A stretch of DNA of 64,000 nucleotides, taken from IMG/VR virus record IMGVR_UViG_3300045988_147927, positions 1-64,000 of that record; one strand, 5' to 3'. Position 1 is the stretch's first letter, and each line of letters opens with the position of its first letter. Below the pieces are notes generated by a model. The model saw only the letters and a program-made list of their open reading frames with translations. It made no database searches and was not told where the DNA came from. Origin of the DNA: a virus. The position numbers and the translations under genes were made by a program. Shown here piece after piece: positions 1 to 64,000 of the stretch.

Positions 1-218
1 TAATTCGATTTAAGCTACGGAGTGGTGCAATAGAGAAGGAAATGCAGAAACAGATGATGAGTATTAGTGAGTTATCACGAATGAGTGGATTATCTCGACC
101 TGCGATTTATTCTTTAATTAAAGAAGATGTTGATTTTGTAAGAGTAGCAACTTGTAGAAAAGTATCATTAGCATTAGGTGTTGATGTGACTGATTTATTT
201 GAAGTGGTAGGTGAGTAG
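1..218 (+). CDS. XRE/Cro-type helix-turn-helix DNA-binding protein (5' end may lie at or just beyond the window edge)
   Basis: Frame open from nt 3, ATG at 42, TAG at 216-218. Translation ...KEMQKQMMSISELSRMSGLSRPAIYSLIKEDVDFVRVATCRKVSLALGVDVTDLFEVVGE has the typical short HTH_XRE layout. Confidence 0.7.
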   Translation, partial: IRFKLRSGAIEKEMQKQMMSISELSRMSGLSRPAIYSLIKEDVDFVRVATCRKVSLALGVDVTDLFEVVGE

Positions 219-221
219 GGT

Positions 222-1238
222 ATGGATGAGAATAGGTTTTATAGTTTAGATATTCATACGCAATACCTATTACAGGATAGTGTTAGACGAGATAGTTTTA
301 AGAATATCACTACCATAGAGGGTGTACAGTGGTTACTATTCACTTTTTATCATTGGGGTATTCAATATCTCACTTATGATGAGAAAAAGGGTTTACAGTT
401 ATTTCATAGTAAACCTGTATATGATACTAAGTCTAAGAGTTGGTATGGTGGTGTTATTACTAAATCAGTAGAGAATACTGATGGTAATGGTAATAATGGT
501 AATAGTGGTAATATTGGTGTAGGTGAAGGCAATGGAAATACTATTAATAGTGGGGTTGATAGCAGGAGTGTGTCTAATATCACAAGAGACATCAACTCTG
601 AGGTTAATACTATTAGTGATACTGCTGTTGCTGATGGTAGGGAAGGTGTAAATCATGTTACTAGAGTTTCTAATGTTGATGGTACTGGTAATAGTATGGT
701 TAATAGGGGTATTCTCAATCAAAGGGAGCCTAATCGGACAGATAGTATGGCTATTCCTAATCATATGGATGTACGATATAATGTTCCTGTAGAAGAATAT
801 GTAGATACTATTAATAAATCTAAGAATCTATCTTTTTATATTCATTCCTTGATTTCAAGTGTATTCCCTTTTAATGATGGTACAGGTATTGAATTGGTAA
901 CACAGGCAATTAATGAGGATGCTACTAAACAAAAGTTACATGATGGTAGTATAGTAGAAGTATCTAATAATGGTGTTACATGGTTTAAGAGGTATTTTAA
1001 AGAGATAGTACCTAATATGTCTACTAAATTTTGTGTGTATGGTGGTGGGCGAACAAAAGATACGATTAGGGATATGGCTGATGTAGAGTATTATCAGTAT
1101 ATTAGATATAATGATGTAGATACTAATAGTAATACTTGTGGTAATACTTGTGGTAACTGTCATACTGTAAAATATGAGGCAATTAGGAATACTATTGATG
1201 GTAATGGAGTATTTAGTGATAGGGATAGTTTGAAATAA
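222..1238 (+). CDS. hypothetical protein with Gly/Asn-rich low-complexity core
   Basis: 338-aa ORF. GGTAAT-type tandem codon repeats at ~nt 481-545 (GNGNNGNSGNIGVGEGNGN) and a duplicated AATACTTGTGGTA near nt 1128-1156. Confidence 0.7.
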   Translation: MDENRFYSLDIHTQYLLQDSVRRDSFKNITTIEGVQWLLFTFYHWGIQYLTYDEKKGLQLFHSKPVYDTKSKSWYGGVITKSVENTDGNGNNGNSGNIGVGEGNGNTINSGVDSRSVSNITRDINSEVNTISDTAVADGREGVNHVTRVSNVDGTGNSMVNRGILNQREPNRTDSMAIPNHMDVRYNVPVEEYVDTINKSKNLSFYIHSLISSVFPFNDGTGIELVTQAINEDATKQKLHDGSIVEVSNNGVTWFKRYFKEIVPNMSTKFCVYGGGRTKDTIRDMADVEYYQYIRYNDVDTNSNTCGNTCGNCHTVKYEAIRNTIDGNGVFSDRDSLK

Positions 1239-1247
1239 AAAAAAGAG

Positions 1248-1781
1248 ATGGGAAGTAGTCAATCAGAATACAGTAATAATGTTAATAGGAAGATTACTGT
1301 GGGAGATACAAAAGATAGCAAGATAAATGCAATAGGACAGAGGGTGTTTGAGTTAGGTACTATACCGAAAGTATCTATTAATCTCTCTGAATATTTGCGT
1401 TTACAGGGGATTGAGAGGGAATATAAACATTTACAAAAGAAACAAGATAGGTTAGAGGTAGTTGAGCCTATAGATTGTTATGATTCATTAGAGGATAATC
1501 TGTATAATGAGTTAGAGGTGCTATATACAAAGTATCGTGGTTGTTTTATATGGGATTTATCCAATATTTTATGTGGTATTATAGCATTTTATATTGAGAA
1601 GTATCTTGAAGAGGCATCAATTAGTTTTGAAGATGAAGAGTTTTATAATGATTTAAAGTATATATCTGATACTATGCATCATTATTTTACTAAAGGTGAT
1701 GTTGATAGAGATGATGATGTAGAGAGTGTTAAAATAGCATTGGAGTTGTTACAAAAGCATGTATTTAGTTTGTGGACCTGA
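1248..1781 (+). CDS. hypothetical protein
   Basis: 177-aa ORF in the co-directional array. No motif recognised. Confidence 0.7.
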   Translation: MGSSQSEYSNNVNRKITVGDTKDSKINAIGQRVFELGTIPKVSINLSEYLRLQGIEREYKHLQKKQDRLEVVEPIDCYDSLEDNLYNELEVLYTKYRGCFIWDLSNILCGIIAFYIEKYLEEASISFEDEEFYNDLKYISDTMHHYFTKGDVDRDDDVESVKIALELLQKHVFSLWT

Positions 1782-1789
1782 TAGTGAAT

Positions 1790-1954
1790 ATGTGGCGATA
1801 TATTGTATTAGTTTGTTTGCTGTTCTTATTGGTATTTACCTTTGGGTGTGTAAACAATCAAAATAATAATCAACAGAATCAAATACAAGATACAAAACAA
1901 AAGATAGTTTATGTATGTCATAATTTAAAGGAGAGCAAAAAGGGTGAGAAATAA
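1790..1954 (+). CDS. small putative lipoprotein
   Basis: MWRYIVLVCLLFLLVFTFGCVNN: hydrophobic signal segment plus a lipobox-like FTFGC. Start uncertain (the track ORF starts at 1772). Confidence 0.5.
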   Translation: MWRYIVLVCLLFLLVFTFGCVNNQNNNQQNQIQDTKQKIVYVCHNLKESKKGEK

Positions 1955-2438
1955 TATAAATATCAATATGTGTAGGTGGAAAAGTGAATCTACATTTCAA
2001 TACATTCTAGCTAAACAATTATATCTTAATAATATCTGTATTCCTAATGTTACAATGTATACTCCTAAGAAGAGAGAATATGAGGCAGATTTCTTATATT
2101 TTAACTTAAAGAGTAGACGTTTAACAGAGGTTGAAATTAAAATTAATAAAATTGACTTTCAAAATGATTTTAATAAACCTAGATATCATGATAGTGAGGA
2201 TGTATCTTATTTATATTATGCATTACCTAGTGATGTGTATGAAAAACATAAGGATTTTATTGATTCTAGATTAGGGGATGCTGGGCTTATCTTAATTGAT
2301 AGGAAAGAGGATAAGGATGGTGCTTATTATACATTTGGTAGTTTTAAAAAGAAAGCTAAAAAACGTAAATATGCACTCCCTTTAACAGATGATAAAGTTA
2401 TTCGATATATGCGTATAGGCTGTATGAAATGGGTTTGA
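1944..2438 (+). CDS. putative PD-(D/E)XK-type nuclease (MmcB-like)
   Basis: EYEADFLYF...LTEVEIKINKIDFQNDFNK matches a D...E-x-K nuclease core followed by the K-x-x-DF-x-x-D pattern I associate with MmcB-like proteins. AAGGAGAG RBS ~8 nt upstream of the GTG start. Confidence 0.4.
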   Translation: MRNNININMCRWKSESTFQYILAKQLYLNNICIPNVTMYTPKKREYEADFLYFNLKSRRLTEVEIKINKIDFQNDFNKPRYHDSEDVSYLYYALPSDVYEKHKDFIDSRLGDAGLILIDRKEDKDGAYYTFGSFKKKAKKRKYALPLTDDKVIRYMRIGCMKWV

Positions 2439-2558
2439 AGAGTGATTAGTATGTATTAGACTAATTTAGGTTAATGATATGGAACACACAATCGCTATCA
2501 TACTATATTTGAATAATATATTACATGATGATACAGAAGATGAATAGGAGAGATAACT

Positions 2559-3161
2559 ATGGGAATGTTTAAACTAAAAGATATTCAAGCACGATTAGAT
2601 ATATTGTCTAGTACAAAGAATGTAGAATTATTAAATGGTGATTTACTTTACAAGTATACATTTGATACCGTGAGTTTTAATACATATAATTATGATGGTA
2701 TTGAGATTATTACATTTTTTGTGCATGATAATAAATACATTGAAGTTACCTATAAGTACTTAAATGCTATTATGACTAAGGCAATTAATATAGTTAAATA
2801 TAAAGATACTAATGATGGGGTTTTTTATTTAGACTCTTTTTCAATATTGAATGAGTTATTTACAACATTACCTAACTATGTTGATTATGTGGATATGCAG
2901 ACTTTGTGTAATGGGTTTGATTTTGTAGAGAAACAATATCTTAAAATAGTTGATACAGATGATAGGTTTGTAACGTCAGGTAAATCTTTTGTAGGTGGGA
3001 ATCATTTTTTTGTACGTTTTTATACGATTGATTTTGATGGTAAGGATGCACAAGGTGAAAATAAATATTTTGTAGAGTCTTTGCTTGATAGAGATTTGTT
3101 TAAGGGTGAGGAGTCTAATATTTCTAATTTAAATGAAGTGATTAAATATGCTAGTGAATAG
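2559..3161 (+). CDS. hypothetical protein
   Basis: 200-aa ORF preceded by AGGAGAG. Confidence 0.7.
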   Translation: MGMFKLKDIQARLDILSSTKNVELLNGDLLYKYTFDTVSFNTYNYDGIEIITFFVHDNKYIEVTYKYLNAIMTKAINIVKYKDTNDGVFYLDSFSILNELFTTLPNYVDYVDMQTLCNGFDFVEKQYLKIVDTDDRFVTSGKSFVGGNHFFVRFYTIDFDGKDAQGENKYFVESLLDRDLFKGEESNISNLNEVIKYASE

Positions 3162-3236
3162 TGGGTTATAAAGTGGGCTAGTATCTAGTGGTGTCGTGAG
3201 TTATAGTTGATTTGTTGTTAATTTATAGGGGTTTGT

Positions 3237-3488
3237 GTGGTGTGTATTCATAGGGATGTAGAACATAGGACACGTTCTTATACTGATAATCAAGAAGTGA
3301 TTCAAAGTCATAAGGAAGTGTTAGATAATATAGAGTATATATGGGGTTGTTATCCTGAGTTACGTTTGGGGCAGCTATTATGTTATATCTCTAGTGAGGT
3401 ATTAGGTACATCAGACCCTTTTTATTTACCTGATAGTCGATATGAGTTGTTTAAAGATACAGTAGCAGATAGGTATAAGAATCTATGA
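3237..3488 (+). CDS. hypothetical protein
   Basis: 83-aa ORF with GTG start; its end overlaps the next gene's start (ATGA). Confidence 0.55.
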   Translation: MVCIHRDVEHRTRSYTDNQEVIQSHKEVLDNIEYIWGCYPELRLGQLLCYISSEVLGTSDPFYLPDSRYELFKDTVADRYKNL

Positions 3489-3853
3489 GTGATGTCAAAG
3501 AGTATATATTGAGCTGGATAACATACTTTAAGTTATGTGTATATGTTGAGGTGATGAATCATATACAAAGGAGTTCTACTCAATATTATCAGTATATAAT
3601 TAATAACTCTTTTAAAGAGCTATTTAGAGTCTATGGTGATTTTGTTGATAAGAATTATGATGAGGCATGTTCTAAACTAGAAAAAGAAATAGATATTACT
3701 AATGATGAGGGATATAAACAATATTTAACTGCTTATATGGAAGGACTTAAAAAACAATATACCTTTGGAAGAAATTTAAGGGTTCAAGCTATGAATGATT
3801 GTGATACATTTATGAAGGAATTAAAGTGTTATGAGTTCATTAAAAAAGATTAG
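3485..3853 (+). CDS. hypothetical protein
   Basis: 122-aa ORF, translationally coupled to its neighbours. Confidence 0.65.
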   Translation: MSDVKEYILSWITYFKLCVYVEVMNHIQRSSTQYYQYIINNSFKELFRVYGDFVDKNYDEACSKLEKEIDITNDEGYKQYLTAYMEGLKKQYTFGRNLRVQAMNDCDTFMKELKCYEFIKKD

Positions 3854-4286
3854 TATACTATCTGTAATATTGATTACTACGAGTACTGTAGGATATGGTG
3901 CTACAGTAGTTGTGCCTAGAGTATCTGTTGTAAGAGTGCCTACAAGTAGACCAACTGTCAATACACCTAAACCTAGTGTAACTAAAAGTACATCTAATAC
4001 ATCTAATAAGAGTAGTAATGGTACTACACCTAAATCTAGTGAGAGTAAGAGTTCTACTGTAGAGAAGAGTTTTAGTGAGAGTAGTGGACGTTCATCATTT
4101 TTTGATAGTATGAGTGGTGCAATTACTGGTTCATGGTTATATAATTCATTATTTAATAATCATTATAGTAGTAACGCTAATGATAATAAAGAATCTCCTA
4201 GTGAGGGTAGTGATAATTCATGTGGATTATGGGATTGGATAACTAATAATATTGAATATTTAAAACGAGTATTATTAGGGGAGTAA
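3831..4286 (+). CDS. secreted/membrane-anchored Ser/Thr-rich protein
   Basis: N-terminal hydrophobic segment ISILSVILITTSTVGYG followed by a long S/T/K/P-rich region. Confidence 0.6.
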   Translation: MSSLKKISILSVILITTSTVGYGATVVVPRVSVVRVPTSRPTVNTPKPSVTKSTSNTSNKSSNGTTPKSSESKSSTVEKSFSESSGRSSFFDSMSGAITGSWLYNSLFNNHYSSNANDNKESPSEGSDNSCGLWDWITNNIEYLKRVLLGE

Positions 4287-4292
4287 TATACT

Positions 4293-4574
4293 ATGAGTAC
4301 TAAAGATGTTACTGATATTATACATACATTATTAAATCTTGATAGTGTTGAGTTAGAGGATTATTGGATATTCAAAGTCGATGATTCTTTATTTGATAGA
4401 GTTGATATAATACTAGAAGAGGATGGTACTGATACATATCGCAGGTATATTTATAAGTGTGTAGATGGTAAGTATTATGAATATGCATACTGGGAAGATT
4501 ACTTTGGGGATAGATATGCTTTTAGTTTTAGGGAAGTTAATAGAGTACCTAAAGTTGAGTATGAGTGGAAATAG
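4293..4574 (+). CDS. hypothetical protein
   Basis: 93-aa ORF. Confidence 0.65.
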   Translation: MSTKDVTDIIHTLLNLDSVELEDYWIFKVDDSLFDRVDIILEEDGTDTYRRYIYKCVDGKYYEYAYWEDYFGDRYAFSFREVNRVPKVEYEWK

Positions 4575-4595
4575 TATAATATAAAAAGTTTTTAT

Positions 4596-4639
4596 GAGAT
4601 AGTGCAGATATGTAATAATATTTGTATTATCTCTTTTTT
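4596..4639 (+). terminator. rho-independent terminator candidate
   Basis: Stem GAGATAGTGC / GTATTATCTC followed by TTTTTT (4634-4639). Confidence 0.55.
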
Positions 4640-4698
4640 GTTATATTTAGTATAATAAAAGTGTAATAGTGGTTCTTAGTTTAAAAGGAGATACTAAA

Positions 4699-5052
4699 AT
4701 GATTCCTAGCTATGATTTAATGTATGTAATAACTAAAGAATGTATCTCATACCTACAAAGTGTATGGGGTAATGATGAATGTGAGGATTGTACATTTGAA
4801 GATATATACTGTTGTCTAATGATTGCTGTTAATGATGGTTTATTAGATATACCTCTTTACATTAAAGAATCCAAAGAATATTATAAAACAAAAAGGGAAG
4901 TAAACTTTAATAAGTATATGTTAGATGTGTTGTTAAAGATGTATGAAGAGAATAAAATGAAGTATACGTATAAGGTTGATAACGTAACACATATTTCTGA
5001 TGAGTTCTATGTCTTAGAGAAAGAGTTAGAAAAGTTAGTAAAGGAGAATTAA
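4699..5052 (+). CDS. hypothetical protein
   Basis: ATG at 4699 preceded by AAAGGAGA; the track ORF starts upstream at GTG 4669. Confidence 0.65.
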   Translation: MIPSYDLMYVITKECISYLQSVWGNDECEDCTFEDIYCCLMIAVNDGLLDIPLYIKESKEYYKTKREVNFNKYMLDVLLKMYEENKMKYTYKVDNVTHISDEFYVLEKELEKLVKEN

Positions 5053-5054
5053 AT

Positions 5055-5375
5055 ATGATTAATCTAAAAGTACCTAGTGATGATTTAATTAGAGATATCG
5101 TAGTAATATGGAAAGAATGTTGTGAGTTTAGTAAGAATGCTGGATTAGATATGGATAGTGATTTTATATTATGTGGGATATTTGATGAGTTAAGTTGTGG
5201 TGCTATTGGATGTGCATTATATCAACAGGAGAAGAAAGATTATCTTAGATTATTTGATTGTGGGTTTCATAAAGCTATTTATGATAAGATTATGAGTATC
5301 TACGATGTAAATAAACATAAATACAATAATACTTTTAATTATGTGGAAGTAGTATCTAAAGAATTAGGGTTATAA
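5055..5375 (+). CDS. hypothetical protein
   Basis: 106-aa ORF preceded by AAGGAGAA. Confidence 0.65.
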   Translation: MINLKVPSDDLIRDIVVIWKECCEFSKNAGLDMDSDFILCGIFDELSCGAIGCALYQQEKKDYLRLFDCGFHKAIYDKIMSIYDVNKHKYNNTFNYVEVVSKELGL

Positions 5376-5392
5376 TAGAGGAGATAAGAATC

Positions 5393-6817
5393 ATGGCAAA
5401 AACATTGTTAATTAATGATATGGATATAAGTGTGGTGGATTTAGAGGATTTCTATCATAAACGAGTTCGTGGTATAGGTGTATATGAGGTATTAGATACT
5501 AATCATATTAAGTCAGATGTAACCTATGCGATTGAAACACCTTTTACATTTACTGATATTGCAGTAACTGAGGTGTTTACTAAAGGTATATTTATATTAG
5601 ACTCTATGGCTATTGAAGAAGATGGTGTAGTTAATAGTGGTGACTTAATTGTTACACTTAGACATATGTTGCATAAGAGTCATGGGTTTGAAGAAATTGG
5701 TGATTATACTACTGTTGGTGATACATTACAGGATATTATGTGTAGGGAAAGTTTTGATGAAGAATCTTATAGTAGTAGTGTACAGTATTTAAACTTCGTC
5801 TATCAGGTTTTAACTGAGATAACTGATGTATTTAGTTATGTAGGTGGAGATAGCATTAAGGGTTGGATTCATTTTTTAAAACATTATACTATTCAATATG
5901 ATGGAGAATATCATATCTCATTTGTACCAATAAAAAAGTATAAAGAATTAGCACAAGATGTAGGTAATAAGAGTGTAACTCTTTTGCAGTATGTAATGTC
6001 TTTGGGGTATGATGTAATTCAAAGAAATGTATTTGTGAAGGGTAGTGGTGTGTATTATCGTTCAGTAGGTAAAGACGGGTATCCTTGTAGTTTAGATTTT
6101 ATCTTAGAGAATGATAAGTTACCTAAGATATATAGAGCTTGTTTAGATGAAGTAATGGGTAAGTATATTAAGCGGAATAGACAGTCTATTTTTTATAGTA
6201 GCTTTATCAATATCATCGATGTGATTGAGTGGGTTACTAAAAATTGTGATATTAATGATGTAGATATTGAGTATGTTAAACAGTATATGAAGGAAGTTAC
6301 TAATACTATCAATAGTAATGTAGATACTATCTTAAAGAAACAGGATTTTAAGTACCTATATGATTCTTTATTATTTTTGTATACTAAGGGGTATAAAACA
6401 TTAGATATTCATGAAGATTATTTGTTAGCTGTAAAGCAGAAATATACACAACAAGATGTAGATTCACATAAAGTACCTTTAAAATCTTATATCGATATTT
6501 CATTCTTATTCGATGTATTAGGGATTAGATATAAGATTGAGTATGGTGTGTATAATATTCTTGAAGTATTAAATATTCCTGTTAATGGTTCATTAGTGTA
6601 TCATAATAATCAACCTTATTACTACCATTCTATGTCTATTGAACGTGGTGAGTGTGTTCATAGAGTGTATTATAATCATTACAATAAAGAAGTATGTGAT
6701 ATTATGGGGTATGAGCCTGTAAAGGTTGATACTGTGTCATATGATAGTGGTGTTACAATTTTTAAAGATGTTACTACTGATGATAAGTGGAAAGAATTTT
6801 TAAAAAGTAAGGTTTAG
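5393..6817 (+). CDS. hypothetical protein (474 aa)
   Basis: Long ORF preceded by GAGGAGA. Confidence 0.8.
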   Translation: MAKTLLINDMDISVVDLEDFYHKRVRGIGVYEVLDTNHIKSDVTYAIETPFTFTDIAVTEVFTKGIFILDSMAIEEDGVVNSGDLIVTLRHMLHKSHGFEEIGDYTTVGDTLQDIMCRESFDEESYSSSVQYLNFVYQVLTEITDVFSYVGGDSIKGWIHFLKHYTIQYDGEYHISFVPIKKYKELAQDVGNKSVTLLQYVMSLGYDVIQRNVFVKGSGVYYRSVGKDGYPCSLDFILENDKLPKIYRACLDEVMGKYIKRNRQSIFYSSFINIIDVIEWVTKNCDINDVDIEYVKQYMKEVTNTINSNVDTILKKQDFKYLYDSLLFLYTKGYKTLDIHEDYLLAVKQKYTQQDVDSHKVPLKSYIDISFLFDVLGIRYKIEYGVYNILEVLNIPVNGSLVYHNNQPYYYHSMSIERGECVHRVYYNHYNKEVCDIMGYEPVKVDTVSYDSGVTIFKDVTTDDKWKEFLKSKV

Positions 6818-7227
6818 TTGTAAATCATTTTCAATAAGCACTTTTTCAGTTTTGTTAAAATATAGGTGTTTTATAAAATTTCATAGAGGGAGATACAAAA
6901 AATTTTGTAATATTTTGTATATTTTTGTAGTGTTTTGTAAAGTGTGTAAAAATATTAGTTGTGAATTATTATCATTTATAGGGTATTTTTGCACACTTTA
7001 TGTTGTTTTTGTGAATTATTATCATTTAGAATGATAGTTAGGGTATTTTCTGAATTTTGATAATTTTCAATTTTAGGTCATTTTGATGATTTTGATAACT
7101 TTTCACTATAGGAAGTATAAAAAATATTTGTAATATTGTGTAATGTGGTGTAAAATATAGTAAAGTTAATGAAAAATACATAGTTTTTATGTATTGTAAA
7201 TTATTCTCAATTAGATAGGAGATTTGT
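6818..7227. promoter_or_regulatory. repeat-rich non-coding region (candidate operator/iteron or origin-like region)
   Basis: About 410 bp with no credible ORF. GTGAATTATTATCATTTA occurs at 6961-6978 and 7011-7028, each followed by AGGGTATTTT (6980-6989, 7040-7049). ATTTTGATAAyTTTTCA occurs at 7053-7070 and 7088-7105. TTTGTAATATT(T)TGTA occurs at ~6902-6919 and ~7126-7142. There are many TGTAA motifs. Confidence 0.5.
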
Positions 7228-9366
7228 ATGTATACAGTAGCAAGAGATAGAGGGTTAGGGTGTCAAAAAGTAAATGCTAAGGATTACCTTGATGCTATTA
7301 CATTGTATTATGATGTATTAGTTAATGATGCTCATATGTCTATTACAGATGTTAAGGGTATTAGTTGTCATTTAGTGAATAAGTTTAAGGATTTCTATGT
7401 AGGTGATGTTGGATATTGTATTTCTAAGCTATATGAATTTATTCGTAGTGCTATTTATAGGGATATAGAGGTATATGATTATTTACGTGGAAATAATGAG
7501 TTTATCAATGTTGATTTTACATTGATAGATTGTGTACACGAGTCATCTATTAGTGGGATTGTTAAACTTTTAATTCGTTGTAAGATGTTGATGAGATTAC
7601 TTGGAGAACGTGCCAATAAGGGAGATACAATAACGTATCTTAGAAGAAACAACTTTTTATCTAAGTTTGTAGTGTGTGGTGTATCAAGCATTAATTTAAG
7701 TCCTTTTGAGGATATTCTATATATCGTTACATTTAATGGTAAGAAGTGGATAAGCATTGAAGATGTGATGACTAATATTAAATGTATGATATCCTATATC
7801 TGTAGTGATAATAGAAACGAATTACGTGCATTATATGATGTGATTCGTGAGGATACATCATATTTACAGATAGAAAATACCTTAACAGCTGTAAGTTTTG
7901 ATACAGATTGTAGTGATGATTGCTATGTATATGAGATAGATGATGTTTTTAGATGTGAATTAGAACATATTGAGTGTGTGGGTGATTTACAAGATTTATT
8001 TTATGTTCTACATTTTGCTACTAAGTATTTACATGAAGATGATAGATTAATTACATTAGGGGATATTGCTGGATATATGCTATCTCATGCATATCTATCT
8101 AGGGTTGGTTGTATGTCGATTCTTAATGATAGTAGTGCTTTAGATTCTGTTGAGCAAACTATGGTTACAGAGTGGTGTCTACATGGTGATTTTATTGGAG
8201 ATTCATGTATGCCAATACATCAAAGTTATTGTGTTAGTGTTTTAAATACATTCAATGGTTATCTAACTAATGGGAGTATAGTTAGGTTGCATAGACTGCT
8301 TAATGTGTTAGATACACATAGAAGTGATGTCACTGTTTCTGATGGGAGTATAGTCATTGATGGCTATGTGTTTGGTTTTGGTGCATATATTCAACCTACA
8401 TATTTAGATACGATTGTTGGTGTCTATGAAGAGATTGTTACATTGCATAAGATTCATGAGGTGTTACAAATGTATTCTATGTTGTGGAATACTACTGTCA
8501 TTCCTTTAAATGTTGTGGAAGTTTTTAAATGTTTGTCTTGTATGTCTGATGATACTCTAACTTGTGGTTTTATGTTAGATGTTGATGGGAGTGGTACTGT
8601 GTATGTACGTGATATTGATGAAGATAGTCTAGTGTATACACATAGTCATTCTCTACAGCATATGTTTGATTATAGTGGTGTTAAAACTTATAAAGATGTA
8701 AAAGAGTCTAACAGGGTTATGCATTATGTGAAAGATAATATTAAGAATTACATAGATTCGTTACGATTGTTAGTTAATGGGTTCAAAGAGGTATGTTCGT
8801 ATAAAGGTATAGATAAGGTATTCTTGGATTGTGAATCACAACAAATAGATTGTTTTGGGTATATGATTGCTTTACATAATGGTAAGAATAGAAGAGTTAT
8901 CATCGATTGTCCTAACCTTAGTAGTACAATATATCATATGTGTATGGATTGTTTTCATGAAGGGCTTACAGAAAATTCATTGTATGAGATGTTAGTGGCA
9001 TTGAATCGATTATATGGGTATCTAAATGATGCATTGGCTAATGTAGGTCTACGAGATGAGTATTATGAAGTATTAAAAGATATTAGTCATGATTTGTTTG
9101 TTGTCGAAGAGATGTTTAATAAAGTGATGGGTCATAGTAAATGTGTTAATCATAAAGCAGATAATGTATCTAAACAGTTAGTGCAAGATTTCATTGATAA
9201 TGGATATGTGTTAGCAGTTAAAGATGGTGATGATATTGTGGTGTATACTGAAGATAAGAGCCAGTCTGAGGTAGTGCCAAAGTCATTACACAAATATTTC
9301 TATAATATTGATTCGATTGATATGTTACCTTTAGTGTATTATGTGTATCATTGTGAGGGATACTAA
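7228..9366 (+). CDS. hypothetical protein (712 aa), paralogue family with 9817..12051
   Basis: Long ORF. The C-terminal ...SEVVPKSLHKYFYNID matches the small ORF at 11863..12051. Confidence 0.8.
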   Translation: MYTVARDRGLGCQKVNAKDYLDAITLYYDVLVNDAHMSITDVKGISCHLVNKFKDFYVGDVGYCISKLYEFIRSAIYRDIEVYDYLRGNNEFINVDFTLIDCVHESSISGIVKLLIRCKMLMRLLGERANKGDTITYLRRNNFLSKFVVCGVSSINLSPFEDILYIVTFNGKKWISIEDVMTNIKCMISYICSDNRNELRALYDVIREDTSYLQIENTLTAVSFDTDCSDDCYVYEIDDVFRCELEHIECVGDLQDLFYVLHFATKYLHEDDRLITLGDIAGYMLSHAYLSRVGCMSILNDSSALDSVEQTMVTEWCLHGDFIGDSCMPIHQSYCVSVLNTFNGYLTNGSIVRLHRLLNVLDTHRSDVTVSDGSIVIDGYVFGFGAYIQPTYLDTIVGVYEEIVTLHKIHEVLQMYSMLWNTTVIPLNVVEVFKCLSCMSDDTLTCGFMLDVDGSGTVYVRDIDEDSLVYTHSHSLQHMFDYSGVKTYKDVKESNRVMHYVKDNIKNYIDSLRLLVNGFKEVCSYKGIDKVFLDCESQQIDCFGYMIALHNGKNRRVIIDCPNLSSTIYHMCMDCFHEGLTENSLYEMLVALNRLYGYLNDALANVGLRDEYYEVLKDISHDLFVVEEMFNKVMGHSKCVNHKADNVSKQLVQDFIDNGYVLAVKDGDDIVVYTEDKSQSEVVPKSLHKYFYNIDSIDMLPLVYYVYHCEGY

Positions 9367-9367
9367 T

Positions 9368-9799
9368 ATGAAATATAAATTTACACCTGCTACAACCATT
9401 TTACATTTATATGATGTGCTGTATTTACTAGATAATACTGCTTTTTATAAGTTAGCTGAACATAAGGGGTATATTACGATTGGTGATATGTTAGAGGCAA
9501 CTACTGTATATAGGGATTTTATGGAAAGTAGTCATAGTAATGCATATCATATTATCAATGAAGCTGTGCAACAGATTTCTTTTAAAGAGTTAGAGGAGTT
9601 GTATCATAGTCATGATGATGTTGATATGAGTGTCTACAAATTAGTGTCTATAGAAGAGGTTAGATATGCTAAAAGTTGTGTACGTGCTTTCAGCTCTAAT
9701 ATAGAGTTATGTGATACAAAATATTATCATAGCTCTGATTTAATGGATGAAGTGTTTAAGGTGATGTCAGATATTAAACAAGAGCTTGGTATACAATAA
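9368..9799 (+). CDS. hypothetical protein
   Basis: ATG 9368 lies just after the upstream stop, with GAGGGA ~8 nt upstream. Confidence 0.65.
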   Translation: MKYKFTPATTILHLYDVLYLLDNTAFYKLAEHKGYITIGDMLEATTVYRDFMESSHSNAYHIINEAVQQISFKELEELYHSHDDVDMSVYKLVSIEEVRYAKSCVRAFSSNIELCDTKYYHSSDLMDEVFKVMSDIKQELGIQ

Positions 9800-9816
9800 G
9801 TAAAGGAGATTAAGTT

Positions 9817-11832
9817 ATGAGTACTATGTTTTTTAAACATGAAAAGATTTCTGCTGAAGATTATGTGAGTATTGTTAGACATATGTATGTGTTTAAGACG
9901 ATGATTCATCTATATAACAATACATTTTTCATTAAGGTTACAGATGATGGTTTAACATATTCTAGTGAGAATGGGTTATCATTGAGTGAGATTGACTATA
10001 TGTCAGATGTGGTTATAGATAAAGATTTGTTGTTGCGATATGCTAAGAGTTTAAAATATGAAGATAAGGTTAATGTTCTAGAAGTGTTACAGTCTTTATA
10101 CAATACAATTTCTTTTAGCATTGTTGATTATGAAGAATTGTCTAAAGCATTTCTACATACTAACATAGCACCTAATTTTGTGCATATCAGAGAGTTCAAG
10201 AGTCAGACAACGTATGAAAAGTTAAAACTGATTACAATGTGTCAGGAGTTAATCAACTACTTAGATAGGTATGACGATGAAGAGATGCTAGTACCTTATT
10301 ATGATTATCATAGTGATACTGTATCGTATAGTATTATGTACCTTAATAGAGATGCTATTAGGTTTAATAAAATTCCATTACATGGGAATGATGTGTTTGA
10401 TAGATTGTTGCCAGTAGTGGCTTTTAGTGGTTCATATGGAGTTAGTGTTAAACAGGTAGTAGATAATACAAATGCTGTTATACAATATTTGATTCGTTTA
10501 TATAATGAGGCTGTTAATGGTTCATATGATGTATTGAAGAGAGATGTGCTATGTGATAGCTCATTAGGGTACAATAAGGCTATAGAATATGTGAGTGAGT
10601 ATAACACTAAGAAAGATACAGATACTACTAAGTATTGTAAAGTTTCTAATGGGTTTATTCGAGATTGCTTGATGTATTTTAAAGATTTAAAGAGTGTTAG
10701 ACTATTTGTAGAGGCTATTGATAATCATTTAGATACGTTGAATAGACCGATATCAGATTCATTTTGTACTACTGCTAGTGCCATATATGGTAATATTAAG
10801 TTAAAGTATGAAAATGTTAATAAAGGGTATGATATATCTAAGGTTGATAGTGTAGTGAGTACATTATTGAAGTTAACAGGTGTTAATGGTGGATTACCTC
10901 ATATACATCAAAGTGCGTATATGTATTTGATTGATAGTTCTTATATGGATACTGATTTCATAGATAATTTAGAAGTGATGCTGTATCAAATGGATACATA
11001 TCTTGAATCTGGTACTGTAAGAGTAGAGTTTTATGGTGGTAGTGATAATACTATTAGAGTCTTTGGTGATGGTATAGATGAATTATATGATATGAGTGAT
11101 TATATTGATTGTGATTCAGTTAGGGGTATTATTACATTAAAAGAGGTACTTGATGTATTATGGTTTTCTTTACGAGTTGTAAAAGTATTTTATCATACGT
11201 GGAAGAGTGATGATACTGTATTTGTGGATGCTGTCAATGGGTTAAAAGTAATTTCTAGTTTACAGAAAGAGAAGTTACATTATGTGTCTACGTTTTTTAA
11301 TTATAGTGTTATTGAGTCTTTACGATTTAATACTGAGATGGTTGGATATTTTAATGATGATTTATTGATGTATGGTGATACTATAATTCCTAATAGTTGT
11401 AGATATACAAATGAGGAGTTGAGAGAAGCTGATTTCATGTACAATATTGCTAAAACTAGGGCATTAGGATTATGTACTATTTTAAACTCTATAGCTCATG
11501 AGATGTTCTTTAATAGGGAAGCATATAGTAAGAGTTCTTATATTACGATGACAACAAATAAAGAGTTTAATACCTTATATGTTAAAGCTGATGGGATTGA
11601 GGAGCGTAAAATTACAATTCCTAAAGAGTTCTATCATACTGTATATGCATTGTTTAATCATAGTGATTATAGTTTTGAGAATATAACTTTTAGTGATGTG
11701 ATTCATATTCTATGTACATTAAAAGATACTATAGGTAATTCTAGTAAGTTTACAGGGTTTTATGGTGTTATGGGTTTTAGCTCACTCAAAGATAAATTAG
11801 ACTTATTGACTGATTATATAGGTAAAAAATAG
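9817..11832 (+). CDS. hypothetical protein (671 aa), paralogue of 7228..9366 lacking the C-terminal module
   Basis: Long ORF ending at TAG 11830-11832. The following ORF is in the same frame. Confidence 0.8.
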   Translation: MSTMFFKHEKISAEDYVSIVRHMYVFKTMIHLYNNTFFIKVTDDGLTYSSENGLSLSEIDYMSDVVIDKDLLLRYAKSLKYEDKVNVLEVLQSLYNTISFSIVDYEELSKAFLHTNIAPNFVHIREFKSQTTYEKLKLITMCQELINYLDRYDDEEMLVPYYDYHSDTVSYSIMYLNRDAIRFNKIPLHGNDVFDRLLPVVAFSGSYGVSVKQVVDNTNAVIQYLIRLYNEAVNGSYDVLKRDVLCDSSLGYNKAIEYVSEYNTKKDTDTTKYCKVSNGFIRDCLMYFKDLKSVRLFVEAIDNHLDTLNRPISDSFCTTASAIYGNIKLKYENVNKGYDISKVDSVVSTLLKLTGVNGGLPHIHQSAYMYLIDSSYMDTDFIDNLEVMLYQMDTYLESGTVRVEFYGGSDNTIRVFGDGIDELYDMSDYIDCDSVRGIITLKEVLDVLWFSLRVVKVFYHTWKSDDTVFVDAVNGLKVISSLQKEKLHYVSTFFNYSVIESLRFNTEMVGYFNDDLLMYGDTIIPNSCRYTNEELREADFMYNIAKTRALGLCTILNSIAHEMFFNREAYSKSSYITMTTNKEFNTLYVKADGIEERKITIPKEFYHTVYALFNHSDYSFENITFSDVIHILCTLKDTIGNSSKFTGFYGVMGFSSLKDKLDLLTDYIGKK

Positions 11833-11862
11833 GGTACTATTGAGGGTAATGAAAGTACTACT

Positions 11863-12051
11863 ATGACAAAAGAGTTAGCTAAGGCTTTTATTGAGAGTGG
11901 GTATGAATATATTTCATTGTATAAAGGTGTTATGATTGTATACAGTAAAGATGGGAATACATCAGAAATAGTTCCTAAGTCTTTGTATAAGTTCTTCTAT
12001 GATACTGATAAGTTTAATCGAGTATCATTACAACAATATATAGAGGATTAA
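11863..12051 (+). CDS. small protein homologous to the C-terminus of 7228..9366
   Basis: KELAKAFIESGYEYISLYKG...SEIVPKSLYKFFYDTD aligns with KQLVQDFIDNGYVLAVKDG...SEVVPKSLHKYFYNID. Confidence 0.6.
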   Translation: MTKELAKAFIESGYEYISLYKGVMIVYSKDGNTSEIVPKSLYKFFYDTDKFNRVSLQQYIED

Positions 12052-12058
12052 ATATGAG

Positions 12059-12292
12059 GTGAGTATGGATGGTGTTAATGCTATATTAAATTATGCTTAT
12101 GGTGTATATTCTATCCTAGGTATATCTATCTATGTGTTTATTGTTATGCTGATTAGTGTTGTGTGTGGCATTAGTAAGTCATATAGATTAGATGTATTCT
12201 GTAAAATATATACCAAGGTTTCTATTGTTATATCTATTATATTTGTAGTAGTGGTGTCTATTGTAAATACAGTTATGTTTTTATTTGAATAA
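12059..12292 (+). CDS. small membrane protein
   Basis: Two hydrophobic segments. Start ambiguous (GTG 12059 or ATG 12065, after GAGGTG). Confidence 0.55.
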   Translation: MSMDGVNAILNYAYGVYSILGISIYVFIVMLISVVCGISKSYRLDVFCKIYTKVSIVISIIFVVVVSIVNTVMFLFE

Positions 12293-12298
12293 TAGGGA

Positions 12299-12490
12299 GT
12301 GGTGTTGTTGAGTCAGTTTAATATAAGTGTTTATAAGGTGATGAGATATTTAGGGATTGAATATATTGCTCATAAAGATGGTATATATTATATGGTAACT
12401 GATAGTGGTGAGAGAATTAGTGGTGAGGAGTTCTTTCAGGTGGTGTGTCGAGAGTTGCTTAATGATAAAGAAGAGTTGTATATGAAATAG
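12299..12490 (+). CDS. hypothetical protein
   Basis: 63-aa ORF followed directly by a terminator. Confidence 0.55.
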   Translation: MVLLSQFNISVYKVMRYLGIEYIAHKDGIYYMVTDSGERISGEEFFQVVCRELLNDKEELYMK

Positions 12491-12494
12491 TAAT

Positions 12495-12525
12495 AAGAGA
12501 GTAGATTATCTACTCTCTTATTTTG
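12495..12525 (+). terminator. rho-independent terminator
   Basis: 11-bp stem AAGAGAGTAGA / TCTACTCTCTT with a 3-nt loop, followed by ATTTTGTT. Confidence 0.7.
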
Positions 12526-12529
12526 TTGT

Positions 12530-12616
12530 ATAACTTAACAAAACTTTACAATATAATAGATATGTGGTATACTATAGGTGTGATAGATATCGTATTTAAT
12601 CAAAGGAGAAATAAAA
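12530..12616 (+). promoter_or_regulatory. promoter + conserved leader cassette, copy 1
   Basis: TTTACA (12545-12550), 17-nt spacer, TGg-TATACT (12565-12573), then a conserved leader ending AATCAAAGGAGAAATAAAA-ATG. Nearly identical to 22583..22668. Confidence 0.65.
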
Positions 12617-12790
12617 ATGATGTGGACAGGATTTTCAATGATGTTACTTGTACTATGGGTGTTAAGTGTGATTGTTTTGTTTGTCAATAATTACAAACCT
12701 ACTAAACTGTATTATGCTATTGGTATTATATTAGCGATAGTATCTTTTATTGATGTGTTTATTGTTAATGCAGATAAATACCCTTTATAG
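12617..12790 (+). CDS. small membrane protein (57 aa; below the ORF-track cutoff)
   Basis: ATG 12617 after AAAGGAGAAATAAAA. MMWTGFSMMLLVLWVLSVIVLFVNNYKPTKLYYAIGIILAIVSFIDVFIVNADKYPL has two hydrophobic helices. Confidence 0.6.
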   Translation: MMWTGFSMMLLVLWVLSVIVLFVNNYKPTKLYYAIGIILAIVSFIDVFIVNADKYPL

Positions 12791-12795
12791 GTGAG

Positions 12796-13089
12796 GTGGT
12801 TAGTGTGGGTACATTAAAAGAGTTGCTACGTATCGTTGATGATAATACATTTAATAATGTGTATGGTGTTACATCAGGAGTTGTAGCAAAAAGAGTTAAT
12901 ACTACTAATATATTGTTTATTGATAGTGGTGTTAGAGGTTCATTAGAGATTTCTTTTGATGATGACTATAATGTCATTAAAATAAGTAAAGATAGATTTC
13001 CTGTTAAGATAGCTGAGGATATATTAATTAAGAGTATAGGGAAGGCTATGAATCATGAAGTAAGTGTTGTAACAGTTAGTGAGGTGTAA
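12796..13089 (+). CDS. hypothetical protein
   Basis: 97-aa ORF after GGTGAGGTGG. The start could be GTG 12796 or GTG 12805. Confidence 0.6.
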   Translation: MVSVGTLKELLRIVDDNTFNNVYGVTSGVVAKRVNTTNILFIDSGVRGSLEISFDDDYNVIKISKDRFPVKIAEDILIKSIGKAMNHEVSVVTVSEV

Positions 13090-13114
13090 AAAATGTTGTA
13101 TATTAATGTAGTTA

Positions 13115-13294
13115 ATGGTGGGGAAGTATTTTTTTTATAAGACAAAACAATATGATGTGGAAAGTTTTAAAGCATATTTAACTAATGTGAATGTAGGGAA
13201 TATTAAATACATTTTCTTTCATGATGAGTATAACAATATTGACGTTTGTGTGTCACCAGTAGCTTCAATTATTATGTTTAAGGGGGAGGAATAA
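13115..13294 (+). CDS. hypothetical protein (59 aa), start unresolved
   Basis: ORF MVGKYFFYKTKQYDVESFKAYLTNV... The better RBS (GAGGTG) serves ATG 13093 in another frame, which meets this frame at a T8 run (13129-13136). Confidence 0.4.
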   Translation: MVGKYFFYKTKQYDVESFKAYLTNVNVGNIKYIFFHDEYNNIDVCVSPVASIIMFKGEE

Positions 13295-13296
13295 AA

Positions 13297-13443
13297 ATGA
13301 TTGTATTGTGGATTTTAGCTTTTATTGTGTTTTCTATGTTATTAGGAGATATGGTAAAACGTAAGAAAGAAGTAAAAGATGCTAGAGATTTCTATTTTAA
13401 AATGAAACAAGATAAAGAGTTTATGAAGAAAATAGGTGGTTAA
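13297..13443 (+). CDS. small membrane protein (48 aa)
   Basis: GGGGGAGGAATAAAA-ATG. MIVLWILAFIVFSMLLGDMVKRKKEVK... has one TM helix plus a basic tail. Confidence 0.55.
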   Translation: MIVLWILAFIVFSMLLGDMVKRKKEVKDARDFYFKMKQDKEFMKKIGG

Positions 13444-13447
13444 TACT

Positions 13448-13873
13448 ATGTTTTTAGCAGTGTTTGGAATATGTATATTTTTGTTGTTAGTGAATATTAT
13501 CGTAGCCTTATTATTGTTTAGAAAAAATAGACATAGTGATGATATATCCTATTATGAAGTGATATCTGTTGAAAAGAATAGGGATTATTCGTTATATATC
13601 ATTGATTTTATGGGTAGAATGGTATTACCTTTAAGTATCTTTACTGTTGAGAGTCATATAGTTTGTGCTATTTTAGTATTTATATTTATTTGTTATTGTT
13701 TGTATTATTTACGAGTTAATGCAAATTTTGTATATGCATTACTGTTTAATGTGTATATTGTTAAGACAGATTGTGGTATTACATATACTGTGTATTCTTT
13801 TAATACACTCAACTCTATTAGAAGTGGTAACTATAGGGAGATAGATGATGGAGTCTTATTGCAGTGCGAATAA
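13448..13873 (+). CDS. membrane protein
   Basis: ATG 13448 after AGGTGG. Several hydrophobic segments. Confidence 0.6.
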   Translation: MFLAVFGICIFLLLVNIIVALLLFRKNRHSDDISYYEVISVEKNRDYSLYIIDFMGRMVLPLSIFTVESHIVCAILVFIFICYCLYYLRVNANFVYALLFNVYIVKTDCGITYTVYSFNTLNSIRSGNYREIDDGVLLQCE

Positions 13874-14318
13874 TGTTTGTGATACACAGATAGATACAAA
13901 TCATATTACACAACCATATCTCATTAAAGCCATAGGTAAAGATGGCAATGAGTATATGGGTTTTTATTATGGGTATGTGAGTTCATTAGGGTTATTTAAT
14001 CAACAAGAGAGAAAAGATTATATTCTAGTTGTTAATGAGGCTACGTTACATAAGGAAGCAAGTGTTAGTAGGGTTGAAATAGATGTAAATACGATTAGAC
14101 AGTCTACTGGCATAACTGATGTTGATTACAATTTATTATTTGTAGGTGATACAGTTCAATTCATTAATACTAATAGGTATACATTTATTATCATTAAGTA
14201 TTATAATAGATTTGTATATGTAGATATTGATGATACAAACAAAGCAAAAATGCCTTTAATGGATAATAGATATACTTGTGGACATAATACTGATATACGA
14301 TTAGTTAAGGGTGAGTGA
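13845..14318 (+). CDS. hypothetical protein
   Basis: 157-aa ORF after AGGGAG. Confidence 0.65.
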   Translation: MMESYCSANNVCDTQIDTNHITQPYLIKAIGKDGNEYMGFYYGYVSSLGLFNQQERKDYILVVNEATLHKEASVSRVEIDVNTIRQSTGITDVDYNLLFVGDTVQFINTNRYTFIIIKYYNRFVYVDIDDTNKAKMPLMDNRYTCGHNTDIRLVKGE

Positions 14319-14324
14319 TAGACT

Positions 14325-14477
14325 ATGTTTTTAATTTTGTTTTTGTGTGCGTTACCAGTCATATTGTTTATAGATGATAACTTTTTGAAATTTATCTGTA
14401 TTTCATTGTGGTGTGTGTTAGTTGCTTTTACAACTTGTGTAGCTTTGTATGTAGATAGAGATGGTAAGGATAAATGA
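14325..14477 (+). CDS. small membrane protein (50 aa)
   Basis: MFLILFLCALPVILFIDDNFLKFICISLWCVLVAFTTCVALYVDRDGKDK. Below the track cutoff. Confidence 0.5.
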   Translation: MFLILFLCALPVILFIDDNFLKFICISLWCVLVAFTTCVALYVDRDGKDK

Positions 14478-14478
14478 A

Positions 14479-14712
14479 ATGAGTAATAAAGATAAGTTAA
14501 TAGATGCTATTGATACATTAGAACATCGAATACACGTTGCTAAGAATATTCTAAATAAAATCGATACGTTGAATGATGATGAATTAAATGATATGGTTAA
14601 ATTAGTTAATGATAGTTCTTTAACTATTGATGTATTAAACTTTCAACTAACTAGAAATATTATCATGACTAATAATAAAGAAAAATTAGAAGAGGTATTT
14701 CATAATGGATAG
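14479..14712 (+). CDS. hypothetical coiled-coil-like protein
   Basis: ATG 14479 after AAGGA. The track ORF begins at 14461, inside the previous gene. Confidence 0.55.
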   Translation: MSNKDKLIDAIDTLEHRIHVAKNILNKIDTLNDDELNDMVKLVNDSSLTIDVLNFQLTRNIIMTNNKEKLEEVFHNG

Positions 14713-14896
14713 TTCTACTATTTTATTTGTCTTATTTTTTGTGTTATATGTTGTTGCTATGTCAATGACTGTATACATATTTAATTGTTATAATAAGTTT
14801 AAAGAGGGTACTAGAAAATTGATGTATACTTCTATAAAATCATTGTATGGTATCTCTATTTTGTGTTTTGTTGTTTCATTGTGTTTAAAGGTTTAG
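14705..14896 (+). CDS. small membrane protein
   Basis: Two hydrophobic helices. Confidence 0.55.
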   Translation: MDSSTILFVLFFVLYVVAMSMTVYIFNCYNKFKEGTRKLMYTSIKSLYGISILCFVVSLCLKV

Positions 14897-14908
14897 GGGT
14901 GTGGTTAG

Positions 14909-15103
14909 TTGCTTTTATATTTGAGTTATTTGTTATGTGTACTAACTGCTTTTTTGTTTATTAGTGTTTTTACTAGAGTATTTATATGTTTAGCTAAGGA
15001 TAAGGATATTATCACACAATCTAATATACGAGAGTTTATACAATTTTCATTGATTTTTTGTATATGTATTATTGTTATGTTTTTGTGTGTATTATTTGAT
15101 TAG
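14909..15103 (+). CDS. small membrane protein
   Basis: TTG start after AGGGGTG. Two hydrophobic helices. Confidence 0.5.
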   Translation: MLLYLSYLLCVLTAFLFISVFTRVFICLAKDKDIITQSNIREFIQFSLIFCICIIVMFLCVLFD

Positions 15104-15299
15104 TATGGTAACAGTAATAGTTGTGATATTGCATACATTAGATGATAGGTATAGGAAATATTACCTAGATAGAAATGAGCTAGTGAATGTCAATTATCAT
15201 GAAAGGATAAAAGCCAAGGATATTCGTGTTGGATATGCTTATTTAGATGGAATAGTTGAAGAAATATATACTAAGGAGATATTACAATGCGTAGATTAG
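15072..15299 (+). CDS. small membrane-anchored protein (start uncertain)
   Basis: 75-aa ORF. An internal ATG at 15105 is an alternative start. Confidence 0.45.
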   Translation: MLCFCVYYLISMVTVIVVILHTLDDRYRKYYLDRNELVNVNYHERIKAKDIRVGYAYLDGIVEEIYTKEILQCVD

Positions 15300-15843
15300 G
15301 GATACCTAAAAATCAAACAAGGATTAAAGATAAAGAAAATGATTTTTATAGTACAGACCCGCAAGCAGTATTTGATTTGTTACGATATGAGAAGTTTCAA
15401 CACCATATTACAGAGCCTAGTTGTGGGAATGGGAATATTGCAGAAGTACTAAAACATGAAGGATATCAAGTTGATGCTTTTGATATAGCTGATAGAGGGT
15501 ATGGCTATCAGAGAGATTTCTTTTCGTGTAAAGATGAATTAGAGGGTGATGTAATAATGAATCCACCTTATGCTTTTGCTAGAGAGCATATTGTTCATGC
15601 TTTACAATATATGAAAGATGGTTCTAAATTATGTGCATTACTTAAAATACAGTTTTTAGAATCATTAAAGAGAAGAGATTTGTTTGAGAAATACCCTTTA
15701 ACTCATATGTATGTATTTAGGAGAAGAGCCAATGTGTATTAGAATGATAATCGCGTTCTTTGGGAATTAGTAATGTGTGTTACTGTTGGTTTGTATGGGT
15801 TAAAGGATATAAAGGTGAGCCTACTATACGTTGGATTGATTAG
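15287..15843 (+). pseudogene. N6-adenine DNA methyltransferase, 3' end disrupted (stop plus frameshifts)
   Basis: The EPSCGNGNI motif (AdoMet-binding, FxGxG-like) and the NPPY catalytic motif lie in the main frame, which stops at TAG 15740-15742. The expected C-terminal ...CYCWFVWVKGYKGEPTIRWID is encoded at 15751-15840 in a different frame. Confidence 0.6.
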
Positions 15844-15866
15844 GTTATATTTGTTATACAGTCATG

Positions 15867-15908
15867 AAGTGTTTGTGTTATAATTAATAAGAATACAAAC
15901 ACTTTTTA
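15867..15908 (+). terminator. rho-independent terminator
   Basis: Stem AAGTGTTTGT / ACAAACACTT followed by TTTTT. Confidence 0.6.
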
Positions 15909-15925
15909 TTTAAAAGGAGATTGTT

Positions 15926-16618
15926 ATGGGAAGAGTTATTTATGATAAAAACTTCCATACTAAAAACTTTATTTTGCATTATAAGCAACTTGTCAATAAA
16001 GATGAGTTTATGAGAGATAAAGTTAAGTACGGTAAGATGTTAGATACATTATCAAAAACAATTAATGTAGATGAAAATAGGTCTATACTATTTATTGGCA
16101 GTAAAGATATTCATAAAGAGGTATTCTTATCTTTGTTTAGTAGATATGATACACTACAGTCTTATTACTATTGCTCTATGATGATGTTGCATGATATTTT
16201 TTGGGGGAATAGGGGTAGTGAGAATACTAATATCTTAGATGATGATAAAATGTTTTCATTACAGGATATTACACAAGACGTATTATGTTTGTTTATCAAT
16301 CGAGAAATGATTCCTACTAAAAATGCTAGCGTAGTTGGTAGTGTGATTACATCTAGATGTATGTTAAGTCATAGCAAGAGAAATTGGATATTCTTTAATG
16401 GGTTTGTATCTGATATGTTAGATAGAGAGGGATACAAATCTATTTATGATTTGTTTAATTCTAATGATGAGTTTGTTGTTGTGGATTTAAATAAAGAGTA
16501 TAGTAATTTACTGTCTAATGCTATAGATAGTAAAAGCAATACTAACAGAAATAGAAATATAAAGATATCTACTAAACGTAGAGAAGTAAGTAATAGTAAT
16601 TTGTCTGATATGTATTAA
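15926..16618 (+). CDS. hypothetical protein (immediately upstream of the helicase)
   Basis: 230-aa ORF after AAGGAGA. No Walker motif seen. Confidence 0.7.
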   Translation: MGRVIYDKNFHTKNFILHYKQLVNKDEFMRDKVKYGKMLDTLSKTINVDENRSILFIGSKDIHKEVFLSLFSRYDTLQSYYYCSMMMLHDIFWGNRGSENTNILDDDKMFSLQDITQDVLCLFINREMIPTKNASVVGSVITSRCMLSHSKRNWIFFNGFVSDMLDREGYKSIYDLFNSNDEFVVVDLNKEYSNLLSNAIDSKSNTNRNRNIKISTKRREVSNSNLSDMY

Positions 16619-16635
16619 GGGGTGTAGTTAGTAAA

Positions 16636-18957
16636 ATGAGAAATATTATTTATTCTAGTTTTAGTAAGGATGACCCTTATTATATTGATTATCTTAAATT
16701 ATTTGAGGAAGAGGCAGATAATTATAAGAAGAATTATAAAATAGATTCTGTTTTATCTGATGTTGAACGTAAGTTTTTAGATTATATTATTAGTTCTTTT
16801 GAGTCTAGTGGTGAGACACCTAGTAAAGATTTGTTTATTAAGGTGTTTAATGATGAGTTTTCATTAGAACATGAGTTTGATAATGCTGTAGAGATTGGTA
16901 TTAATGATTTTCGTGTATATATTTTTAATTTAATTGATAGAAGGGTTAATAAATATATTTCGGAGAGACTTGATGTACTTAATCAAAAAGTAAAAGATAC
17001 AGGTATTACCGATGAGATTGCACAAGAGTTTACAAAACTAACTTCTTTATCAAATAGAAATAAAGCCAAAGATATAGATATAGAGATTAATTCTAGGGAA
17101 GAATATAATTTAAAGAAAGAGCGTCCTGTAGGGTTAATTACTGGTATACCTGAGATTGATGATAAGATTGGTGGCATGAGTCCAGGAACTGTTTCTACGA
17201 TTGCAGGGTTTACATCTCAATACAAGTGCGTATCAGAAAATGAACGTGTGTATACTAATAGAGGTCTTTTAACGATGAAAGAGATTTATACTATTGGTGT
17301 ACATAGTGATTTGATGGTACAGTCTGAGTTTGGTTTTAGTAAACTTGTTGCTGTACATGATGAAGGTGTTAAGAAGTCTTATATCATTTATATTGGTGGT
17401 ATACCTGTTGAGACATCACCTGTTCATAGATTTAGGGTTTTAACTGGTAGTGGTTTAGAGTGGGTTGAAGCACAAAATCTTAAATGTGGTGATAGAGTAG
17501 TTCAGTCATTGAAACAGTCTACACATGAAGGGTTGGTTGGTGATAAGTTATTCTGTGAATATAAAGCAAAGGTAGTTGCTATGACAAGAGAAAGTTTTGA
17601 TGATGACTTATTTACTAAAAGTGTTGAGTGTTGGAAGTTTTTCATTAGTGAATTGTTTAGACATATAGGGTATGTGATTAAGGGTGGAAATACATTTATG
17701 TATTTTCTTAATGTTGATAAAGCATATTCCGTAAGTCATTTGTTATCTGCATTAGGGATTTCTACAGTCTTTATCAATAATAAGTTATTTATAAAAGGTT
17801 CTATATCTTTACAACGATTTATTAATGTGGTAGGTGTGGATACATATAATCATGTTAGTGATAGTTTCTATTTATCGAATATGCATGAAGAAGATTTAGG
17901 GATAGATGAATTTGTTACCATATACAATGATGACATACATGAATTTTTTAGAGCTGAGTTGGTTTGGAATACTGTAACTGATATAGAAGAATCTGAATGT
18001 TATATGTATGATTTGACAGTAGATGGTTCTCCTACATATTGTTTAAATGGGTATGTAACTCATAATACAACGATGGCTTTAAATGTGGCACATCTTAATG
18101 CTTATGAGCTTGGTTATAATGTATGTTATTTATCATTAGAAACACCTAAAGAGGATATTAATTGGAATTTATTATCTTGTCATAGTTATGATAGTAAGTT
18201 CAGTAAATATAATTTTGTCGGACATGATAAGATGCGTAGAGGTACTATGACATCTGAAGAGGAAGATTTTATCTTTAATGAGGTAGAACCTGATTTAAAA
18301 AATGATTATGTAGATGATGAGGGGTATTCTAGAAAACGAGGTAAGGTAGTTATTCTAGATGAGTCTGATTTTAAAACATTCTCTTTTGGGGAAATATCCG
18401 CCGCTATTGAGAAGGTAGATGATAAGTTAGGTGGTAAGTTAGATTGCGTTATTGTTGACTATATACAATTATGTAAGTTTAGTGGTCAGGGTGTTACGTA
18501 TGATGCTAACTCTCAGATTAATAGCTATGTAACATTCTTTAGAAGGTTAGCACAAAACTTTAAGAAAGAGATTAAAGAGGATGGTACTGAAGATGTAAGG
18601 CAACTCACGATGATTTTATTAGCACAGATTAATCGTAGTTCTTGGCAAAAGGCTAGTAGAAATGATGGTAGATATGATATCACTTGTTTAGCTGATGCGA
18701 ATGAGTTGGAGCGTGGTAGTGCTAGGGTATTTACAACGTATACATCTGAGGATTTAAAAGCTAGAAAATCTGCACAAGTGCAGATTTTAAAAAATCGTGC
18801 TGGTCAGACGATGTATGACCCTGTTACTGTGTATGCTGATGGTGAGTCATATGTATTTATGTCAGAGGATAATATGAATGGTAGCTTTAGTGCTGATGGG
18901 TTAGCTAGTGTAGAGAGTGCTTTTGCTAATATGGATGATGATTTTGATTTTATGTAG
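16636..18957 (+). CDS. dnaB: DnaB-family replicative DNA helicase containing an intein
   Basis: Extein motifs: a P-loop split as GFTSQYK / TTMALN, CVIVDYIQL (Walker B), ILLAQINRS and KNRAGQT. See the intein feature. Confidence 0.85.
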   Translation: MRNIIYSSFSKDDPYYIDYLKLFEEEADNYKKNYKIDSVLSDVERKFLDYIISSFESSGETPSKDLFIKVFNDEFSLEHEFDNAVEIGINDFRVYIFNLIDRRVNKYISERLDVLNQKVKDTGITDEIAQEFTKLTSLSNRNKAKDIDIEINSREEYNLKKERPVGLITGIPEIDDKIGGMSPGTVSTIAGFTSQYKCVSENERVYTNRGLLTMKEIYTIGVHSDLMVQSEFGFSKLVAVHDEGVKKSYIIYIGGIPVETSPVHRFRVLTGSGLEWVEAQNLKCGDRVVQSLKQSTHEGLVGDKLFCEYKAKVVAMTRESFDDDLFTKSVECWKFFISELFRHIGYVIKGGNTFMYFLNVDKAYSVSHLLSALGISTVFINNKLFIKGSISLQRFINVVGVDTYNHVSDSFYLSNMHEEDLGIDEFVTIYNDDIHEFFRAELVWNTVTDIEESECYMYDLTVDGSPTYCLNGYVTHNTTMALNVAHLNAYELGYNVCYLSLETPKEDINWNLLSCHSYDSKFSKYNFVGHDKMRRGTMTSEEEDFIFNEVEPDLKNDYVDDEGYSRKRGKVVILDESDFKTFSFGEISAAIEKVDDKLGGKLDCVIVDYIQLCKFSGQGVTYDANSQINSYVTFFRRLAQNFKKEIKEDGTEDVRQLTMILLAQINRSSWQKASRNDGRYDITCLADANELERGSARVFTTYTSEDLKARKSAQVQILKNRAGQTMYDPVTVYADGESYVFMSEDNMNGSFSADGLASVESAFANMDDDFDFM
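17227..18066 (+). other. intein (280 aa) inserted in the helicase P-loop
   Basis: Starts with Cys (CVSENERVY...) and ends ...GYVTHN, followed by Thr as the +1 residue. Removal rejoins GFTSQYK-TTMALNVA into a GxxxxxKT Walker A. The middle part (ISELFRHIGYVIKGG..., SHLLSALGISTVF, RFINVVG) resembles a LAGLIDADG-type endonuclease domain, possibly degenerate. Confidence 0.8.
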
Positions 18958-18972
18958 AAATGAGGTATTTGT

Positions 18973-19131
18973 ATGAAAACTTTTGTTTTTGATGGTAAAG
19001 AGTATAATTTTGCTGAAGACATTACACCTAAAGAAGAGGGTGATTTTGTGGCTGTAGCTACTAGCTCTGAGAATGAGATTTGTCAGTTATATTTCATAGA
19101 TGGCAAATTAATGTCTGTTGATGTGTTATAA
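18973..19131 (+). CDS. hypothetical protein (52 aa)
   Basis: ATG after TGAGGT. MKTFVFDGKEYNFAEDITPKEEGDFVAVATSSENEICQLYFIDGKLMSVDVL. Confidence 0.5.
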   Translation: MKTFVFDGKEYNFAEDITPKEEGDFVAVATSSENEICQLYFIDGKLMSVDVL

Positions 19132-19202
19132 GATTTAATACTAACTTCATAAATGTAGTAAAATAAGGGGTATTTCATTATAATTATGTAGTATATATAA
19201 AA

Positions 19203-19236
19203 TTGAGTGTCTTAATTGTTAGATACTCAATTTTTT
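19203..19236 (+). terminator. rho-independent terminator
   Basis: Stem TTGAGTGTCT / AGATACTCAA followed by TTTTTT. Confidence 0.7.
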
Positions 19237-19268
19237 ACTATATAAGAAAGTGAATATATGATATAGAT

Positions 19269-20069
19269 ATGAAGCAGTTAGATTTATTGACTAAAAGTTT
19301 TGAAGATAATATTATAAAGTGTAGAGTGAGTGGAGATAGAGGTGCTTTAGCAGTTTTATCCGATGTGCATCAAGGTCTTAATGATAGAAAGTATTTACAA
19401 GATACTGTTAAATTCTTGTTATCATTAGGTGATAGGTGTAAAGTCATTCTAGGTGGTGATTCTACAAACACTACAACTAAAAACTCTAAAGGTAATGTGT
19501 TGGAGGAGTGGTGTAGTGGGAGTGAGCAGATTTATACACTGGTTGATGATATGAGACCTTTATATGAGAGTGGACAACTTATAGGTATTATTGAGGGTAA
19601 TCACCCTAAACGTGCTTATAATGAGGCATATATTACTATAGAAGAAATGATTGCTAGTTTGTTAGGTGATAAATCTTTATATAAAGGTTCGATGGGTGTT
19701 GTGTATTTTAATGTAAATGATAACTTATATGTACATCAAATTTTGCATAAGCATAGGTCTGTAGAGGGTGCATATGATTATTTTAGTGCTGATGTAAATT
19801 GGTATGAGCATAAACATAAGCCTATGACTAGACCTAGAGTTAGGATTGAGCATAATAAGTTTGTTAAAAAACCTGTAGCTAAACAGGTCTGGGACATTTA
19901 TCAATCTAGTTTTCAAGTGTTTCCTGATTATGCTAAGAGTGGTGGATATAAACCTAGTGTGAGTGGATACTATATTTGTGAGATGACTGGTGATAAGCAT
20001 AATAGAATGGCAACACCTTATTTTGATAGTGATTATAGAAATTTAATCAAGAGTGGGTATATATTTTAG
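19269..20069 (+). CDS. calcineurin-like metallophosphoesterase
   Basis: The ordered motifs LSDVHQG (DxH), GGDSTN (GD) and EGNHP (GNH). Confidence 0.7.
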   Translation: MKQLDLLTKSFEDNIIKCRVSGDRGALAVLSDVHQGLNDRKYLQDTVKFLLSLGDRCKVILGGDSTNTTTKNSKGNVLEEWCSGSEQIYTLVDDMRPLYESGQLIGIIEGNHPKRAYNEAYITIEEMIASLLGDKSLYKGSMGVVYFNVNDNLYVHQILHKHRSVEGAYDYFSADVNWYEHKHKPMTRPRVRIEHNKFVKKPVAKQVWDIYQSSFQVFPDYAKSGGYKPSVSGYYICEMTGDKHNRMATPYFDSDYRNLIKSGYIF

Positions 20070-20077
20070 GAGATATT

Positions 20078-20539
20078 ATGGGAGATAGACTTTTAGAGAT
20101 GTATCAGAATAATAAGGGTTTTAGATATGGTAATATCATAGCTTGTCTATTTATCGGAAGAGAGGGTGAGTATGGTGAATATCCGTCAGAACCTTTCTTA
20201 GAGTATATGGAATTAGATATTGGTGGATTTGATGAGTTATTGTATGACTCATACATCTATAAAAATCTATCTTTAAGAGATATTGCATATATGGTAATGT
20301 ATTCCTATTTAGAAGATGAGTATGAGTACACAGTAGATTGTGGTTCTTTCAATATGATTGTGAGGTCTGAAGGTTCATACAAAGGTTTTAAGATTTATAT
20401 TAATATACCTTTAAGTGCTTTTATTGATAAGTGTATGTTACGATATTGCTATAAGGATATCAGTCAGGTTGTTAATAAGATTTTTAATTTATACAAAGAT
20501 ACTGAGGTTAGCGAATGTTTGAAAAGAAAAATAAATTAG
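20078..20539 (+). CDS. hypothetical protein
   Basis: 153-aa ORF. Confidence 0.65.
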   Translation: MGDRLLEMYQNNKGFRYGNIIACLFIGREGEYGEYPSEPFLEYMELDIGGFDELLYDSYIYKNLSLRDIAYMVMYSYLEDEYEYTVDCGSFNMIVRSEGSYKGFKIYINIPLSAFIDKCMLRYCYKDISQVVNKIFNLYKDTEVSECLKRKIN

Positions 20540-20907
20540 ATAGTTGGTTGGAAGAGATACATAGTTTCATTGAGTTAGAAGATGGATGTGCAGTTTCTAG
20601 TAGTGTAATTGAAAATGCTTGTAATTTTTTAAGTAGGGTGTATGACATTGATAAGAGCAATCCTTGGTATCGTAGATGTGGTGTTTATATAAAATCTTCT
20701 ACGATTGGTAGTGTTCTAATATCTATACAGGCTGTTAATGGTACATTTGTTGATATTGAGTTTATGGTAGATGGTACTATTAGTGTATATCATTATGATA
20801 CTTTAGAAGATGAAGTTAATATTGTTGATTTAATGTATTTATTGGTGTATAGTGTTGATGAGGCTGTAGAAGAATTTTCTAAGTTGGTTGAGTTTAGCTA
20901 TATTTAA
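20515..20907 (+). CDS. hypothetical protein
   Basis: 130-aa ORF overlapping the upstream gene's end. Confidence 0.6.
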   Translation: MFEKKNKLDSWLEEIHSFIELEDGCAVSSSVIENACNFLSRVYDIDKSNPWYRRCGVYIKSSTIGSVLISIQAVNGTFVDIEFMVDGTISVYHYDTLEDEVNIVDLMYLLVYSVDEAVEEFSKLVEFSYI

Positions 20908-20927
20908 ATACAAAGGGGATAGTAGTT

Positions 20928-21257
20928 ATGATTATTCATTCAGTTGATGAGGCTCATGATATTATTAAGTTCTTTAAAAAAGAGTATGGACAGTTAGATT
21001 TGTCTAATCAACTTAAAAATCTAAGAGATTTTATTGATGGTGTTGATATAGAGAAGCCGATATATAATGTAGATGTTGACATTTCTATTGATAGTGATGG
21101 GATTATTACTTTATCATATAGTGTTAATTCATGGGATGTAGGTATTATATTCTTTCAAGATAATCAAGTACATATTCAAGAGTGTGTTAATCATATTACT
21201 AAATTTGAGAATGTAAAACGTGCTATCTTATATGCTAAACGATTTTTATGTTTATAG
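20928..21257 (+). CDS. hypothetical protein
   Basis: 109-aa ORF after AAGGGGA. Confidence 0.65.
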   Translation: MIIHSVDEAHDIIKFFKKEYGQLDLSNQLKNLRDFIDGVDIEKPIYNVDVDISIDSDGIITLSYSVNSWDVGIIFFQDNQVHIQECVNHITKFENVKRAILYAKRFLCL

Positions 21258-21265
21258 AGGTTTTT

Positions 21266-21433
21266 ATGGAGATATTTTCATTTTTTATTATACTTAGTGT
21301 GTTTACAATTATAATGACTGTTGTACAAGATTATTTGATATACAAGAGTCCCTATTGGTATGCATTGTTTGCGTTTGTTTGGTTTGTGTTGATGATGTTG
21401 TGTTTGTGTCTAATACCAGGGTTATTTCAGTAG
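21266..21433 (+). CDS. small membrane protein
   Basis: ATG 21266 after AGAGG. Two hydrophobic helices. Confidence 0.55.
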   Translation: MEIFSFFIILSVFTIIMTVVQDYLIYKSPYWYALFAFVWFVLMMLCLCLIPGLFQ

Positions 21434-21460
21434 AAGTGTTGTAATACTTCTACTATTTTA
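21430..21460 (+). terminator. terminator candidate
   Basis: Stem GTAGAAGT / ACTTCTAC followed by TATTTTA (weak T tract). Confidence 0.45.
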
Positions 21461-21477
21461 ATATATGGGGGATTATT

Positions 21478-21957
21478 ATGAATGGTACATTTTCAAATGC
21501 AGTTATGGTAGGTACTATAAATAGTTTTAGAAATACATTGTATATAGCTATCAAATTTATGCTAGATAAAGAGTTATATGATATTTATAGTAAAGATTTG
21601 TATTGTAATTGTGGAGATTTTGTATATAGTAAGTTTATTGGTTTCAGCAAGATGACAATTACATTAAAAGATTTTTCTATGTATGATAATACTTTATATT
21701 ATAGTGATGGTAAAATAACTGTTGATAGTGATGAAGGTAGTAAGTTAGATATTAAATTTAATTCTAGTGGATGGTGTGATGCTTATACCTATGGTTATGA
21801 TGGTGTGTCATATGTTATAAATGCTTATGAAAAAGTAATTGAATTTGTAAAACAGTATATTGATTGGTATAAGTTTGATAGAGGTTTTTTAATTGATAGA
21901 CTGAGAGAGTTTGTTACTCAATATGGTTTGATATTACAATGTAGTAATATGAGGTAA
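21478..21957 (+). CDS. hypothetical protein
   Basis: 159-aa ORF after GGGGGA. Confidence 0.65.
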   Translation: MNGTFSNAVMVGTINSFRNTLYIAIKFMLDKELYDIYSKDLYCNCGDFVYSKFIGFSKMTITLKDFSMYDNTLYYSDGKITVDSDEGSKLDIKFNSSGWCDAYTYGYDGVSYVINAYEKVIEFVKQYIDWYKFDRGFLIDRLREFVTQYGLILQCSNMR

Positions 21958-22165
21958 TAGTTTTATATATAATTGTTGTACATTCCGTCATGATGGTTGT
22001 ATAATAAAAGTATATTATTCTTATGAAGTAAGGATGATAGCGACTGTACAAGTAGAAGTAGTGAAGCGTATGTTTATTATCTTAGTTATAGGGAGCAAGT
22101 TTTAGCCGATTATAATGATGATGGGTAACAAAAGCATAACGAAACGAAAGGAGGCCGTTTAATCT

Positions 22166-22495
22166 ATGTCTAATAAGATTAAGGCTTTGTTGTCAATTTT
22201 TGCATTTAGTGTCTTTTTTGTTTTTGGGTGTCACAGTGTTGATGCAAGACAGGTTATGACTACTGCATACTCACCACATGAACAGGCTGGCTATATGGCT
22301 AATGGGCTGTGGATTCAAGAGGGATATGTTGCATTAGATTTTCTACCTTTAGGTACACAGGTTTGGCTCGATGGTGTGCCTTATATTGTGGGAGATAGGA
22401 TTGGCGATGGCGATTATAATCATGTTGATATTGTAATGAATAGTTATGAAGATGCGATTCAGCATGGTAGACGTTATATGGATTTACAGTACTGA
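22166..22495 (+). CDS. secreted 3D-domain (MltA/RlpA-like barrel) cell-wall-binding/hydrolase-like protein
   Basis: Signal peptide LLSIFAFSVFFVFGC, then TAYSP...GT..WLDG.PYIVGDRIG.GDYNHVDIVM, typical of 3D (Asp-Asp-Asp) domains. Strong AAGGAGG RBS. Confidence 0.65.
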   Translation: MSNKIKALLSIFAFSVFFVFGCHSVDARQVMTTAYSPHEQAGYMANGLWIQEGYVALDFLPLGTQVWLDGVPYIVGDRIGDGDYNHVDIVMNSYEDAIQHGRRYMDLQY

Positions 22496-22538
22496 TTCAA
22501 TATAAGAAGATAAAAATTTACTAGTATACAAATATTTT

Positions 22539-22572
22539 AAGGTATGTTGCGTTGACAGCATACCTTATTTTT
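22539..22572 (+). terminator. rho-independent terminator
   Basis: Stem AAGGTATG / CATACCTT followed by ATTTTTA. Confidence 0.6.
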
Positions 22573-22582
22573 ATAATTTCAT

Positions 22583-22668
22583 ATAACTTAACAAAACTTT
22601 ACAATATAATAGATATGTGGTATACTATGAGTGTGATAAGAGTGGTATTAAATCAAAGGAGAAATAAA
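22583..22668 (+). promoter_or_regulatory. promoter + conserved leader cassette, copy 2
   Basis: TTTACA (22598-22603), 17-nt spacer, TGg-TATACT (to 22626), and a leader ending AATCAAAGGAGAAATAAA-ATG. Near-identical to 12530..12616. Confidence 0.65.
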
Positions 22669-22896
22669 ATGAAAAACTTTAAAATCTATATTGTGAGTGG
22701 TGAAGATAGTTCTAAGTATGAGATTTCTTTGGGTGAGTTAGTTACTAAAGGTAATTATACTGAAGATGAAGTTTGTAAGTTGTTAGATTATATTGAGTCC
22801 ACTAAGTACAAAACTTTCAGATGGAAGTTAGTACACAAGGATTCTATTCATGCTATGGATGGCGATGGGATTCAACACTACTTAGTTGTGTTATAA
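22669..22896 (+). CDS. hypothetical protein (75 aa)
   Basis: ATG 22669 follows the conserved RBS. The track ORF start at 22552 lies inside the terminator/promoter and is rejected. Confidence 0.6.
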   Translation: MKNFKIYIVSGEDSSKYEISLGELVTKGNYTEDEVCKLLDYIESTKYKTFRWKLVHKDSIHAMDGDGIQHYLVVL

Positions 22897-22912
22897 TATA
22901 AGGAGAGATAAA

Positions 22913-23317
22913 ATGAAAAAATTCGTAAGTGTTTATTATAATTTTGTTGGTTTGAATATAGAAGAAGTAAGTTCCTATATTGATATTCATGAAAATGGGT
23001 ATTGGGGAGCAGAGTCAGTTAAGGTACAGGCTGATGTGTATGGTCTTGTTAAAGGTAGACATACTATGCCAGTAGAGGAGTATGTTTTTGATGAGATTGG
23101 TGATATGTTTAACTTTTTTAACTTAGAGGTTAAAGCATTGTCATCTATTAAAAAGACATCTGATTTATTAGTGTTGTATGTGACAGGTTTAACTGCCGCT
23201 ACAGTAGCTGTTTTAAATACTGCTAATAGATTAGGGTATAAAGATGTTGTGTTAAAGCATTATAATAAAGATAATGGGCTTTATGAGTGTCAATGGTATA
23301 TTAGAGGTGGGAATTAA
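22913..23317 (+). CDS. hypothetical protein
   Basis: ATG 22913 after AAGGAGAG. Confidence 0.65.
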   Translation: MKKFVSVYYNFVGLNIEEVSSYIDIHENGYWGAESVKVQADVYGLVKGRHTMPVEEYVFDEIGDMFNFFNLEVKALSSIKKTSDLLVLYVTGLTAATVAVLNTANRLGYKDVVLKHYNKDNGLYECQWYIRGGN

Positions 23318-23319
23318 AA

Positions 23320-23610
23320 ATGGATGCAATTAATACAGTATATGGAATTTATCAAGATGGTCAATCAGTAGGATTTCTTTCACATGATAGTTTTGCAGAA
23401 TTTTTTAAAGATGTGTGTATTGATTTAGTATGTCCTGTTGAAGAGAGGGAGTACATTACAGATAAAGTTAATTTGAATGTCTTATACTTTGAGTTTGGGA
23501 AGTTCTTTTCAGATGAAGATGGGACTACATTATATAGAGTTGTAGGTAAATTCCCTAAAAAAGATATGGAAGTTTTTGGTAAAGAGTTTTATAGTAAGAT
23601 TAAAAAATGA
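23320..23610 (+). CDS. hypothetical protein
   Basis: 96-aa ORF. Confidence 0.65.
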   Translation: MDAINTVYGIYQDGQSVGFLSHDSFAEFFKDVCIDLVCPVEEREYITDKVNLNVLYFEFGKFFSDEDGTTLYRVVGKFPKKDMEVFGKEFYSKIKK

Positions 23611-23618
23611 TAATCTCT

Positions 23619-23648
23619 AGAGATACTAATATAGTATCTCTTTTTTTT
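23619..23648 (+). terminator. rho-independent terminator
   Basis: 10-bp stem AGAGATACTA / TAGTATCTCT followed by T8. Confidence 0.75.
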
Positions 23649-23718
23649 GTGTTTATTGTAACTTATATATTATATTAGATGTATTCTTTATTTTTTAGTG
23701 TGTGGTGGTATTTAATAT

Positions 23719-24300
23719 ATGGTAATTTTAACAAAGAAAACAAAATATGACAGTATTTTGGAGGGTGTACATACATTGGTTAATGAGTCTGTGTATGGAG
23801 ATTTAAAGAAGATTGGTAACAGCAAGAAGTTTACTGAGTTAAAATCTTTTAAGGATAAAAAATATCCTCATTTAGATTTAGGATATAGGATTCATAAGAT
23901 TAAGAAAGATACTTTTACATTGGACTTAGATTTCTTAGCAGGAAATAAAGATTTAGATACTCATGCTGAATTTATTGTTAGATGTTCTTGTGAGTATGTG
24001 GATAATGATGGTGTTGGCAATGTAACAATTAATGCAGATACTGTTATTGTTGAGTCTTTAGATGCTCCTATTGTTTCTGCATTAGATAATTTTAAATCTT
24101 TTAAAGTTAAGAGTGGTGTTAATCTCATTAATAAGGAAGATTTTGATGTTAATAGTAGTTTATCTGAAGTAGTTACTGATGCTTGTGTTGTTGCATTACA
24201 AAAGGTGTTACTAAATAATTCTCAATTAGATAAAAAGATAGAGAAGATTACAAATAGTGCAAAAGGATTTAGTTCTGTTAGTGGTTTTTTAACTGTATAG
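23719..24300 (+). CDS. hypothetical protein
   Basis: 193-aa ORF. Confidence 0.65.
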   Translation: MVILTKKTKYDSILEGVHTLVNESVYGDLKKIGNSKKFTELKSFKDKKYPHLDLGYRIHKIKKDTFTLDLDFLAGNKDLDTHAEFIVRCSCEYVDNDGVGNVTINADTVIVESLDAPIVSALDNFKSFKVKSGVNLINKEDFDVNSSLSEVVTDACVVALQKVLLNNSQLDKKIEKITNSAKGFSSVSGFLTV

Positions 24301-24315
24301 ATAGGTGGATACTTA

Positions 24316-25185
24316 ATGGCTGAAGAGTATGGGAAAGAGTGGAGATATTCTTTAGAAAGACAACATAGTGTACATAATCCTGTTATAATCAATGAAGATA
24401 TAGAATTACAAAGACGAATGTTTTGGGAGTCAGCGTTACATACTGGCATTACTGTTGATTTTTATAATTGTAGATTTGAGCAGCAAGATTTCAATCAAGA
24501 TTTAAATCTTATGTGGGATGACGCTATACGATTACCTGTTATTTTCGATGATGCACCTAAAGTTAAAGTATTGAAGAATTTAGGATGGTATACAGAGGAT
24601 GATGAAAGACCTGAGTTGGTATATCTTCCTATGTATAAAGATTGGATGACAAAAGAGTTATTAGATGTCAAAGAAAATTCTATTATCAGATTATATTATT
24701 TTGGTGGTATTAATACTGCTGACTTTAGGGTTACTGATAAGAAGATGGACAGTGTGTATGGTGTATACTGGGTTTGTAAATTAGCACCTGAAAGAATGAA
24801 TGATTTTACTATGATAGAGTTAAATGGTGAGCATTTCTTAAAACGTAGTGAGGTTAGAAGTAGACATACTGAGTACATGGATAAGCAGATTAGTGATGGA
24901 TATAGTCCTGATTATGACAAATCATCTGATTTTAGGAATTATGAACATTCATCGTATGTTAATCAGATAGTTGACAATGATGAGGATGATGGATTAGCAG
25001 ATAACTTGAATTATTCTAGTACTGAAAACAATAATGTTGGTTATATTGATAAAGAAGATAACGAGAGTACAACTTTTACATCTATTGATGGTAAGAAATA
25101 TATAGATAATTTTGATATTATAGAAAATTATGAAAAACCAAAGAAAAAAGATAAAAATTCTGATAGTAGATTTGTAGTGAGGTAA
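24316..25185 (+). CDS. hypothetical protein (possibly virion-associated)
   Basis: 289-aa ORF with an acidic/Asn-rich C-terminus. Confidence 0.65.
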   Translation: MAEEYGKEWRYSLERQHSVHNPVIINEDIELQRRMFWESALHTGITVDFYNCRFEQQDFNQDLNLMWDDAIRLPVIFDDAPKVKVLKNLGWYTEDDERPELVYLPMYKDWMTKELLDVKENSIIRLYYFGGINTADFRVTDKKMDSVYGVYWVCKLAPERMNDFTMIELNGEHFLKRSEVRSRHTEYMDKQISDGYSPDYDKSSDFRNYEHSSYVNQIVDNDEDDGLADNLNYSSTENNNVGYIDKEDNESTTFTSIDGKKYIDNFDIIENYEKPKKKDKNSDSRFVVR

Positions 25186-25190
25186 GTATT

Positions 25191-26102
25191 TTGAAGTATA
25201 GTAGTGATTATATCGTAGAATCATTAAGGGGTAATTCTATTAATGAAGCTAAAGTTGTAACATTTGATGGTAAGAGTAATCCAGATTTTGGTCAGGCTGT
25301 TATTATGGCTGGTGGAGCAGGTTCAGGCAAAGGAACAGCTTTGAAGAGTGTTATCATGATGCAGGGTAAAATCTTTGATGTTGATGAGTTAAAACAATTA
25401 TATGTAAAAGGTTCTAAAGCAGGTATTTTTGATGATATTCGTGGTGGTAATTATGATTTCAAGAATCCTGATGATGTAGCTTTATTACATCAAAAAGTAA
25501 AAGAGTTAGGTTTAAAAGATAGAAGGGAACAGGCTTTCTTTTCATCATTATCTACTAATCGTTTACCTAATATTGTATTTGATATTACAGGTGATGAAGA
25601 ATCTAAGTTGACTAAGTTGTCAATGATGTGTAAGGATATTGGATATAAAGTAACTTTAGTATGGGTAGTTGCTAATAGGGAAGAAGCATTTATTCGTAAT
25701 TTACAACGTGATAGGACTGTTCCTGATGAAGTATTCCATGCTACACATAATAATGTAAAAACAAGTGTATTTAGTTTTCTTGAAGGTAGTGGTAGTAAAT
25801 TCTGTGATAGTGCTTGGATAGTATTCTCTAGTGGTGCTAGTGCTGAGGAAATGACACCTGATGAAAAGAGAGCTTTAGAAAATAATAGGGTTATTAGATT
25901 AGAAAAAAAAGGTTCTAAATTTGTTGTACCTGATAAAGTATATCGTAAAATAATGAAGGTTACAGGTAGGAATGAGATAGACCCTAAGAATCCTCAAAAT
26001 TATATTAGTCAGAAAGATTTTGCTAAAGATGGTTTAAAAGATGCTATTAAATCTGTTAGAGGTGGTAAAACTACAGTTAGGAAAACTATTTTTAATAAGT
26101 AG
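25191..26102 (+). CDS. P-loop NTPase / kinase-like protein (zeta-toxin/AAA_33-like)
   Basis: Walker A MAGGAGSGKGT near the N-terminus. TTG start after GTGAGGT. Confidence 0.55.
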   Translation: MKYSSDYIVESLRGNSINEAKVVTFDGKSNPDFGQAVIMAGGAGSGKGTALKSVIMMQGKIFDVDELKQLYVKGSKAGIFDDIRGGNYDFKNPDDVALLHQKVKELGLKDRREQAFFSSLSTNRLPNIVFDITGDEESKLTKLSMMCKDIGYKVTLVWVVANREEAFIRNLQRDRTVPDEVFHATHNNVKTSVFSFLEGSGSKFCDSAWIVFSSGASAEEMTPDEKRALENNRVIRLEKKGSKFVVPDKVYRKIMKVTGRNEIDPKNPQNYISQKDFAKDGLKDAIKSVRGGKTTVRKTIFNK

Positions 26103-26116
26103 TAGAGGTATTTTAA

Positions 26117-26167
26117 ATGAAAATACTACGTAGTGTTGTTGAGATGGAACATATAGATGGGATTTAT
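26117..26167 (+). CDS. tail-completion / virion-morphogenesis protein, exon 1 (17 codons)
   Basis: ATG after TAGAGGT; MKILRSVVEMEHIDGIY. It is followed by an in-frame TAA, which is the first triplet of the inserted element. Confidence 0.6.
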
Positions 26168-26616
26168 TAAGATGTCAAAATAACAATCATGAATTTATTC
26201 ATAAATATTTTTGACAGAATAGTAAGTCTGTAGGGAAACTTGCAGATAGTAGCAACTAGATGTTGTTCAACAAAGAAACTGAATTGCTGGGAACTCCTAA
26301 AGCTAGCTAAACTACAACGTGATATCTATTAATATGATATGGATGTGAATGTGGCGAAAGCAGAGAAAATTAGTTAGATGGTATAAGGTTAAACCCTAAG
26401 TACTGCGATAATGGATAATCAGCAGCCAAGCCCGTGAGGGAAGGTTCAACGACTATTCCTCGTGAGGGAAGTACATTCAAGCGAATGGAAGTGGTTTCGC
26501 CTAAGTCGTAAAAGTGATATGGATAAGATATAGTCTGTGCTTTATTGAAAGATAAAGATGCACGTAGTGGTGCTGGCTAAGTGGTAGCGTACTTAGTTGA
26601 ACGAGCGTTCTCTCAA
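26168..26616 (+). ncRNA. group I intron catalytic core (copy A)
   Basis: This stretch is more GC-rich than its surroundings. It contains AAGATATAGTC (26525-26535), which I recognise as the classical P7 3' strand and which pairs with GACTAT in GGTTCAACGACTAT. It has GNRA-capped hairpins (CCC-GTGA-GGG; TCTGTAGG-GAAA-CTTGCAGA). The hairpin CTTTAT-TGAAAG-ATAAAG (26540-26557) covaries with copy B. Confidence 0.7.
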
Positions 26617-26718
26617 AAATTTCATAGTTATAGTTATATATTTGATAATAGTTCCTATTAGTATTATAATAAAGATATTAGGATTCTTTATTCAGTATGA
26701 GAGGAGGTGTTATCATCT

Positions 26719-27810
26719 ATGAATAAAAGTTTTAAAGTTAGGATATATCCGACACAAGAACAAAAAATATTGTTAGAAAAGACCTTTGGTGCAAACAGGT
26801 TTGTTTATAATTACTTTCTCAACTTAAAAAGTAAGTTGTATGAGTTTTATAAAATAAGAATTAGTTATAATAATTCTTCTAAGATTCTAACTGAGTTGAA
26901 GAAACAAAAAACTTGGTTTAAAGAAGTTGATAGTGTTTCTTTACAACAAACACTTAGAGATTTAGATAGTGCGTATCAAAACTTTTTTAGTAGGAGATGT
27001 AAATATCCTAAATTTAAGAGAAAAGATGATAAAAACTCATATCGTACTAACTCTAATATTAAAATAGATAATTGGTATATAACAGTTCCTAAGGTGGGAA
27101 TGTTACATTTTAGAGATAAAAACAGATTTAGTGGTGTTACTAAAATTTATAATGTAACAATATCTAAGACATCTAGTGGAAAATATTTTGCTAGCATTTC
27201 AGCTGAGGTTGATATCGCAACTTTTGAGAAAAGCAATCAAAATGTAGGTATAGACTTGGGATTGAAAGATTTTGCTATTCTTAATACTGGAGAAAAGATA
27301 CATAATCCTAGAATATTAAAACATCTTGAAGATAAATACAGAAAGTTAGCTAAATCTGTTTCAAGAAAAGTTAAAGGTTCAGTTAATTATCAAAAAGCTA
27401 GGATTAAGTTAGCTAGGTTTCATGAATACATAGTTAATATACGAAAAGATTTTCTACACAAACTATCTACTAATATAGTTAAGACTTATGATATTATGTG
27501 TATAGAAAATCTCAATATTAGTGGTTTAATGAAAAATCGTAGATTAGAAAAATCATTTCAGAATGTTTCATTGTATGAGTTCATATGGATGTTAGAGTAT
27601 AAAGCTAAGTGGTATGGTAAGACTATTTCTAAAGTAGATAGATTTTATCCATCATCACAGTTATGTTCTAATTGTGGTTATAAGAATAAAGAAGTTAAAA
27701 ATCTTAGCGTTCGTGAGTGGGATTGTCCTGAATGTGGAACTATTCATGATAGAGATATAAACTCAGCAATTAATATTTTGCATGAGGGATTACGACTTTT
27801 AGAGATATAA
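26719..27810 (+). CDS. tnpB: TnpB (IS200/IS605 OrfB-type RNA-guided nuclease), apparently intact
   Basis: GAGGAGGTG RBS. N-terminal [13 protein letters not shown]. RuvC residues in [18 protein letters not shown] and [11 protein letters not shown]. Zinc ribbon CSNCGYKN...WDCPECG. Confidence 0.85.
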
Positions 27811-27817
27811 ATATATG

Positions 27818-27948
27818 AATATATAAGTATAACTGTGGGACACATGGGGATAGCCTATTGTCTGGTTGTAAGACTCTTTTAACATAGTATTAAAAGAGCG
27901 AACCATTGGGTAGGAACCTCACTGACTTTGAGTCATAGAGGATGTCAG
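27818..27948 (+). ncRNA. conserved 3'-terminal RNA module of element A (putative omega-RNA scaffold overlapping the intron 3' end)
   Basis: About 130 nt, nearly identical to 32876..33009 and clearly related to 42229..42359. Ends GAGGATGTCAG. The terminal hairpin TGACT-TTG-AGTCA covaries between copies. Confidence 0.65.
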
Positions 27949-28512
27949 ATTACTGTATCTCAACATATGTTAAAGCTAGGTTCTAAAAGGATACAAAAGG
28001 AGTTAGGGAGTCTTTATTATCAAGACTTCCTAATATTTATGGCTGTTACTTTAGCTAAAGAGTTTGAACGTGCTATAGATACACAAAGATATAAAGGTAC
28101 TAAGTGGGCGCCCTTGTCGATTTCTTATTTAACATATAAACAGAGAAAGAATTTATCTCTTAATATATGGGAGGCGACCGGTTATTTAAAGAATAGTATT
28201 ACTGTATTCAAGAAGTTTACTAATTTTATTGCAGTAGGTTTTCAACAAAAACAATATTATCCTAATAGTGGAGCACAGGTAAATATGGTTGCTCGGTATG
28301 TTGAGTATGGTACTAATAGGAATACAGTAAATGGTAAGAAAACAATGCCAGCTAGACCTTTATTTAGACCTATAGCTAGTTATGTTTCTAAACATATATC
28401 AAGGTATTATAAGACTTATCTAAAAGAGATAGATAAACTCAGAAATAAAAAGATACCATACTTATATCTTAGGAATAAGAGTGTTAAAAGGTCATCTAAA
28501 AATAGGAAGTAG
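27949..28512 (+). CDS. tail-completion / virion-morphogenesis protein (Mu gpG / HK97 gp10-like), exon 2
   Basis: KWAPLSISYLTYKQRKN...IWEATGYLKNSI...VGF...YVEYGT...MPARPLFRP matches the W-x-PL...sG-x-L-x-S...PaRpF pattern of tail-completion proteins. There is no start or RBS at the exon boundary. Confidence 0.65.
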   Translation: MTVSQHMLKLGSKRIQKELGSLYYQDFLIFMAVTLAKEFERAIDTQRYKGTKWAPLSISYLTYKQRKNLSLNIWEATGYLKNSITVFKKFTNFIAVGFQQKQYYPNSGAQVNMVARYVEYGTNRNTVNGKKTMPARPLFRPIASYVSKHISRYYKTYLKEIDKLRNKKIPYLYLRNKSVKRSSKNRK

Positions 28513-28531
28513 TTATATTAATTTACACAAC

Positions 28532-28560
28532 TTTACATAATATATGTTTTATGTTATATT
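28532..28560 (+). promoter_or_regulatory. sigma-A-type promoter candidate
   Basis: TTTACA, 17-nt spacer, TATATT. Confidence 0.5.
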
Positions 28561-28603
28561 AGATATGTAGAGTGGTTAGATTAATTTATAAGGTGTGGTA
28601 TAT

Positions 28604-29206
28604 ATGGATAAACAAAAATTAATTTTAGAAGAACTTAGAGGTGTAGAGAATATTAATGAATCTAGCTTAGGTAGATTATATCAACATATAGGTAAAGATT
28701 ATATTGTATTCATTACATCTGATAGACAGGCATTAGATGTTACTGAAAATAATAAACGTAGGAAAGAGTTAGAGAAGTATATTCGTTTAGCTGGTTTTGG
28801 GTATAATAAAGTAGTTGGAAATTATGTAGAGGAAGAGACTGGTGAACCTAAGAAAGAGAAGTCTTTTGTAGTTTATGGTAAAGATGAGGAAGAGATGCTT
28901 AAAATGTTTAAGCGTTTGGGTGAAAAGTATGAGCAAGACTCTATCTTATTTGTAGATTTAGATGGTAATGCTTATCTTTTATATACATATGGTAGCAAAA
29001 AGGGTACCAGTGATAAACTTGGTAATTTTCATGTAGGTATTGTAGGTGATTTTTATTCTACAATAGGTAAAAAAGCCTTTAGATTTGAGGTTAGTGAGTC
29101 TTACTATAAGGAAAGTTTTACTACATTTAGTGGTATGCTACACGAAAATTTCATGAAATTTGTTAATAAGTACGATGATTTTGATATTAGATGGGAAAAT
29201 AGATAA
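28604..29206 (+). CDS. hypothetical protein
   Basis: ATG 28604 after AAGGTG. The track ORF starts at GTG 28595. Confidence 0.65.
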   Translation: MDKQKLILEELRGVENINESSLGRLYQHIGKDYIVFITSDRQALDVTENNKRRKELEKYIRLAGFGYNKVVGNYVEEETGEPKKEKSFVVYGKDEEEMLKMFKRLGEKYEQDSILFVDLDGNAYLLYTYGSKKGTSDKLGNFHVGIVGDFYSTIGKKAFRFEVSESYYKESFTTFSGMLHENFMKFVNKYDDFDIRWENR

Positions 29207-29988
29207 TGCATAGTCCTTTATATCAATACGATTTAGCTTTATTTGATAGAATACATAGTTTGTATGATGAAGTATTTTTTGCTGATGTTGATGAACAGTT
29301 TATTACTAATGCTAGGGAACATCAAGGTAAGGTAGTTATGCCATTTATTGGTATTAGTAGATTGCCAGATTTTTCTATTAATTATGAATTTTATAATGAC
29401 AGTCAAGTTCGGCGTGGTTGGACTAATCTAGGAGCAAAAGACCAAGATGGTGTAGAGTTTGCAGGTAAGAAAGTTATGATACATTCATTACCTGTTATGC
29501 TACAGTATCAAGTAGATGTGTATGCAACTAAACGTGACGTGTGTGATGGTTTGATTTCAGAGTTGATTATGGAATTTCATGAGAGACCTTATCTAAGGGT
29601 TCAGTTCATGGACTTAGGTGATGTTATACAAGAATTTCAAATAGCTGTTGAAGATGGTGTTACAGATAATACTGATGTTAGTGGTTTTAGTGAAACAAAC
29701 AGGTTTTATAGAAAATCTATAACAATCAATATAGACCATGCATATATCTATAGGGTTGATAAAGCACTAGAGATTGAAAAGATAACAATAGATGTCAATG
29801 ATTTACCTTTAGATAAAAAAGAAATTGAAAAAGTTAGACCTAAAGGTGAAGATAGTGGTAATGGTGGTAAAGTAGTACCTGATAATAGATTAAGTACAGA
29901 TGGGATTTCACCAGGAGTTAGGTCAAAAGATGATTTAAATAAAGCTAATGAAGAGATAAATAGTTCTGATATAGAAATAAAAAGATAA
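29206..29988 (+). CDS. putative neck / tail-terminator-like structural protein
   Basis: Position immediately upstream of the sheath gene; ATGA coupling with the upstream gene. Function inferred from synteny only. Confidence 0.35.
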   Translation: MHSPLYQYDLALFDRIHSLYDEVFFADVDEQFITNAREHQGKVVMPFIGISRLPDFSINYEFYNDSQVRRGWTNLGAKDQDGVEFAGKKVMIHSLPVMLQYQVDVYATKRDVCDGLISELIMEFHERPYLRVQFMDLGDVIQEFQIAVEDGVTDNTDVSGFSETNRFYRKSITINIDHAYIYRVDKALEIEKITIDVNDLPLDKKEIEKVRPKGEDSGNGGKVVPDNRLSTDGISPGVRSKDDLNKANEEINSSDIEIKR

Positions 29989-29999
29989 TAATTGTAAAG

Positions 30000-30032
30000 A
30001 AAGCACATTTCATAAAAAGAAATGTGCTTTTT
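30000..30032 (+). terminator. rho-independent terminator
   Basis: 12-bp stem AAAGCACATTTC / GAAATGTGCTTT followed by TTTTT. Confidence 0.75.
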
Positions 30033-30160
30033 ATATATAAAATTTGAAAACATTAAAACAATAAATATCTATATTTACAAAAGATAATAGTATACAAAAG
30101 ATGGGTAAGTGAATAAATTATAATATATTATAAATTATCCGTTAAGGGGGATACTATTTA

Positions 30161-31948
30161 ATGGCTACATTAACAATGTTAAGTCCTGGTGTATACATGA
30201 ATGAGGTTGATAAATCTCAGTATATTACAGATTCCTCTACTTGTATTATAGGTATGGTTGGTGGTGCAAGGTTTGGGCCAGTTGGTGTACCTACACTTAT
30301 TACTTCTCAACAAGAGTTAGTCAAGACTTTTGGTGAGCCTGTTGAGGGTGAGCATGGGTTGTATAGTGCCATGATGGCTCTAGTTCATGCTAGTCAAGTA
30401 ATTTATACTCGTGTTGTAAGAGGTGGAACAAAAGCTACTGCTGGTGTTTTGGGAACTGATAAAATTCTTTATAAATCAGCTGTTATAGGTGATGCTAGTA
30501 ATGGGTTAAAGATTTCTCAAACTGCTTTAACAGGTGGCAAATTCTCCATTACTGTAAAAGATGCACAGGATGTTGAGAAAGAAAAGTTTGAGGATTTAAC
30601 ATTAACGTCCTCAGAAGAAAACTATGTTGAGGCTATTGTAAATTCTAAATCAAAACTAATCAGGGTTGAACTTCAATCAACTGGCGAAATTACTGCCAAG
30701 GATTTCACGTTAGGTGATACTGTTAAAGGTGGTAACACTGGTGCAAATGCACATGCTGGTAAAAAAGGAACTGATAAGATTGTGTTAGAATCAAAATATT
30801 TTGATTCTGAGTTAAATGGATGTTCCGCAGTATTTAGTGCTATGGATGATTTTACTCAAACATTTAATTTACATATCTTAGATGAGAATGGTAATGTTGT
30901 TGAGCAATTCAGTACTTTATCTTTAGACCCTAAATCACCTCGTTTTGTAGAGACTATTATTAATAATGGTTCTATTCGTGTTAATGCTAAGATGGATACT
31001 AATACATCTATTCAATATCATGAGGATACTTTAATCTTTAGTGGTGGTGATGATGGTATTTTAGGTATCACAGCACAAGATGTAATTGGTGATATTAGTG
31101 GTGGTGGTTTACAAAGTTTCTCTAACCCTGAGACAGTTACTATTGATGTATTGACTGCAAGTGGTTGGAGTGATTCCTCTGTAATTAAAGCTGGTTTACA
31201 TATCGTAGAAAATCGTGCAGATTCTATTTTTATTGTAGACCCACCTTTTGGCATGTCTGTTCAAGAGATGATTAATTGGTCTAATGGTAAGGGTTCATAC
31301 ACTAATCAAGGTGGTTTAGATACATCTTATGGTGCATTGTATTGGCCATGGTTACAAATTAGTGATAACTATACTAATAAAAATATATGGTTGCCGCCTA
31401 GTGGGTTTGTAGCTGGTCAGTATGCATATAATGATAAAGTTGGTTTCCCTTGGTTAGCACCTGCTGGTCTTAATAGGGGTAAAATCACAAAAGCTATTAA
31501 TACAGAATATTCACCTACACAGGGTGAACGTGATGCTTTGTATGGACATAGGAATGTTGTAAACTGTATTACTAATTTCATAGGACAAGGTATTGTAATA
31601 TGGGGTAACAAAACTTTACAACGCCAACCTACTGCATTAGATAGGGTAAATGTTCGACGTTTGATGTGTTTCTTAGAACGTAGTATTGCCGCTAAAACAA
31701 GGTATTTTGTTTTTGAGCAAAATTACGATGCAACATGGGAACGTTGGAAAACTCTTGTTGAACCTGTATTGATTAATGCTAAAAATAATGGTGGTTTGTA
31801 TGATTATAAAATTGTGTTAGATGCTACTGCTGAAGATTATGAAAATAATAGGATGCCTATTAGTATCTATGTTAAACCAGTTAAATCTGCTGAGTTTATT
31901 AGTTTGACATACAATATCATGAGTTATAGTGCTAGTTTTGATAAATAA
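30161..31948 (+). CDS. contractile tail sheath protein
   Basis: N-terminal LSPGVYMNEVD, size 595 aa, C-terminal ...WGNKTLQ...DRVNVRRL... pattern, and it is followed by the tube gene. Strong AAGGGGGA RBS. Confidence 0.9.
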   Translation: MATLTMLSPGVYMNEVDKSQYITDSSTCIIGMVGGARFGPVGVPTLITSQQELVKTFGEPVEGEHGLYSAMMALVHASQVIYTRVVRGGTKATAGVLGTDKILYKSAVIGDASNGLKISQTALTGGKFSITVKDAQDVEKEKFEDLTLTSSEENYVEAIVNSKSKLIRVELQSTGEITAKDFTLGDTVKGGNTGANAHAGKKGTDKIVLESKYFDSELNGCSAVFSAMDDFTQTFNLHILDENGNVVEQFSTLSLDPKSPRFVETIINNGSIRVNAKMDTNTSIQYHEDTLIFSGGDDGILGITAQDVIGDISGGGLQSFSNPETVTIDVLTASGWSDSSVIKAGLHIVENRADSIFIVDPPFGMSVQEMINWSNGKGSYTNQGGLDTSYGALYWPWLQISDNYTNKNIWLPPSGFVAGQYAYNDKVGFPWLAPAGLNRGKITKAINTEYSPTQGERDALYGHRNVVNCITNFIGQGIVIWGNKTLQRQPTALDRVNVRRLMCFLERSIAAKTRYFVFEQNYDATWERWKTLVEPVLINAKNNGGLYDYKIVLDATAEDYENNRMPISIYVKPVKSAEFISLTYNIMSYSASFDK

Positions 31949-31963
31949 GGAGGAGTATAATAG

Positions 31964-32524
31964 ATGAGTCAGTTAAACGCAGCTTTTATGTCTATGGATT
32001 CCACTTATGAAGTTCAACGTACCAATAACTTTAGGTTTATCGTTGATTTAAGTGAGTTTTCTAATAATACTTCTTCCTCTAGTGGTGATATTATCGAGTT
32101 GGCTTGTGATAGTACAGGTTTACCTACCGTATCTAATGACCCTATTGAGTTAGATTATGGTAACTCTCAAATCAAAGTAGCTGGTAAAGCTACAACTGAT
32201 GATATTACTGTTGCAGTTAAAGACTTCATTGAGCCTGATGTTGAAAACATCTTATGGCAGTGGAGGATGAAGGTTTATAACCCTAAAACAGGTAAAGTTG
32301 GTTGGGCAAATAACTATAAACGTACTTGTATGATTGTTCAATATGGGCCAAATGGTGAAGTATTGAGGAAATGGCAATGTGATGGTTGTTGGCCAACAAG
32401 TCTTGATTTAGGTGAGCTTGACTATTCAAGTGGTGATAAAAAACAAATTAGTATGAGTTTGTCTGTAGATACTGCATATCTTGTAAGGGATGGACAAAAT
32501 ACTCATATTTATGGTACTGATTAA
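31964..32524 (+). CDS. tail tube protein
   Basis: 186 aa directly after the sheath gene. NNFRFIVDL...ELDYGNSQIKVAGK pattern of T4 gp19-like tube proteins. Confidence 0.8.
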   Translation: MSQLNAAFMSMDSTYEVQRTNNFRFIVDLSEFSNNTSSSSGDIIELACDSTGLPTVSNDPIELDYGNSQIKVAGKATTDDITVAVKDFIEPDVENILWQWRMKVYNPKTGKVGWANNYKRTCMIVQYGPNGEVLRKWQCDGCWPTSLDLGELDYSSGDKKQISMSLSVDTAYLVRDGQNTHIYGTD

Positions 32525-32537
32525 TAGTATCGTTTTT

Positions 32538-32568
32538 AGAGATGTAACATATGTTACATCTCTTTTTT
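32538..32568 (+). terminator. rho-independent terminator
   Basis: Perfect palindrome AGAGATGTAACAT/ATGTTACATCTCT followed by TTTTTT. Confidence 0.8.
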
Positions 32569-32631
32569 GTGTTATAATACTAATATAATATTAATATTAA
32601 TATTATATTTATGTTTAATAAGAGGTGTATT

Positions 32632-32871
32632 ATGGAAGAAAAACAATTAGAGGATTATCAAGTTAGGTTTATCGACGAGTATCGCACGTTATGTGAAAGG
32701 TGTTCTAAACTACATAGTATATTAGTTAAGTATGACGCTGGTACATTAGACTTTTCTCCTAAATGTAGTTCTGAGTTGCTAAGTAGTCAGTTAGAGTATA
32801 TGGAAGGTTATAAGTATATTCTAGAGGTTAGGGCTGAATTAGAAGGTATTGACTTGTCTAAGTATATGTAG
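32632..32871 (+). CDS. conserved phage protein of unknown function (crAss001_48-like pattern)
   Basis: ATG 32632 after AGAGGTG. The RCSKLHSILVKYDAGTLDFSPKCSSELLSSQLEYMEGYKYILEVRAELEGI pattern is one I recall from a widespread phage family. Confidence 0.5.
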   Translation: MEEKQLEDYQVRFIDEYRTLCERCSKLHSILVKYDAGTLDFSPKCSSELLSSQLEYMEGYKYILEVRAELEGIDLSKYM

Positions 32872-33009
32872 TATATTATAAGTATAACCGTGGGACACAT
32901 GGGGATAGCCTATTGTCTGGTTGTAAGACTCTTTTAACATAGTATTAAAAGAGCGAACCGTTGGGTAGGAACCTCACTGACTTAATTAAAAGTCAAGAGA
33001 GGATGTCAG
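32864..33009 (+). mobile_element. solo copy of the IStron 3'-terminal RNA module (orphan omega-RNA-like / right-end remnant)
   Basis: AAGTATAACCGTGGGACACATGGGGATAGCCTATTGTCTGGTTGTAAGACTCTTTTAACATAGTATTAAAAGAGCGAACCGTTGGGTAGGAACCTCACTGACTT...GAGGATGTCAG differs from 27818..27948 by only a few substitutions plus a changed terminal hairpin. No ribozyme core or tnpB is adjacent. Confidence 0.75.
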
Positions 33010-33067
33010 AAAGTGTATATCTTCTCTGATTATCTGCCTTTTACTATTAATAGATATAACACTTAGT

Positions 33068-33106
33068 AAAACACACTTCTATGGTTTAAATAGAAGTGTG
33101 TTTTTA
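33068..33106 (+). terminator. rho-independent terminator
   Basis: Stem AAACACACTTCT / AGAAGTGTGTTT followed by TTTTT. Confidence 0.75.
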
Positions 33107-33125
33107 TATATGTTAATGTAAGGGG

Positions 33126-33154
33126 TTTACATTTTTTGTGATATGTGTTATATT
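33126..33154 (+). promoter_or_regulatory. sigma-A-type promoter candidate
   Basis: TTTACA, 17-nt spacer including TGt, then TATATT. Same architecture as the promoters at 12545, 22598 and 28532. Confidence 0.5.
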
Positions 33155-33160
33155 TTTGGT

Positions 33161-33305
33161 GGGATATTTTTTAGTAAGTGTTCCTTTCTTTTGGGTAGAT
33201 ACATTTAAGCGTATTTGAGCATATTTTAATCCTGTTGAGTAGTTTGATATATTTTTTGCTCCTTTCTTGCAGTTGACACATTGGTTCTGTGTCAACTGCT
33301 TTTTA
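33161..33305 (+). ncRNA. candidate ~145-nt small RNA
   Basis: It lies between the promoter at 33126-33154 and a strong terminator (GCAGTTGACACA / TGTGTCAACTGC plus TTTTT, 33269-33305). There is no ATG in the interval. It has two CU-rich anti-Shine-Dalgarno-like motifs (TTCCTTTCTTTT, GCTCCTTTCTTG). Confidence 0.35.
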
Positions 33306-33544
33306 TTTTGTCATTTTATAGATTGTTTATATTAAATGTCTTATTATAGTTAGTATAAATAGTTATATTTGATATATGTTCTCATTTTTATTTCAGATAG
33401 TTATTATATATAGTTAATCTTGTTATTAATAATATATAATAAATGTGTAAGTACTCAAAGATTCCAGTTCTACATTATACCGTATTGCTAATTAATATAC
33501 AAAGGATATGTAAGGTAGTGTCATATTTAAGTAGAATGGGGGAA

Positions 33545-34024
33545 ATGTCTTTGAATATTATTGAGATGCTTTCTGTTCTAGGTATGAATATCAGTATAAG
33601 TGATGTTTCTATGGCTACGATTTTACTACTAACTATCATTCAGATATCACCAATAGATTTTAATCCACTATCTGTGATTTTATCTATTATAGGTAGAGAA
33701 TTAAATAAAGAGGTTATAGATAGGGTTGAAAAAATTGAAAAGTTAGGTGAGTCTAATAGTAAGGAGTTAGTTAAGTTGTCTTATGACATATCTGAGACTA
33801 GGGCAATAAATTCACGCTCTAGGATTTTGGAGTTTGATGATGACTTATTACATAATGTAGCAAAGTCAAGAGAGAGTTTCGACCACATTATGCTTGATAT
33901 AACTTATTATGAGCATTTTTGTAGGAGGTATCCAGATTTTCACAACCATATAGCTGATATAGCTACATCACATATAGTAGAGACATATAAGAGTAGATTG
34001 TCTAGGAATGATTTCTTAAAGTAG
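33545..34024 (+). CDS. membrane-anchored hypothetical protein (start uncertain)
   Basis: N-terminal hydrophobic segments (LSVLGMNISISDVSMATILLLTIIQ...), then a soluble domain. The track ORF start at 33443 looks too far upstream. Confidence 0.55.
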   Translation: MSLNIIEMLSVLGMNISISDVSMATILLLTIIQISPIDFNPLSVILSIIGRELNKEVIDRVEKIEKLGESNSKELVKLSYDISETRAINSRSRILEFDDDLLHNVAKSRESFDHIMLDITYYEHFCRRYPDFHNHIADIATSHIVETYKSRLSRNDFLK

Positions 34025-34040
34025 ATGAGGTTATATGGAG

Positions 34041-34077
34041 AGTAGAGTTAGGGTAAATACTAACTCTACTTTTGTTG
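34041..34077 (+). terminator. rho-independent terminator candidate
   Basis: Stem AGTAGAGTTA / TAACTCTACT followed by TTTGTTG. Confidence 0.55.
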
Positions 34078-34162
34078 TTATATGGGGTTATATTATTGTA
34101 TATAAATAATTTTAGTAGGAATACTTTAGATATTTTATTTAATACGTACAGAAGAGGTTTAT

Positions 34163-35113
34163 ATGGTTCAAGAGAATACATTTAGTTTAGGTTCTGATGT
34201 TTTTGGTGATAATAATAGTGGTGTTGAAAGAGTAGATGTTATTAACAAAGATGTTAGAGTAGATGATTTAGGTGTTAGGGAAGATAAAAAAGACATGGTA
34301 GAAAACAATACAAAAGTTGATACTATTGCAAGAGATTTAGATAGGGAAGATATGTCAGCTGGTTCTAAGAAAAGTAAATTAGATTATGAAACAACAGTTT
34401 TGTTACCATCTAAAGGGATTTTATATAGAGAGGACGGTATACCTGCTAATATTACTTTACGTGGTATGACAACTCGTGATGAGAAGATTATGTATGCTAG
34501 TCAGGGTGCTGATGTATTTAAAAAGATTCTAAGGAATTGTATTGTTTCACCTGAGAATATTGATATTAATCGTCTTATTAGTGCTGATGAAATGTTCTTA
34601 ATTTTGCAGTTAAGGATGGTAACTTTTGGTGATAAATATAAAGTACGTTCTACTTGTCCTCATTGTGGTGCTGTAGATGAGCATGAAATTAGTTTGTCTG
34701 ATTTTGAGACTTTATATTTAGATGATGATTTCACAGAGCCTATTAAAGTTGAGTTACCTCGAAGTGGGGATGTTATTTCTTTACGTTTGTTGCGTAACTC
34801 AGATACTGAGTATGTTGAAAAATATGCTAAAAGGTTTGCTAAACAATTTAATCAGAATTATAAAGAAGTGTTGTATATCTGTAGGATGGCTAAGTATATT
34901 GTTGCTATTAATGATAAACCAGTAGATTTCATTGATGCTAGGTCTTATGTAGAAAATATGTTATCTATGGATAGTGCTAAAATGCAGTCTGTTATTGGTA
35001 GTATTATTGTAGGTGTTGATACAACTGTAGAACATGAATGTACTACTTGTGGTGAGTATTACGATTTTCAAATGCCTATTACGAGTGAGTTTTTTCGTCC
35101 CACAATTAAGTAG
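34163..35113 (+). CDS. tail assembly chaperone-like protein with zinc ribbon
   Basis: Located between the tube and tape-measure genes. CPHCG...CTTCG cysteine pairs. Confidence 0.5.
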   Translation: MVQENTFSLGSDVFGDNNSGVERVDVINKDVRVDDLGVREDKKDMVENNTKVDTIARDLDREDMSAGSKKSKLDYETTVLLPSKGILYREDGIPANITLRGMTTRDEKIMYASQGADVFKKILRNCIVSPENIDINRLISADEMFLILQLRMVTFGDKYKVRSTCPHCGAVDEHEISLSDFETLYLDDDFTEPIKVELPRSGDVISLRLLRNSDTEYVEKYAKRFAKQFNQNYKEVLYICRMAKYIVAINDKPVDFIDARSYVENMLSMDSAKMQSVIGSIIVGVDTTVEHECTTCGEYYDFQMPITSEFFRPTIK

Positions 35114-35369
35114 TTATAATACTGAAGAAGAGAATAAAGTTGCTAGGGAGATTCGTTTTTCCGCATTTAGGGTTCTCATGAAAGAGGCTTTTCAGTTAGC
35201 ATATTTTGGGAGAGTTTCTTATGAGTCTGTTGATAATATGAGTTCTTTAGAGAGAAGAACTATGTATCAATTATTAGTTGAGCAGAAGAAGGAAGAAAAG
35301 AAAGCACAAGATGAGGCTATTCAGAAGGCTAAAGAGAATAAAGGTTCTCGTAGGCATAGAAGGAGGTAG
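35094..35369 (+). CDS. frameshift extension of the tail assembly chaperone (+1 frame)
   Basis: The +1 frame is open across the end of 34163..35113 and continues for 85 codons beyond its stop. It has no start codon or RBS of its own. TTT-TTT-CGT at 35090-35098 is a plausible +1 slip site. The product tail is basic (KKEEKKAQDE...SRRHRRR). Confidence 0.45.
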   Translation, partial: FVPQLSSYNTEEENKVAREIRFSAFRVLMKEAFQLAYFGRVSYESVDNMSSLERRTMYQLLVEQKKEEKKAQDEAIQKAKENKGSRRHRRR

Positions 35370-35398
35370 CCTCTTTCTTTTATATTGGTGGTTTGTAT

Positions 35399-38300
35399 AT
35401 GGATGAAGCAAAGAATAAAGAAAATCTAAATAAACGTATACAAAAGATAGAGCAAAAAGAGGCTAAAAGGGTTGAAAAGCAGATTGCTAAACGTGAGCAA
35501 CGTTTTTCTAAAATGCTAGACAATCAGATGAATATGCTAGAGAAGTTCTATGAGACTTCTAATAAGAAAACAAAGGATAGACTTAGTAGTGGGTTACAGA
35601 ATCAGCAGACAATCTTAGAGGATAATTTGTCTGATATGAAGAGAGAGTTCAACTTATATGCTAAGTATATGGACAACAGTACTCGTAAGTATTATAAGGG
35701 TATGATTTCTGTTGCTGATGAAAATTTACAAACAATGAAAGACACAGTATCTAAGCGTTTTGGTGAAATGACTGATGATATTGAAGATGAGATTGTGGGT
35801 ATGACTGATTCTATCTCTGATAGGGTGAAGAGGTTTACAAAGGATATTAGAGATGCCGCTATAGCTTTGGAATTAACAGATGTTGCTGACAATGTTAAAA
35901 GTCAATTAACAGACATTACAGACTCTTTTATTGACAATTTTAGGGAACGTAGTGCTATGTATAATGGCAACATTACAAAAGGCAGTTATCAAAAAATGAT
36001 AGGTAGTGTTGTGGATTCATCATATGCTATGAGTAGGTCAGAGGCATCTGAGCTTGTAAATTCTGTTATGGATGAGATGTCTATGAAAACGGGTGAGCAG
36101 TTAGAGCCGTATTTGAAAGAGATATCAGCGTTACATGCTTCTATAGATGCTAATATTAATGATATGACTGGTATTATGAGAGCAGATATAAATTCAGGGG
36201 CTAGGGGTGCTATATTTAAGAGTATTTCTAATATAGCGACTGGACTTGGTTCTGATACGAATTTAACTGTTGATAGTAATGCTATGTTATCTTCTATGAA
36301 TGAGCATATTGAGGACTTATTTAATTTGTCAAAAGGTGATTCTAAAAAATTCACAGGTATGACTAAATCATTGGCTACGATGGAAGGTATTCAGCAACAA
36401 GAATATAATAAAGGTGTTGAGGAAGCAGGGGGCAAGATTGTAGAGTGGTCTAAAATGTCTGTTCCTGAACTTCTTAAAGATGATGATTTTGTCCATTTTA
36501 CTGCTTTGAGTGGCATGACTGCACAAGATTTCAGAGATAATATTGATAGTGGTAATGCTGATAAAGTCATGATGGCTATGCAAGATACGTTGAAAGATGT
36601 AAAAAATGACCAGTTCGCTTTGAATCAACGTAGAGAGATGTTAGGGTTTAGTTCGGATGCTGTTGCGATGGCTTTAGCAGATGAGGATAGTTTAGCTGAT
36701 AACTTGAAGAAAGTTACTGATAATATTAATGCTAATGCAGATAAGACTGGTTCAAATGCTGAAAGTATGGCTGGTAAGTCTACAGGATTCGTAGAAAAAA
36801 TTGGTAATTGGTTGTCTGATTCATTCCCAGTTAGGTTGGTATCTGATTTCTTTAGTCAGTTAGATGTTAAAGCCGCCAACTTAGCAAATTACGCTATTAT
36901 AGCTTATACCGCCGCTAATGCGTGGGGTAATGTAAAAGGATATTTCAATAGTTTTAAAGGAATATCTAAAGGTTTTAAAGGGATGGGAACATTCTTTGAA
37001 AAGGGAGGATTAAAGAGGGTATTCAGTTCTAAAGGTGCTTTAAGTGGTGCTATAGAGAGTGGATTATCTTCTGTGTTTGGTAAGACAGGAGGTTTTTTCA
37101 GTAAGGTATTTGATGGCTTTAAAGGTGTGTTTTCGTGGGTAGGTAGAGTATTCTATGCAAATGCACCTGAGGGGATAATAAGGGCTTTATCTAAAGTTGG
37201 TTCTAAATTATGGAAGCCTTTTTCTGATTTCTTTGGTACTATTTTCTCTAAAATAGGTAGTAGTGGTATTGGTAAAATATTCAGTAAGTGGTTTGGTGGG
37301 GGAATATTTAAAGTCTTAGGTAAATTTATACCAATCATTGGTGGATTTTTTGATGTTATATTAGACTTCTTTGATGGTTTGAATAATGTTGATAAATGGT
37401 TTGGTGAGAATCATAGTCTATTTGATACTATTATGAGTGGATTAATAGGTTCTATTTTTGGTACTGGTAGTGGTGTTCAAGGTAAGGATTTCGTGAATGA
37501 TTTTCTCACTGTTTTGGCTGGTGCTTTTAAAGGTGGTGCAGCTGGTTTCGCAGTAGGTGGGCCTATGGGTGCCTTGGTAGGTGCTATTATAGGTGCTATT
37601 GCTAATGCTATTGGTGGTGACAGGATTGCTAATGCATTTAATGACTTCAAAGATAGGATTATAGGTATTTTTGATGGTATATTTGATGCTTTACATGATT
37701 TAGTAGCTGATTCATGGGTTGGTAAGTTGTTTGGTATGGAAAAGACTAATCCAGATGCTACAACTTCTGATAATTTAGGGACTATATTTAAGGGTGGTTT
37801 AGAGTTAAATCCATTTTTAGCACCAGCGATGGCTGTATATAATAAGATGACTACACCTATTGATGATAGTGATATAGGTTCTCATGCCGATGGTTTATCA
37901 AATGTACCTTATGATAATTATTTAGCATATTTACATAAAGGTGAGGCTGTTTTAACTGCTAATCAAGCTGGTGCCGTTAGGTCTGATGGTGGTATTGATG
38001 TTGGTAATAGTGGTTCTTTGATTAATGCTTTAGGGCTAAATGGTGAAATAGGTCAAGGACGTTCTGTATTTGAGAAAGTGTTAAGAGGTGTTTTTGGTAT
38101 CACTGGTGAGGATACGTATGGTGTAGGTGGTCTTTTTGGTACTATACTTAAAAACTTATTTAATATTGGTAGTGATGGTATAGGTGGTCTTTTTGGTGAT
38201 GGTTCTTTATTAGACAAATTAAAGTCATTGATTGGTGGTAGTGATTCTTCTTCATCAGGTGGTGGAAAGGGTGCCCCTATGTCTACTGGTAAAGGTGATT

Positions 38301-39070
38301 CTAAGAAGGTGTGGGATTTCTTAGCTGGTAAGGGGTTTTCTGCTAATGCTATTGCTGGCATTATGGGGAATTTACAGGAAGAGAGTGGATTCCGTAGTGG
38401 TGCTATTGAAGGTGATATGGGGAAAACAAATGAGGATTTACTTAAACAGATTACTGCTAGTAAAGATGCATTTTTGGCTCATCAAGGTGGTTTTGGTTTA
38501 GCACAATGGACAAGTGATAACAGAAAATCTGATTTATGGGATTATGCACAGTCTAAGGGTAAGAGTGTTGCTGATTATGATACTCAGTTAGAGTTCTTAT
38601 TTAAGGAATTAAAAGAAAATTATTCTGATACTTATGATGCTTTAATGAATGGTAGCATATCTTTAGAGGAAGCTTGTACAGTATTCGGTGATAAGTATGA
38701 GGGTTTTGGCGCAAATTCAGCCGCTAATAGGTTAGCTAATGCTAAACAAGTATATCAAGATAGTACAGCTACAGCAGGTAGTGGAAAACCTCAATACGCT
38801 CAGGGTACACCTTGGGTACCTGATACACAGGTTGCTTTAATTCACGAGGGAGAGATGGTAGTACCAGCTGATGTAAACCCACTTAATACAACTACAAGTA
38901 CAACAACTGTTTCAGATGAAGATGGTAGTGAAAATGTAGTAGACGCTATAAAGTGGCAAGTTAGTAGGTTGGAGGCTAAGTTTGATATATTAATTAATAT
39001 ATTATCAGGTGGCTCTAGTACTAGAGGTGTTAGTGGTAGTACTTCAGTCGATAATTTGTTGAGAGTGTAA
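35399..39070 (+). CDS. tail tape measure protein with C-terminal lysozyme-like domain
   Basis: 1224 aa. Coiled-coil N-terminal half and Gly-rich hydrophobic middle (GxxxG runs). AIAGIMGNLQEESGFRSGAIEGD...GFGLAQWT is the tail-associated lysozyme pattern. Confidence 0.85.
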   Translation: MDEAKNKENLNKRIQKIEQKEAKRVEKQIAKREQRFSKMLDNQMNMLEKFYETSNKKTKDRLSSGLQNQQTILEDNLSDMKREFNLYAKYMDNSTRKYYKGMISVADENLQTMKDTVSKRFGEMTDDIEDEIVGMTDSISDRVKRFTKDIRDAAIALELTDVADNVKSQLTDITDSFIDNFRERSAMYNGNITKGSYQKMIGSVVDSSYAMSRSEASELVNSVMDEMSMKTGEQLEPYLKEISALHASIDANINDMTGIMRADINSGARGAIFKSISNIATGLGSDTNLTVDSNAMLSSMNEHIEDLFNLSKGDSKKFTGMTKSLATMEGIQQQEYNKGVEEAGGKIVEWSKMSVPELLKDDDFVHFTALSGMTAQDFRDNIDSGNADKVMMAMQDTLKDVKNDQFALNQRREMLGFSSDAVAMALADEDSLADNLKKVTDNINANADKTGSNAESMAGKSTGFVEKIGNWLSDSFPVRLVSDFFSQLDVKAANLANYAIIAYTAANAWGNVKGYFNSFKGISKGFKGMGTFFEKGGLKRVFSSKGALSGAIESGLSSVFGKTGGFFSKVFDGFKGVFSWVGRVFYANAPEGIIRALSKVGSKLWKPFSDFFGTIFSKIGSSGIGKIFSKWFGGGIFKVLGKFIPIIGGFFDVILDFFDGLNNVDKWFGENHSLFDTIMSGLIGSIFGTGSGVQGKDFVNDFLTVLAGAFKGGAAGFAVGGPMGALVGAIIGAIANAIGGDRIANAFNDFKDRIIGIFDGIFDALHDLVADSWVGKLFGMEKTNPDATTSDNLGTIFKGGLELNPFLAPAMAVYNKMTTPIDDSDIGSHADGLSNVPYDNYLAYLHKGEAVLTANQAGAVRSDGGIDVGNSGSLINALGLNGEIGQGRSVFEKVLRGVFGITGEDTYGVGGLFGTILKNLFNIGSDGIGGLFGDGSLLDKLKSLIGGSDSSSSGGGKGAPMSTGKGDSKKVWDFLAGKGFSANAIAGIMGNLQEESGFRSGAIEGDMGKTNEDLLKQITASKDAFLAHQGGFGLAQWTSDNRKSDLWDYAQSKGKSVADYDTQLEFLFKELKENYSDTYDALMNGSISLEEACTVFGDKYEGFGANSAANRLANAKQVYQDSTATAGSGKPQYAQGTPWVPDTQVALIHEGEMVVPADVNPLNTTTSTTTVSDEDGSENVVDAIKWQVSRLEAKFDILINILSGGSSTRGVSGSTSVDNLLRV

Positions 39071-39090
39071 TGTTTGGGGGTGTTTGAGTT

Positions 39091-39687
39091 TTGGCAAATG
39101 ACTTTAGTTCTGACAAGTATTCTATGTCAGTTGGTAAGAGTGGGGTTACTACGATGCAGTGGAATCCCACTCAAATCGTACCTTGTTACATTGTAAATCT
39201 TGTTACAGGTATGAAGATTAATTTTGCGACTCTACCTACAGATGTTTCTGAGGATTACTCTGCTAGTTTCGGTTCTCAGCAACCTATGGGTAGGTCATCT
39301 CCATATTTTAACTATGAAAATAGTGAGGCTAGGACAGTTTCTTATAGCGTTACATTGCATAAAGATATTGTACCTGATATGGAGAATGTTGTATTAGAGT
39401 GTAAGAAGTTAGTCTATCCTAAGTATACTGGTAGTTTAGTTACACCGCCTTATTGTTATGTGAGGTTTGGTGCTATGATAAATATGACTGCTATAGTCAA
39501 TTCAGTTAGTGTTGAGTGGGGTGGTGCAGCTGGAACTATATTAGGAGATACTTTGGATAGTGAGTCTTTAGGGGGAAATAGTTCACCTACATATTCTGAT
39601 GTACAATTAAGTTTTAGTTTTACTGAATTAAGATTACGTTCCTTAATGCAAGCTGATAATGTATTTGACGAAGGGCCAGTAAGGTAG
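39091..39687 (+). CDS. baseplate tube-initiator-like protein
   Basis: Position after the tape measure. ATLPTDVSEDYSASF...GRSSPYFNYENSEARTVSYSVTLH...LVYPKY...PPYCYVRFG resembles tube-fold baseplate proteins. TTG start after GGGGGTG. Confidence 0.45.
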   Translation: MANDFSSDKYSMSVGKSGVTTMQWNPTQIVPCYIVNLVTGMKINFATLPTDVSEDYSASFGSQQPMGRSSPYFNYENSEARTVSYSVTLHKDIVPDMENVVLECKKLVYPKYTGSLVTPPYCYVRFGAMINMTAIVNSVSVEWGGAAGTILGDTLDSESLGGNSSPTYSDVQLSFSFTELRLRSLMQADNVFDEGPVR

Positions 39688-39696
39688 GTGATTTTT

Positions 39697-40053
39697 ATGC
39701 ATAAACCGTCATTAATAAAAACAGAAATAACACAGTCTTTTACAAGTAGACAGGATAAAATATCTCGATATTCTAAATTAAAGAGGTTAGTTAATCTCAA
39801 TGGTGATACATATATAGAAACACCTAACAAGTTTACAATAGAGGAGAGTAATAGGGATATTTACTACTCTGTTGAGAAAGGTTTTGAGGATAGATTAGAT
39901 TTAATATCTAATAAATTTTATGGTACACCGTTAATGTACTGGGCAATAGCTGTTATGAATCATATAGATAACCCTTTAGATGTTCCTGTAGGTGTTGTGT
40001 TGAGGATACCAGCCATTGAGTCCATTTACGATACAGGGGTGATTCAAATTTGA
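39697..40053 (+). CDS. LysM-like tail protein (P2 gpX / XkdP-like)
   Basis: FEDRLDLISNKFYGTPLMYWAIAVMNHIDNPLDVPVGVVLRIP is a LysM-type pattern, in the conserved position upstream of the hub gene. Confidence 0.6.
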   Translation: MHKPSLIKTEITQSFTSRQDKISRYSKLKRLVNLNGDTYIETPNKFTIEESNRDIYYSVEKGFEDRLDLISNKFYGTPLMYWAIAVMNHIDNPLDVPVGVVLRIPAIESIYDTGVIQI

Positions 40054-40541
40054 GTGATTACAAAGATAGTCTTATTACTAGAAATTTAAGTCCTCATCAG
40101 CCTCTATATGCTTTTATAGATTTAAGTATTGATGGGCATAATATATCATATTTCGGTAATAAAGAATTTAATGATTCAGTAATTAGTCTTAATGTGGAAA
40201 GAAAAGGTACTTCTAATCAAGATTTAGCTGGTTCTACTTTTGATATAGAGTTGTATGATGATACTGCTTTAAGAATAGAAGAGCTGTTAGCGAATACTAT
40301 ACCAGCAGGTTCAAATTTTAAGACCGCTAAAGAGTTGAAAGATACTGGTAATAAGGTTACTGATGGTAATATCGAGTGGAAACAACAAGAGGAAGCTAAG
40401 AAAAAAGAGCAGGCAGAGAAGGATAATACATATACAGAGGAAGATGAAAAGAAAGACCCTAATCATAAAGCAGGCACTAAAAAACAGTCTGGTGGTGCAA
40501 CTCAGTCTGGAAATGTTAGGTGTAAATATGGATGGTGTGAT
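40050..40541 (+). CDS. baseplate hub / late-control-D-like multidomain protein, exon 1 (164 codons)
   Basis: TTG start after AGGGGTG. Ends ...NVRCKYGWCD, then an in-frame TAA that is the first triplet of element B. Confidence 0.65.
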
Positions 40542-41028
40542 TAAATGTGCTACATATATTCATAGTTATAGTTATGAATAGGTATGTATATAGCACGTAT
40601 AGTCCATACATCTAGTGATAGGTGTGTGTCGAGTGGTAACACTCGGAGATTCATTGAATTGCTGGAAAGTCCTAAAGCTCAATTAACTACAACGTGATAT
40701 CTAATAATATGATATGAGCGTGAATGGTAGCGAAAGCAGAAAAAATAATTGAGATGGTATAAGGTGAAATAAAAGCTATATCACATATGATATAGTCCTA
40801 AGTACTGAGATAATGGACAATCAGCAGCCAAGCACGTAAGTGAAGGTTCAACGACTATCCTGTGAAGGAGTACGGCTCTAGTGAGTGGGTGAGAATCCCT
40901 TAAATGGAAGTGGTGAAGGTCTTTCAGATAGAAAGATTAAGATATAGTCTGTGCCTACATGAAAGTGTAGGATGCACGTAGTGGTGCTGGCTAGAAGTAG
41001 CGATTCTAGTTGAACGAGCATCCTCTCA
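40542..41028 (+). ncRNA. group I intron catalytic core (copy B)
   Basis: AAGATATAGTC at 40939-40949. GGTTCAACGACTAT. Hairpins CGAGTG-GTAA-CACTCG and CAC-GTAA-GTG. CCTACA-TGAAAG-TGTAGG (40954-40971) covaries with copy A. Confidence 0.7.
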
Positions 41029-41131
41029 TAGAGAGTTTTATGGTTTTATATATATTGAAATTAATCTCCTTTTGTAGTACATTAATAATATAATGTTTAT
41101 TGTTAATGATACGAAAGGGGGTGTAAATCTC

Positions 41132-42224
41132 GTGAATAAGAGTTTTAAAGTTAGGATTTATCCAAATCAAGAACAGAAAGTCTTGATTGATAAGACATTT
41201 GGATGTGCAAGATTCATATACAATTTTATGTTGAATCTGAAACAAAAATTGTATGAGTATCATAATATTTCTTTAGGTTTTTATGACCTATCTAAGATTC
41301 TTACAGAAATTAAAAGACATAAATTGTGGCTTAAAGAAGTTGATAAGTGGGCATTACAAAATGCTTTAAAAGATTTAGATAGTGCTTATAAAAGATTTTA
41401 TAATGGTGGTGGATTTCCTAAGTTTAAATCTAAAAAGCGAGATAAAAACTCCTATCGTACAAATCATAGAATACAGTTAATTGTAGATAATAAGAAAGTT
41501 AAAATTTCCTAAAGTTGGTAGTATTAAGTTCAGAGATAAAAGTAGATTTGATGGAATTACTAAAATTTATAATATCACTATTTCTAGGACATCTAGTGGA
41601 AAATATTATGCTAGTATATCTGCTGAGGTTAATATTGAACATTTTGAGAAAACCAATCAGAGTGTGGGTATTGACTTGGGATTAAAAGATTTCTGTATCT
41701 TAAATGATGGAACTAAGTTTGAAAATCCTAAATTTTTAGTTAGAAATGAAAAGCGACTTAGATTACTTCAAAAATCGTTAAGTCGCAAGATTTGTGGTTC
41801 TAAAAACTATGAAAAAGCTAAGATAAAGTTAGCTAAATTTCATGAGTATATTGTTAATTTTCGTAAAGATTATTTACATAAAATATCGTTATATTTGGTT
41901 AGAAATTATGATATTTTATGTGCAGAAACATTGAGAGTTAAGAATATGGTAAAGAATCATAAGTTAGCTAAATCAATTAGTGATGTTAGTTGGTATGAAT
42001 TTTGTAGGCAGTTAGAGTATAAGTGTCTGTGGTATGGAAAGAGATTTGTACAGATTAGTACATATTTTGCATCATCACAAATATGTTCTAATTGTGGGTA
42101 TAAGAATTCTGATGTTAAAAATCTCAATGTAAGAGAATGGACTTGCTCTAAATGTGGCAGTCATAATGAAAGAGATATCAATGCATCGATTAATATTTTG
42201 CATGAAGGATTAAGAATTATATAA
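41132..42224 (+). pseudogene. tnpB: tnpB with a single frameshift near nt 41490-41510
   Basis: GTG start after GAAAGGGGGTG. The N-terminal frame stops at 41510-41512 (...DNKKVKIS*). The continuation [45 protein letters not shown]...GIDLGLKDF is in the +1 frame. The downstream RuvC and zinc-ribbon motifs are intact. Confidence 0.75.
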
Positions 42225-42228
42225 TTTC

Positions 42229-42359
42229 AGTATATAGAACCATAGGACATATGGGGATAGCCTACTGTCATAGTGTAAGACGTATAGTGAATCTGTTTCA
42301 TTATGTGTAATTATTGGGTAGGAACTTCGTCACTTTAATGAGTGGTGAGAGGATGTCAG
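42229..42359 (+). ncRNA. 3'-terminal RNA module of element B
   Basis: GGACATATGGGGATAGCCTACTGTC...TTGGGTAGGAACTTCGTCACTTTAATGAGTGGTGAGAGGATGTCAG is homologous to 27818..27948. Confidence 0.6.
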
Positions 42360-45300
42360 AGAAAAGGTCAAGTAATAGAAGATATTTCTCTTATAGGGAA
42401 GGCTTTAAAATATACCTTAGCTTTTGAGGGGCCTGCTTTAACCCTAACATTAAATTGTGTGGCTGAGGCTGATGTTAAGACTACGCAAAAGTTGAATATG
42501 GAGTTTAGCGCTGAAAAGTTTGGGGGTAAGCCATCAGATATTGTTAGAGCATTATGTGAGAAAGCTCATATCAAGATTGGTCGGATTGTAGAAACAAAAC
42601 CAATCTTAGGTGATGATGGTAAACCTAAAGAGTTTAAGATGGGTTCTCGTACTATGAGGGAGTTTATTGCAGATGAGTTGTTAGAAAAAGCTACACCTAC
42701 TGATTCTGATAAACCTGGTTATAAATTCTTTTTGCAAGTTGTTGATGGGGAAGAGAAAGCATTTTTTGTTCCTAATGATATGTATGGTGATATGACTGTT
42801 ATCACATATAAGAAGATGGAAGAGACTACAACAACTACTACAACCACAACAACTTCTAATGATAAGCCTAGTGGGTTAAGTCCGTATCAAAAAGTTATGG
42901 GTGTATCTACGCCAATTCTAGGGCATACAAGAGATACTAATGTTAGTGTAGTAGGTGATGGTAAGGTTGTCTTTGTAGGTGATTTTAGAGTTAGAGATTT
43001 ACAAAATTCAGTACCTGATAATAAAGATTTAATGTATATCTATGATGATAAAGCTAATTATAGGTGGTTAAAGGATAACTTTGAATTAATAGAGTCTAAG
43101 TTACATATGGGGTATCGTGTATATTTTATGTTAGGGCATAATGATATAGACAATATTCTTAATTATGTTGAGTTTTATAATAAAGTAGCTAAAGAATTAG
43201 ATACAAAGGGTGTTCAAGTCTTTGTTGTATCTGTTTTACCTGTTTTCATGGGTAAAACAGATTTACATAATAGTAATATACAACGATTTAATAATGCTAT
43301 AAATCAGAATAGAGTTAGGGAATTGCATTATGTAAATATTTATGGTGATATTTTAAAGACTTTAAGAAGTAATAATACTAAACAAGATGGTATTTCTTAT
43401 AATAATAGATTAATGCAAGATGTATATAATAGAATAGTCTATTATCGTGAGGATTTAACTACATCTAAGAATATAGGTCTTAGTAGAAGTAATATTATAA
43501 ATGGGTTAGAATTTGTTACACATACATTACCGGATATGTTAAATACAAATTCATATCAAGGTAATGTTTCAGATGATGAGTATTATGGTAGTTTTATTGG
43601 TGTAGAGGAAGATACATCAAACCTAGTAGCATTAGCTTTAGCTGATGCCTCAAATGAGGATATAGCAAATTTACTATCTGAGATGACATTGTGGAAGATG
43701 TACTTAGAGGATGAGAATAATAAGGTATCTAAGGTAGGTATACTTGGTAGTGATAAGACTGAGAGTATCGATAAGTCTAAGTTACAGTTTGATAAAAATA
43801 AATTAGTTAATGCTTTCATAGATGTACTAGATAAGAAGGGATATACTAAGGAAGTTAAAGAGTATGTATCACTTGTAAATACATTTACTGATACTATTAA
43901 AGATAAGAAATTAGATACAACTGATAAATATGTAAATGCTTTGACTATGTTATCTAGCAAACTTGGTAAAGATAGTTCTATTTCAAAAACTATTACTAAT
44001 GTTGTTAAGGTTATTACTGAGAATAAAGATAAGGTTCTTAATGTTAAGGACAAAAAGATTTCTTATGATGATTTAGCTACAGATATAGTTTCTAAATTAC
44101 TACCTAATCAGAGTGCTAATATAAGTAAAATCACTGATAAGGTTTCATCTATTATGAAGTTAGATAGAGATAAGATAAAAAAAGGTGATTATTCTGAATT
44201 ACAAGGAATGTTAGCTAAAGAGCTAGGGATTAATGATAAAGATATTAATAAATATGTAGAGATAGGTAAGACTATATCTGAGATATATAAGAATAGGGAA
44301 TACTTTGACATAAAAGATTTAAGTCTAGTTTCTACTGATTTATTAAAGAGTGTTGTAGGGGAAGAAAAAGTAAAAAAAGTTGAGAAGTATATAGATACTG
44401 CTCAGAATTTATACAAGGCTTTTAGTGGTGCTAAAGATATAAAGGATATCAATAGTGCTGTAACTTCTTTGTCTGATGTGTTAGGTAAGAATACAAAAAT
44501 TAATAGGTATATAGATACTGCTAGGTCTTTTATGGATATCATTAATAAAGGTAGTGTTGGTACAGGCATCATTAATACTAATAATGGAATTAGTAAAATC
44601 ATAAATGATAGGTTGCCTAATATAGCACAGGCAGGTACTTTAGGTGGAGTTGTGGCATCTACTGTAGGTATATCACCAACTTCTACTAAAGAGGTGTTAA
44701 AGGCTTATGTTCCTAAAGGTGTTGATAGTGGTGTTACTAAGGTAAATGGTAGTCCTACTGATGGTACTAAGACAGGTCAATCATCTAATGTTACAAAAGA
44801 TGGGATATCAGATGAGGAAATGAAGAAAGGTGTTAGGTCTGTTACTTTTGGTGGTAAAAAGACTAAAATGGAGATTTGTGGTGAGTATGAGATTTACACA
44901 GGAAGACCTGATGGTAGGGTAATTAGTTTCTCACCAGAGTTTGAGAGTGATAATATAGCTACAAATAAAGTACCTACAAGTGCATTGACAATAGATGGTG
45001 TTAGGAATGAGATGCTAGAGTGTACTATTGAGGGTGTTGGTGGTGCTTTAGCTAGTGATGCTTATATGGAGAGGTCTAATCAAGAGGGGAGTAGTAATGT
45101 TGGTGTTGTGTTAGGTATGAGTGGTTCTTCTTTCAAGAATTTAGAATCATCAGCCGCAAGTATGTGGAGTCGATATTTTAGTTCTGTATATGGTGCTAGT
45201 TTAGAGATATTAGGCGATACTAGAGTTAAGTTTCAAGGACATATCAAGATAGCAGTTTATACTAAGTACGGTTTTTTACACCATACCAGTGGTATTTACA

Positions 45301-45854
45301 ATATACAAGGTATAACAGATTCTATTAATGGTGGTATGTTTACTACTACACTTGATTTACAGAAAAATAGTGATGAAGTTAAGAAAAAGAAAAAAGGAAA
45401 GGAAAAGAATAAAGTGGATGAAACAAAAGGACATGATGTAGGTGATGGTAAATACTGGGTTAAACAAAGTGGCAAGGTATCTTTAGAGGGTGCTATAAGT
45501 GGGATACCTAGTGCTTTAGATATGTTAGGTAAGTGGTTCTATGATAGGTCAGGGCATAAGTTGGTTGTTACCTCTGTTACTGATGGAGACCATGCATATG
45601 GTGAACACTGTCATGCTAATGGTTGGAAGATGGATGTCAATGATTGGTATGGGCCAGAGGGGTTACAAGGTGGATTAATTATTAATAGTGATGATACACC
45701 TGGCTCGATTTGTCTTGACTTTATTGAATATGGTAGGTCTATAGGTCTAGGTATGAATTTTGAGGGAGACCATATAGATATTCAAATGGATGGCACTGAG
45801 TGGAATGAAAATAATCCTGGTGGTGCTAAAGATAATGGTGGTTTTAGAGGATAG
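42360..45854 (+). CDS. baseplate hub multidomain protein, exon 2 (1164 codons) with SGNH-like and LAS/M15-like peptidase domains
   Basis: Begins RKGQVIEDISLIGKALKYTLAFEGPALTLTLNC (hub-type beta region). It has a poly-Thr linker (T9), then VVFVGDFRVRDL...YFMLGHNDI...VVSVLPV (SGNH-like), a long Lys-rich repeat region, and C-terminal SGHKLVVTSVTDGDHAYGEHCHANGWKMDV (zinc D,D-/L,D-peptidase-like). Confidence 0.65.
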   Translation, partial: RKGQVIEDISLIGKALKYTLAFEGPALTLTLNCVAEADVKTTQKLNMEFSAEKFGGKPSDIVRALCEKAHIKIGRIVETKPILGDDGKPKEFKMGSRTMREFIADELLEKATPTDSDKPGYKFFLQVVDGEEKAFFVPNDMYGDMTVITYKKMEETTTTTTTTTTSNDKPSGLSPYQKVMGVSTPILGHTRDTNVSVVGDGKVVFVGDFRVRDLQNSVPDNKDLMYIYDDKANYRWLKDNFELIESKLHMGYRVYFMLGHNDIDNILNYVEFYNKVAKELDTKGVQVFVVSVLPVFMGKTDLHNSNIQRFNNAINQNRVRELHYVNIYGDILKTLRSNNTKQDGISYNNRLMQDVYNRIVYYREDLTTSKNIGLSRSNIINGLEFVTHTLPDMLNTNSYQGNVSDDEYYGSFIGVEEDTSNLVALALADASNEDIANLLSEMTLWKMYLEDENNKVSKVGILGSDKTESIDKSKLQFDKNKLVNAFIDVLDKKGYTKEVKEYVSLVNTFTDTIKDKKLDTTDKYVNALTMLSSKLGKDSSISKTITNVVKVITENKDKVLNVKDKKISYDDLATDIVSKLLPNQSANISKITDKVSSIMKLDRDKIKKGDYSELQGMLAKELGINDKDINKYVEIGKTISEIYKNREYFDIKDLSLVSTDLLKSVVGEEKVKKVEKYIDTAQNLYKAFSGAKDIKDINSAVTSLSDVLGKNTKINRYIDTARSFMDIINKGSVGTGIINTNNGISKIINDRLPNIAQAGTLGGVVASTVGISPTSTKEVLKAYVPKGVDSGVTKVNGSPTDGTKTGQSSNVTKDGISDEEMKKGVRSVTFGGKKTKMEICGEYEIYTGRPDGRVISFSPEFESDNIATNKVPTSALTIDGVRNEMLECTIEGVGGALASDAYMERSNQEGSSNVGVVLGMSGSSFKNLESSAASMWSRYFSSVYGASLEILGDTRVKFQGHIKIAVYTKYGFLHHTSGIYNIQGITDSINGGMFTTTLDLQKNSDEVKKKKKGKEKNKVDETKGHDVGDGKYWVKQSGKVSLEGAISGIPSALDMLGKWFYDRSGHKLVVTSVTDGDHAYGEHCHANGWKMDVNDWYGPEGLQGGLIINSDDTPGSICLDFIEYGRSIGLGMNFEGDHIDIQMDGTEWNENNPGGAKDNGGFRG

Positions 45855-45861
45855 AAGTTAA

Positions 45862-46680
45862 ATGTCTATACGCAATGATGATTTTAGTGGTAGTCTAAGG
45901 ACACCTACTGAACTTAGTGGTATATATCGTGCTAGGGTTGAGAATAATGTAGACCCTTTACATATAGGTAGGGTTCAAATACGTGTGCCAATGGTTCATA
46001 AAACAGTTTCTAGTGGTGGTACCTCTAATGATATGTTGCCTTGGGCCAGCTACTGTTCGTCTATAGGTGCTGGGTACAATTATGGTTCTTTTATTGTTCC
46101 TGAGATAGGTGAGTATGTGTGGGTTATGTTTGAAGATAATGACCCAGAGAAGCCTGTATACCTAGGTTCTGTTTTTGGTACTGACTCTACTCTTGAAAAG
46201 AGGTATGGTAGTGATGATACTACTGGTGTTTGGAGTGGTGTAGTTGGTGCTAATGAGGTTCCCATTGAATCACAAAGAGAGAGTCCATCTCATAAGATGA
46301 TTTATAAATCCAGACACGGTACTATGATGTACTTCGATACCGATGATAAGACAAATTCCTTTGGTGTTGAGGATGCCAATAATCAGAAGTTCAAGATATC
46401 ATCTGTAGAGGGGAAAACATTCACATTAATGGAAGGTGAGAATAATGTGGTTGTTAAGATACATGATGGTAGGGTTGACATCGGTTATGAGGGTGGTAGA
46501 GGTATTCAAGTTATACCAAGTGATGGAAATATAGTATTAAAGGCTAGTGGTGCTACTATAACATTATCAGATTCCATTACTATGAAAGCAGATAGTGTTA
46601 GTGTTAAATCAAGTTCATTTAGTGTTAAGTCTGATGATATTAAGATGACAGCTGGGAATGTTAAGATTATAGAGACATAG
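45862..46680 (+). CDS. baseplate central spike (gpV / gp5 OB-fold, VgrG-like)
   Basis: GIYRARVENNVDPLHIGRVQIRVPMVH...LPWASY...GEYVWVMFEDNDPEKPVYLGS. Confidence 0.8.
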   Translation: MSIRNDDFSGSLRTPTELSGIYRARVENNVDPLHIGRVQIRVPMVHKTVSSGGTSNDMLPWASYCSSIGAGYNYGSFIVPEIGEYVWVMFEDNDPEKPVYLGSVFGTDSTLEKRYGSDDTTGVWSGVVGANEVPIESQRESPSHKMIYKSRHGTMMYFDTDDKTNSFGVEDANNQKFKISSVEGKTFTLMEGENNVVVKIHDGRVDIGYEGGRGIQVIPSDGNIVLKASGATITLSDSITMKADSVSVKSSSFSVKSDDIKMTAGNVKIIET

Positions 46681-46687
46681 AGTTAAA

Positions 46688-46714
46688 TAGAGGTACGATT
46701 CGTACCTCTATTTT
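46688..46714 (+). terminator. rho-independent terminator
   Basis: Stem TAGAGGTACG / CGTACCTCTA followed by TTTT. Confidence 0.65.
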
Positions 46715-46853
46715 AGTGTAAAAAATTCATGTTAATTTTAGTATGGTATTCGATTATAAATATATGTGAGTGTTTAGAGTTGATTACTTTGTGTTTGGTT
46801 GATAAGTGTATTCTGTAGAAGTAGTTTTTATGATGTTTAGTGTATCTTCTTAC

Positions 46854-48235
46854 TGAAAGGTTGTTTTTATAGTATGTATATATCATAATCATCTTGTAAA
46901 AATAGAAAGTGGGGTGATAATAATGTACTTAACAATGAAGCAACAAGTAAAGCATTTAACTAAAGAAGAATATAATATTTTAAGAGAGTTGTGCAGAATA
47001 TCAAAGAATTTAACTAATCAAGCAATTTATAATATTAGACAATATTATTTTCAAGAAAAACAATATTTAAGGTATGAGTCTAACTATCATGAGTTAAAAA
47101 ATTCTGAGAATTATAAGTTGTTAAATTCTAATATGGCTCAACAGACCATTAAAGGTGTTGACTCAATGTTTAAGTCATTTTTTGCTTTAATTAGATTAGC
47201 AAAACAAGGTAAATATAGTTTTAAGCATATAAGATTGCCTAATTATTTACCTAAAGATGGGTATTCATGTTTAATTATTGCTCAGTTTAGTATTAAAGAT
47301 GGTAATGTTTTAATGATTCCATATTCTAATGCTTTTAATAAAAAATACAAAACAAGAGTTAGTGTTAGAGTTCCTAAAGTATTAGAAGATAAAAAGATAA
47401 AAGAAATTAGAATTATACCTAAATTTAATGCTAGGTTCTTCGAGATTCAATATACTTATGAAATTCAAGGAGAAAATATACAATTAAATACTAACAATGC
47501 ACTGGCTATTGATTTAGGGGTTAATAATTTGTGTACTTGCGTAACAAACATAGGCAAATCTTTTATTATTGATGGAAGAAAGTTAAAGTCTATCAATCAA
47601 TTCTTTAATAAGAGAAATGCGAGATTACAGTCCATTAAAGATAAGCAAAATATCAAGAAACAAACAAAGCAACAATATTTAATCTCTCAAAAGAGAAAGA
47701 ATAGAGTTGAGGATTATATCAATAAAGCATGTAGGTATATTATTAATTATTGTTTGTCTAATGATATTGGTATTTTAGTTATTGGTTATAATCAGTCATT
47801 TCAAAGTAAAGCTAATTTAGGGAATATAAACAATCAAACTTTTACTCAATTACCTTTTGGTAGGGTTAGAGATAAGTTAGATTGTTTATGCAAACGATAT
47901 AATATGAATTATATTCTACAAGAAGAATCTTATACGTCTAAAGCTAGTTTCTTTGATAATGATATTCTACCTATTTATAATGCGGATAATCCACAAACCT
48001 ATGAGTTTAGTGGTAAACGTATCAAAAGAGGTTTATACCAAACTAAAAATAATTATCGTTTTAATGCAGATTGTAATGGAGCATTAAATATTCTTCGTAA
48101 AAGTAAAGCTGTAGACTTAACAGTCTTATGCAGTAGGGGCGAACTGGACACGCCTAAAAGAATAAGGGTTTATTAGGATATCAAACTTCTTAATAAAATG
48201 ACTTTATGTTGTTTTTAGAATCATAGGATGTTCAG
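46854..48235 (+). mobile_element. TnpB-only IS200/IS605-type element C (second lineage)
   Basis: Sequence shared with 52250..53652 starts at TGAAAGGTTGTTTTTATAGTA, directly after TTAC (46850-46853), and ends ...GAATCATAGGATGTTCAG (48235). The flanks are unrelated between copies. Confidence 0.65.
46923..48176 (+). CDS. tnpB: TnpB-family protein, zinc-finger-less lineage
   Basis: AIDLGVNNL (RuvC-I Asp) ... LVIGYNQSFQSKANLG ... QEESYTSKASF ... FNADCNGALNILRK (RuvC-III Asp). 418 aa. Confidence 0.8.
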   Translation: MYLTMKQQVKHLTKEEYNILRELCRISKNLTNQAIYNIRQYYFQEKQYLRYESNYHELKNSENYKLLNSNMAQQTIKGVDSMFKSFFALIRLAKQGKYSFKHIRLPNYLPKDGYSCLIIAQFSIKDGNVLMIPYSNAFNKKYKTRVSVRVPKVLEDKKIKEIRIIPKFNARFFEIQYTYEIQGENIQLNTNNALAIDLGVNNLCTCVTNIGKSFIIDGRKLKSINQFFNKRNARLQSIKDKQNIKKQTKQQYLISQKRKNRVEDYINKACRYIINYCLSNDIGILVIGYNQSFQSKANLGNINNQTFTQLPFGRVRDKLDCLCKRYNMNYILQEESYTSKASFFDNDILPIYNADNPQTYEFSGKRIKRGLYQTKNNYRFNADCNGALNILRKSKAVDLTVLCSRGELDTPKRIRVY

Positions 48236-48263
48236 AAATATATGTTAGAAGGGGTGATGATTT

Positions 48264-48743
48264 TTGGCTTTTTATTACAATAATGAATTTAAGGATACAA
48301 TAGCTGGTAGAGGATTATCACTTAATAATACTTTTACAGTAAATTATAGAGATGGTAAAGGGGTAACAAATGTAATTAGTGGTGAGGAGAAGATAAACGA
48401 GAGTATATTCTCAATTCTATCGACTAGGGTAGGTGAAAGGTTTTTCGTGCCAGAGTTTGGTAGTCGATTACATTTAGTACTTTTTGAGCAAAATAAATAT
48501 ATTGCTCAGGATTTGATATCTATTTATATACGAGAAGCATTGTCTAACTGGGAAAAGAGGATTGTTGTTGAGGATGTGGCTTTAGGAGATGGGTGGGAGG
48601 ATTCTAATGTTGTTCCAATTCATATTACCTATAGTCTTGCTAACAGTAATGTCATGGGTTCATATGTATACCCTTTTAATAGGAGTATAGATGGTGTTGA
48701 TATGTATGATTTAGGGAGTTCTAACAATATAACAGCTTATTAG
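48264..48743 (+). CDS. baseplate wedge protein gp25 / GPW-like
   Basis: INESIFSILSTRVGERFFVPEFGSRLHLVLFEQN is the gp25-like signature. TTG start after GAAGGGGTG. Confidence 0.8.
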   Translation: MAFYYNNEFKDTIAGRGLSLNNTFTVNYRDGKGVTNVISGEEKINESIFSILSTRVGERFFVPEFGSRLHLVLFEQNKYIAQDLISIYIREALSNWEKRIVVEDVALGDGWEDSNVVPIHITYSLANSNVMGSYVYPFNRSIDGVDMYDLGSSNNITAY

Positions 48744-48760
48744 AAAGGGGGTTTTACTTT

Positions 48761-50206
48761 TTGGCTAGTAGCAATAATTCAATGTCTTATACTGGAAGAG
48801 ATATTGTCAGTATAAGGAAAGAATTGATAAATACAATACCTACGTTGACAGATAAGTGGACTGATTTTAATGAGTCTGATTTAGGTATGGTGTTGGTTGA
48901 GTTAATGGCTGGTGTACAAGATATGCAAAACTTCTATCTTGATACACAGGCTTTTGAAACATATAGTGATACTGCGGTTCAAGATAAGAATGTTAGAGCA
49001 TTACTACGTTCTATGAATTATAGGATACCGTTGGCTAAATCAGCTGAGTGTATAGTAAGGATTACATTTGTTAATAATGACATACGAGATATAACCATTC
49101 CTAAATATACGTCGTTTACGAGTAGTGTTAATACAAGTGTTATTAATTATGTTGCTAAAGATACAGTAACAAAGAGTGGTAATTTTGATTATATTGATAT
49201 ACCAGTTATGGAGGGTATTGCTAGGTCTATAACATGGAGTAAGGATGATTTTATATCTAATGTCAATGTAGATGGTGATATATCTAGAAGAATTTATTTA
49301 GGGTATAAGAATGTTTCTGATGGTTCTGTTGAAATTGTTCAGAGTGGTAATGTTTGGGAAGAGTGTGATGATGCTCTATTAAAATATGAAGGTGGTCGGT
49401 GGTTTTCTGTTCATGCAGATGCTGAAGGTCAGGTATATGTTTTAATGTCTGTCAATTTTTTACAACTGATTGAAGATGGCGAGACTATTACATTTAATTT
49501 TGTAACAACAAGTGGTATGCAGGGTGTTGTTGATATGGATGTAATAAATACCATAAATATGAGTATTCAAGGTGTTCAGAGGATATATAATACAACTAAG
49601 TCATATGATTCAGCTGATGTTCCTAGTAGTTCTGATTTACAAGATATGAAAGTACTTGCTAGAAGAAATGCTGTTACAATGGGTAGACTTATTACTTTAG
49701 AAGATTTTGAGACAGCTTTATATAAGAATCCTTATATTTATAGTGCAGTTGTTAAGGATTGGAAATATAGTGATTATGTAGATGAGCCTTATATTGTTAA
49801 AATATGGGCTGTAAATAATCTTGGTGAGTCTTTAGGCGAGTTGACTAGAGAAAAGTTAAAAAAGGATTTAATGTCTAAGGCTATTGCTGATGTGACTGTT
49901 CAAGTGTTGGAAGTAGAGAATGTTAATTTTGATATAGATGTTGATGTTGTGTTATCTCTTGACAATGCAACAGCTAGAGAGAGATTAAGGACAGAGATTA
50001 AAAACTATTTATCCACTAAATATCGAACTGAGGTAATGGGGTTTGGTGAGACAATATCATATTCATTACTAACTTCTAGGGTTCAAGCATATTCACCTTA
50101 TGTAAAAGATGTCAGGGTTAAGACACCTAATAAAGATATAAAAGTTGGTAATATACAATTCCCTAAACTTGGAAATGTTGTTGTTAATTTAGTAGATGAA
50201 TTATAG
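48761..50206 (+). CDS. baseplate J-like protein (gp6 / gpJ family)
   Basis: TDFNESDLGMVLVELMAGVQDMQNFYLDTQAFETY and its position after the gp25-like gene. Confidence 0.75.
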   Translation: MASSNNSMSYTGRDIVSIRKELINTIPTLTDKWTDFNESDLGMVLVELMAGVQDMQNFYLDTQAFETYSDTAVQDKNVRALLRSMNYRIPLAKSAECIVRITFVNNDIRDITIPKYTSFTSSVNTSVINYVAKDTVTKSGNFDYIDIPVMEGIARSITWSKDDFISNVNVDGDISRRIYLGYKNVSDGSVEIVQSGNVWEECDDALLKYEGGRWFSVHADAEGQVYVLMSVNFLQLIEDGETITFNFVTTSGMQGVVDMDVINTINMSIQGVQRIYNTTKSYDSADVPSSSDLQDMKVLARRNAVTMGRLITLEDFETALYKNPYIYSAVVKDWKYSDYVDEPYIVKIWAVNNLGESLGELTREKLKKDLMSKAIADVTVQVLEVENVNFDIDVDVVLSLDNATARERLRTEIKNYLSTKYRTEVMGFGETISYSLLTSRVQAYSPYVKDVRVKTPNKDIKVGNIQFPKLGNVVVNLVDEL

Positions 50207-50214
50207 GTGTTGTA

Positions 50215-51522
50215 ATGAAATTAGTTGATAAATTAAGAAATAATAAGTATATGACACTTATTCCGGATAAATACAAAGAGAATGAAAATTTTCTAGTATT
50301 TTTCCATCTACTAATAACTCAATTCAATATTAATGAAGAGAACATAAGGAATTTTACTAATTTAATTAATAATGATAAAGTACCTATGAAGTTTTTACAG
50401 AATCTAGGTGCATTTGTCAATTACTCCTATCAGCATTTAGCTAAGAATGATTTTAATCGTGAGTTGTCAATGCGTATGCATAATATATGGGAACAGAGGG
50501 GTAGTAAGAAGTCTATAGTTGATGCCGCCACGTATGGTGATAACATAGGGTGGGTAGGTGGGGATTTATGGATACCTGGTTATTATAAGCCATCAGCAAT
50601 AGCTGGGTTTGAGTTGCCAAGAGATAGGATTTTTAGACATAGTGTTTCTAAATTTTCTAGTACTCATGTCTTTGAAGATGGTAAGACATATATGCCTGGT
50701 GTTATATTACTCTCTGTACCTAATTTGACTAGGTTAGTAAAAAAACGTATATACGAGGTTACTCCTGCTGGTAGAAAGTATATATTTCAGATTGAATCTT
50801 CGTTCTTCCCTAATGATGGGATAGATAAATTAGATATAGGTTCTTATAATGAGTTGTCTTTTTATAAGAGAATGAGGGTATATCCTAAAGACATTAATGA
50901 AGAGAATCCACCATATGACAGGGATACAGATATAGATTTCACATATGAGATTGATATGATGGCTAATATGGATGAGTTTTTTAACATACTTATTCATAGT
51001 GAAAATAGAGGTAAGAAGTATCATAGTGGACATTTAACAAATATAACTAACTATGGGTATGAGATGAATATGTCAGCATCTATGTTACCAGTAAGTTTTT
51101 TATCTCATAAATTCCCTGTAAATGGTAATGATTCTCTACCTGACAATGCATATAAAAAATCTAAGACTGGTGAATATTTAGATACTTATAACAATAAAGG
51201 GATAGATTCTATTATGAGGGATATATCTCTTATCAATGATAATAATGTAGATTTAGATGTTCATAGAGAAGTTAGGTTGACTGCTATACGGAGTGAGAGT
51301 TCTTCTAGTAGGTCAGGGAATGGTAAGATGAGTGGTATAACATCTAGTATTGTTGATGCTTTTGTAGAATCTGAGCCTATATTACCTAGCGATTGTTTGT
51401 ATTCTGTTGATGATGTTGCTGATTTGAATGAAAATTGTTTTAGAGATGAATTTTATTCAAGTGGTGTACAGATAAATGGTGATAGAGAGTATCCGTGGAG
51501 ATTGTCTTTAACTCATATATAG
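50215..51522 (+). CDS. baseplate wedge / tail protein I-like
   Basis: Synteny after the J-like gene. N-terminal LIPDKYKENENFLVFFHLL...LQNLGAFVN pattern. Confidence 0.5.
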   Translation: MKLVDKLRNNKYMTLIPDKYKENENFLVFFHLLITQFNINEENIRNFTNLINNDKVPMKFLQNLGAFVNYSYQHLAKNDFNRELSMRMHNIWEQRGSKKSIVDAATYGDNIGWVGGDLWIPGYYKPSAIAGFELPRDRIFRHSVSKFSSTHVFEDGKTYMPGVILLSVPNLTRLVKKRIYEVTPAGRKYIFQIESSFFPNDGIDKLDIGSYNELSFYKRMRVYPKDINEENPPYDRDTDIDFTYEIDMMANMDEFFNILIHSENRGKKYHSGHLTNITNYGYEMNMSASMLPVSFLSHKFPVNGNDSLPDNAYKKSKTGEYLDTYNNKGIDSIMRDISLINDNNVDLDVHREVRLTAIRSESSSSRSGNGKMSGITSSIVDAFVESEPILPSDCLYSVDDVADLNENCFRDEFYSSGVQINGDREYPWRLSLTHI

Positions 51523-51581
51523 TTAGTAATATATAATATTGTAATATTTAATAGAGTGATAGTTGTGGAGGTATAAATACT

Positions 51582-52124
51582 TTGGCTATTTGTACATTAA
51601 AAGCTCATGTATCAAGAGCTTTAGATTTTTATAAAAAAGATGATATTTATTTTGCTATAGGTAAAGGTTCTCAATGGACTGCATCTGATTTAGAAAACTT
51701 TGATACCACTAGGGATTATGATATGAATCCACCAGTACCTAAAAATACTGATGATATGAAAGAGTTGATTGGTTTTAAAAAGTCTGAGTTTAAGGCTTTG
51801 GTAATTCAAGATGACAATGGTTCATTGGAGTATCGTGGCGTTAATTGGAGAATTGTTAGTCCTGATGATGCTATTACGCAAGGTGCTAGGTGGGTATATG
51901 TTTCTACTGAATTGTCTTATGATGAGTTGCCTACAGATAAACCATATCGTCAGGTTGGTATTTATACTGGACTAAGGAAGTCAGAGTCAGTACAGGGTAA
52001 TGTGTATAATTTATTACCTAATCAGGTTGTAGATAAAGGTTTGTTAGAAGTAATAGATTATCGTAAACCTGTATATAGGGATACTGATGTTAGGGAAAAA
52101 TTAAAAATTATTTTAGAATTTTAG
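51582..52124 (+). CDS. hypothetical structural protein
   Basis: 180-aa ORF; TTG start after GGAGGT. Confidence 0.6.
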   Translation: MAICTLKAHVSRALDFYKKDDIYFAIGKGSQWTASDLENFDTTRDYDMNPPVPKNTDDMKELIGFKKSEFKALVIQDDNGSLEYRGVNWRIVSPDDAITQGARWVYVSTELSYDELPTDKPYRQVGIYTGLRKSESVQGNVYNLLPNQVVDKGLLEVIDYRKPVYRDTDVREKLKIILEF

Positions 52125-52249
52125 CCGTGAGATGTGGATAGTAAAGGTTCTAGGAAACTATCACATAGTGGTAGTTCTTATACTATCCAACTAAGACATC
52201 TAATTGATTTTAGAAATATGGTTCTAAAAATGTCCTATAAGATTTTTAC

Positions 52250-53652
52250 TGAAAAGTTGTTTTTATAGTAAAAACATATTATAATCATCTTGTAATATAA
52301 TAGAAAGCGAGGTGATATTAATGTACTTAACGATAAAGCAACAGGTAAAACATTTAACTAAAGAAGAATATAATATTTTAAGAGAATTGTGTAGAATATC
52401 AAAGAATTTAACTAATCAAGCAATTTATAATGTAAGACAGCATTATTTTCAAGAAAAACAATATTTGAGATATGAAGCGAATTATCATGAATTAAAGAAT
52501 TGTGAAAACTATAAATTGTTGAATTCTAATATGGCTCAACAGACTCTTAAAAATGTTGATTCAATGTTTAAATCATTCTTCGCTTTGATTAGATTAGCAA
52601 AACAGAGTAAATACAGTTTTAAATATATAAAGTTACCTAAATATTTACCTAAAAATGGTTATGCAAATTTAATCATTCAAATGATTAATATTAAAGATAG
52701 CATAATAACACTTCCTGTTTCTAATGCTTTTAAGAAAAAACTTGATAGGAGACTTAAAGTTCAAATTAAAATTCCTAAGGTGTTAGAAGATAAAAAGATA
52801 AAGCAGATTCAAATTATTCCTAAATTTAATGCTAGGTTCTTCGAGATTCAGTATACATATGAGATTCAAGAAGAAGAAATTAAATTAGATATCAACAATG
52901 CACTAGCTATTGATTTAGGAGTTAATAATTTGTGTACTTGTGTTACTAACATAGGTAAATCTTTTATTGTAGATGGGAGAAAGTTAAAATCTATCAATCA
53001 ACTTTTTAATAAACAAAATGCAAGATTGCAGTCTATTAGAGATAAGCAAAATATTCTTAGACAGACAAAACAACAATTCTTAATCTCTCAAAAGAGAAAG
53101 AATAGAGTTGATGATTATATTAATAAAACGTGTCGATATATTATTAATTATTGTTTGTCTAATGATATTGGTACTTTAGTTATTGGTTATAATCCGTCAT
53201 TTCAAAATAAGGCTAATCTAGGGAAGAAAACTAATCAAACTTTTACTCAATTACCTTTTGGTAGGGTTAGAGATAAGTTAGAATATTTATGTAAACGATA
53301 TAATATTAATTATATTTTACAAGAAGAATCTTATACTTCTAAAGCTAGTTTCTTTGATAATGATGAGTTACCTGTTTATAATGCGGATAATCCACAAACA
53401 TATGAATTTAGTGGTAAACGTGTTAGAAGAGGTTTATACCAAACTAGAAACAATTATCTTTTTAATGCAGATTGTAATGGTGCATTAAATATTCTTCGTA
53501 AAAGTAGAGCTGTAGACCTAAGGGTCTTATGCAGTAGGGGCGAACTGGACACGCCTAAGAGAATAAGGGTTTCTTAGTAAACCAAACTTCTTAATAAAGA
53601 GACTTTTTAAGTTTCTTTTAGAATCATATGACTAAAATCATGTGATGTTCAG
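52250..53652 (+). mobile_element. TnpB-only IS200/IS605-type element D (second lineage)
   Basis: Starts TGAAAAGTTGTTTTTATAGTA directly after TTAC (52246-52249) and ends ...TGTGATGTTCAG (53652). Homologous to element C throughout. Confidence 0.65.
52321..53577 (+). CDS. tnpB: TnpB-family protein, zinc-finger-less lineage (paralogue of 46923..48176)
   Basis: Collinear with copy C, with most residues identical and the same motifs. 419 aa. Confidence 0.8.
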   Translation: MYLTIKQQVKHLTKEEYNILRELCRISKNLTNQAIYNVRQHYFQEKQYLRYEANYHELKNCENYKLLNSNMAQQTLKNVDSMFKSFFALIRLAKQSKYSFKYIKLPKYLPKNGYANLIIQMINIKDSIITLPVSNAFKKKLDRRLKVQIKIPKVLEDKKIKQIQIIPKFNARFFEIQYTYEIQEEEIKLDINNALAIDLGVNNLCTCVTNIGKSFIVDGRKLKSINQLFNKQNARLQSIRDKQNILRQTKQQFLISQKRKNRVDDYINKTCRYIINYCLSNDIGTLVIGYNPSFQNKANLGKKTNQTFTQLPFGRVRDKLEYLCKRYNINYILQEESYTSKASFFDNDELPVYNADNPQTYEFSGKRVRRGLYQTRNNYLFNADCNGALNILRKSRAVDLRVLCSRGELDTPKRIRVS

Positions 53653-53687
53653 TTTAGAGTTTTAGTTAGTTTGAGGGAATATATAGA

Positions 53688-56600
53688 ATGAGTATAGTAT
53701 CACAAAGTCCTTACTATGATAGGTATGATAGTGTAGATTCTGAACATAGGAAAGAAGGTTATACGAGGGTTTTGGCTATTCCTGGAAGGGCAGAGCAGGC
53801 ATCTGAGTTTAATGAAATTCAATCTATACAAGAGGACTATTTGTCTAGGATAGGGGATTCCCTATATAAAGATGGTTTTGTTATTAGTGGGTGTGAGATC
53901 AATATCTCAAATAACTTTATCACAATTTCTAAGGGTAGAATTTATTTAGGTGGTTTGATTAGGAATACAGATGAAGTTAAGTTAGCTATAACAGGTGTCG
54001 GAAAAGAAAGAGTTGTTGCAACATTGGTAACAAGTGTTGTAACATCTTTACAGGATTCGTCATTGAGAGACCCTGCACAAAACGCTGAAAATTACAATCA
54101 GGTTGGTGCTAATAGGTTAAAACAGGTTGTATCATTTTCAGTTGTTAGTGATGGTTCAGCTGTTGGAGATAGTTCTGCTGTTGTATATAATTTGAATGAT
54201 GGTGTAGTTGTTAAAGAGGCAAAAACAGATAACTATTCTATCTTAAATGATGTATTGGCTAGACGTACATATGATGAGAATGGTAACTATAAGGTTGAGG
54301 GTTTGGATTTACAATCTGTTACTGAAGATGAAGGTGATAAGATTAGGTTATATGTTAGTGCTGGTAAAGCCTATATTCGTGGGTATGATGTAACAAAACC
54401 AGCAATGAGTAGTATTCTACTTAATAAATCTAAATCAACTCGTATTATAACAAGTGAATCTCATTATTATAAATCATCAGTAAGGAAATATAAATTATCA
54501 AATTCACCTGTGGCATCTATTCAGAATTTTACTGCAAGTGTTCTTGTTACAGGTGAGCGTAAATTTAGAGGGAATGTAAAAGGTGGTCAGGAGGCTTTAA
54601 ATAATACACCAGTCCAAAGTATTGTTAGTGTATACACTAAGAACTCACAAAATAATAAAGAGACTGTGTATGTTGCTGGTAGGGATTATTCATTGTATTC
54701 AGACCAGATTGACTGGTCTTTTACTGGTGAAGGTGCTACTGAGCCTACACAAGGTACTACTTATTACGTAGATTATATCTATAACTATTCTATGCGTGAG
54801 GGTGTAGATTTTAAAATAGAGAATACAGTAGATGGTTCATATGTTGTATTGTTAGATAATGGCAATAAACCAACTGAAAATTCTCTTATGTATTTTACAT
54901 ATAATTTCACTTTGGCTCGTAGGGATTTGATTTTATTAGATAGTGATGGGTATCTAAGTGTGGTTGAAGGTACTCCTGATAGGTTTGAAGATTTAATCAC
55001 TCCTTATAGTGGTTCAACAGCTTACTTAGAGTTAGGGTATGTAGACATCTATCCTACAAATGCTTTGGGTGTTACTAATGCTTCTAGGTTATCTAGGGTA
55101 ACAAATTATGATGGTGTTAGGGTTTCACAGGATAATTTGTTATTGATGTTAAGAAGGATTAATAAGTTAGAAGATAGTATCGCATCTCTTGATATGGAGA
55201 GAAGCGTTGAGAGTGGTGAGGATTTATCTAGTTTAAGTGGCTATTTTACTGATAGTTTTGAGAATATTAATAAGTCTGATTTAACATATACTGATACAGC
55301 TAAGAGGTTATCTTATACTGCTTGTATTGACTATAATAGAAGTGAGTTGACAACATCTGCTACTTTAGGTAGTGTTGATTTGTCTGTTGATGATAGGTCA
55401 AGTGATGGGTATGCTACTTTTGGTAACATAATCTCAGCACCGTATAATTCTATTTTGTCTTTATCTCAACAATATGTAACAGGTACAATGAAAGTAAACC
55501 CTTATGCTAGTTATGGGCCTCTATGTAAGGTTGAGTTATCACCAGCAGTTGATGACTGGGTAGATACAAATACTGTTAATGTATTCAATACTGCTGAGGA
55601 TGTAAAGTATGTTACAGAGACAAAAGTATATTCAAAAGGTTTTTGGGGACGTCATGCTAATGAAGAAAAAACATCAACTTTTTTAGATGGTGTTGAAACA
55701 ACAAAGAATGTTTCAGAGTCTGTAGCCAAATCTATTTCAGAATATATGAGGGTTAAAGATATTAATGTAGTTGGTTCTGCTTTTGGTAATAATACTAGAA
55801 ATATCAGAGCTGTGTTCAATGGTAGTCCTGTAAACATTACACCTACTGATGGTAGTTCTAGTGGTACAGCTTATTCTGAAGGTGGAAAGACATATGCAAC
55901 GATTAATGCTGATGCTAATGGTATGTTCAAGGGTAAGATTACTGTTCCTGAGAGGACACCATGTGGTACTGTAGCAGTACAATTTCAAGCTACAAATAAT
56001 TTAGGTGAGACTCATACTGGTACTGCAAACTATGTAGCTAATGGTACTATTTTAACAAAAACCTTGACTAATACTACAACAGTTACTCAAAGGTATAAGG
56101 TCTTAAAAGAGATTACAAATTACTATAATACTGACCCTTTGGCTCAGTCATTTATTGTAGATGAGGTATATGATAGGAATATTCATAAGATTGATTTATA
56201 CTTCTCTAAAAAATCATCGACTAGACCAGTTGTTGTACAGGTTAGGAATATGGTTAATGGGTATCCTGGTGAGACTGTGTATGCTGAGGTGTTACTAAAA
56301 CCTAGTGAGGTAAATATACCTACTGACCCTAATGTTCCTGTTGTAACAAGTGTTACACTAAATCAACCTGTTTATTGTGTAGCTAAAAGGTATTATTGTT
56401 TTGTTATTATTTCTGACAGTAATGATTATGAAATGTATGTTGCTAAGATGGGTGATAAATTCTTAGGTAGTAATGACCAACTTGTTGTCAACCCTTATGG
56501 TGTTGGTGTATTGTTTAGTTCTTCTAATGCTAGTACATGGACTGCACATCAAGATACAGATTTGATGTTCAAGCTATATAGGACTCAATATACTGGTAAT

Positions 56601-57326
56601 GGTGAGATTATATTTAATAATGTAGCTGTTAGGGATATTACTGGTGTTATGTTAGATGCTGCATATGAAGTTGATAGTGATAGTGATAGTAAGAATATAT
56701 CTTCAAGCAAGACTGGTATTAAATGGTTCTATAGATATACTAAGAGTGGTGCAGGTGAATCTCCTACAGACTGGTTAAGTATAGATACTTTAGTCTTTAG
56801 GGATTTACAATCTTATGCTAGGAATATTGATTTAAAGGCTGAGATTACAACTGATTTTAGTACTTCACCTTTTATTGCAAAAGATAGGGTAGCTTTGAGG
56901 ACATTCTTAGATAGTAAACAATCTACCTATATTTCTAAGTCTATTGATGAGACAAATTTTGCTAATCCTTATCAAGCATTGAAGATAAGTTATCAAGCAG
57001 CTCTACCTCAAAATACTTCTATGGATGTATTTTATATGGATAAAGAGGATGGAGATTGGGTAAAATTAGCTACTGATAATACAACTGTTAATGTTGGTGG
57101 TAATGCAGTTAAATTGGTGTCTTTAGATTCAATTACAAATGTTGATGAAGAGTTTAAGCAGTATACTTGGAATATCAATAAGATTAATTGTATGGTTAGT
57201 GATACTCAATCTAGAGGTTCAAAATTCTTTAAATTGAGAATTGATTTGAACACTACGCAGGCTTTTAATCGTCCTAGGGTTAAGAAATTAGCTTGTATCT
57301 TTAAAGAAAAAGAATATAGGACTTAA
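53688..57326 (+). CDS. large virion structural protein (baseplate/fibre-associated; DUF4815-like N-terminus)
   Basis: 1212 aa. The N-terminal SPYYDRYDS...GYTRVLAIPGRAEQASEFNEIQSIQEDY resembles a conserved phage structural family. Confidence 0.55.
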   Translation: MSIVSQSPYYDRYDSVDSEHRKEGYTRVLAIPGRAEQASEFNEIQSIQEDYLSRIGDSLYKDGFVISGCEINISNNFITISKGRIYLGGLIRNTDEVKLAITGVGKERVVATLVTSVVTSLQDSSLRDPAQNAENYNQVGANRLKQVVSFSVVSDGSAVGDSSAVVYNLNDGVVVKEAKTDNYSILNDVLARRTYDENGNYKVEGLDLQSVTEDEGDKIRLYVSAGKAYIRGYDVTKPAMSSILLNKSKSTRIITSESHYYKSSVRKYKLSNSPVASIQNFTASVLVTGERKFRGNVKGGQEALNNTPVQSIVSVYTKNSQNNKETVYVAGRDYSLYSDQIDWSFTGEGATEPTQGTTYYVDYIYNYSMREGVDFKIENTVDGSYVVLLDNGNKPTENSLMYFTYNFTLARRDLILLDSDGYLSVVEGTPDRFEDLITPYSGSTAYLELGYVDIYPTNALGVTNASRLSRVTNYDGVRVSQDNLLLMLRRINKLEDSIASLDMERSVESGEDLSSLSGYFTDSFENINKSDLTYTDTAKRLSYTACIDYNRSELTTSATLGSVDLSVDDRSSDGYATFGNIISAPYNSILSLSQQYVTGTMKVNPYASYGPLCKVELSPAVDDWVDTNTVNVFNTAEDVKYVTETKVYSKGFWGRHANEEKTSTFLDGVETTKNVSESVAKSISEYMRVKDINVVGSAFGNNTRNIRAVFNGSPVNITPTDGSSSGTAYSEGGKTYATINADANGMFKGKITVPERTPCGTVAVQFQATNNLGETHTGTANYVANGTILTKTLTNTTTVTQRYKVLKEITNYYNTDPLAQSFIVDEVYDRNIHKIDLYFSKKSSTRPVVVQVRNMVNGYPGETVYAEVLLKPSEVNIPTDPNVPVVTSVTLNQPVYCVAKRYYCFVIISDSNDYEMYVAKMGDKFLGSNDQLVVNPYGVGVLFSSSNASTWTAHQDTDLMFKLYRTQYTGNGEIIFNNVAVRDITGVMLDAAYEVDSDSDSKNISSSKTGIKWFYRYTKSGAGESPTDWLSIDTLVFRDLQSYARNIDLKAEITTDFSTSPFIAKDRVALRTFLDSKQSTYISKSIDETNFANPYQALKISYQAALPQNTSMDVFYMDKEDGDWVKLATDNTTVNVGGNAVKLVSLDSITNVDEEFKQYTWNINKINCMVSDTQSRGSKFFKLRIDLNTTQAFNRPRVKKLACIFKEKEYRT

Positions 57327-57373
57327 TTATAAAATTAAGTCATAGTATATAACTATATATAGTTATAGTTGGT

Positions 57374-57410
57374 ATAGAGGTGTAGCATAAGATTACACCT
57401 CTATTCTTTT
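57374..57410 (+). terminator. rho-independent terminator
   Basis: Stem ATAGAGGTGTA / TACACCTCTAT followed by TCTTTT. Confidence 0.65.
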
Positions 57411-57433
57411 AGAATATAAAGAGAGGTGTGTTT

Positions 57434-57652
57434 ATGCCTGAAAGAGTACAAAAGATGTTCTGTACAATGTTTAAAAAAACAGAGGAAGAGCAGAGGAATT
57501 ATGATGCTAGGAAAGAATTATCTAGGACTAAGGAAGAGTTAAAAAATACTTCTGAGACTTTAGATAAGGCTATGACATTAATTCAAGAATTAAGTAGTGA
57601 ATTATCTTCTATTAAGGAAGAGTTAAATAATACAAAAGAGAGTAGTAAATGA
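57434..57652 (+). CDS. small coiled-coil protein
   Basis: The heptad-like KEELKNTSETLDKAMTLIQELSSELSSIKEELNN. ATG 57434 after AGAGAGGTG. Confidence 0.55.
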   Translation: MPERVQKMFCTMFKKTEEEQRNYDARKELSRTKEELKNTSETLDKAMTLIQELSSELSSIKEELNNTKESSK

Positions 57653-58586
57653 ATATTTTAAAGAGATACAATTCAGATAATATAGACTGGAATATAGGTT
57701 CTTTGTTTGCACATGATGATTATATTATAAAGTTGTTATATTTGATGAGAGAGTTGGATATGGCTAATCCCATAAAGTATGTGTTTGGTTCTATACCAAC
57801 TGTACTATGTGGTGGGAGAGTACCTCCAAGAGATGCTACAGTTGAAAATACTTTTAAGATTATTGATAGGTATAATCAGTTAGGTGTTGGTTGTAGGTTG
57901 ACATTTTCTTCACACAATGTTTCTAAAGATGAATTAAGTGATGATATATCTAATAAACTCATGCAACATTTAGAGGATAATAATCAAAAATATGGTGTTA
58001 GAATGAATGGTGTTATTCTAGTATCTGAATTATTAAGTGAGTATATTTATAATACATATAATTCTTTAGAGTTAATATCTTCACAAGTCAAACCATCTAT
58101 AGAAGTTGGACTTGTGAAGATACAGTAGAATATTATAATAGATTATTTGATTTATTTGATATTGTTGTTGTGAATCCTAGTAAGTGGTGTGATGCTAATA
58201 TAATTCATGGGTTAAAACATATAGATAGGGTAGAGTTTATAGTTAATCATAGATGTTTTTTAGATTGTCCTATGGCTGGTGAGCATTATAAAGCACAGGT
58301 TGATTTAAATAAAAAGATGCTTAAAGTTGAAGATTACTCTATAGAAGAGGGTAAATTAAAATCAATAAATGATTGGTGCTATAAGACGAGAGGAGAATAT
58401 CCATTAAATGGTTCTTCTTTTGGTGATTCTGAGATTAATATGTTGATAGATAATGGTGTTAAACATTTTAAGTTAGAAGGAAGAGATAATAGTTCTACTT
58501 CTTTTTTGCGTGATGTAGGAGATTACATTTTTAATCATCAATATTTTTCGAGGATTGCACATAGTATAAGAGGGGAGGCAGTGTAG
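57649..58586 (+). pseudogene. hypothetical protein gene split by a -1 frame change near nt 58100-58115
   Basis: Frame 1 ends ...SQVKPSIEVGLVKIQ* at 58128. The -1 frame is open from 58062 and reads ...SWTCEDTVEYYNRLFDLFDIVVVNPSKWCDAN..., continuing into the 58170..58586 ORF. No slippery heptamer is evident. Confidence 0.5.
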
Positions 58587-58587
58587 T

Positions 58588-59382
58588 ATGTCAACTAGAA
58601 TAGAGTCAGAGTCTGGTGAGGAGTTGTGGGGGCCTGATACGTTCGGTAAATACTCTATTGATAAGATACGTGTTATTGCAGAGATTATGAAAGGTGTGTT
58701 TAAGGATACACCTATAACTTTTGTTAATAAAGGTAAAGATAGTGATGATGTTTACACAAAGATAGAAAGTAATAATCTATTTGTGTTTAAGTCAGATTTT
58801 AATACATTAGCAGGTGATTTAGTTAAGACTTTGACAGCAAGTTATTTGAGGCAATTATCTGAGACTGAAGGTGTTGCAAGTGCAAATGATATAAAGGTTT
58901 TAACAAAGGTTGCAAACTTTTTGACAAGGGTGTGTTTTAATCAAACATATACAGAGATAAAAGATTTATCAACAATGAATATTGTTGCAATACCTGATAG
59001 GTTACAACAGGTTGAGACACAACAAGTATCTGTGGACACTAGAATTAATCATATGATGGGTGTTATCTATGAGATTAATAGGGATGGTTCTTTCTCCTCA
59101 ACTTCTAAAGTAGCTACAAAAGAAGAGGTAAGCAGTATTGTTAATAGGCTAGGGAGTGGTTCTGTTACTGTAAGAGGTGCTAGTGATGTAGTTGATGCTG
59201 TAAATCGTTTAGATAGAAGTGTTGTAGCTCTAGAGTCTATTTCAAACCTAGTTAGTAGTCTGTCAACAACTGTAAATGCACTTGCCAATACTGTTAATAG
59301 ATTAGATACACTTTTAGGAAGTGAGCCATTAAGGACAAATGCTAAGACTATTACTGGTGCTATAAATGAATTAAAGAGATAA
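58588..59382 (+). CDS. tail fibre-associated protein
   Basis: C-terminal ...TNAKTITGAINELKR motif, common in fibre/receptor-binding proteins. Located in the fibre region. Confidence 0.4.
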   Translation: MSTRIESESGEELWGPDTFGKYSIDKIRVIAEIMKGVFKDTPITFVNKGKDSDDVYTKIESNNLFVFKSDFNTLAGDLVKTLTASYLRQLSETEGVASANDIKVLTKVANFLTRVCFNQTYTEIKDLSTMNIVAIPDRLQQVETQQVSVDTRINHMMGVIYEINRDGSFSSTSKVATKEEVSSIVNRLGSGSVTVRGASDVVDAVNRLDRSVVALESISNLVSSLSTTVNALANTVNRLDTLLGSEPLRTNAKTITGAINELKR

Positions 59383-59403
59383 GATATAAAGGGGTAGAAA
59401 GTT

Positions 59404-61095
59404 TTGGAAATAAAGCCTTTTAAAAAGATAAATGGAGGGGGATATTCATTTAAAGAGGTATGGGATATCTATGATGAGCAATTTAATCTTATTAGAGATA
59501 TCATATTATCTTTAGGTGATAAGTACCATGTTGATAATGTTAGTGGTAGTGATGAGAAAATAATCACTTTAAATACGCCGTATAATAGTAACCAAGTATT
59601 TGTGTATTGTAATGGTGTACTTCAATGGAAGGATAGGGATTATAGGGAAAATTCTTCTAATGAGATTGAGTTGTTATTTGATAGAAAAGCGTCTGATGAT
59701 ATACGAATTGTTACTATAAAAACTAATGTAATTAAGTCAGATTTACAACAATATTTACAAGATATTAATAGTATATGTAAAAATGCTAAGGAGAATTATG
59801 ATTCAGCTAGAGGTTTAGAATCTAGGTTAGTTGAGTTATATTCATCACTACAACAAACTCATTCTTTATACACAAATAATCGTGTAGATAGTCTTGTTGA
59901 GGATTTAAAAAATATAAAGAAAGAGTATGATAAAAACAATACAAATTTTAATACTATTTTAGATAAATCTGATAAGTTATTTACTAAGTTGAGTAATACA
60001 GATGTTTATATTAATAATAAACTAGAGACCCTTGATACTGATGTTGATGTGATTGTTAAAAGGGATTTAAAAGCAATTAGTGATGATTTTAATAGTAGGC
60101 TTAGCGAACATATTTCAGATGTAAGCAGTAGTCTAGAAAATCATATGAATGATGTTAGTAACAAGATAGATTCTTTAAAGACAGATGTAAGCAATAAAAT
60201 TAAAGAAAACAATAAGAAGATAGATGATTACATTTCTAAAAATGATAGGTCTGTTAAAGATTTAGGTAAAGATATTGAATTATTGAAACAGAAGTCATTA
60301 AATACAATACATGAATCGTTGAGTGGTCAAGTTGATTTAAACTCTATTACAAGTATAGGTATATATGATTTAAATACTGAAGATTTTGTTAATGGTATTG
60401 GAAGTTTTATGATGCTTAATGGTACCAGTACTAACTTTGAGCATGGGACTCTTATTGTAACAGAAGTTAATGGTAGTATAGTTCAAGAGGTCATAACTAA
60501 TCATGGGTTTAGATTTACAAGGAAAAAGCCTAGTGGTGGTGTATTCACACAGTGGGATTACCTTGTAGGTGGGAGTGTACTAAGTGATGTCAAGGGGACT
60601 ATGAGTTCTGAGATTGGCACTAAATTGAATAATATTAAAAGAGGTAATTTAAATTATACTGCATTAGTTGACTGGGATAAGACAGCTAAGATGATGAATC
60701 CGTCTTATAATGGAGATACTATCAGGTGGGTTCAGGATGCAAACTCTGGGTATTATAAACTTAGTAATTGGAATTATAGATATAGACCTAATGGTGAATT
60801 TGCAGTTATATTTCTTAAAGAGAGTTGGTTTACATATGATGAGTTAGTGTTTAAATTACATAGAAATGATTATGATGTGAATATACCAATAAAAGTCGAA
60901 TTTTTAAAGTGGAGTTTACAGGGTAATAATACAAATACGCTGTTTGGTAATACTTATTGTTATTTTCAGTTAATTGCAACGCAGATAGATAAGACAAAGA
61001 ATAATGTAAACTACATTTTAACTGATGCTACTACTATGAGCTTTATAGGGTTTGCAGGTGATTTAGTAGAGATTTATGGTGTTAAGTATAATTAG
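59404..61095 (+). CDS. tail fibre protein (coiled-coil shaft + C-terminal globular domain)
   Basis: 563 aa with a long heptad-rich middle region. TTG start after AAGGGG. Confidence 0.45.
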   Translation: MEIKPFKKINGGGYSFKEVWDIYDEQFNLIRDIILSLGDKYHVDNVSGSDEKIITLNTPYNSNQVFVYCNGVLQWKDRDYRENSSNEIELLFDRKASDDIRIVTIKTNVIKSDLQQYLQDINSICKNAKENYDSARGLESRLVELYSSLQQTHSLYTNNRVDSLVEDLKNIKKEYDKNNTNFNTILDKSDKLFTKLSNTDVYINNKLETLDTDVDVIVKRDLKAISDDFNSRLSEHISDVSSSLENHMNDVSNKIDSLKTDVSNKIKENNKKIDDYISKNDRSVKDLGKDIELLKQKSLNTIHESLSGQVDLNSITSIGIYDLNTEDFVNGIGSFMMLNGTSTNFEHGTLIVTEVNGSIVQEVITNHGFRFTRKKPSGGVFTQWDYLVGGSVLSDVKGTMSSEIGTKLNNIKRGNLNYTALVDWDKTAKMMNPSYNGDTIRWVQDANSGYYKLSNWNYRYRPNGEFAVIFLKESWFTYDELVFKLHRNDYDVNIPIKVEFLKWSLQGNNTNTLFGNTYCYFQLIATQIDKTKNNVNYILTDATTMSFIGFAGDLVEIYGVKYN

Positions 61096-61103
61096 GAGTT
61101 AGT

Positions 61104-63560
61104 ATGTATAAAATTCCCTATAGGATGGTGGAGATACTAACAGATAGTGGGGAAAGACTAACCTTAGAGGATATTTTAAAGTCTTTATCCGAAGTACCTA
61201 TAAATTTGTTTGTAGGTAATAATGACTATACTAAAGAAAAGATAAATGATGTGATATCATATCTAAAGACTCATGGTGGTGGTAGGTTTGTCATACCTGA
61301 GAATGGGAATATACATAAACTCGTTGTAGATGTTTGTAGAAATAAGTTTCAAGATTACGTAGTACATTTTTATTATTTTGATTACAGGTACCCTATTGGA
61401 AATGAAAAGAGACCTTATACTGGTGAGCCATGGCAAGCTGGTGATATCATTTATAATTTAGATATTCTAAACTCAGATGATAAATGTACAATGTGGTTTT
61501 GTAAGCAGAGTGGTACAGATACAAATAGTGGAGTGTGGGCACAACAGTCTATATGGCAATTAGCCTCATCTGAGATAGATGCTTTAGTTGTTTCTCATGT
61601 AGGTTCTTCTATAGGGCCACTTGTTCAAAAAGAGGTTGGTTTACAGGGGCCTGCTATGATGTCTAGTGAGGTAACTCGTCAACTTGATGCAAGGGTACCA
61701 GATAAAGTTACTGAAGAGGTTACAAATCAGCTAACAAATACGTTACCTAATATGTTAGGTACAATGGTTAGTGATAAACTGCCTAAAGAAGTGTCTAAAA
61801 GGGTTGATAGTGTAGTTACACCTATTATTAATAATAGACTTAATACAGCTTTATCTGATACCGCTATTGCTCAGATGATAGATGCTAAGGTAGACCCTAA
61901 GGTCTTAGATATTACTAATAATGCTAAGAATACTGTTGATACAAAGATACATGAAGCTACATCAACATTAGATAATACTGTTAATAATTATATTGATGAA
62001 GCTAAGAGGAAGTTAAGTACTATTACAACTGTTACCGCTAAAGATGTTGATGATAAGATTGAGGCATCTAAGAGGGAAGTAAACACTAAGATAGATGATA
62101 TATTAAATACTAGGTTAGCTAATCTAAGGACTGGACATAGTGATATTGTTTCTACTGAGGAATTTAAGCTCGTTGCTGATGGTGTTACAGATGATACAGT
62201 TAAGTTTGAGCAGTGTGTGGCAAGTGCTAATGGTAAAATATTAATTATTAGTCCTGGTGTCTATAAGTTGACTAAGAATATTTTTATTGATAAATGTAAA
62301 GAAGTCATTAATTTAGGTTCTTTTTCATCTAAAGTACCATTTATAAAAAATAATGATGTATTCATATCAAGTCCGTCTAATATAGAGTTTGTCACTGATT
62401 TGACATTAGATACAAATAAAGTTAATCAATGTCAGGGTTTTGCTTATAATCAAAATAACAATGAATTTGTAGTAGCTACTATAAACTCAGATAATACAAA
62501 TCAGATTCTTTATATTCTTGATGGTGATGATTTAACATCTGTTAAGCGCAAGGTAGAATTTAGTGATGTAGTATCGTTGGGGCATTGTAACACAATGACA
62601 TATAATAAGGATTTAAGTACTCTATTTATATGTAATGGTGATACTAATTCTGTAGCTGAGAGGGTTGCTAAGTTAAATGATTCATATACATTGATATCAA
62701 TGTATAGTGAGTCTAATGCTGTTAGGAAATTTAATTTTGCCTATGATAGTGTTACTAAATGTTATTGTTCTATTATGCCTGGTGATAGAAGTACTGGTTT
62801 ACGTCATGTATATATATTGAATAGTGATTTTGAGAAAATTAGAGAGTTTGATGTTGACTTTTTAACCAAGGACTTTAATAATAATGGTGCTTTATTTCAT
62901 AATGGGTTGATTATGTGTGCTAGTTTGACATCGTTGATACAGTTTGATGTGTTTGGCAATGTTAGAAATGTGGTAGACATTGACAGTTCTTATGAAATAG
63001 AGGATTTTGATATAAAGGGTAACTGTGTGTATTTTTCTGTTTTGGAAGGTCATAACGTAAAAATATTCAAGGGTACTTATAATAAATTTAATGATGTTCA
63101 TATTAATAATATGAAGATAAATAGACTTGTATTAGGTAATAATATTCCTTTAAGAGGTCTATCACCAGACAATAAGGAGATAAGTTTAGCTAAAGTTGGT
63201 AAACAAGGTGGTATCGAGATTGGTGATAAGACAGTCAATACGATAATAGTAGGTAAAGATGTAAGGATGTGGGATGGTGGAGATGCCTCATACACATTGT
63301 TATCGACTAAGCATTATGGTAATGCAATATATTCAAAGAAACAAGTAGATGATAATTTTGTTTCTAAGGCACAACTCGTTAAATTATCAATCGATGTAAA
63401 ACCTGATTTTATAGGTCAATTAGCTGTAGTAGGTGATAAGACATACATAGCAATTAGTACAACTGGTACAGATGGTTGGAAAGCTATGGGTGGTGGCAGT
63501 AATGTTGCTACATTAGATAAGATTAGGTTTACAAATGGTGCAGAGTTGTGGATTGAATAA
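61104..63560 (+). CDS. tailspike / receptor-binding protein with pectate-lyase-like domain
   Basis: FKLVADGVTDDTVKFEQCVASANGKILIISPGVYKL matches the GDGxTDDTxAxQ motif that opens beta-helix depolymerase domains. 818 aa. Confidence 0.5.
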   Translation: MYKIPYRMVEILTDSGERLTLEDILKSLSEVPINLFVGNNDYTKEKINDVISYLKTHGGGRFVIPENGNIHKLVVDVCRNKFQDYVVHFYYFDYRYPIGNEKRPYTGEPWQAGDIIYNLDILNSDDKCTMWFCKQSGTDTNSGVWAQQSIWQLASSEIDALVVSHVGSSIGPLVQKEVGLQGPAMMSSEVTRQLDARVPDKVTEEVTNQLTNTLPNMLGTMVSDKLPKEVSKRVDSVVTPIINNRLNTALSDTAIAQMIDAKVDPKVLDITNNAKNTVDTKIHEATSTLDNTVNNYIDEAKRKLSTITTVTAKDVDDKIEASKREVNTKIDDILNTRLANLRTGHSDIVSTEEFKLVADGVTDDTVKFEQCVASANGKILIISPGVYKLTKNIFIDKCKEVINLGSFSSKVPFIKNNDVFISSPSNIEFVTDLTLDTNKVNQCQGFAYNQNNNEFVVATINSDNTNQILYILDGDDLTSVKRKVEFSDVVSLGHCNTMTYNKDLSTLFICNGDTNSVAERVAKLNDSYTLISMYSESNAVRKFNFAYDSVTKCYCSIMPGDRSTGLRHVYILNSDFEKIREFDVDFLTKDFNNNGALFHNGLIMCASLTSLIQFDVFGNVRNVVDIDSSYEIEDFDIKGNCVYFSVLEGHNVKIFKGTYNKFNDVHINNMKINRLVLGNNIPLRGLSPDNKEISLAKVGKQGGIEIGDKTVNTIIVGKDVRMWDGGDASYTLLSTKHYGNAIYSKKQVDDNFVSKAQLVKLSIDVKPDFIGQLAVVGDKTYIAISTTGTDGWKAMGGGSNVATLDKIRFTNGAELWIE

Positions 63561-63625
63561 TCATTATTGGTATAAGTATAGTTATATATAGGTAGTGTTA
63601 CATATAGAAGTAGGGGGTAGTGTCA

Positions 63626-63955
63626 ATGAAAAGAAATACATTCATTAGAGGTACTACCCCTACTCTTGAAGTTAGTATGAGTAGGGGTATTAATGTTGAG
63701 AATATAGATAGTATGATAGTCTACTTCTCGCAGGGTATCACCGTACTAAAGAAAAAACTTGAAGATGTTAAAATTAATAAGACTACTAATAAGGTATATG
63801 TACCTTTAACAGAGTTAGAGACATATGTATTTAGTCCTAGTGTTGTTAATTTGCAGATTCGATATAAGTTGGTTAATGATACAAACATTTATAGCACACA
63901 AATTTATCCTTTTAGGGTATTATCACAGATTTGTAATGAGGTGTATGATGAATGA
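63626..63955 (+). CDS. hypothetical protein
   Basis: ATG 63626 after AGGGGG. Confidence 0.55.
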   Translation: MKRNTFIRGTTPTLEVSMSRGINVENIDSMIVYFSQGITVLKKKLEDVKINKTTNKVYVPLTELETYVFSPSVVNLQIRYKLVNDTNIYSTQIYPFRVLSQICNEVYDE

Positions 63956-64000
63956 GGGAATAATAAAGTCAAATGGAACTTTTAACAGAATAAGTATCAA
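63945..64000 (+). CDS. hypothetical protein, 5' fragment (runs off the window)
   Basis: ATGATG overlapping the upstream stop; MMNEGIIKSNGTFNRISI... Confidence 0.3.
   Translation, partial: MMNEGIIKSNGTFNRISI

What the first reader, a model, noticed from the sequence alone, without database searches (positions are those of the whole stretch)
46854..53652. Second TnpB lineage: two direct-repeat copies bracket the baseplate wedge cassette
Elements C (46854-48235) and D (52250-53652) share sequence from TGAAA(G/A)GTTGTTTTTATAGTA to ...GATGTTCAG. Most positions are identical by eye, and the flanks are unrelated. Both are preceded by TTAC, the classical IS608-type target/TAM.

Both are intergenic. 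C lies between the spike gene's terminator and the gp25-like gene; D lies between 51582..52124 and the 1212-aa structural gene. Each stops only ~30-35 nt before the next gene's start, so the predicted guides overlap downstream translation-initiation regions. For C the guide AAATATATGTTAGAAGGGGT covers the GAAGGGGTG RBS of the gp25-like gene.

The two ~1.4 kb direct repeats flank exactly four baseplate genes (gp25-like, J-like, I-like and one unknown). This composite-transposon-like geometry could mediate deletion, duplication or exchange of the wedge/host-range cassette by homologous recombination.

The 3' end GATGTTCAG resembles the GATGTCAG end of the IStron lineage.
Basis: partly seen in the sequence, partly recalled or inferred. 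Interest (0 to 1): 0.65.

Follow-up and report, generated by a model that had tools for sequence, protein, structure and literature searches.

The report
Ribozyme-less IStron remnants carrying TnpB
The two 1.5-kb repeats in this jumbo phage's baseplate region are decayed copies of a known selfish element, an IStron (self-splicing intron plus the RNA-guided nuclease TnpB), that have lost the intron and their left end; they are not IS608-type transposons bracketing a swappable gene cassette.

Summary
The repeats are real. Each encodes an intact TnpB (417 and 418 aa, 84% identical to each other), and the proposed right ends (48235, 53652) are exact.

The left ends and the proposed TTAC target are wrong. 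Phages 97-99% identical to this one have empty sites, and these show that the inserted DNA starts 86 nt (C) and 125 nt (D) further upstream. In both cases it lies downstream of TTAT.

About 90 relatives at 49 different sites are mostly 1.9-kb group-A IStrons. They consist of a group I intron, tnpB and a structured 3' RNA, sit between TTAT and ...TTCAG, and usually lie inside genes whose reading frame is restored when the element is removed. TTAC is an internal motif beside the tnpB promoter.

D keeps about 74 nt of the intron leader but lacks the ribozyme core and the left-end hairpin. C lacks all of that and also the right-end hairpin.

Both are flanked by a 10-13-nt duplication of the target next to TTAT. 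For D this duplication rebuilds the last codons of the upstream baseplate gene.

C and D are old, independent acquisitions (dS 0.5). Many related genomes carry D alone, neither element, or a 93-nt scar of C. The cassette-exchange idea therefore has no support. D's distribution fits lateral homing.

The parts
46754..46757 (+). TTAT, the target/TAM motif of the C site
   Evidence: Empty sites in L040-L042 read ...GATTAT|AAATATATGTTAGAAGG. TTAT flanks 41 of 42 full-length family members.
46758..46767 (+). Left copy of the 10-nt target duplication AAATATATGT (13 nt if one mismatch is allowed)
   Evidence: Present once in the empty sites and twice in the window, at 46758-67 and 48236-45.
46768..46849 (+). 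Orphan 82-nt filler at the left of C. It is absent from empty sites and is not recognisably IStron-derived.
   Evidence: Alignment to D's stub and to the IStron leader scores no better than shuffled sequence, z about 0. No match in any locus or in IMG/VR. It is retained in the 93-nt mini-C scar of L144.
46850..46922 (+). Start of the block shared with D: internal TTAC (46850-53), promoter-like TTGTTT-17-CATAAT (46861-89) and the RBS
   Evidence: Alignments. The motif is conserved as TTTAC+TGAAAA in all relatives, downstream of the intron. The promoter assignment comes from reading the sequence only.
46923..48176 (+). tnpB of C (417 aa), intact
   Evidence: Pfam OrfB_IS605 at 2e-29. NCBIfam guided_TnpB 182 bits against a cut-off of 100. 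D197/E334/D383 are invariant in the family. Only 4 private substitutions at family-invariant sites.
48060..48235 (+). Structured 3' region of C (predicted omega-RNA scaffold / right end). It lacks the terminal hairpin because of a 14-nt deletion and ends ...GATGTTCAG.
   Evidence: Alignment A3 and covariation. Helix 9 is absent only in C.
48236..48255 (+). 3' flank of C, the predicted guide. The first 10 nt are the right copy of the duplication. It overlaps the RBS of the gp25-like gene.
   Evidence: Empty sites resume here. It matches TTAT-adjacent empty sites in L040, L143 and L145 at 20 of 20 positions.
52108..52111 (+). TTAT, the target/TAM motif of the D site, inside the BW3TFN gene
   Evidence: Empty sites read AAATTAT|TTTAGA(G/A)TTTTAGTTTGAGGG.
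52112..52124 (+). Left copy of the 13-nt target duplication TTTAGAATTTTAG. It supplies the last codons (L E F stop) of gene 51582-52124.
   Evidence: Pfam BW3TFN matches 1-174 of 174 profile positions.
52125..52198 (+). Remnant of the IStron 5' leader. The terminal ~32 nt, including the left arm of the left-end hairpin, are missing, and the ~410-nt ribozyme core is deleted after ...CCAACTAAGACA.
   Evidence: Alignment to the L012 IStron scores 92 against about 18 for shuffles. See also the alignment.
52199..52320 (+). Post-intron segment: hairpin TTTTAGAA-ATATGG-TTCTAAAA (52208-29), internal TTAC (52246-49), promoter-like TTGTTT-17-TATAAT (52257-85) and the RBS
   Evidence: Conserved in all relatives.
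52321..53577 (+). tnpB of D (418 aa), intact
   Evidence: The identical protein is encoded on at least 22 public contigs.
53461..53652 (+). Structured 3' region of D (predicted omega-RNA scaffold / right end), complete, with terminal hairpin at 53625-53644, ending ...GATGTTCAG
   Evidence: Across the 27-sequence alignment, 99% of cells are paired and 10 pairs show compensatory changes; 0 of 500 shuffles reach these values. In that alignment D keeps the terminal hairpin that C lacks.
53653..53672 (+). 3' flank of D, the predicted guide. The first 13 nt are the right copy of the duplication (TTTAGAGTTTTAG), followed by an extra TTAG (53666-69) not seen in empty sites.

Best explanation
**What they are.** C and D are two independently acquired, degenerate members of one group-A (IS200/IS605-type) IStron family that has spread through this clade of ~200-235-kb phages from human-associated metagenomes. 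The intact element is about 1.9 kb. It inserts after TTAT and consists of a left-end hairpin, a group I ribozyme, a tnpB promoter, tnpB, and a structured 3' RNA with a right-end hairpin ending TTCAG. It encodes no TnpA.

**State of D.** D has lost the first ~32 nt, including the left-end hairpin arm, and the ribozyme core.

**State of C.** C has lost everything upstream of the tnpB promoter, which is replaced by 82 nt of orphan DNA, and half of the right-end hairpin.

**Shown consequences.** Neither can splice, because no ribozyme is present. Neither has the left-end hairpin, and C has neither hairpin.

**Inferred consequence.** A Y1 TnpA could not mobilise them.

**Why they are tolerated (inferred).** A 10-13-nt duplication of the TTAT-proximal target restores what the insertion would have broken. 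For D that is the last codons of the BW3TFN baseplate gene. C's target is intergenic, upstream of the gp25-like gene's RBS.

**How D works and spreads (inferred).** D still encodes an intact TnpB and a complete omega-RNA scaffold, with its guide read from the 3' flank. It most likely behaves like a free-standing homing endonuclease cassette. In mixed infections, TnpB-omega-RNA would cut TTAT-adjacent empty alleles, and repair from the D-bearing genome would copy D in.

**Fate of C (inferred).** C is probably guide-defective and on its way out.
For: **Boundaries.** Empty sites in phages 97-99% identical to the window (L040-L043) place the insertions at 46768-48245 and 52125-53665, each flanked by a 10- or 13-nt repeat directly after TTAT.

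**Family.**
- About 92 copies occur at 49 distinct 3' flanks.
- Conserved sequence extends about 540 nt upstream of the proposed left end in most relatives.
- That upstream part is a group I intron: Rfam RF00028, 71.5 bits against a gathering score of 50 in L011.
- Twenty checked elements are 1.88-1.92 kb. Deleting TTAT|...TTCAG| restores long same-strand ORFs in most, for example 499+84, 500+162, 164+156 and 229+147 aa; four sit at or just past gene ends.
- The 5' flank is TTAT at 41 of 42 sites, with no 3' preference.
- This matches the published definition of group-A IStrons: ATTAT/TTTAT target and TCAG 3' end (PMC4227781).

**D as a derivative.** D aligns with the IStron leader and then jumps to the post-intron segment. 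No intron is detectable in the window even at E<=1.

**TnpB integrity.**
- Family assignments.
- The RuvC D/E/D triad is invariant.
- dN/dS is 0.11-0.20.
- There is no excess of private substitutions.

**Structured 3' RNA.** Nine helices were counted, 99% of cells are paired, 10 pairs show compensatory changes, 0 of 500 shuffles reach these values, and slid controls give only 1-3 such pairs. C alone lacks helix 9.

**Independence and lateral spread.**
- C versus D has dS 0.50.
- D versus its orthologous-site copy in L017 has dS 0.40, while flanking genes have dS 1.0-1.7.
- D is absent from phages 97-99% identical to the window.
- D's exact protein occurs on at least 22 contigs, whereas C's is on none.
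- L144 carries a 93-nt scar of C.

**IS200/IS605 affinity.** A distant relative, L034 (51% identity), has a Y1 TnpA-like ORF directly upstream.
Against: - No expression, cleavage or splicing data exist. TnpB activity, omega-RNA ends and the guide length are inferred.
- The family's TnpB lacks the usual CxxC zinc-finger cysteines and has no sequence-detectable relative in the PDB, so nuclease activity cannot be taken for granted.
- C's derivation from an intron-containing copy is not shown. Its 82-nt left filler has no detectable homolog, so C could descend from an intron-less form.
- Some intron-less relatives (L076, L091) abut TTAT without any leader remnant. This leaves open that intron-less forms are old.
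- No co-conversion tract is visible next to D. Low dS in tnpB could partly reflect constraints on overlapping RNA.
- How a TnpA-less family reached 49 sites is unexplained.
Confidence: 0.8

Rival explanations
1. C and D are IS608-type TnpB insertion sequences bounded by TTAC and GATGTTCAG. Together they form a composite-transposon-like pair that can delete, duplicate or exchange the four baseplate genes between them.
For: The geometry is real: two co-oriented ~1.4-kb repeats flank four genes. TTAC precedes both shared blocks. Eight sites are shared uniquely by C and D, five of them within 80 nt, which hints weakly at a short gene-conversion tract.
Against: - Empty sites put the left ends 86 and 125 nt upstream, after TTAT.
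- TTAC is internal in all relatives, and the family target is TTAT.
- C and D differ by 13.5% with dS 0.5.
- Genomes with D only, with neither element, or with a C scar all keep the same four genes in the same order at about 99% identity.
- Neither element has a left-end hairpin.
- Deletion of the interval would remove a gp25-like baseplate wedge gene and three neighbouring baseplate-module genes.
Confidence: 0.03
2. C and D descend from an ancestral intron-less IS200/IS605 TnpB element. The 1.9-kb IStrons are the derived form, having captured the ribozyme later. On this view C and D never lost an intron.
For: Intron-less relatives exist in which TTAT directly abuts the post-intron hairpin (L076, L091). 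C shows no intron remnant. The same ribozyme module is combined with a different TnpB lineage in element A of this window, so the modules do get shuffled.
Against: D and L017 keep about 74 nt that align with the IStron leader upstream of the ribozyme core, fused directly to the post-intron segment. An internal deletion explains this; a never-had-it history does not. Intron-containing copies account for 42 of the 49 distinct sites.
Confidence: 0.1
3. C and D are domesticated, TldR-like RNA-guided regulators. Their guides cover the translation-initiation regions of the gp25-like gene and the 1212-aa fibre-network gene, so TnpB would bind there and tune baseplate gene expression.
For: The guides do overlap the downstream RBS regions. 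tnpB is under purifying selection. TTAT-adjacent partial matches of 10 and 12/13 nt lie at the left junctions.
Against: - The RuvC triad is intact, unlike nuclease-dead TldR.
- The full guide match in cis is preceded by TTCAG, not by the TAM.
- Phages 97-99% identical to the window lack the elements altogether, so they are dispensable.
- The guide-RBS overlap follows simply from where the elements landed.
Confidence: 0.03
4. Both copies are inert fossils. TnpB and the omega-RNA are no longer active in either, and the presence/absence pattern reflects ordinary recombination and deletion among phages, not nuclease-driven homing.
For: - Both have lost the left end, and C has lost the right-end hairpin.
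- C is decaying in the population, as shown by the 93-nt scar in L144.
- Empty sites that match C's guide 20 of 20 persist.
- No co-conversion tract is seen.
- The zinc-finger cysteines are absent.
Against: - Both ORFs are intact, with dN/dS 0.11-0.18 and no excess private changes.
- D's 3' RNA keeps all covarying helices.
- D-site elements are 2.5-4 times less diverged at synonymous sites than their flanks.
- D's protein is identical on at least 22 contigs.
Confidence: 0.25

Closest known systems
Group-A IStrons (CdISt1 of Clostridioides difficile; FnISt1/FnISt2 of Fusobacterium; Tourasse et al. 2014, PMC4227781; Zedaveinyte et al. 2023, 10.1101/2023.11.20.567912)
   Same: - The family's intact members have a 5' group I intron.
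- They have no or a degenerate ORF A, plus a TnpB ORF B.
- They insert after a T-rich pentanucleotide (ATTAT/TTTAT) and end in TCAG.
- They lie in sense orientation inside genes, whose ORF is restored on removal.
- The structured 3' RNA overlaps the 3' splice site.

C and D share the TnpB, the 3' RNA, the TCAG end and the TTAT target.
   Different: - C and D have no ribozyme, and neither has the left-end hairpin.
- They are flanked by 10-13-nt target duplications, whereas group-A IStrons are described as making none.
- The carriers are large phages rather than bacterial chromosomes. Only group-B IStrons were reported in C. botulinum phages.
- The TnpB lacks zinc-finger cysteines.
Non-autonomous IS200/IS605 TnpB-omega-RNA elements (ISDra2, IS608 type; Meers et al. 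2023, PMC10055086)
   Same: One tnpB gene, an omega-RNA scaffold overlapping its 3' end, the guide read from the 3' flank, a T-rich TAM 5' of the target, and the proposed role in DSB-driven re-copying into empty sites.
   Different: - The TAM is TTAT, not TTAC or TTGAT.
- There is no usable left-end hairpin, and in C no right-end hairpin either.
- The TAM is separated from the retained element by a copy of the first 10-13 nt of the target.
- The elements derive from an intron-bearing form.
Free-standing homing endonuclease genes of T4-like phages (Seg, Mob; reviewed in PMC13565253 and PMC2988022)
   Same: A nuclease gene sits between conserved structural genes. It is patchily present among close relatives, found at the same site in diverged phages, and would be expected to spread during co-infection by cutting the allele that lacks it.
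   Different: Target recognition here would be RNA-guided through TnpB-omega-RNA, not protein-based. Discrimination of self from non-self would come from the TAM being displaced in the occupied allele. No experimental evidence exists.
TldR (TnpB-like nuclease-dead repressors)
   Same: A TnpB-family protein whose guide matches a regulatory region of a neighbouring gene.
   Different: The RuvC triad is conserved here. The elements are dispensable and polymorphic. The guide match in cis lacks the TAM.

Membership tests
TnpB (RNA-guided endonuclease, IS200/IS605 superfamily) | Sequence membership in the OrfB_IS605 / guided_TnpB models above curated cut-offs | tested here: met
   Pfam PF01385 gives 102.6 and 103.4 bits against a cut-off of 30.5. 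NCBIfam NF040570 gives 182 and 192 bits against a cut-off of 100.
TnpB (RNA-guided endonuclease, IS200/IS605 superfamily) | Intact RuvC catalytic triad (D...E...D) | tested here: met
   D197, E334/E335 and D383 are invariant in the 18-sequence alignment A2. The mapping to catalytic residues rests on motif position (AIDLG, QEESYTS, NADxNGA), not on a structural alignment. No PDB sequence hit was found.
TnpB (RNA-guided endonuclease, IS200/IS605 superfamily) | Zinc-finger (CxxC...CxxC) in the TNB domain | tested here: not met
   No cysteine pairs lie between the E and the last D. The Pfam TNB hit is weak: 24.8 bits for C, below the 26.3 cut-off, and 31.8 for D.
TnpB-omega-RNA element | Conserved structured RNA overlapping the 3' end of tnpB and ending at the element boundary | tested here: met
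   For D and the family, 48 pairs are 99% paired, 10 pairs show compensatory changes, 0 of 500 shuffles reach these values, and slid controls give 1-3. C lacks the terminal helix.
TnpB-omega-RNA element | RNA-guided cleavage of TAM-adjacent targets | not testable with these tools
   Needs biochemical or in vivo interference assays.
IS200/IS605 insertion sequence (mobile by Y1 TnpA) | Subterminal hairpins at both left and right ends | tested here: not met
   Full-length relatives have a 5' hairpin (CTCGTGATTTTAATCATGAG) resembling the right-end hairpin. D keeps at most the right arm of it. C has neither a left- nor a right-end hairpin.
IS200/IS605 insertion sequence (mobile by Y1 TnpA) | Element-encoded or nearby TnpA (HUH/Y1) | tested here: not met
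   There is no room for an ORF between the intron and tnpB. A crude Y1 motif search over 1.2 Mb of held sequence hit only beside the distant relative L034. No HMM scan of all window ORFs was done.
IS200/IS605 insertion sequence (mobile by Y1 TnpA) | Insertion 3' of a short T-rich motif without target-site duplication | tested here: inconclusive
   The motif is met: TTAT at 41 of 42 sites. Full-length copies have no duplication. C, D and L008 do have 10-13-nt duplications, which I attribute to a secondary event.
   Empty sites have TTAT. TTAC lies 82 nt (C) and 121 nt (D) inside the insertion.
Group-A IStron | Group I (IA2) ribozyme at the 5' end | tested here: not met
   Met in relatives: RF00028 gives 71.5 bits in L011, with homologous sequence in about 40 loci. 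Absent in C and D: no hit at E<=1. D retains only about 74 nt of leader.
Group-A IStron | Target ATTAT/TTTAT/TTGAT and 3' terminus TCAG | tested here: met
   Both sites read ATTAT, and both ends read ...GTTCAG. The definition comes from PMC4227781.
Group-A IStron | Removal restores the interrupted gene (splicing) | tested here: inconclusive
   In silico removal restores long ORFs in most of the 20 full-length relatives checked. This does not apply to C and D, where a DNA duplication, not splicing, restores the flank. Splicing itself cannot be tested here.
Composite transposon | The two flanking copies and the interval move or vary as a unit | tested here: not met
   Genomes with D only, with neither element, or with a C scar plus D all have the same interval.
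TldR-like nuclease-dead regulator | Loss of RuvC catalytic residues | tested here: not met
   The triad is conserved.

The most novel reading that the evidence does not exclude
The 10-13-nt duplications of the TTAT-proximal target may be repair scars of TnpB-omega-RNA cleavage.

They flank every left-end-truncated copy found (C; D and its orthologs; L008/L009) and none of the roughly 38 left-end-intact sites (one search gives Fisher p about 1e-4).

The proposed sequence of events is:
1. An empty allele is cut inside its 20-nt target.
2. The left DNA end keeps TTAT plus the first 10-13 nt.
3. The right side is rebuilt from an IStron-bearing co-infecting genome, supplying the right end plus the full target.
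4. The left joint is sealed by end-joining or microhomology inside the element. ATTTTAG is shared at D's joint.

This one-sided repair would remove the ribozyme and left end and, in the same step, create the duplication that makes splicing unnecessary. A transposon-borne intron would thereby become a free-standing, RNA-guided homing cassette.

If correct, these would be natural footprints of TnpB cutting and of RNA-guided homing in phage populations.
Probability: 0.35. Interest if true: 0.7.

Novelty: new variant of a known kind. Interest (0 to 1): 0.45.

Why it matters
The identification itself is ordinary.

Three things go beyond routine annotation:

1. **Natural population data.** A clade of large human-associated phages carries a very active IStron family, with at least 49 insertion sites. 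For single sites the data include occupied, empty and scarred alleles in phages 97-99% identical to the window.
2. **Evidence bearing on homing.** D is a TnpA-less, ribozyme-less derivative. It is found at the same site in phages whose backbones are far more diverged than the element. Recent reviews say this kind of evidence for TnpB acting as a homing endonuclease is still lacking.
3. **A testable route of change.** The association between loss of the left end and a TAM-proximal target duplication suggests how an intron-transposon could turn into a free-standing nuclease cassette. It may also report where TnpB cuts in vivo.

For annotation, C and D should not be used to infer a TTAC TAM or a mobile baseplate cassette.

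Tried and rejected
- **GenBank phages.** Megablast of the 9-kb region found nothing. Distant and protein modes gave only relatives at <=39% identity, so comparisons had to come from IMG/VR and metagenomes.
- **Rfam on the window.** No group I intron at gathering score or at E<=1, not even for element A, whose intron is 81% identical to a relative's. L022 was also missed while L011 was hit. Rfam negatives here are therefore weak evidence, and I relied on sequence homology to the L011-type intron.
- **PDB sequence searches.** Neither the single protein nor an 18-sequence profile gave a hit. No structure prediction was run.
- **Origin of C's 82-nt filler.** No similarity to D's stub, the IStron leader, any held locus or IMG/VR.
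- **"C and D start at the same IStron position."** I first thought so because of a shared GTGAG. I rejected it after the alignment statistics.
- **Co-conversion tracts next to D.** Mismatch density immediately right of D is as low as on the left. The rise 400 nt away looks like a variable region of the fibre gene.
- **Empty sites for two more truncated copies.** Exact-pattern scans for L008 and L091 found none.
- **Promoter/terminator scan.** Uninformative: 47 sites found against 45.5 expected.
- **Recent intragenomic duplication of C and D.** Rejected on dS 0.50.
- **Host.** The only clue is a 208-kb contig binned as "uncultured Gemella sp.", which is not enough to name a host.

Full report
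**1. The observation**

The repeat finder and a pairwise alignment confirm two co-oriented copies, from about 46848 to 48235 and from about 52244 to 53652. Each contains one long ORF. The first in-frame ATG preceded by a GGTGA-type RBS is at 46923 for C (417 aa) and 52321 for D (418 aa).

Both proteins match Pfam OrfB_IS605 (about 103 bits) and NCBIfam guided_TnpB (182 and 192 bits against a cut-off of 100). The genes between them are a gp25-like gene, two unassigned genes and a BW3TFN baseplate gene. A Phage_base_V spike gene lies upstream and a DUF4815 1212-aa gene downstream.

The window is 31% G+C and is a myovirus structural region. It also holds a second, unrelated TnpB family (elements A and B).

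**2. Where the elements really begin and end**

GenBank phages hold nothing close. IMG/VR holds phages 97-99% identical to the window (L040-L043) that lack both elements.

- **C site, empty:** ...TCGATTAT AAATATATGT TAGAAGGGGTG...
- **C site, window:** ...ATTAT AAATATATGT [GAGTG...GATGTTCAG AAATATATGT] TAGAAGG...
- **D site, empty:** ...AAATTAT TTTAGA(G/A)TTTTAG TTTGAGGG...
- **D site, window:** ...ATTAT TTTAGAATTTTAG [CCGTGAG...GATGTTCAG TTTAGAGTTTTAG] TTAG TTTGAGGG...

Four conclusions follow:

- The left ends are 86 nt (C) and 125 nt (D) further upstream.
- Each insertion is flanked by a 10-13-nt direct duplication that starts immediately after TTAT.
- TTAC lies inside the inserted DNA.

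D's target begins 13 nt before the stop codon of the BW3TFN gene. The left copy of the duplication supplies its last codons.

**3. What family they belong to**

Searches with the TnpB proteins recovered 39 IMG/VR loci, 78 metagenome loci and one binned 208-kb contig. Most lie on contigs of 200-235 kb. Together they give about 92 copies at 49 different 3' flanks.

In most copies, conserved sequence continues about 540 nt upstream of the TTAC motif. That stretch is a group I intron: Rfam RF00028 scores 71.5 bits against a gathering score of 50 in L011.

Twenty full-length elements that I delimited are 1.88-1.92 kb. They are flanked by NTTAT on the left and end in TTCAG. Removing most of them in silico fuses long ORFs on the same strand, for example 499+84, 500+162, 164+156 and 229+147 aa. 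Four sit at or just past gene ends.

Over 42 distinct full-length sites, the 5' flank is TTAT in 41 and CTAT in one. There is no preference on the 3' side.

This is the published signature of group-A (IS200/IS605-type) IStrons: insertion after ATTAT/TTTAT/TTGAT, a 3' terminus of TCAG, ORF A lost and ORF B kept (PMC4227781; PMC13565253). A more distant relative (L034, 51% identity) still has a Y1 TnpA-like ORF directly upstream.

The TTAC motif sits just before a TTGyTT-17-TATAAT promoter-like sequence upstream of tnpB in every copy. The promoter call comes from reading the sequence only, because the generic scan was uninformative.

**4. The state of C and D**

D, like its orthologous-site copy L017, aligns with the IStron leader over about 74 nt. 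It then jumps to the post-intron segment, so the ~410-nt ribozyme core has been deleted. It also lacks the first ~32 nt, which in intact copies form the left arm of a terminal hairpin resembling the right-end hairpin.

C has 82 nt of orphan sequence in place of everything upstream of TTAC.

The last ~210 nt of the family form a conserved structure:

- 48 pairs are 99% paired.
- 10 pairs show compensatory changes.
- 0 of 500 shuffles reach these values.
- Slid controls give only 1-3 compensatory pairs.

This is what an omega-RNA scaffold overlapping the 3' end of tnpB should look like. D has all helices. C has a 14-nt deletion that removes the terminal hairpin.

Both tnpB ORFs look healthy:

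- The RuvC D/E/D positions are invariant.
- dN/dS is 0.11-0.20.
- Private changes at family-invariant sites are no more frequent than in intron-bearing copies.

The family has no zinc-finger cysteines and no sequence hit in the PDB. Activity is therefore inferred, not shown.

**5. History and population**

C and D are not recent duplicates. Their dS is 0.50, about the same as either shows against copies in other phages.

D's exact protein is encoded on at least 22 public contigs. Five were inspected:

- All five carry D with identical junctions.
- None carries full C.
- One (L144) has a 93-nt scar of C, in which the filler is joined to the last 18 nt by a deletion between GTTTTTA repeats. The scar is still flanked by the same 10-nt duplication.

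C's exact protein is not on record.

D also sits at the same site in a phage (L017) whose flanking genes differ from the window's by dS 1.0-1.7, while the two elements differ by dS 0.40. It is absent from phages that differ from the window by dS 0.01-0.13. The simplest reading is lateral copying of D into the same site. This is inference, and I found no adjacent co-conversion tract.

The empty sites lack the TTAG that follows D's right repeat. They are therefore not simple repeat-mediated deletions of a window-like allele.

**6. The cassette idea**

The four genes between C and D are present in the same order at about 99% identity in three kinds of genome: those with neither element, those with D only, and one with D plus a C scar. 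Nothing links the pair as a unit.

The only hint of interaction is eight sites shared uniquely by C and D, five of them within 80 nt. This may be a short gene-conversion tract.

**7. The duplications**

IS200/IS605 elements and group-A IStrons are described as making no target duplication, and the full-length copies here have none.

All three independent copies that lack the element's 5' terminus do have one:

- C: 10 nt, or 13 nt if one mismatch is allowed.
- D and L017: 13 nt.
- L008/L009: 10 nt.

Each duplication begins right after the TAM-like motif. Two intron-less copies that keep the 5' junction (L020, L076) have no duplication.

In D and L008 the duplication ends at, or one base after, the stop codon of the interrupted gene. 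Selection for a restored gene end is therefore part of the explanation.

I propose, as a hypothesis only, that a break inside the TnpB target of an empty allele was repaired homologously on the 3' side and by end-joining on the 5' side. Deciding this needs cut-site mapping and more examples with known empty sites. Searches for two further empty sites failed.

**8. Verdict**

The elements belong to a known kind. Interest is moderate, and it rests on the population-level evidence for lateral spread and on the association between truncation and duplication.

Noticed in passing
window 26168-27948 (element A); L014 5421-5890: Element A is a full-length group-A IStron. It follows TTTAT at 26163-67 and ends GGATGTCAG at 27948. 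Its TnpB is of a different lineage (IS200_TnpB, 458 bits). Its ribozyme is 80.7% identical over 461 nt to the ribozyme attached to the C/D-type TnpB in other phages. One intron module is therefore combined with two TnpB lineages.
   Followed up: partly
window ~40542-42359 (element B); L041/L042: Element B is a copy of the A family whose tnpB is split into two ORFs (41093-41512 and 41664-42224). It is absent from the phages L041 and L042, which are 97% identical to the window and whose alignment jumps from 40541 to 42354.
   Followed up: partly
window 32877-33009: A solo copy of the last ~130 nt of element A lies here. It is 98% identical over 107 nt, ends GGATGTCAG at 33009, and has no tnpB. 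It could be an orphan right end or guide-RNA module.
   Followed up: no
L144 3833-3925 (C site of a related phage): A 93-nt miniature of C: the orphan filler is fused to GAATCATAGGATGTTCAG by a deletion between GTTTTTA repeats (about window 46829 and 48216). It is flanked by the same 10-nt duplication.
   Followed up: yes
window 47953-47981 and 53354-53382: The best promoter-like match in the region (TTGATA-17-TATAAT, 11 of 12) lies inside tnpB, about 250-270 nt before the right end, in both C and D. It could be an internal promoter for the 3' structured RNA. It also encodes the conserved FFDND...YNAD motif, so its conservation may be due to the coding sequence.
   Followed up: no
window 12518-12616 and 22571-22669: A 99-nt direct repeat, 87% identical, ends in AAAGGAGAAATAAAA and contains TATACT/TATAAT-like boxes. 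It looks like a repeated promoter/leader region upstream of two genes.
   Followed up: no
alignment A2 (C/D TnpB family), residues ~336-383 of C: This TnpB clade has no CxxC pairs between the RuvC E and the last D, so the usual zinc finger of the TNB domain is missing. Neither the protein nor the 18-sequence profile finds any PDB chain.
   Followed up: partly
L034 ~5570-5800, upstream of its tnpB: The 51%-identical relative L034 has a Y1/HUH transposase-like ORF (..YHLILVCKYR..HIHYMIE..) directly upstream. It appears to be an autonomous IS200/IS605 element of the same TnpB clade.
   Followed up: no
L054 (USNF01000001.1, 208 kb, 'uncultured Gemella sp.'): The only close hit among species-representative genomes is a phage-sized contig binned as Gemella. 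It carries a full-length IStron of this family. This is a possible host clue for the whole phage clade.
   Followed up: no
L100 2001-3330; L101; L001: Further decayed copies exist. L100 shares C's exact 3' hairpin sequence, but its similarity to C begins only at the tnpB ATG, with unrelated sequence upstream, and it ends in TTCAT. L101 ends in TTCAA. L001 has a divergent 3' terminus.
   Followed up: partly
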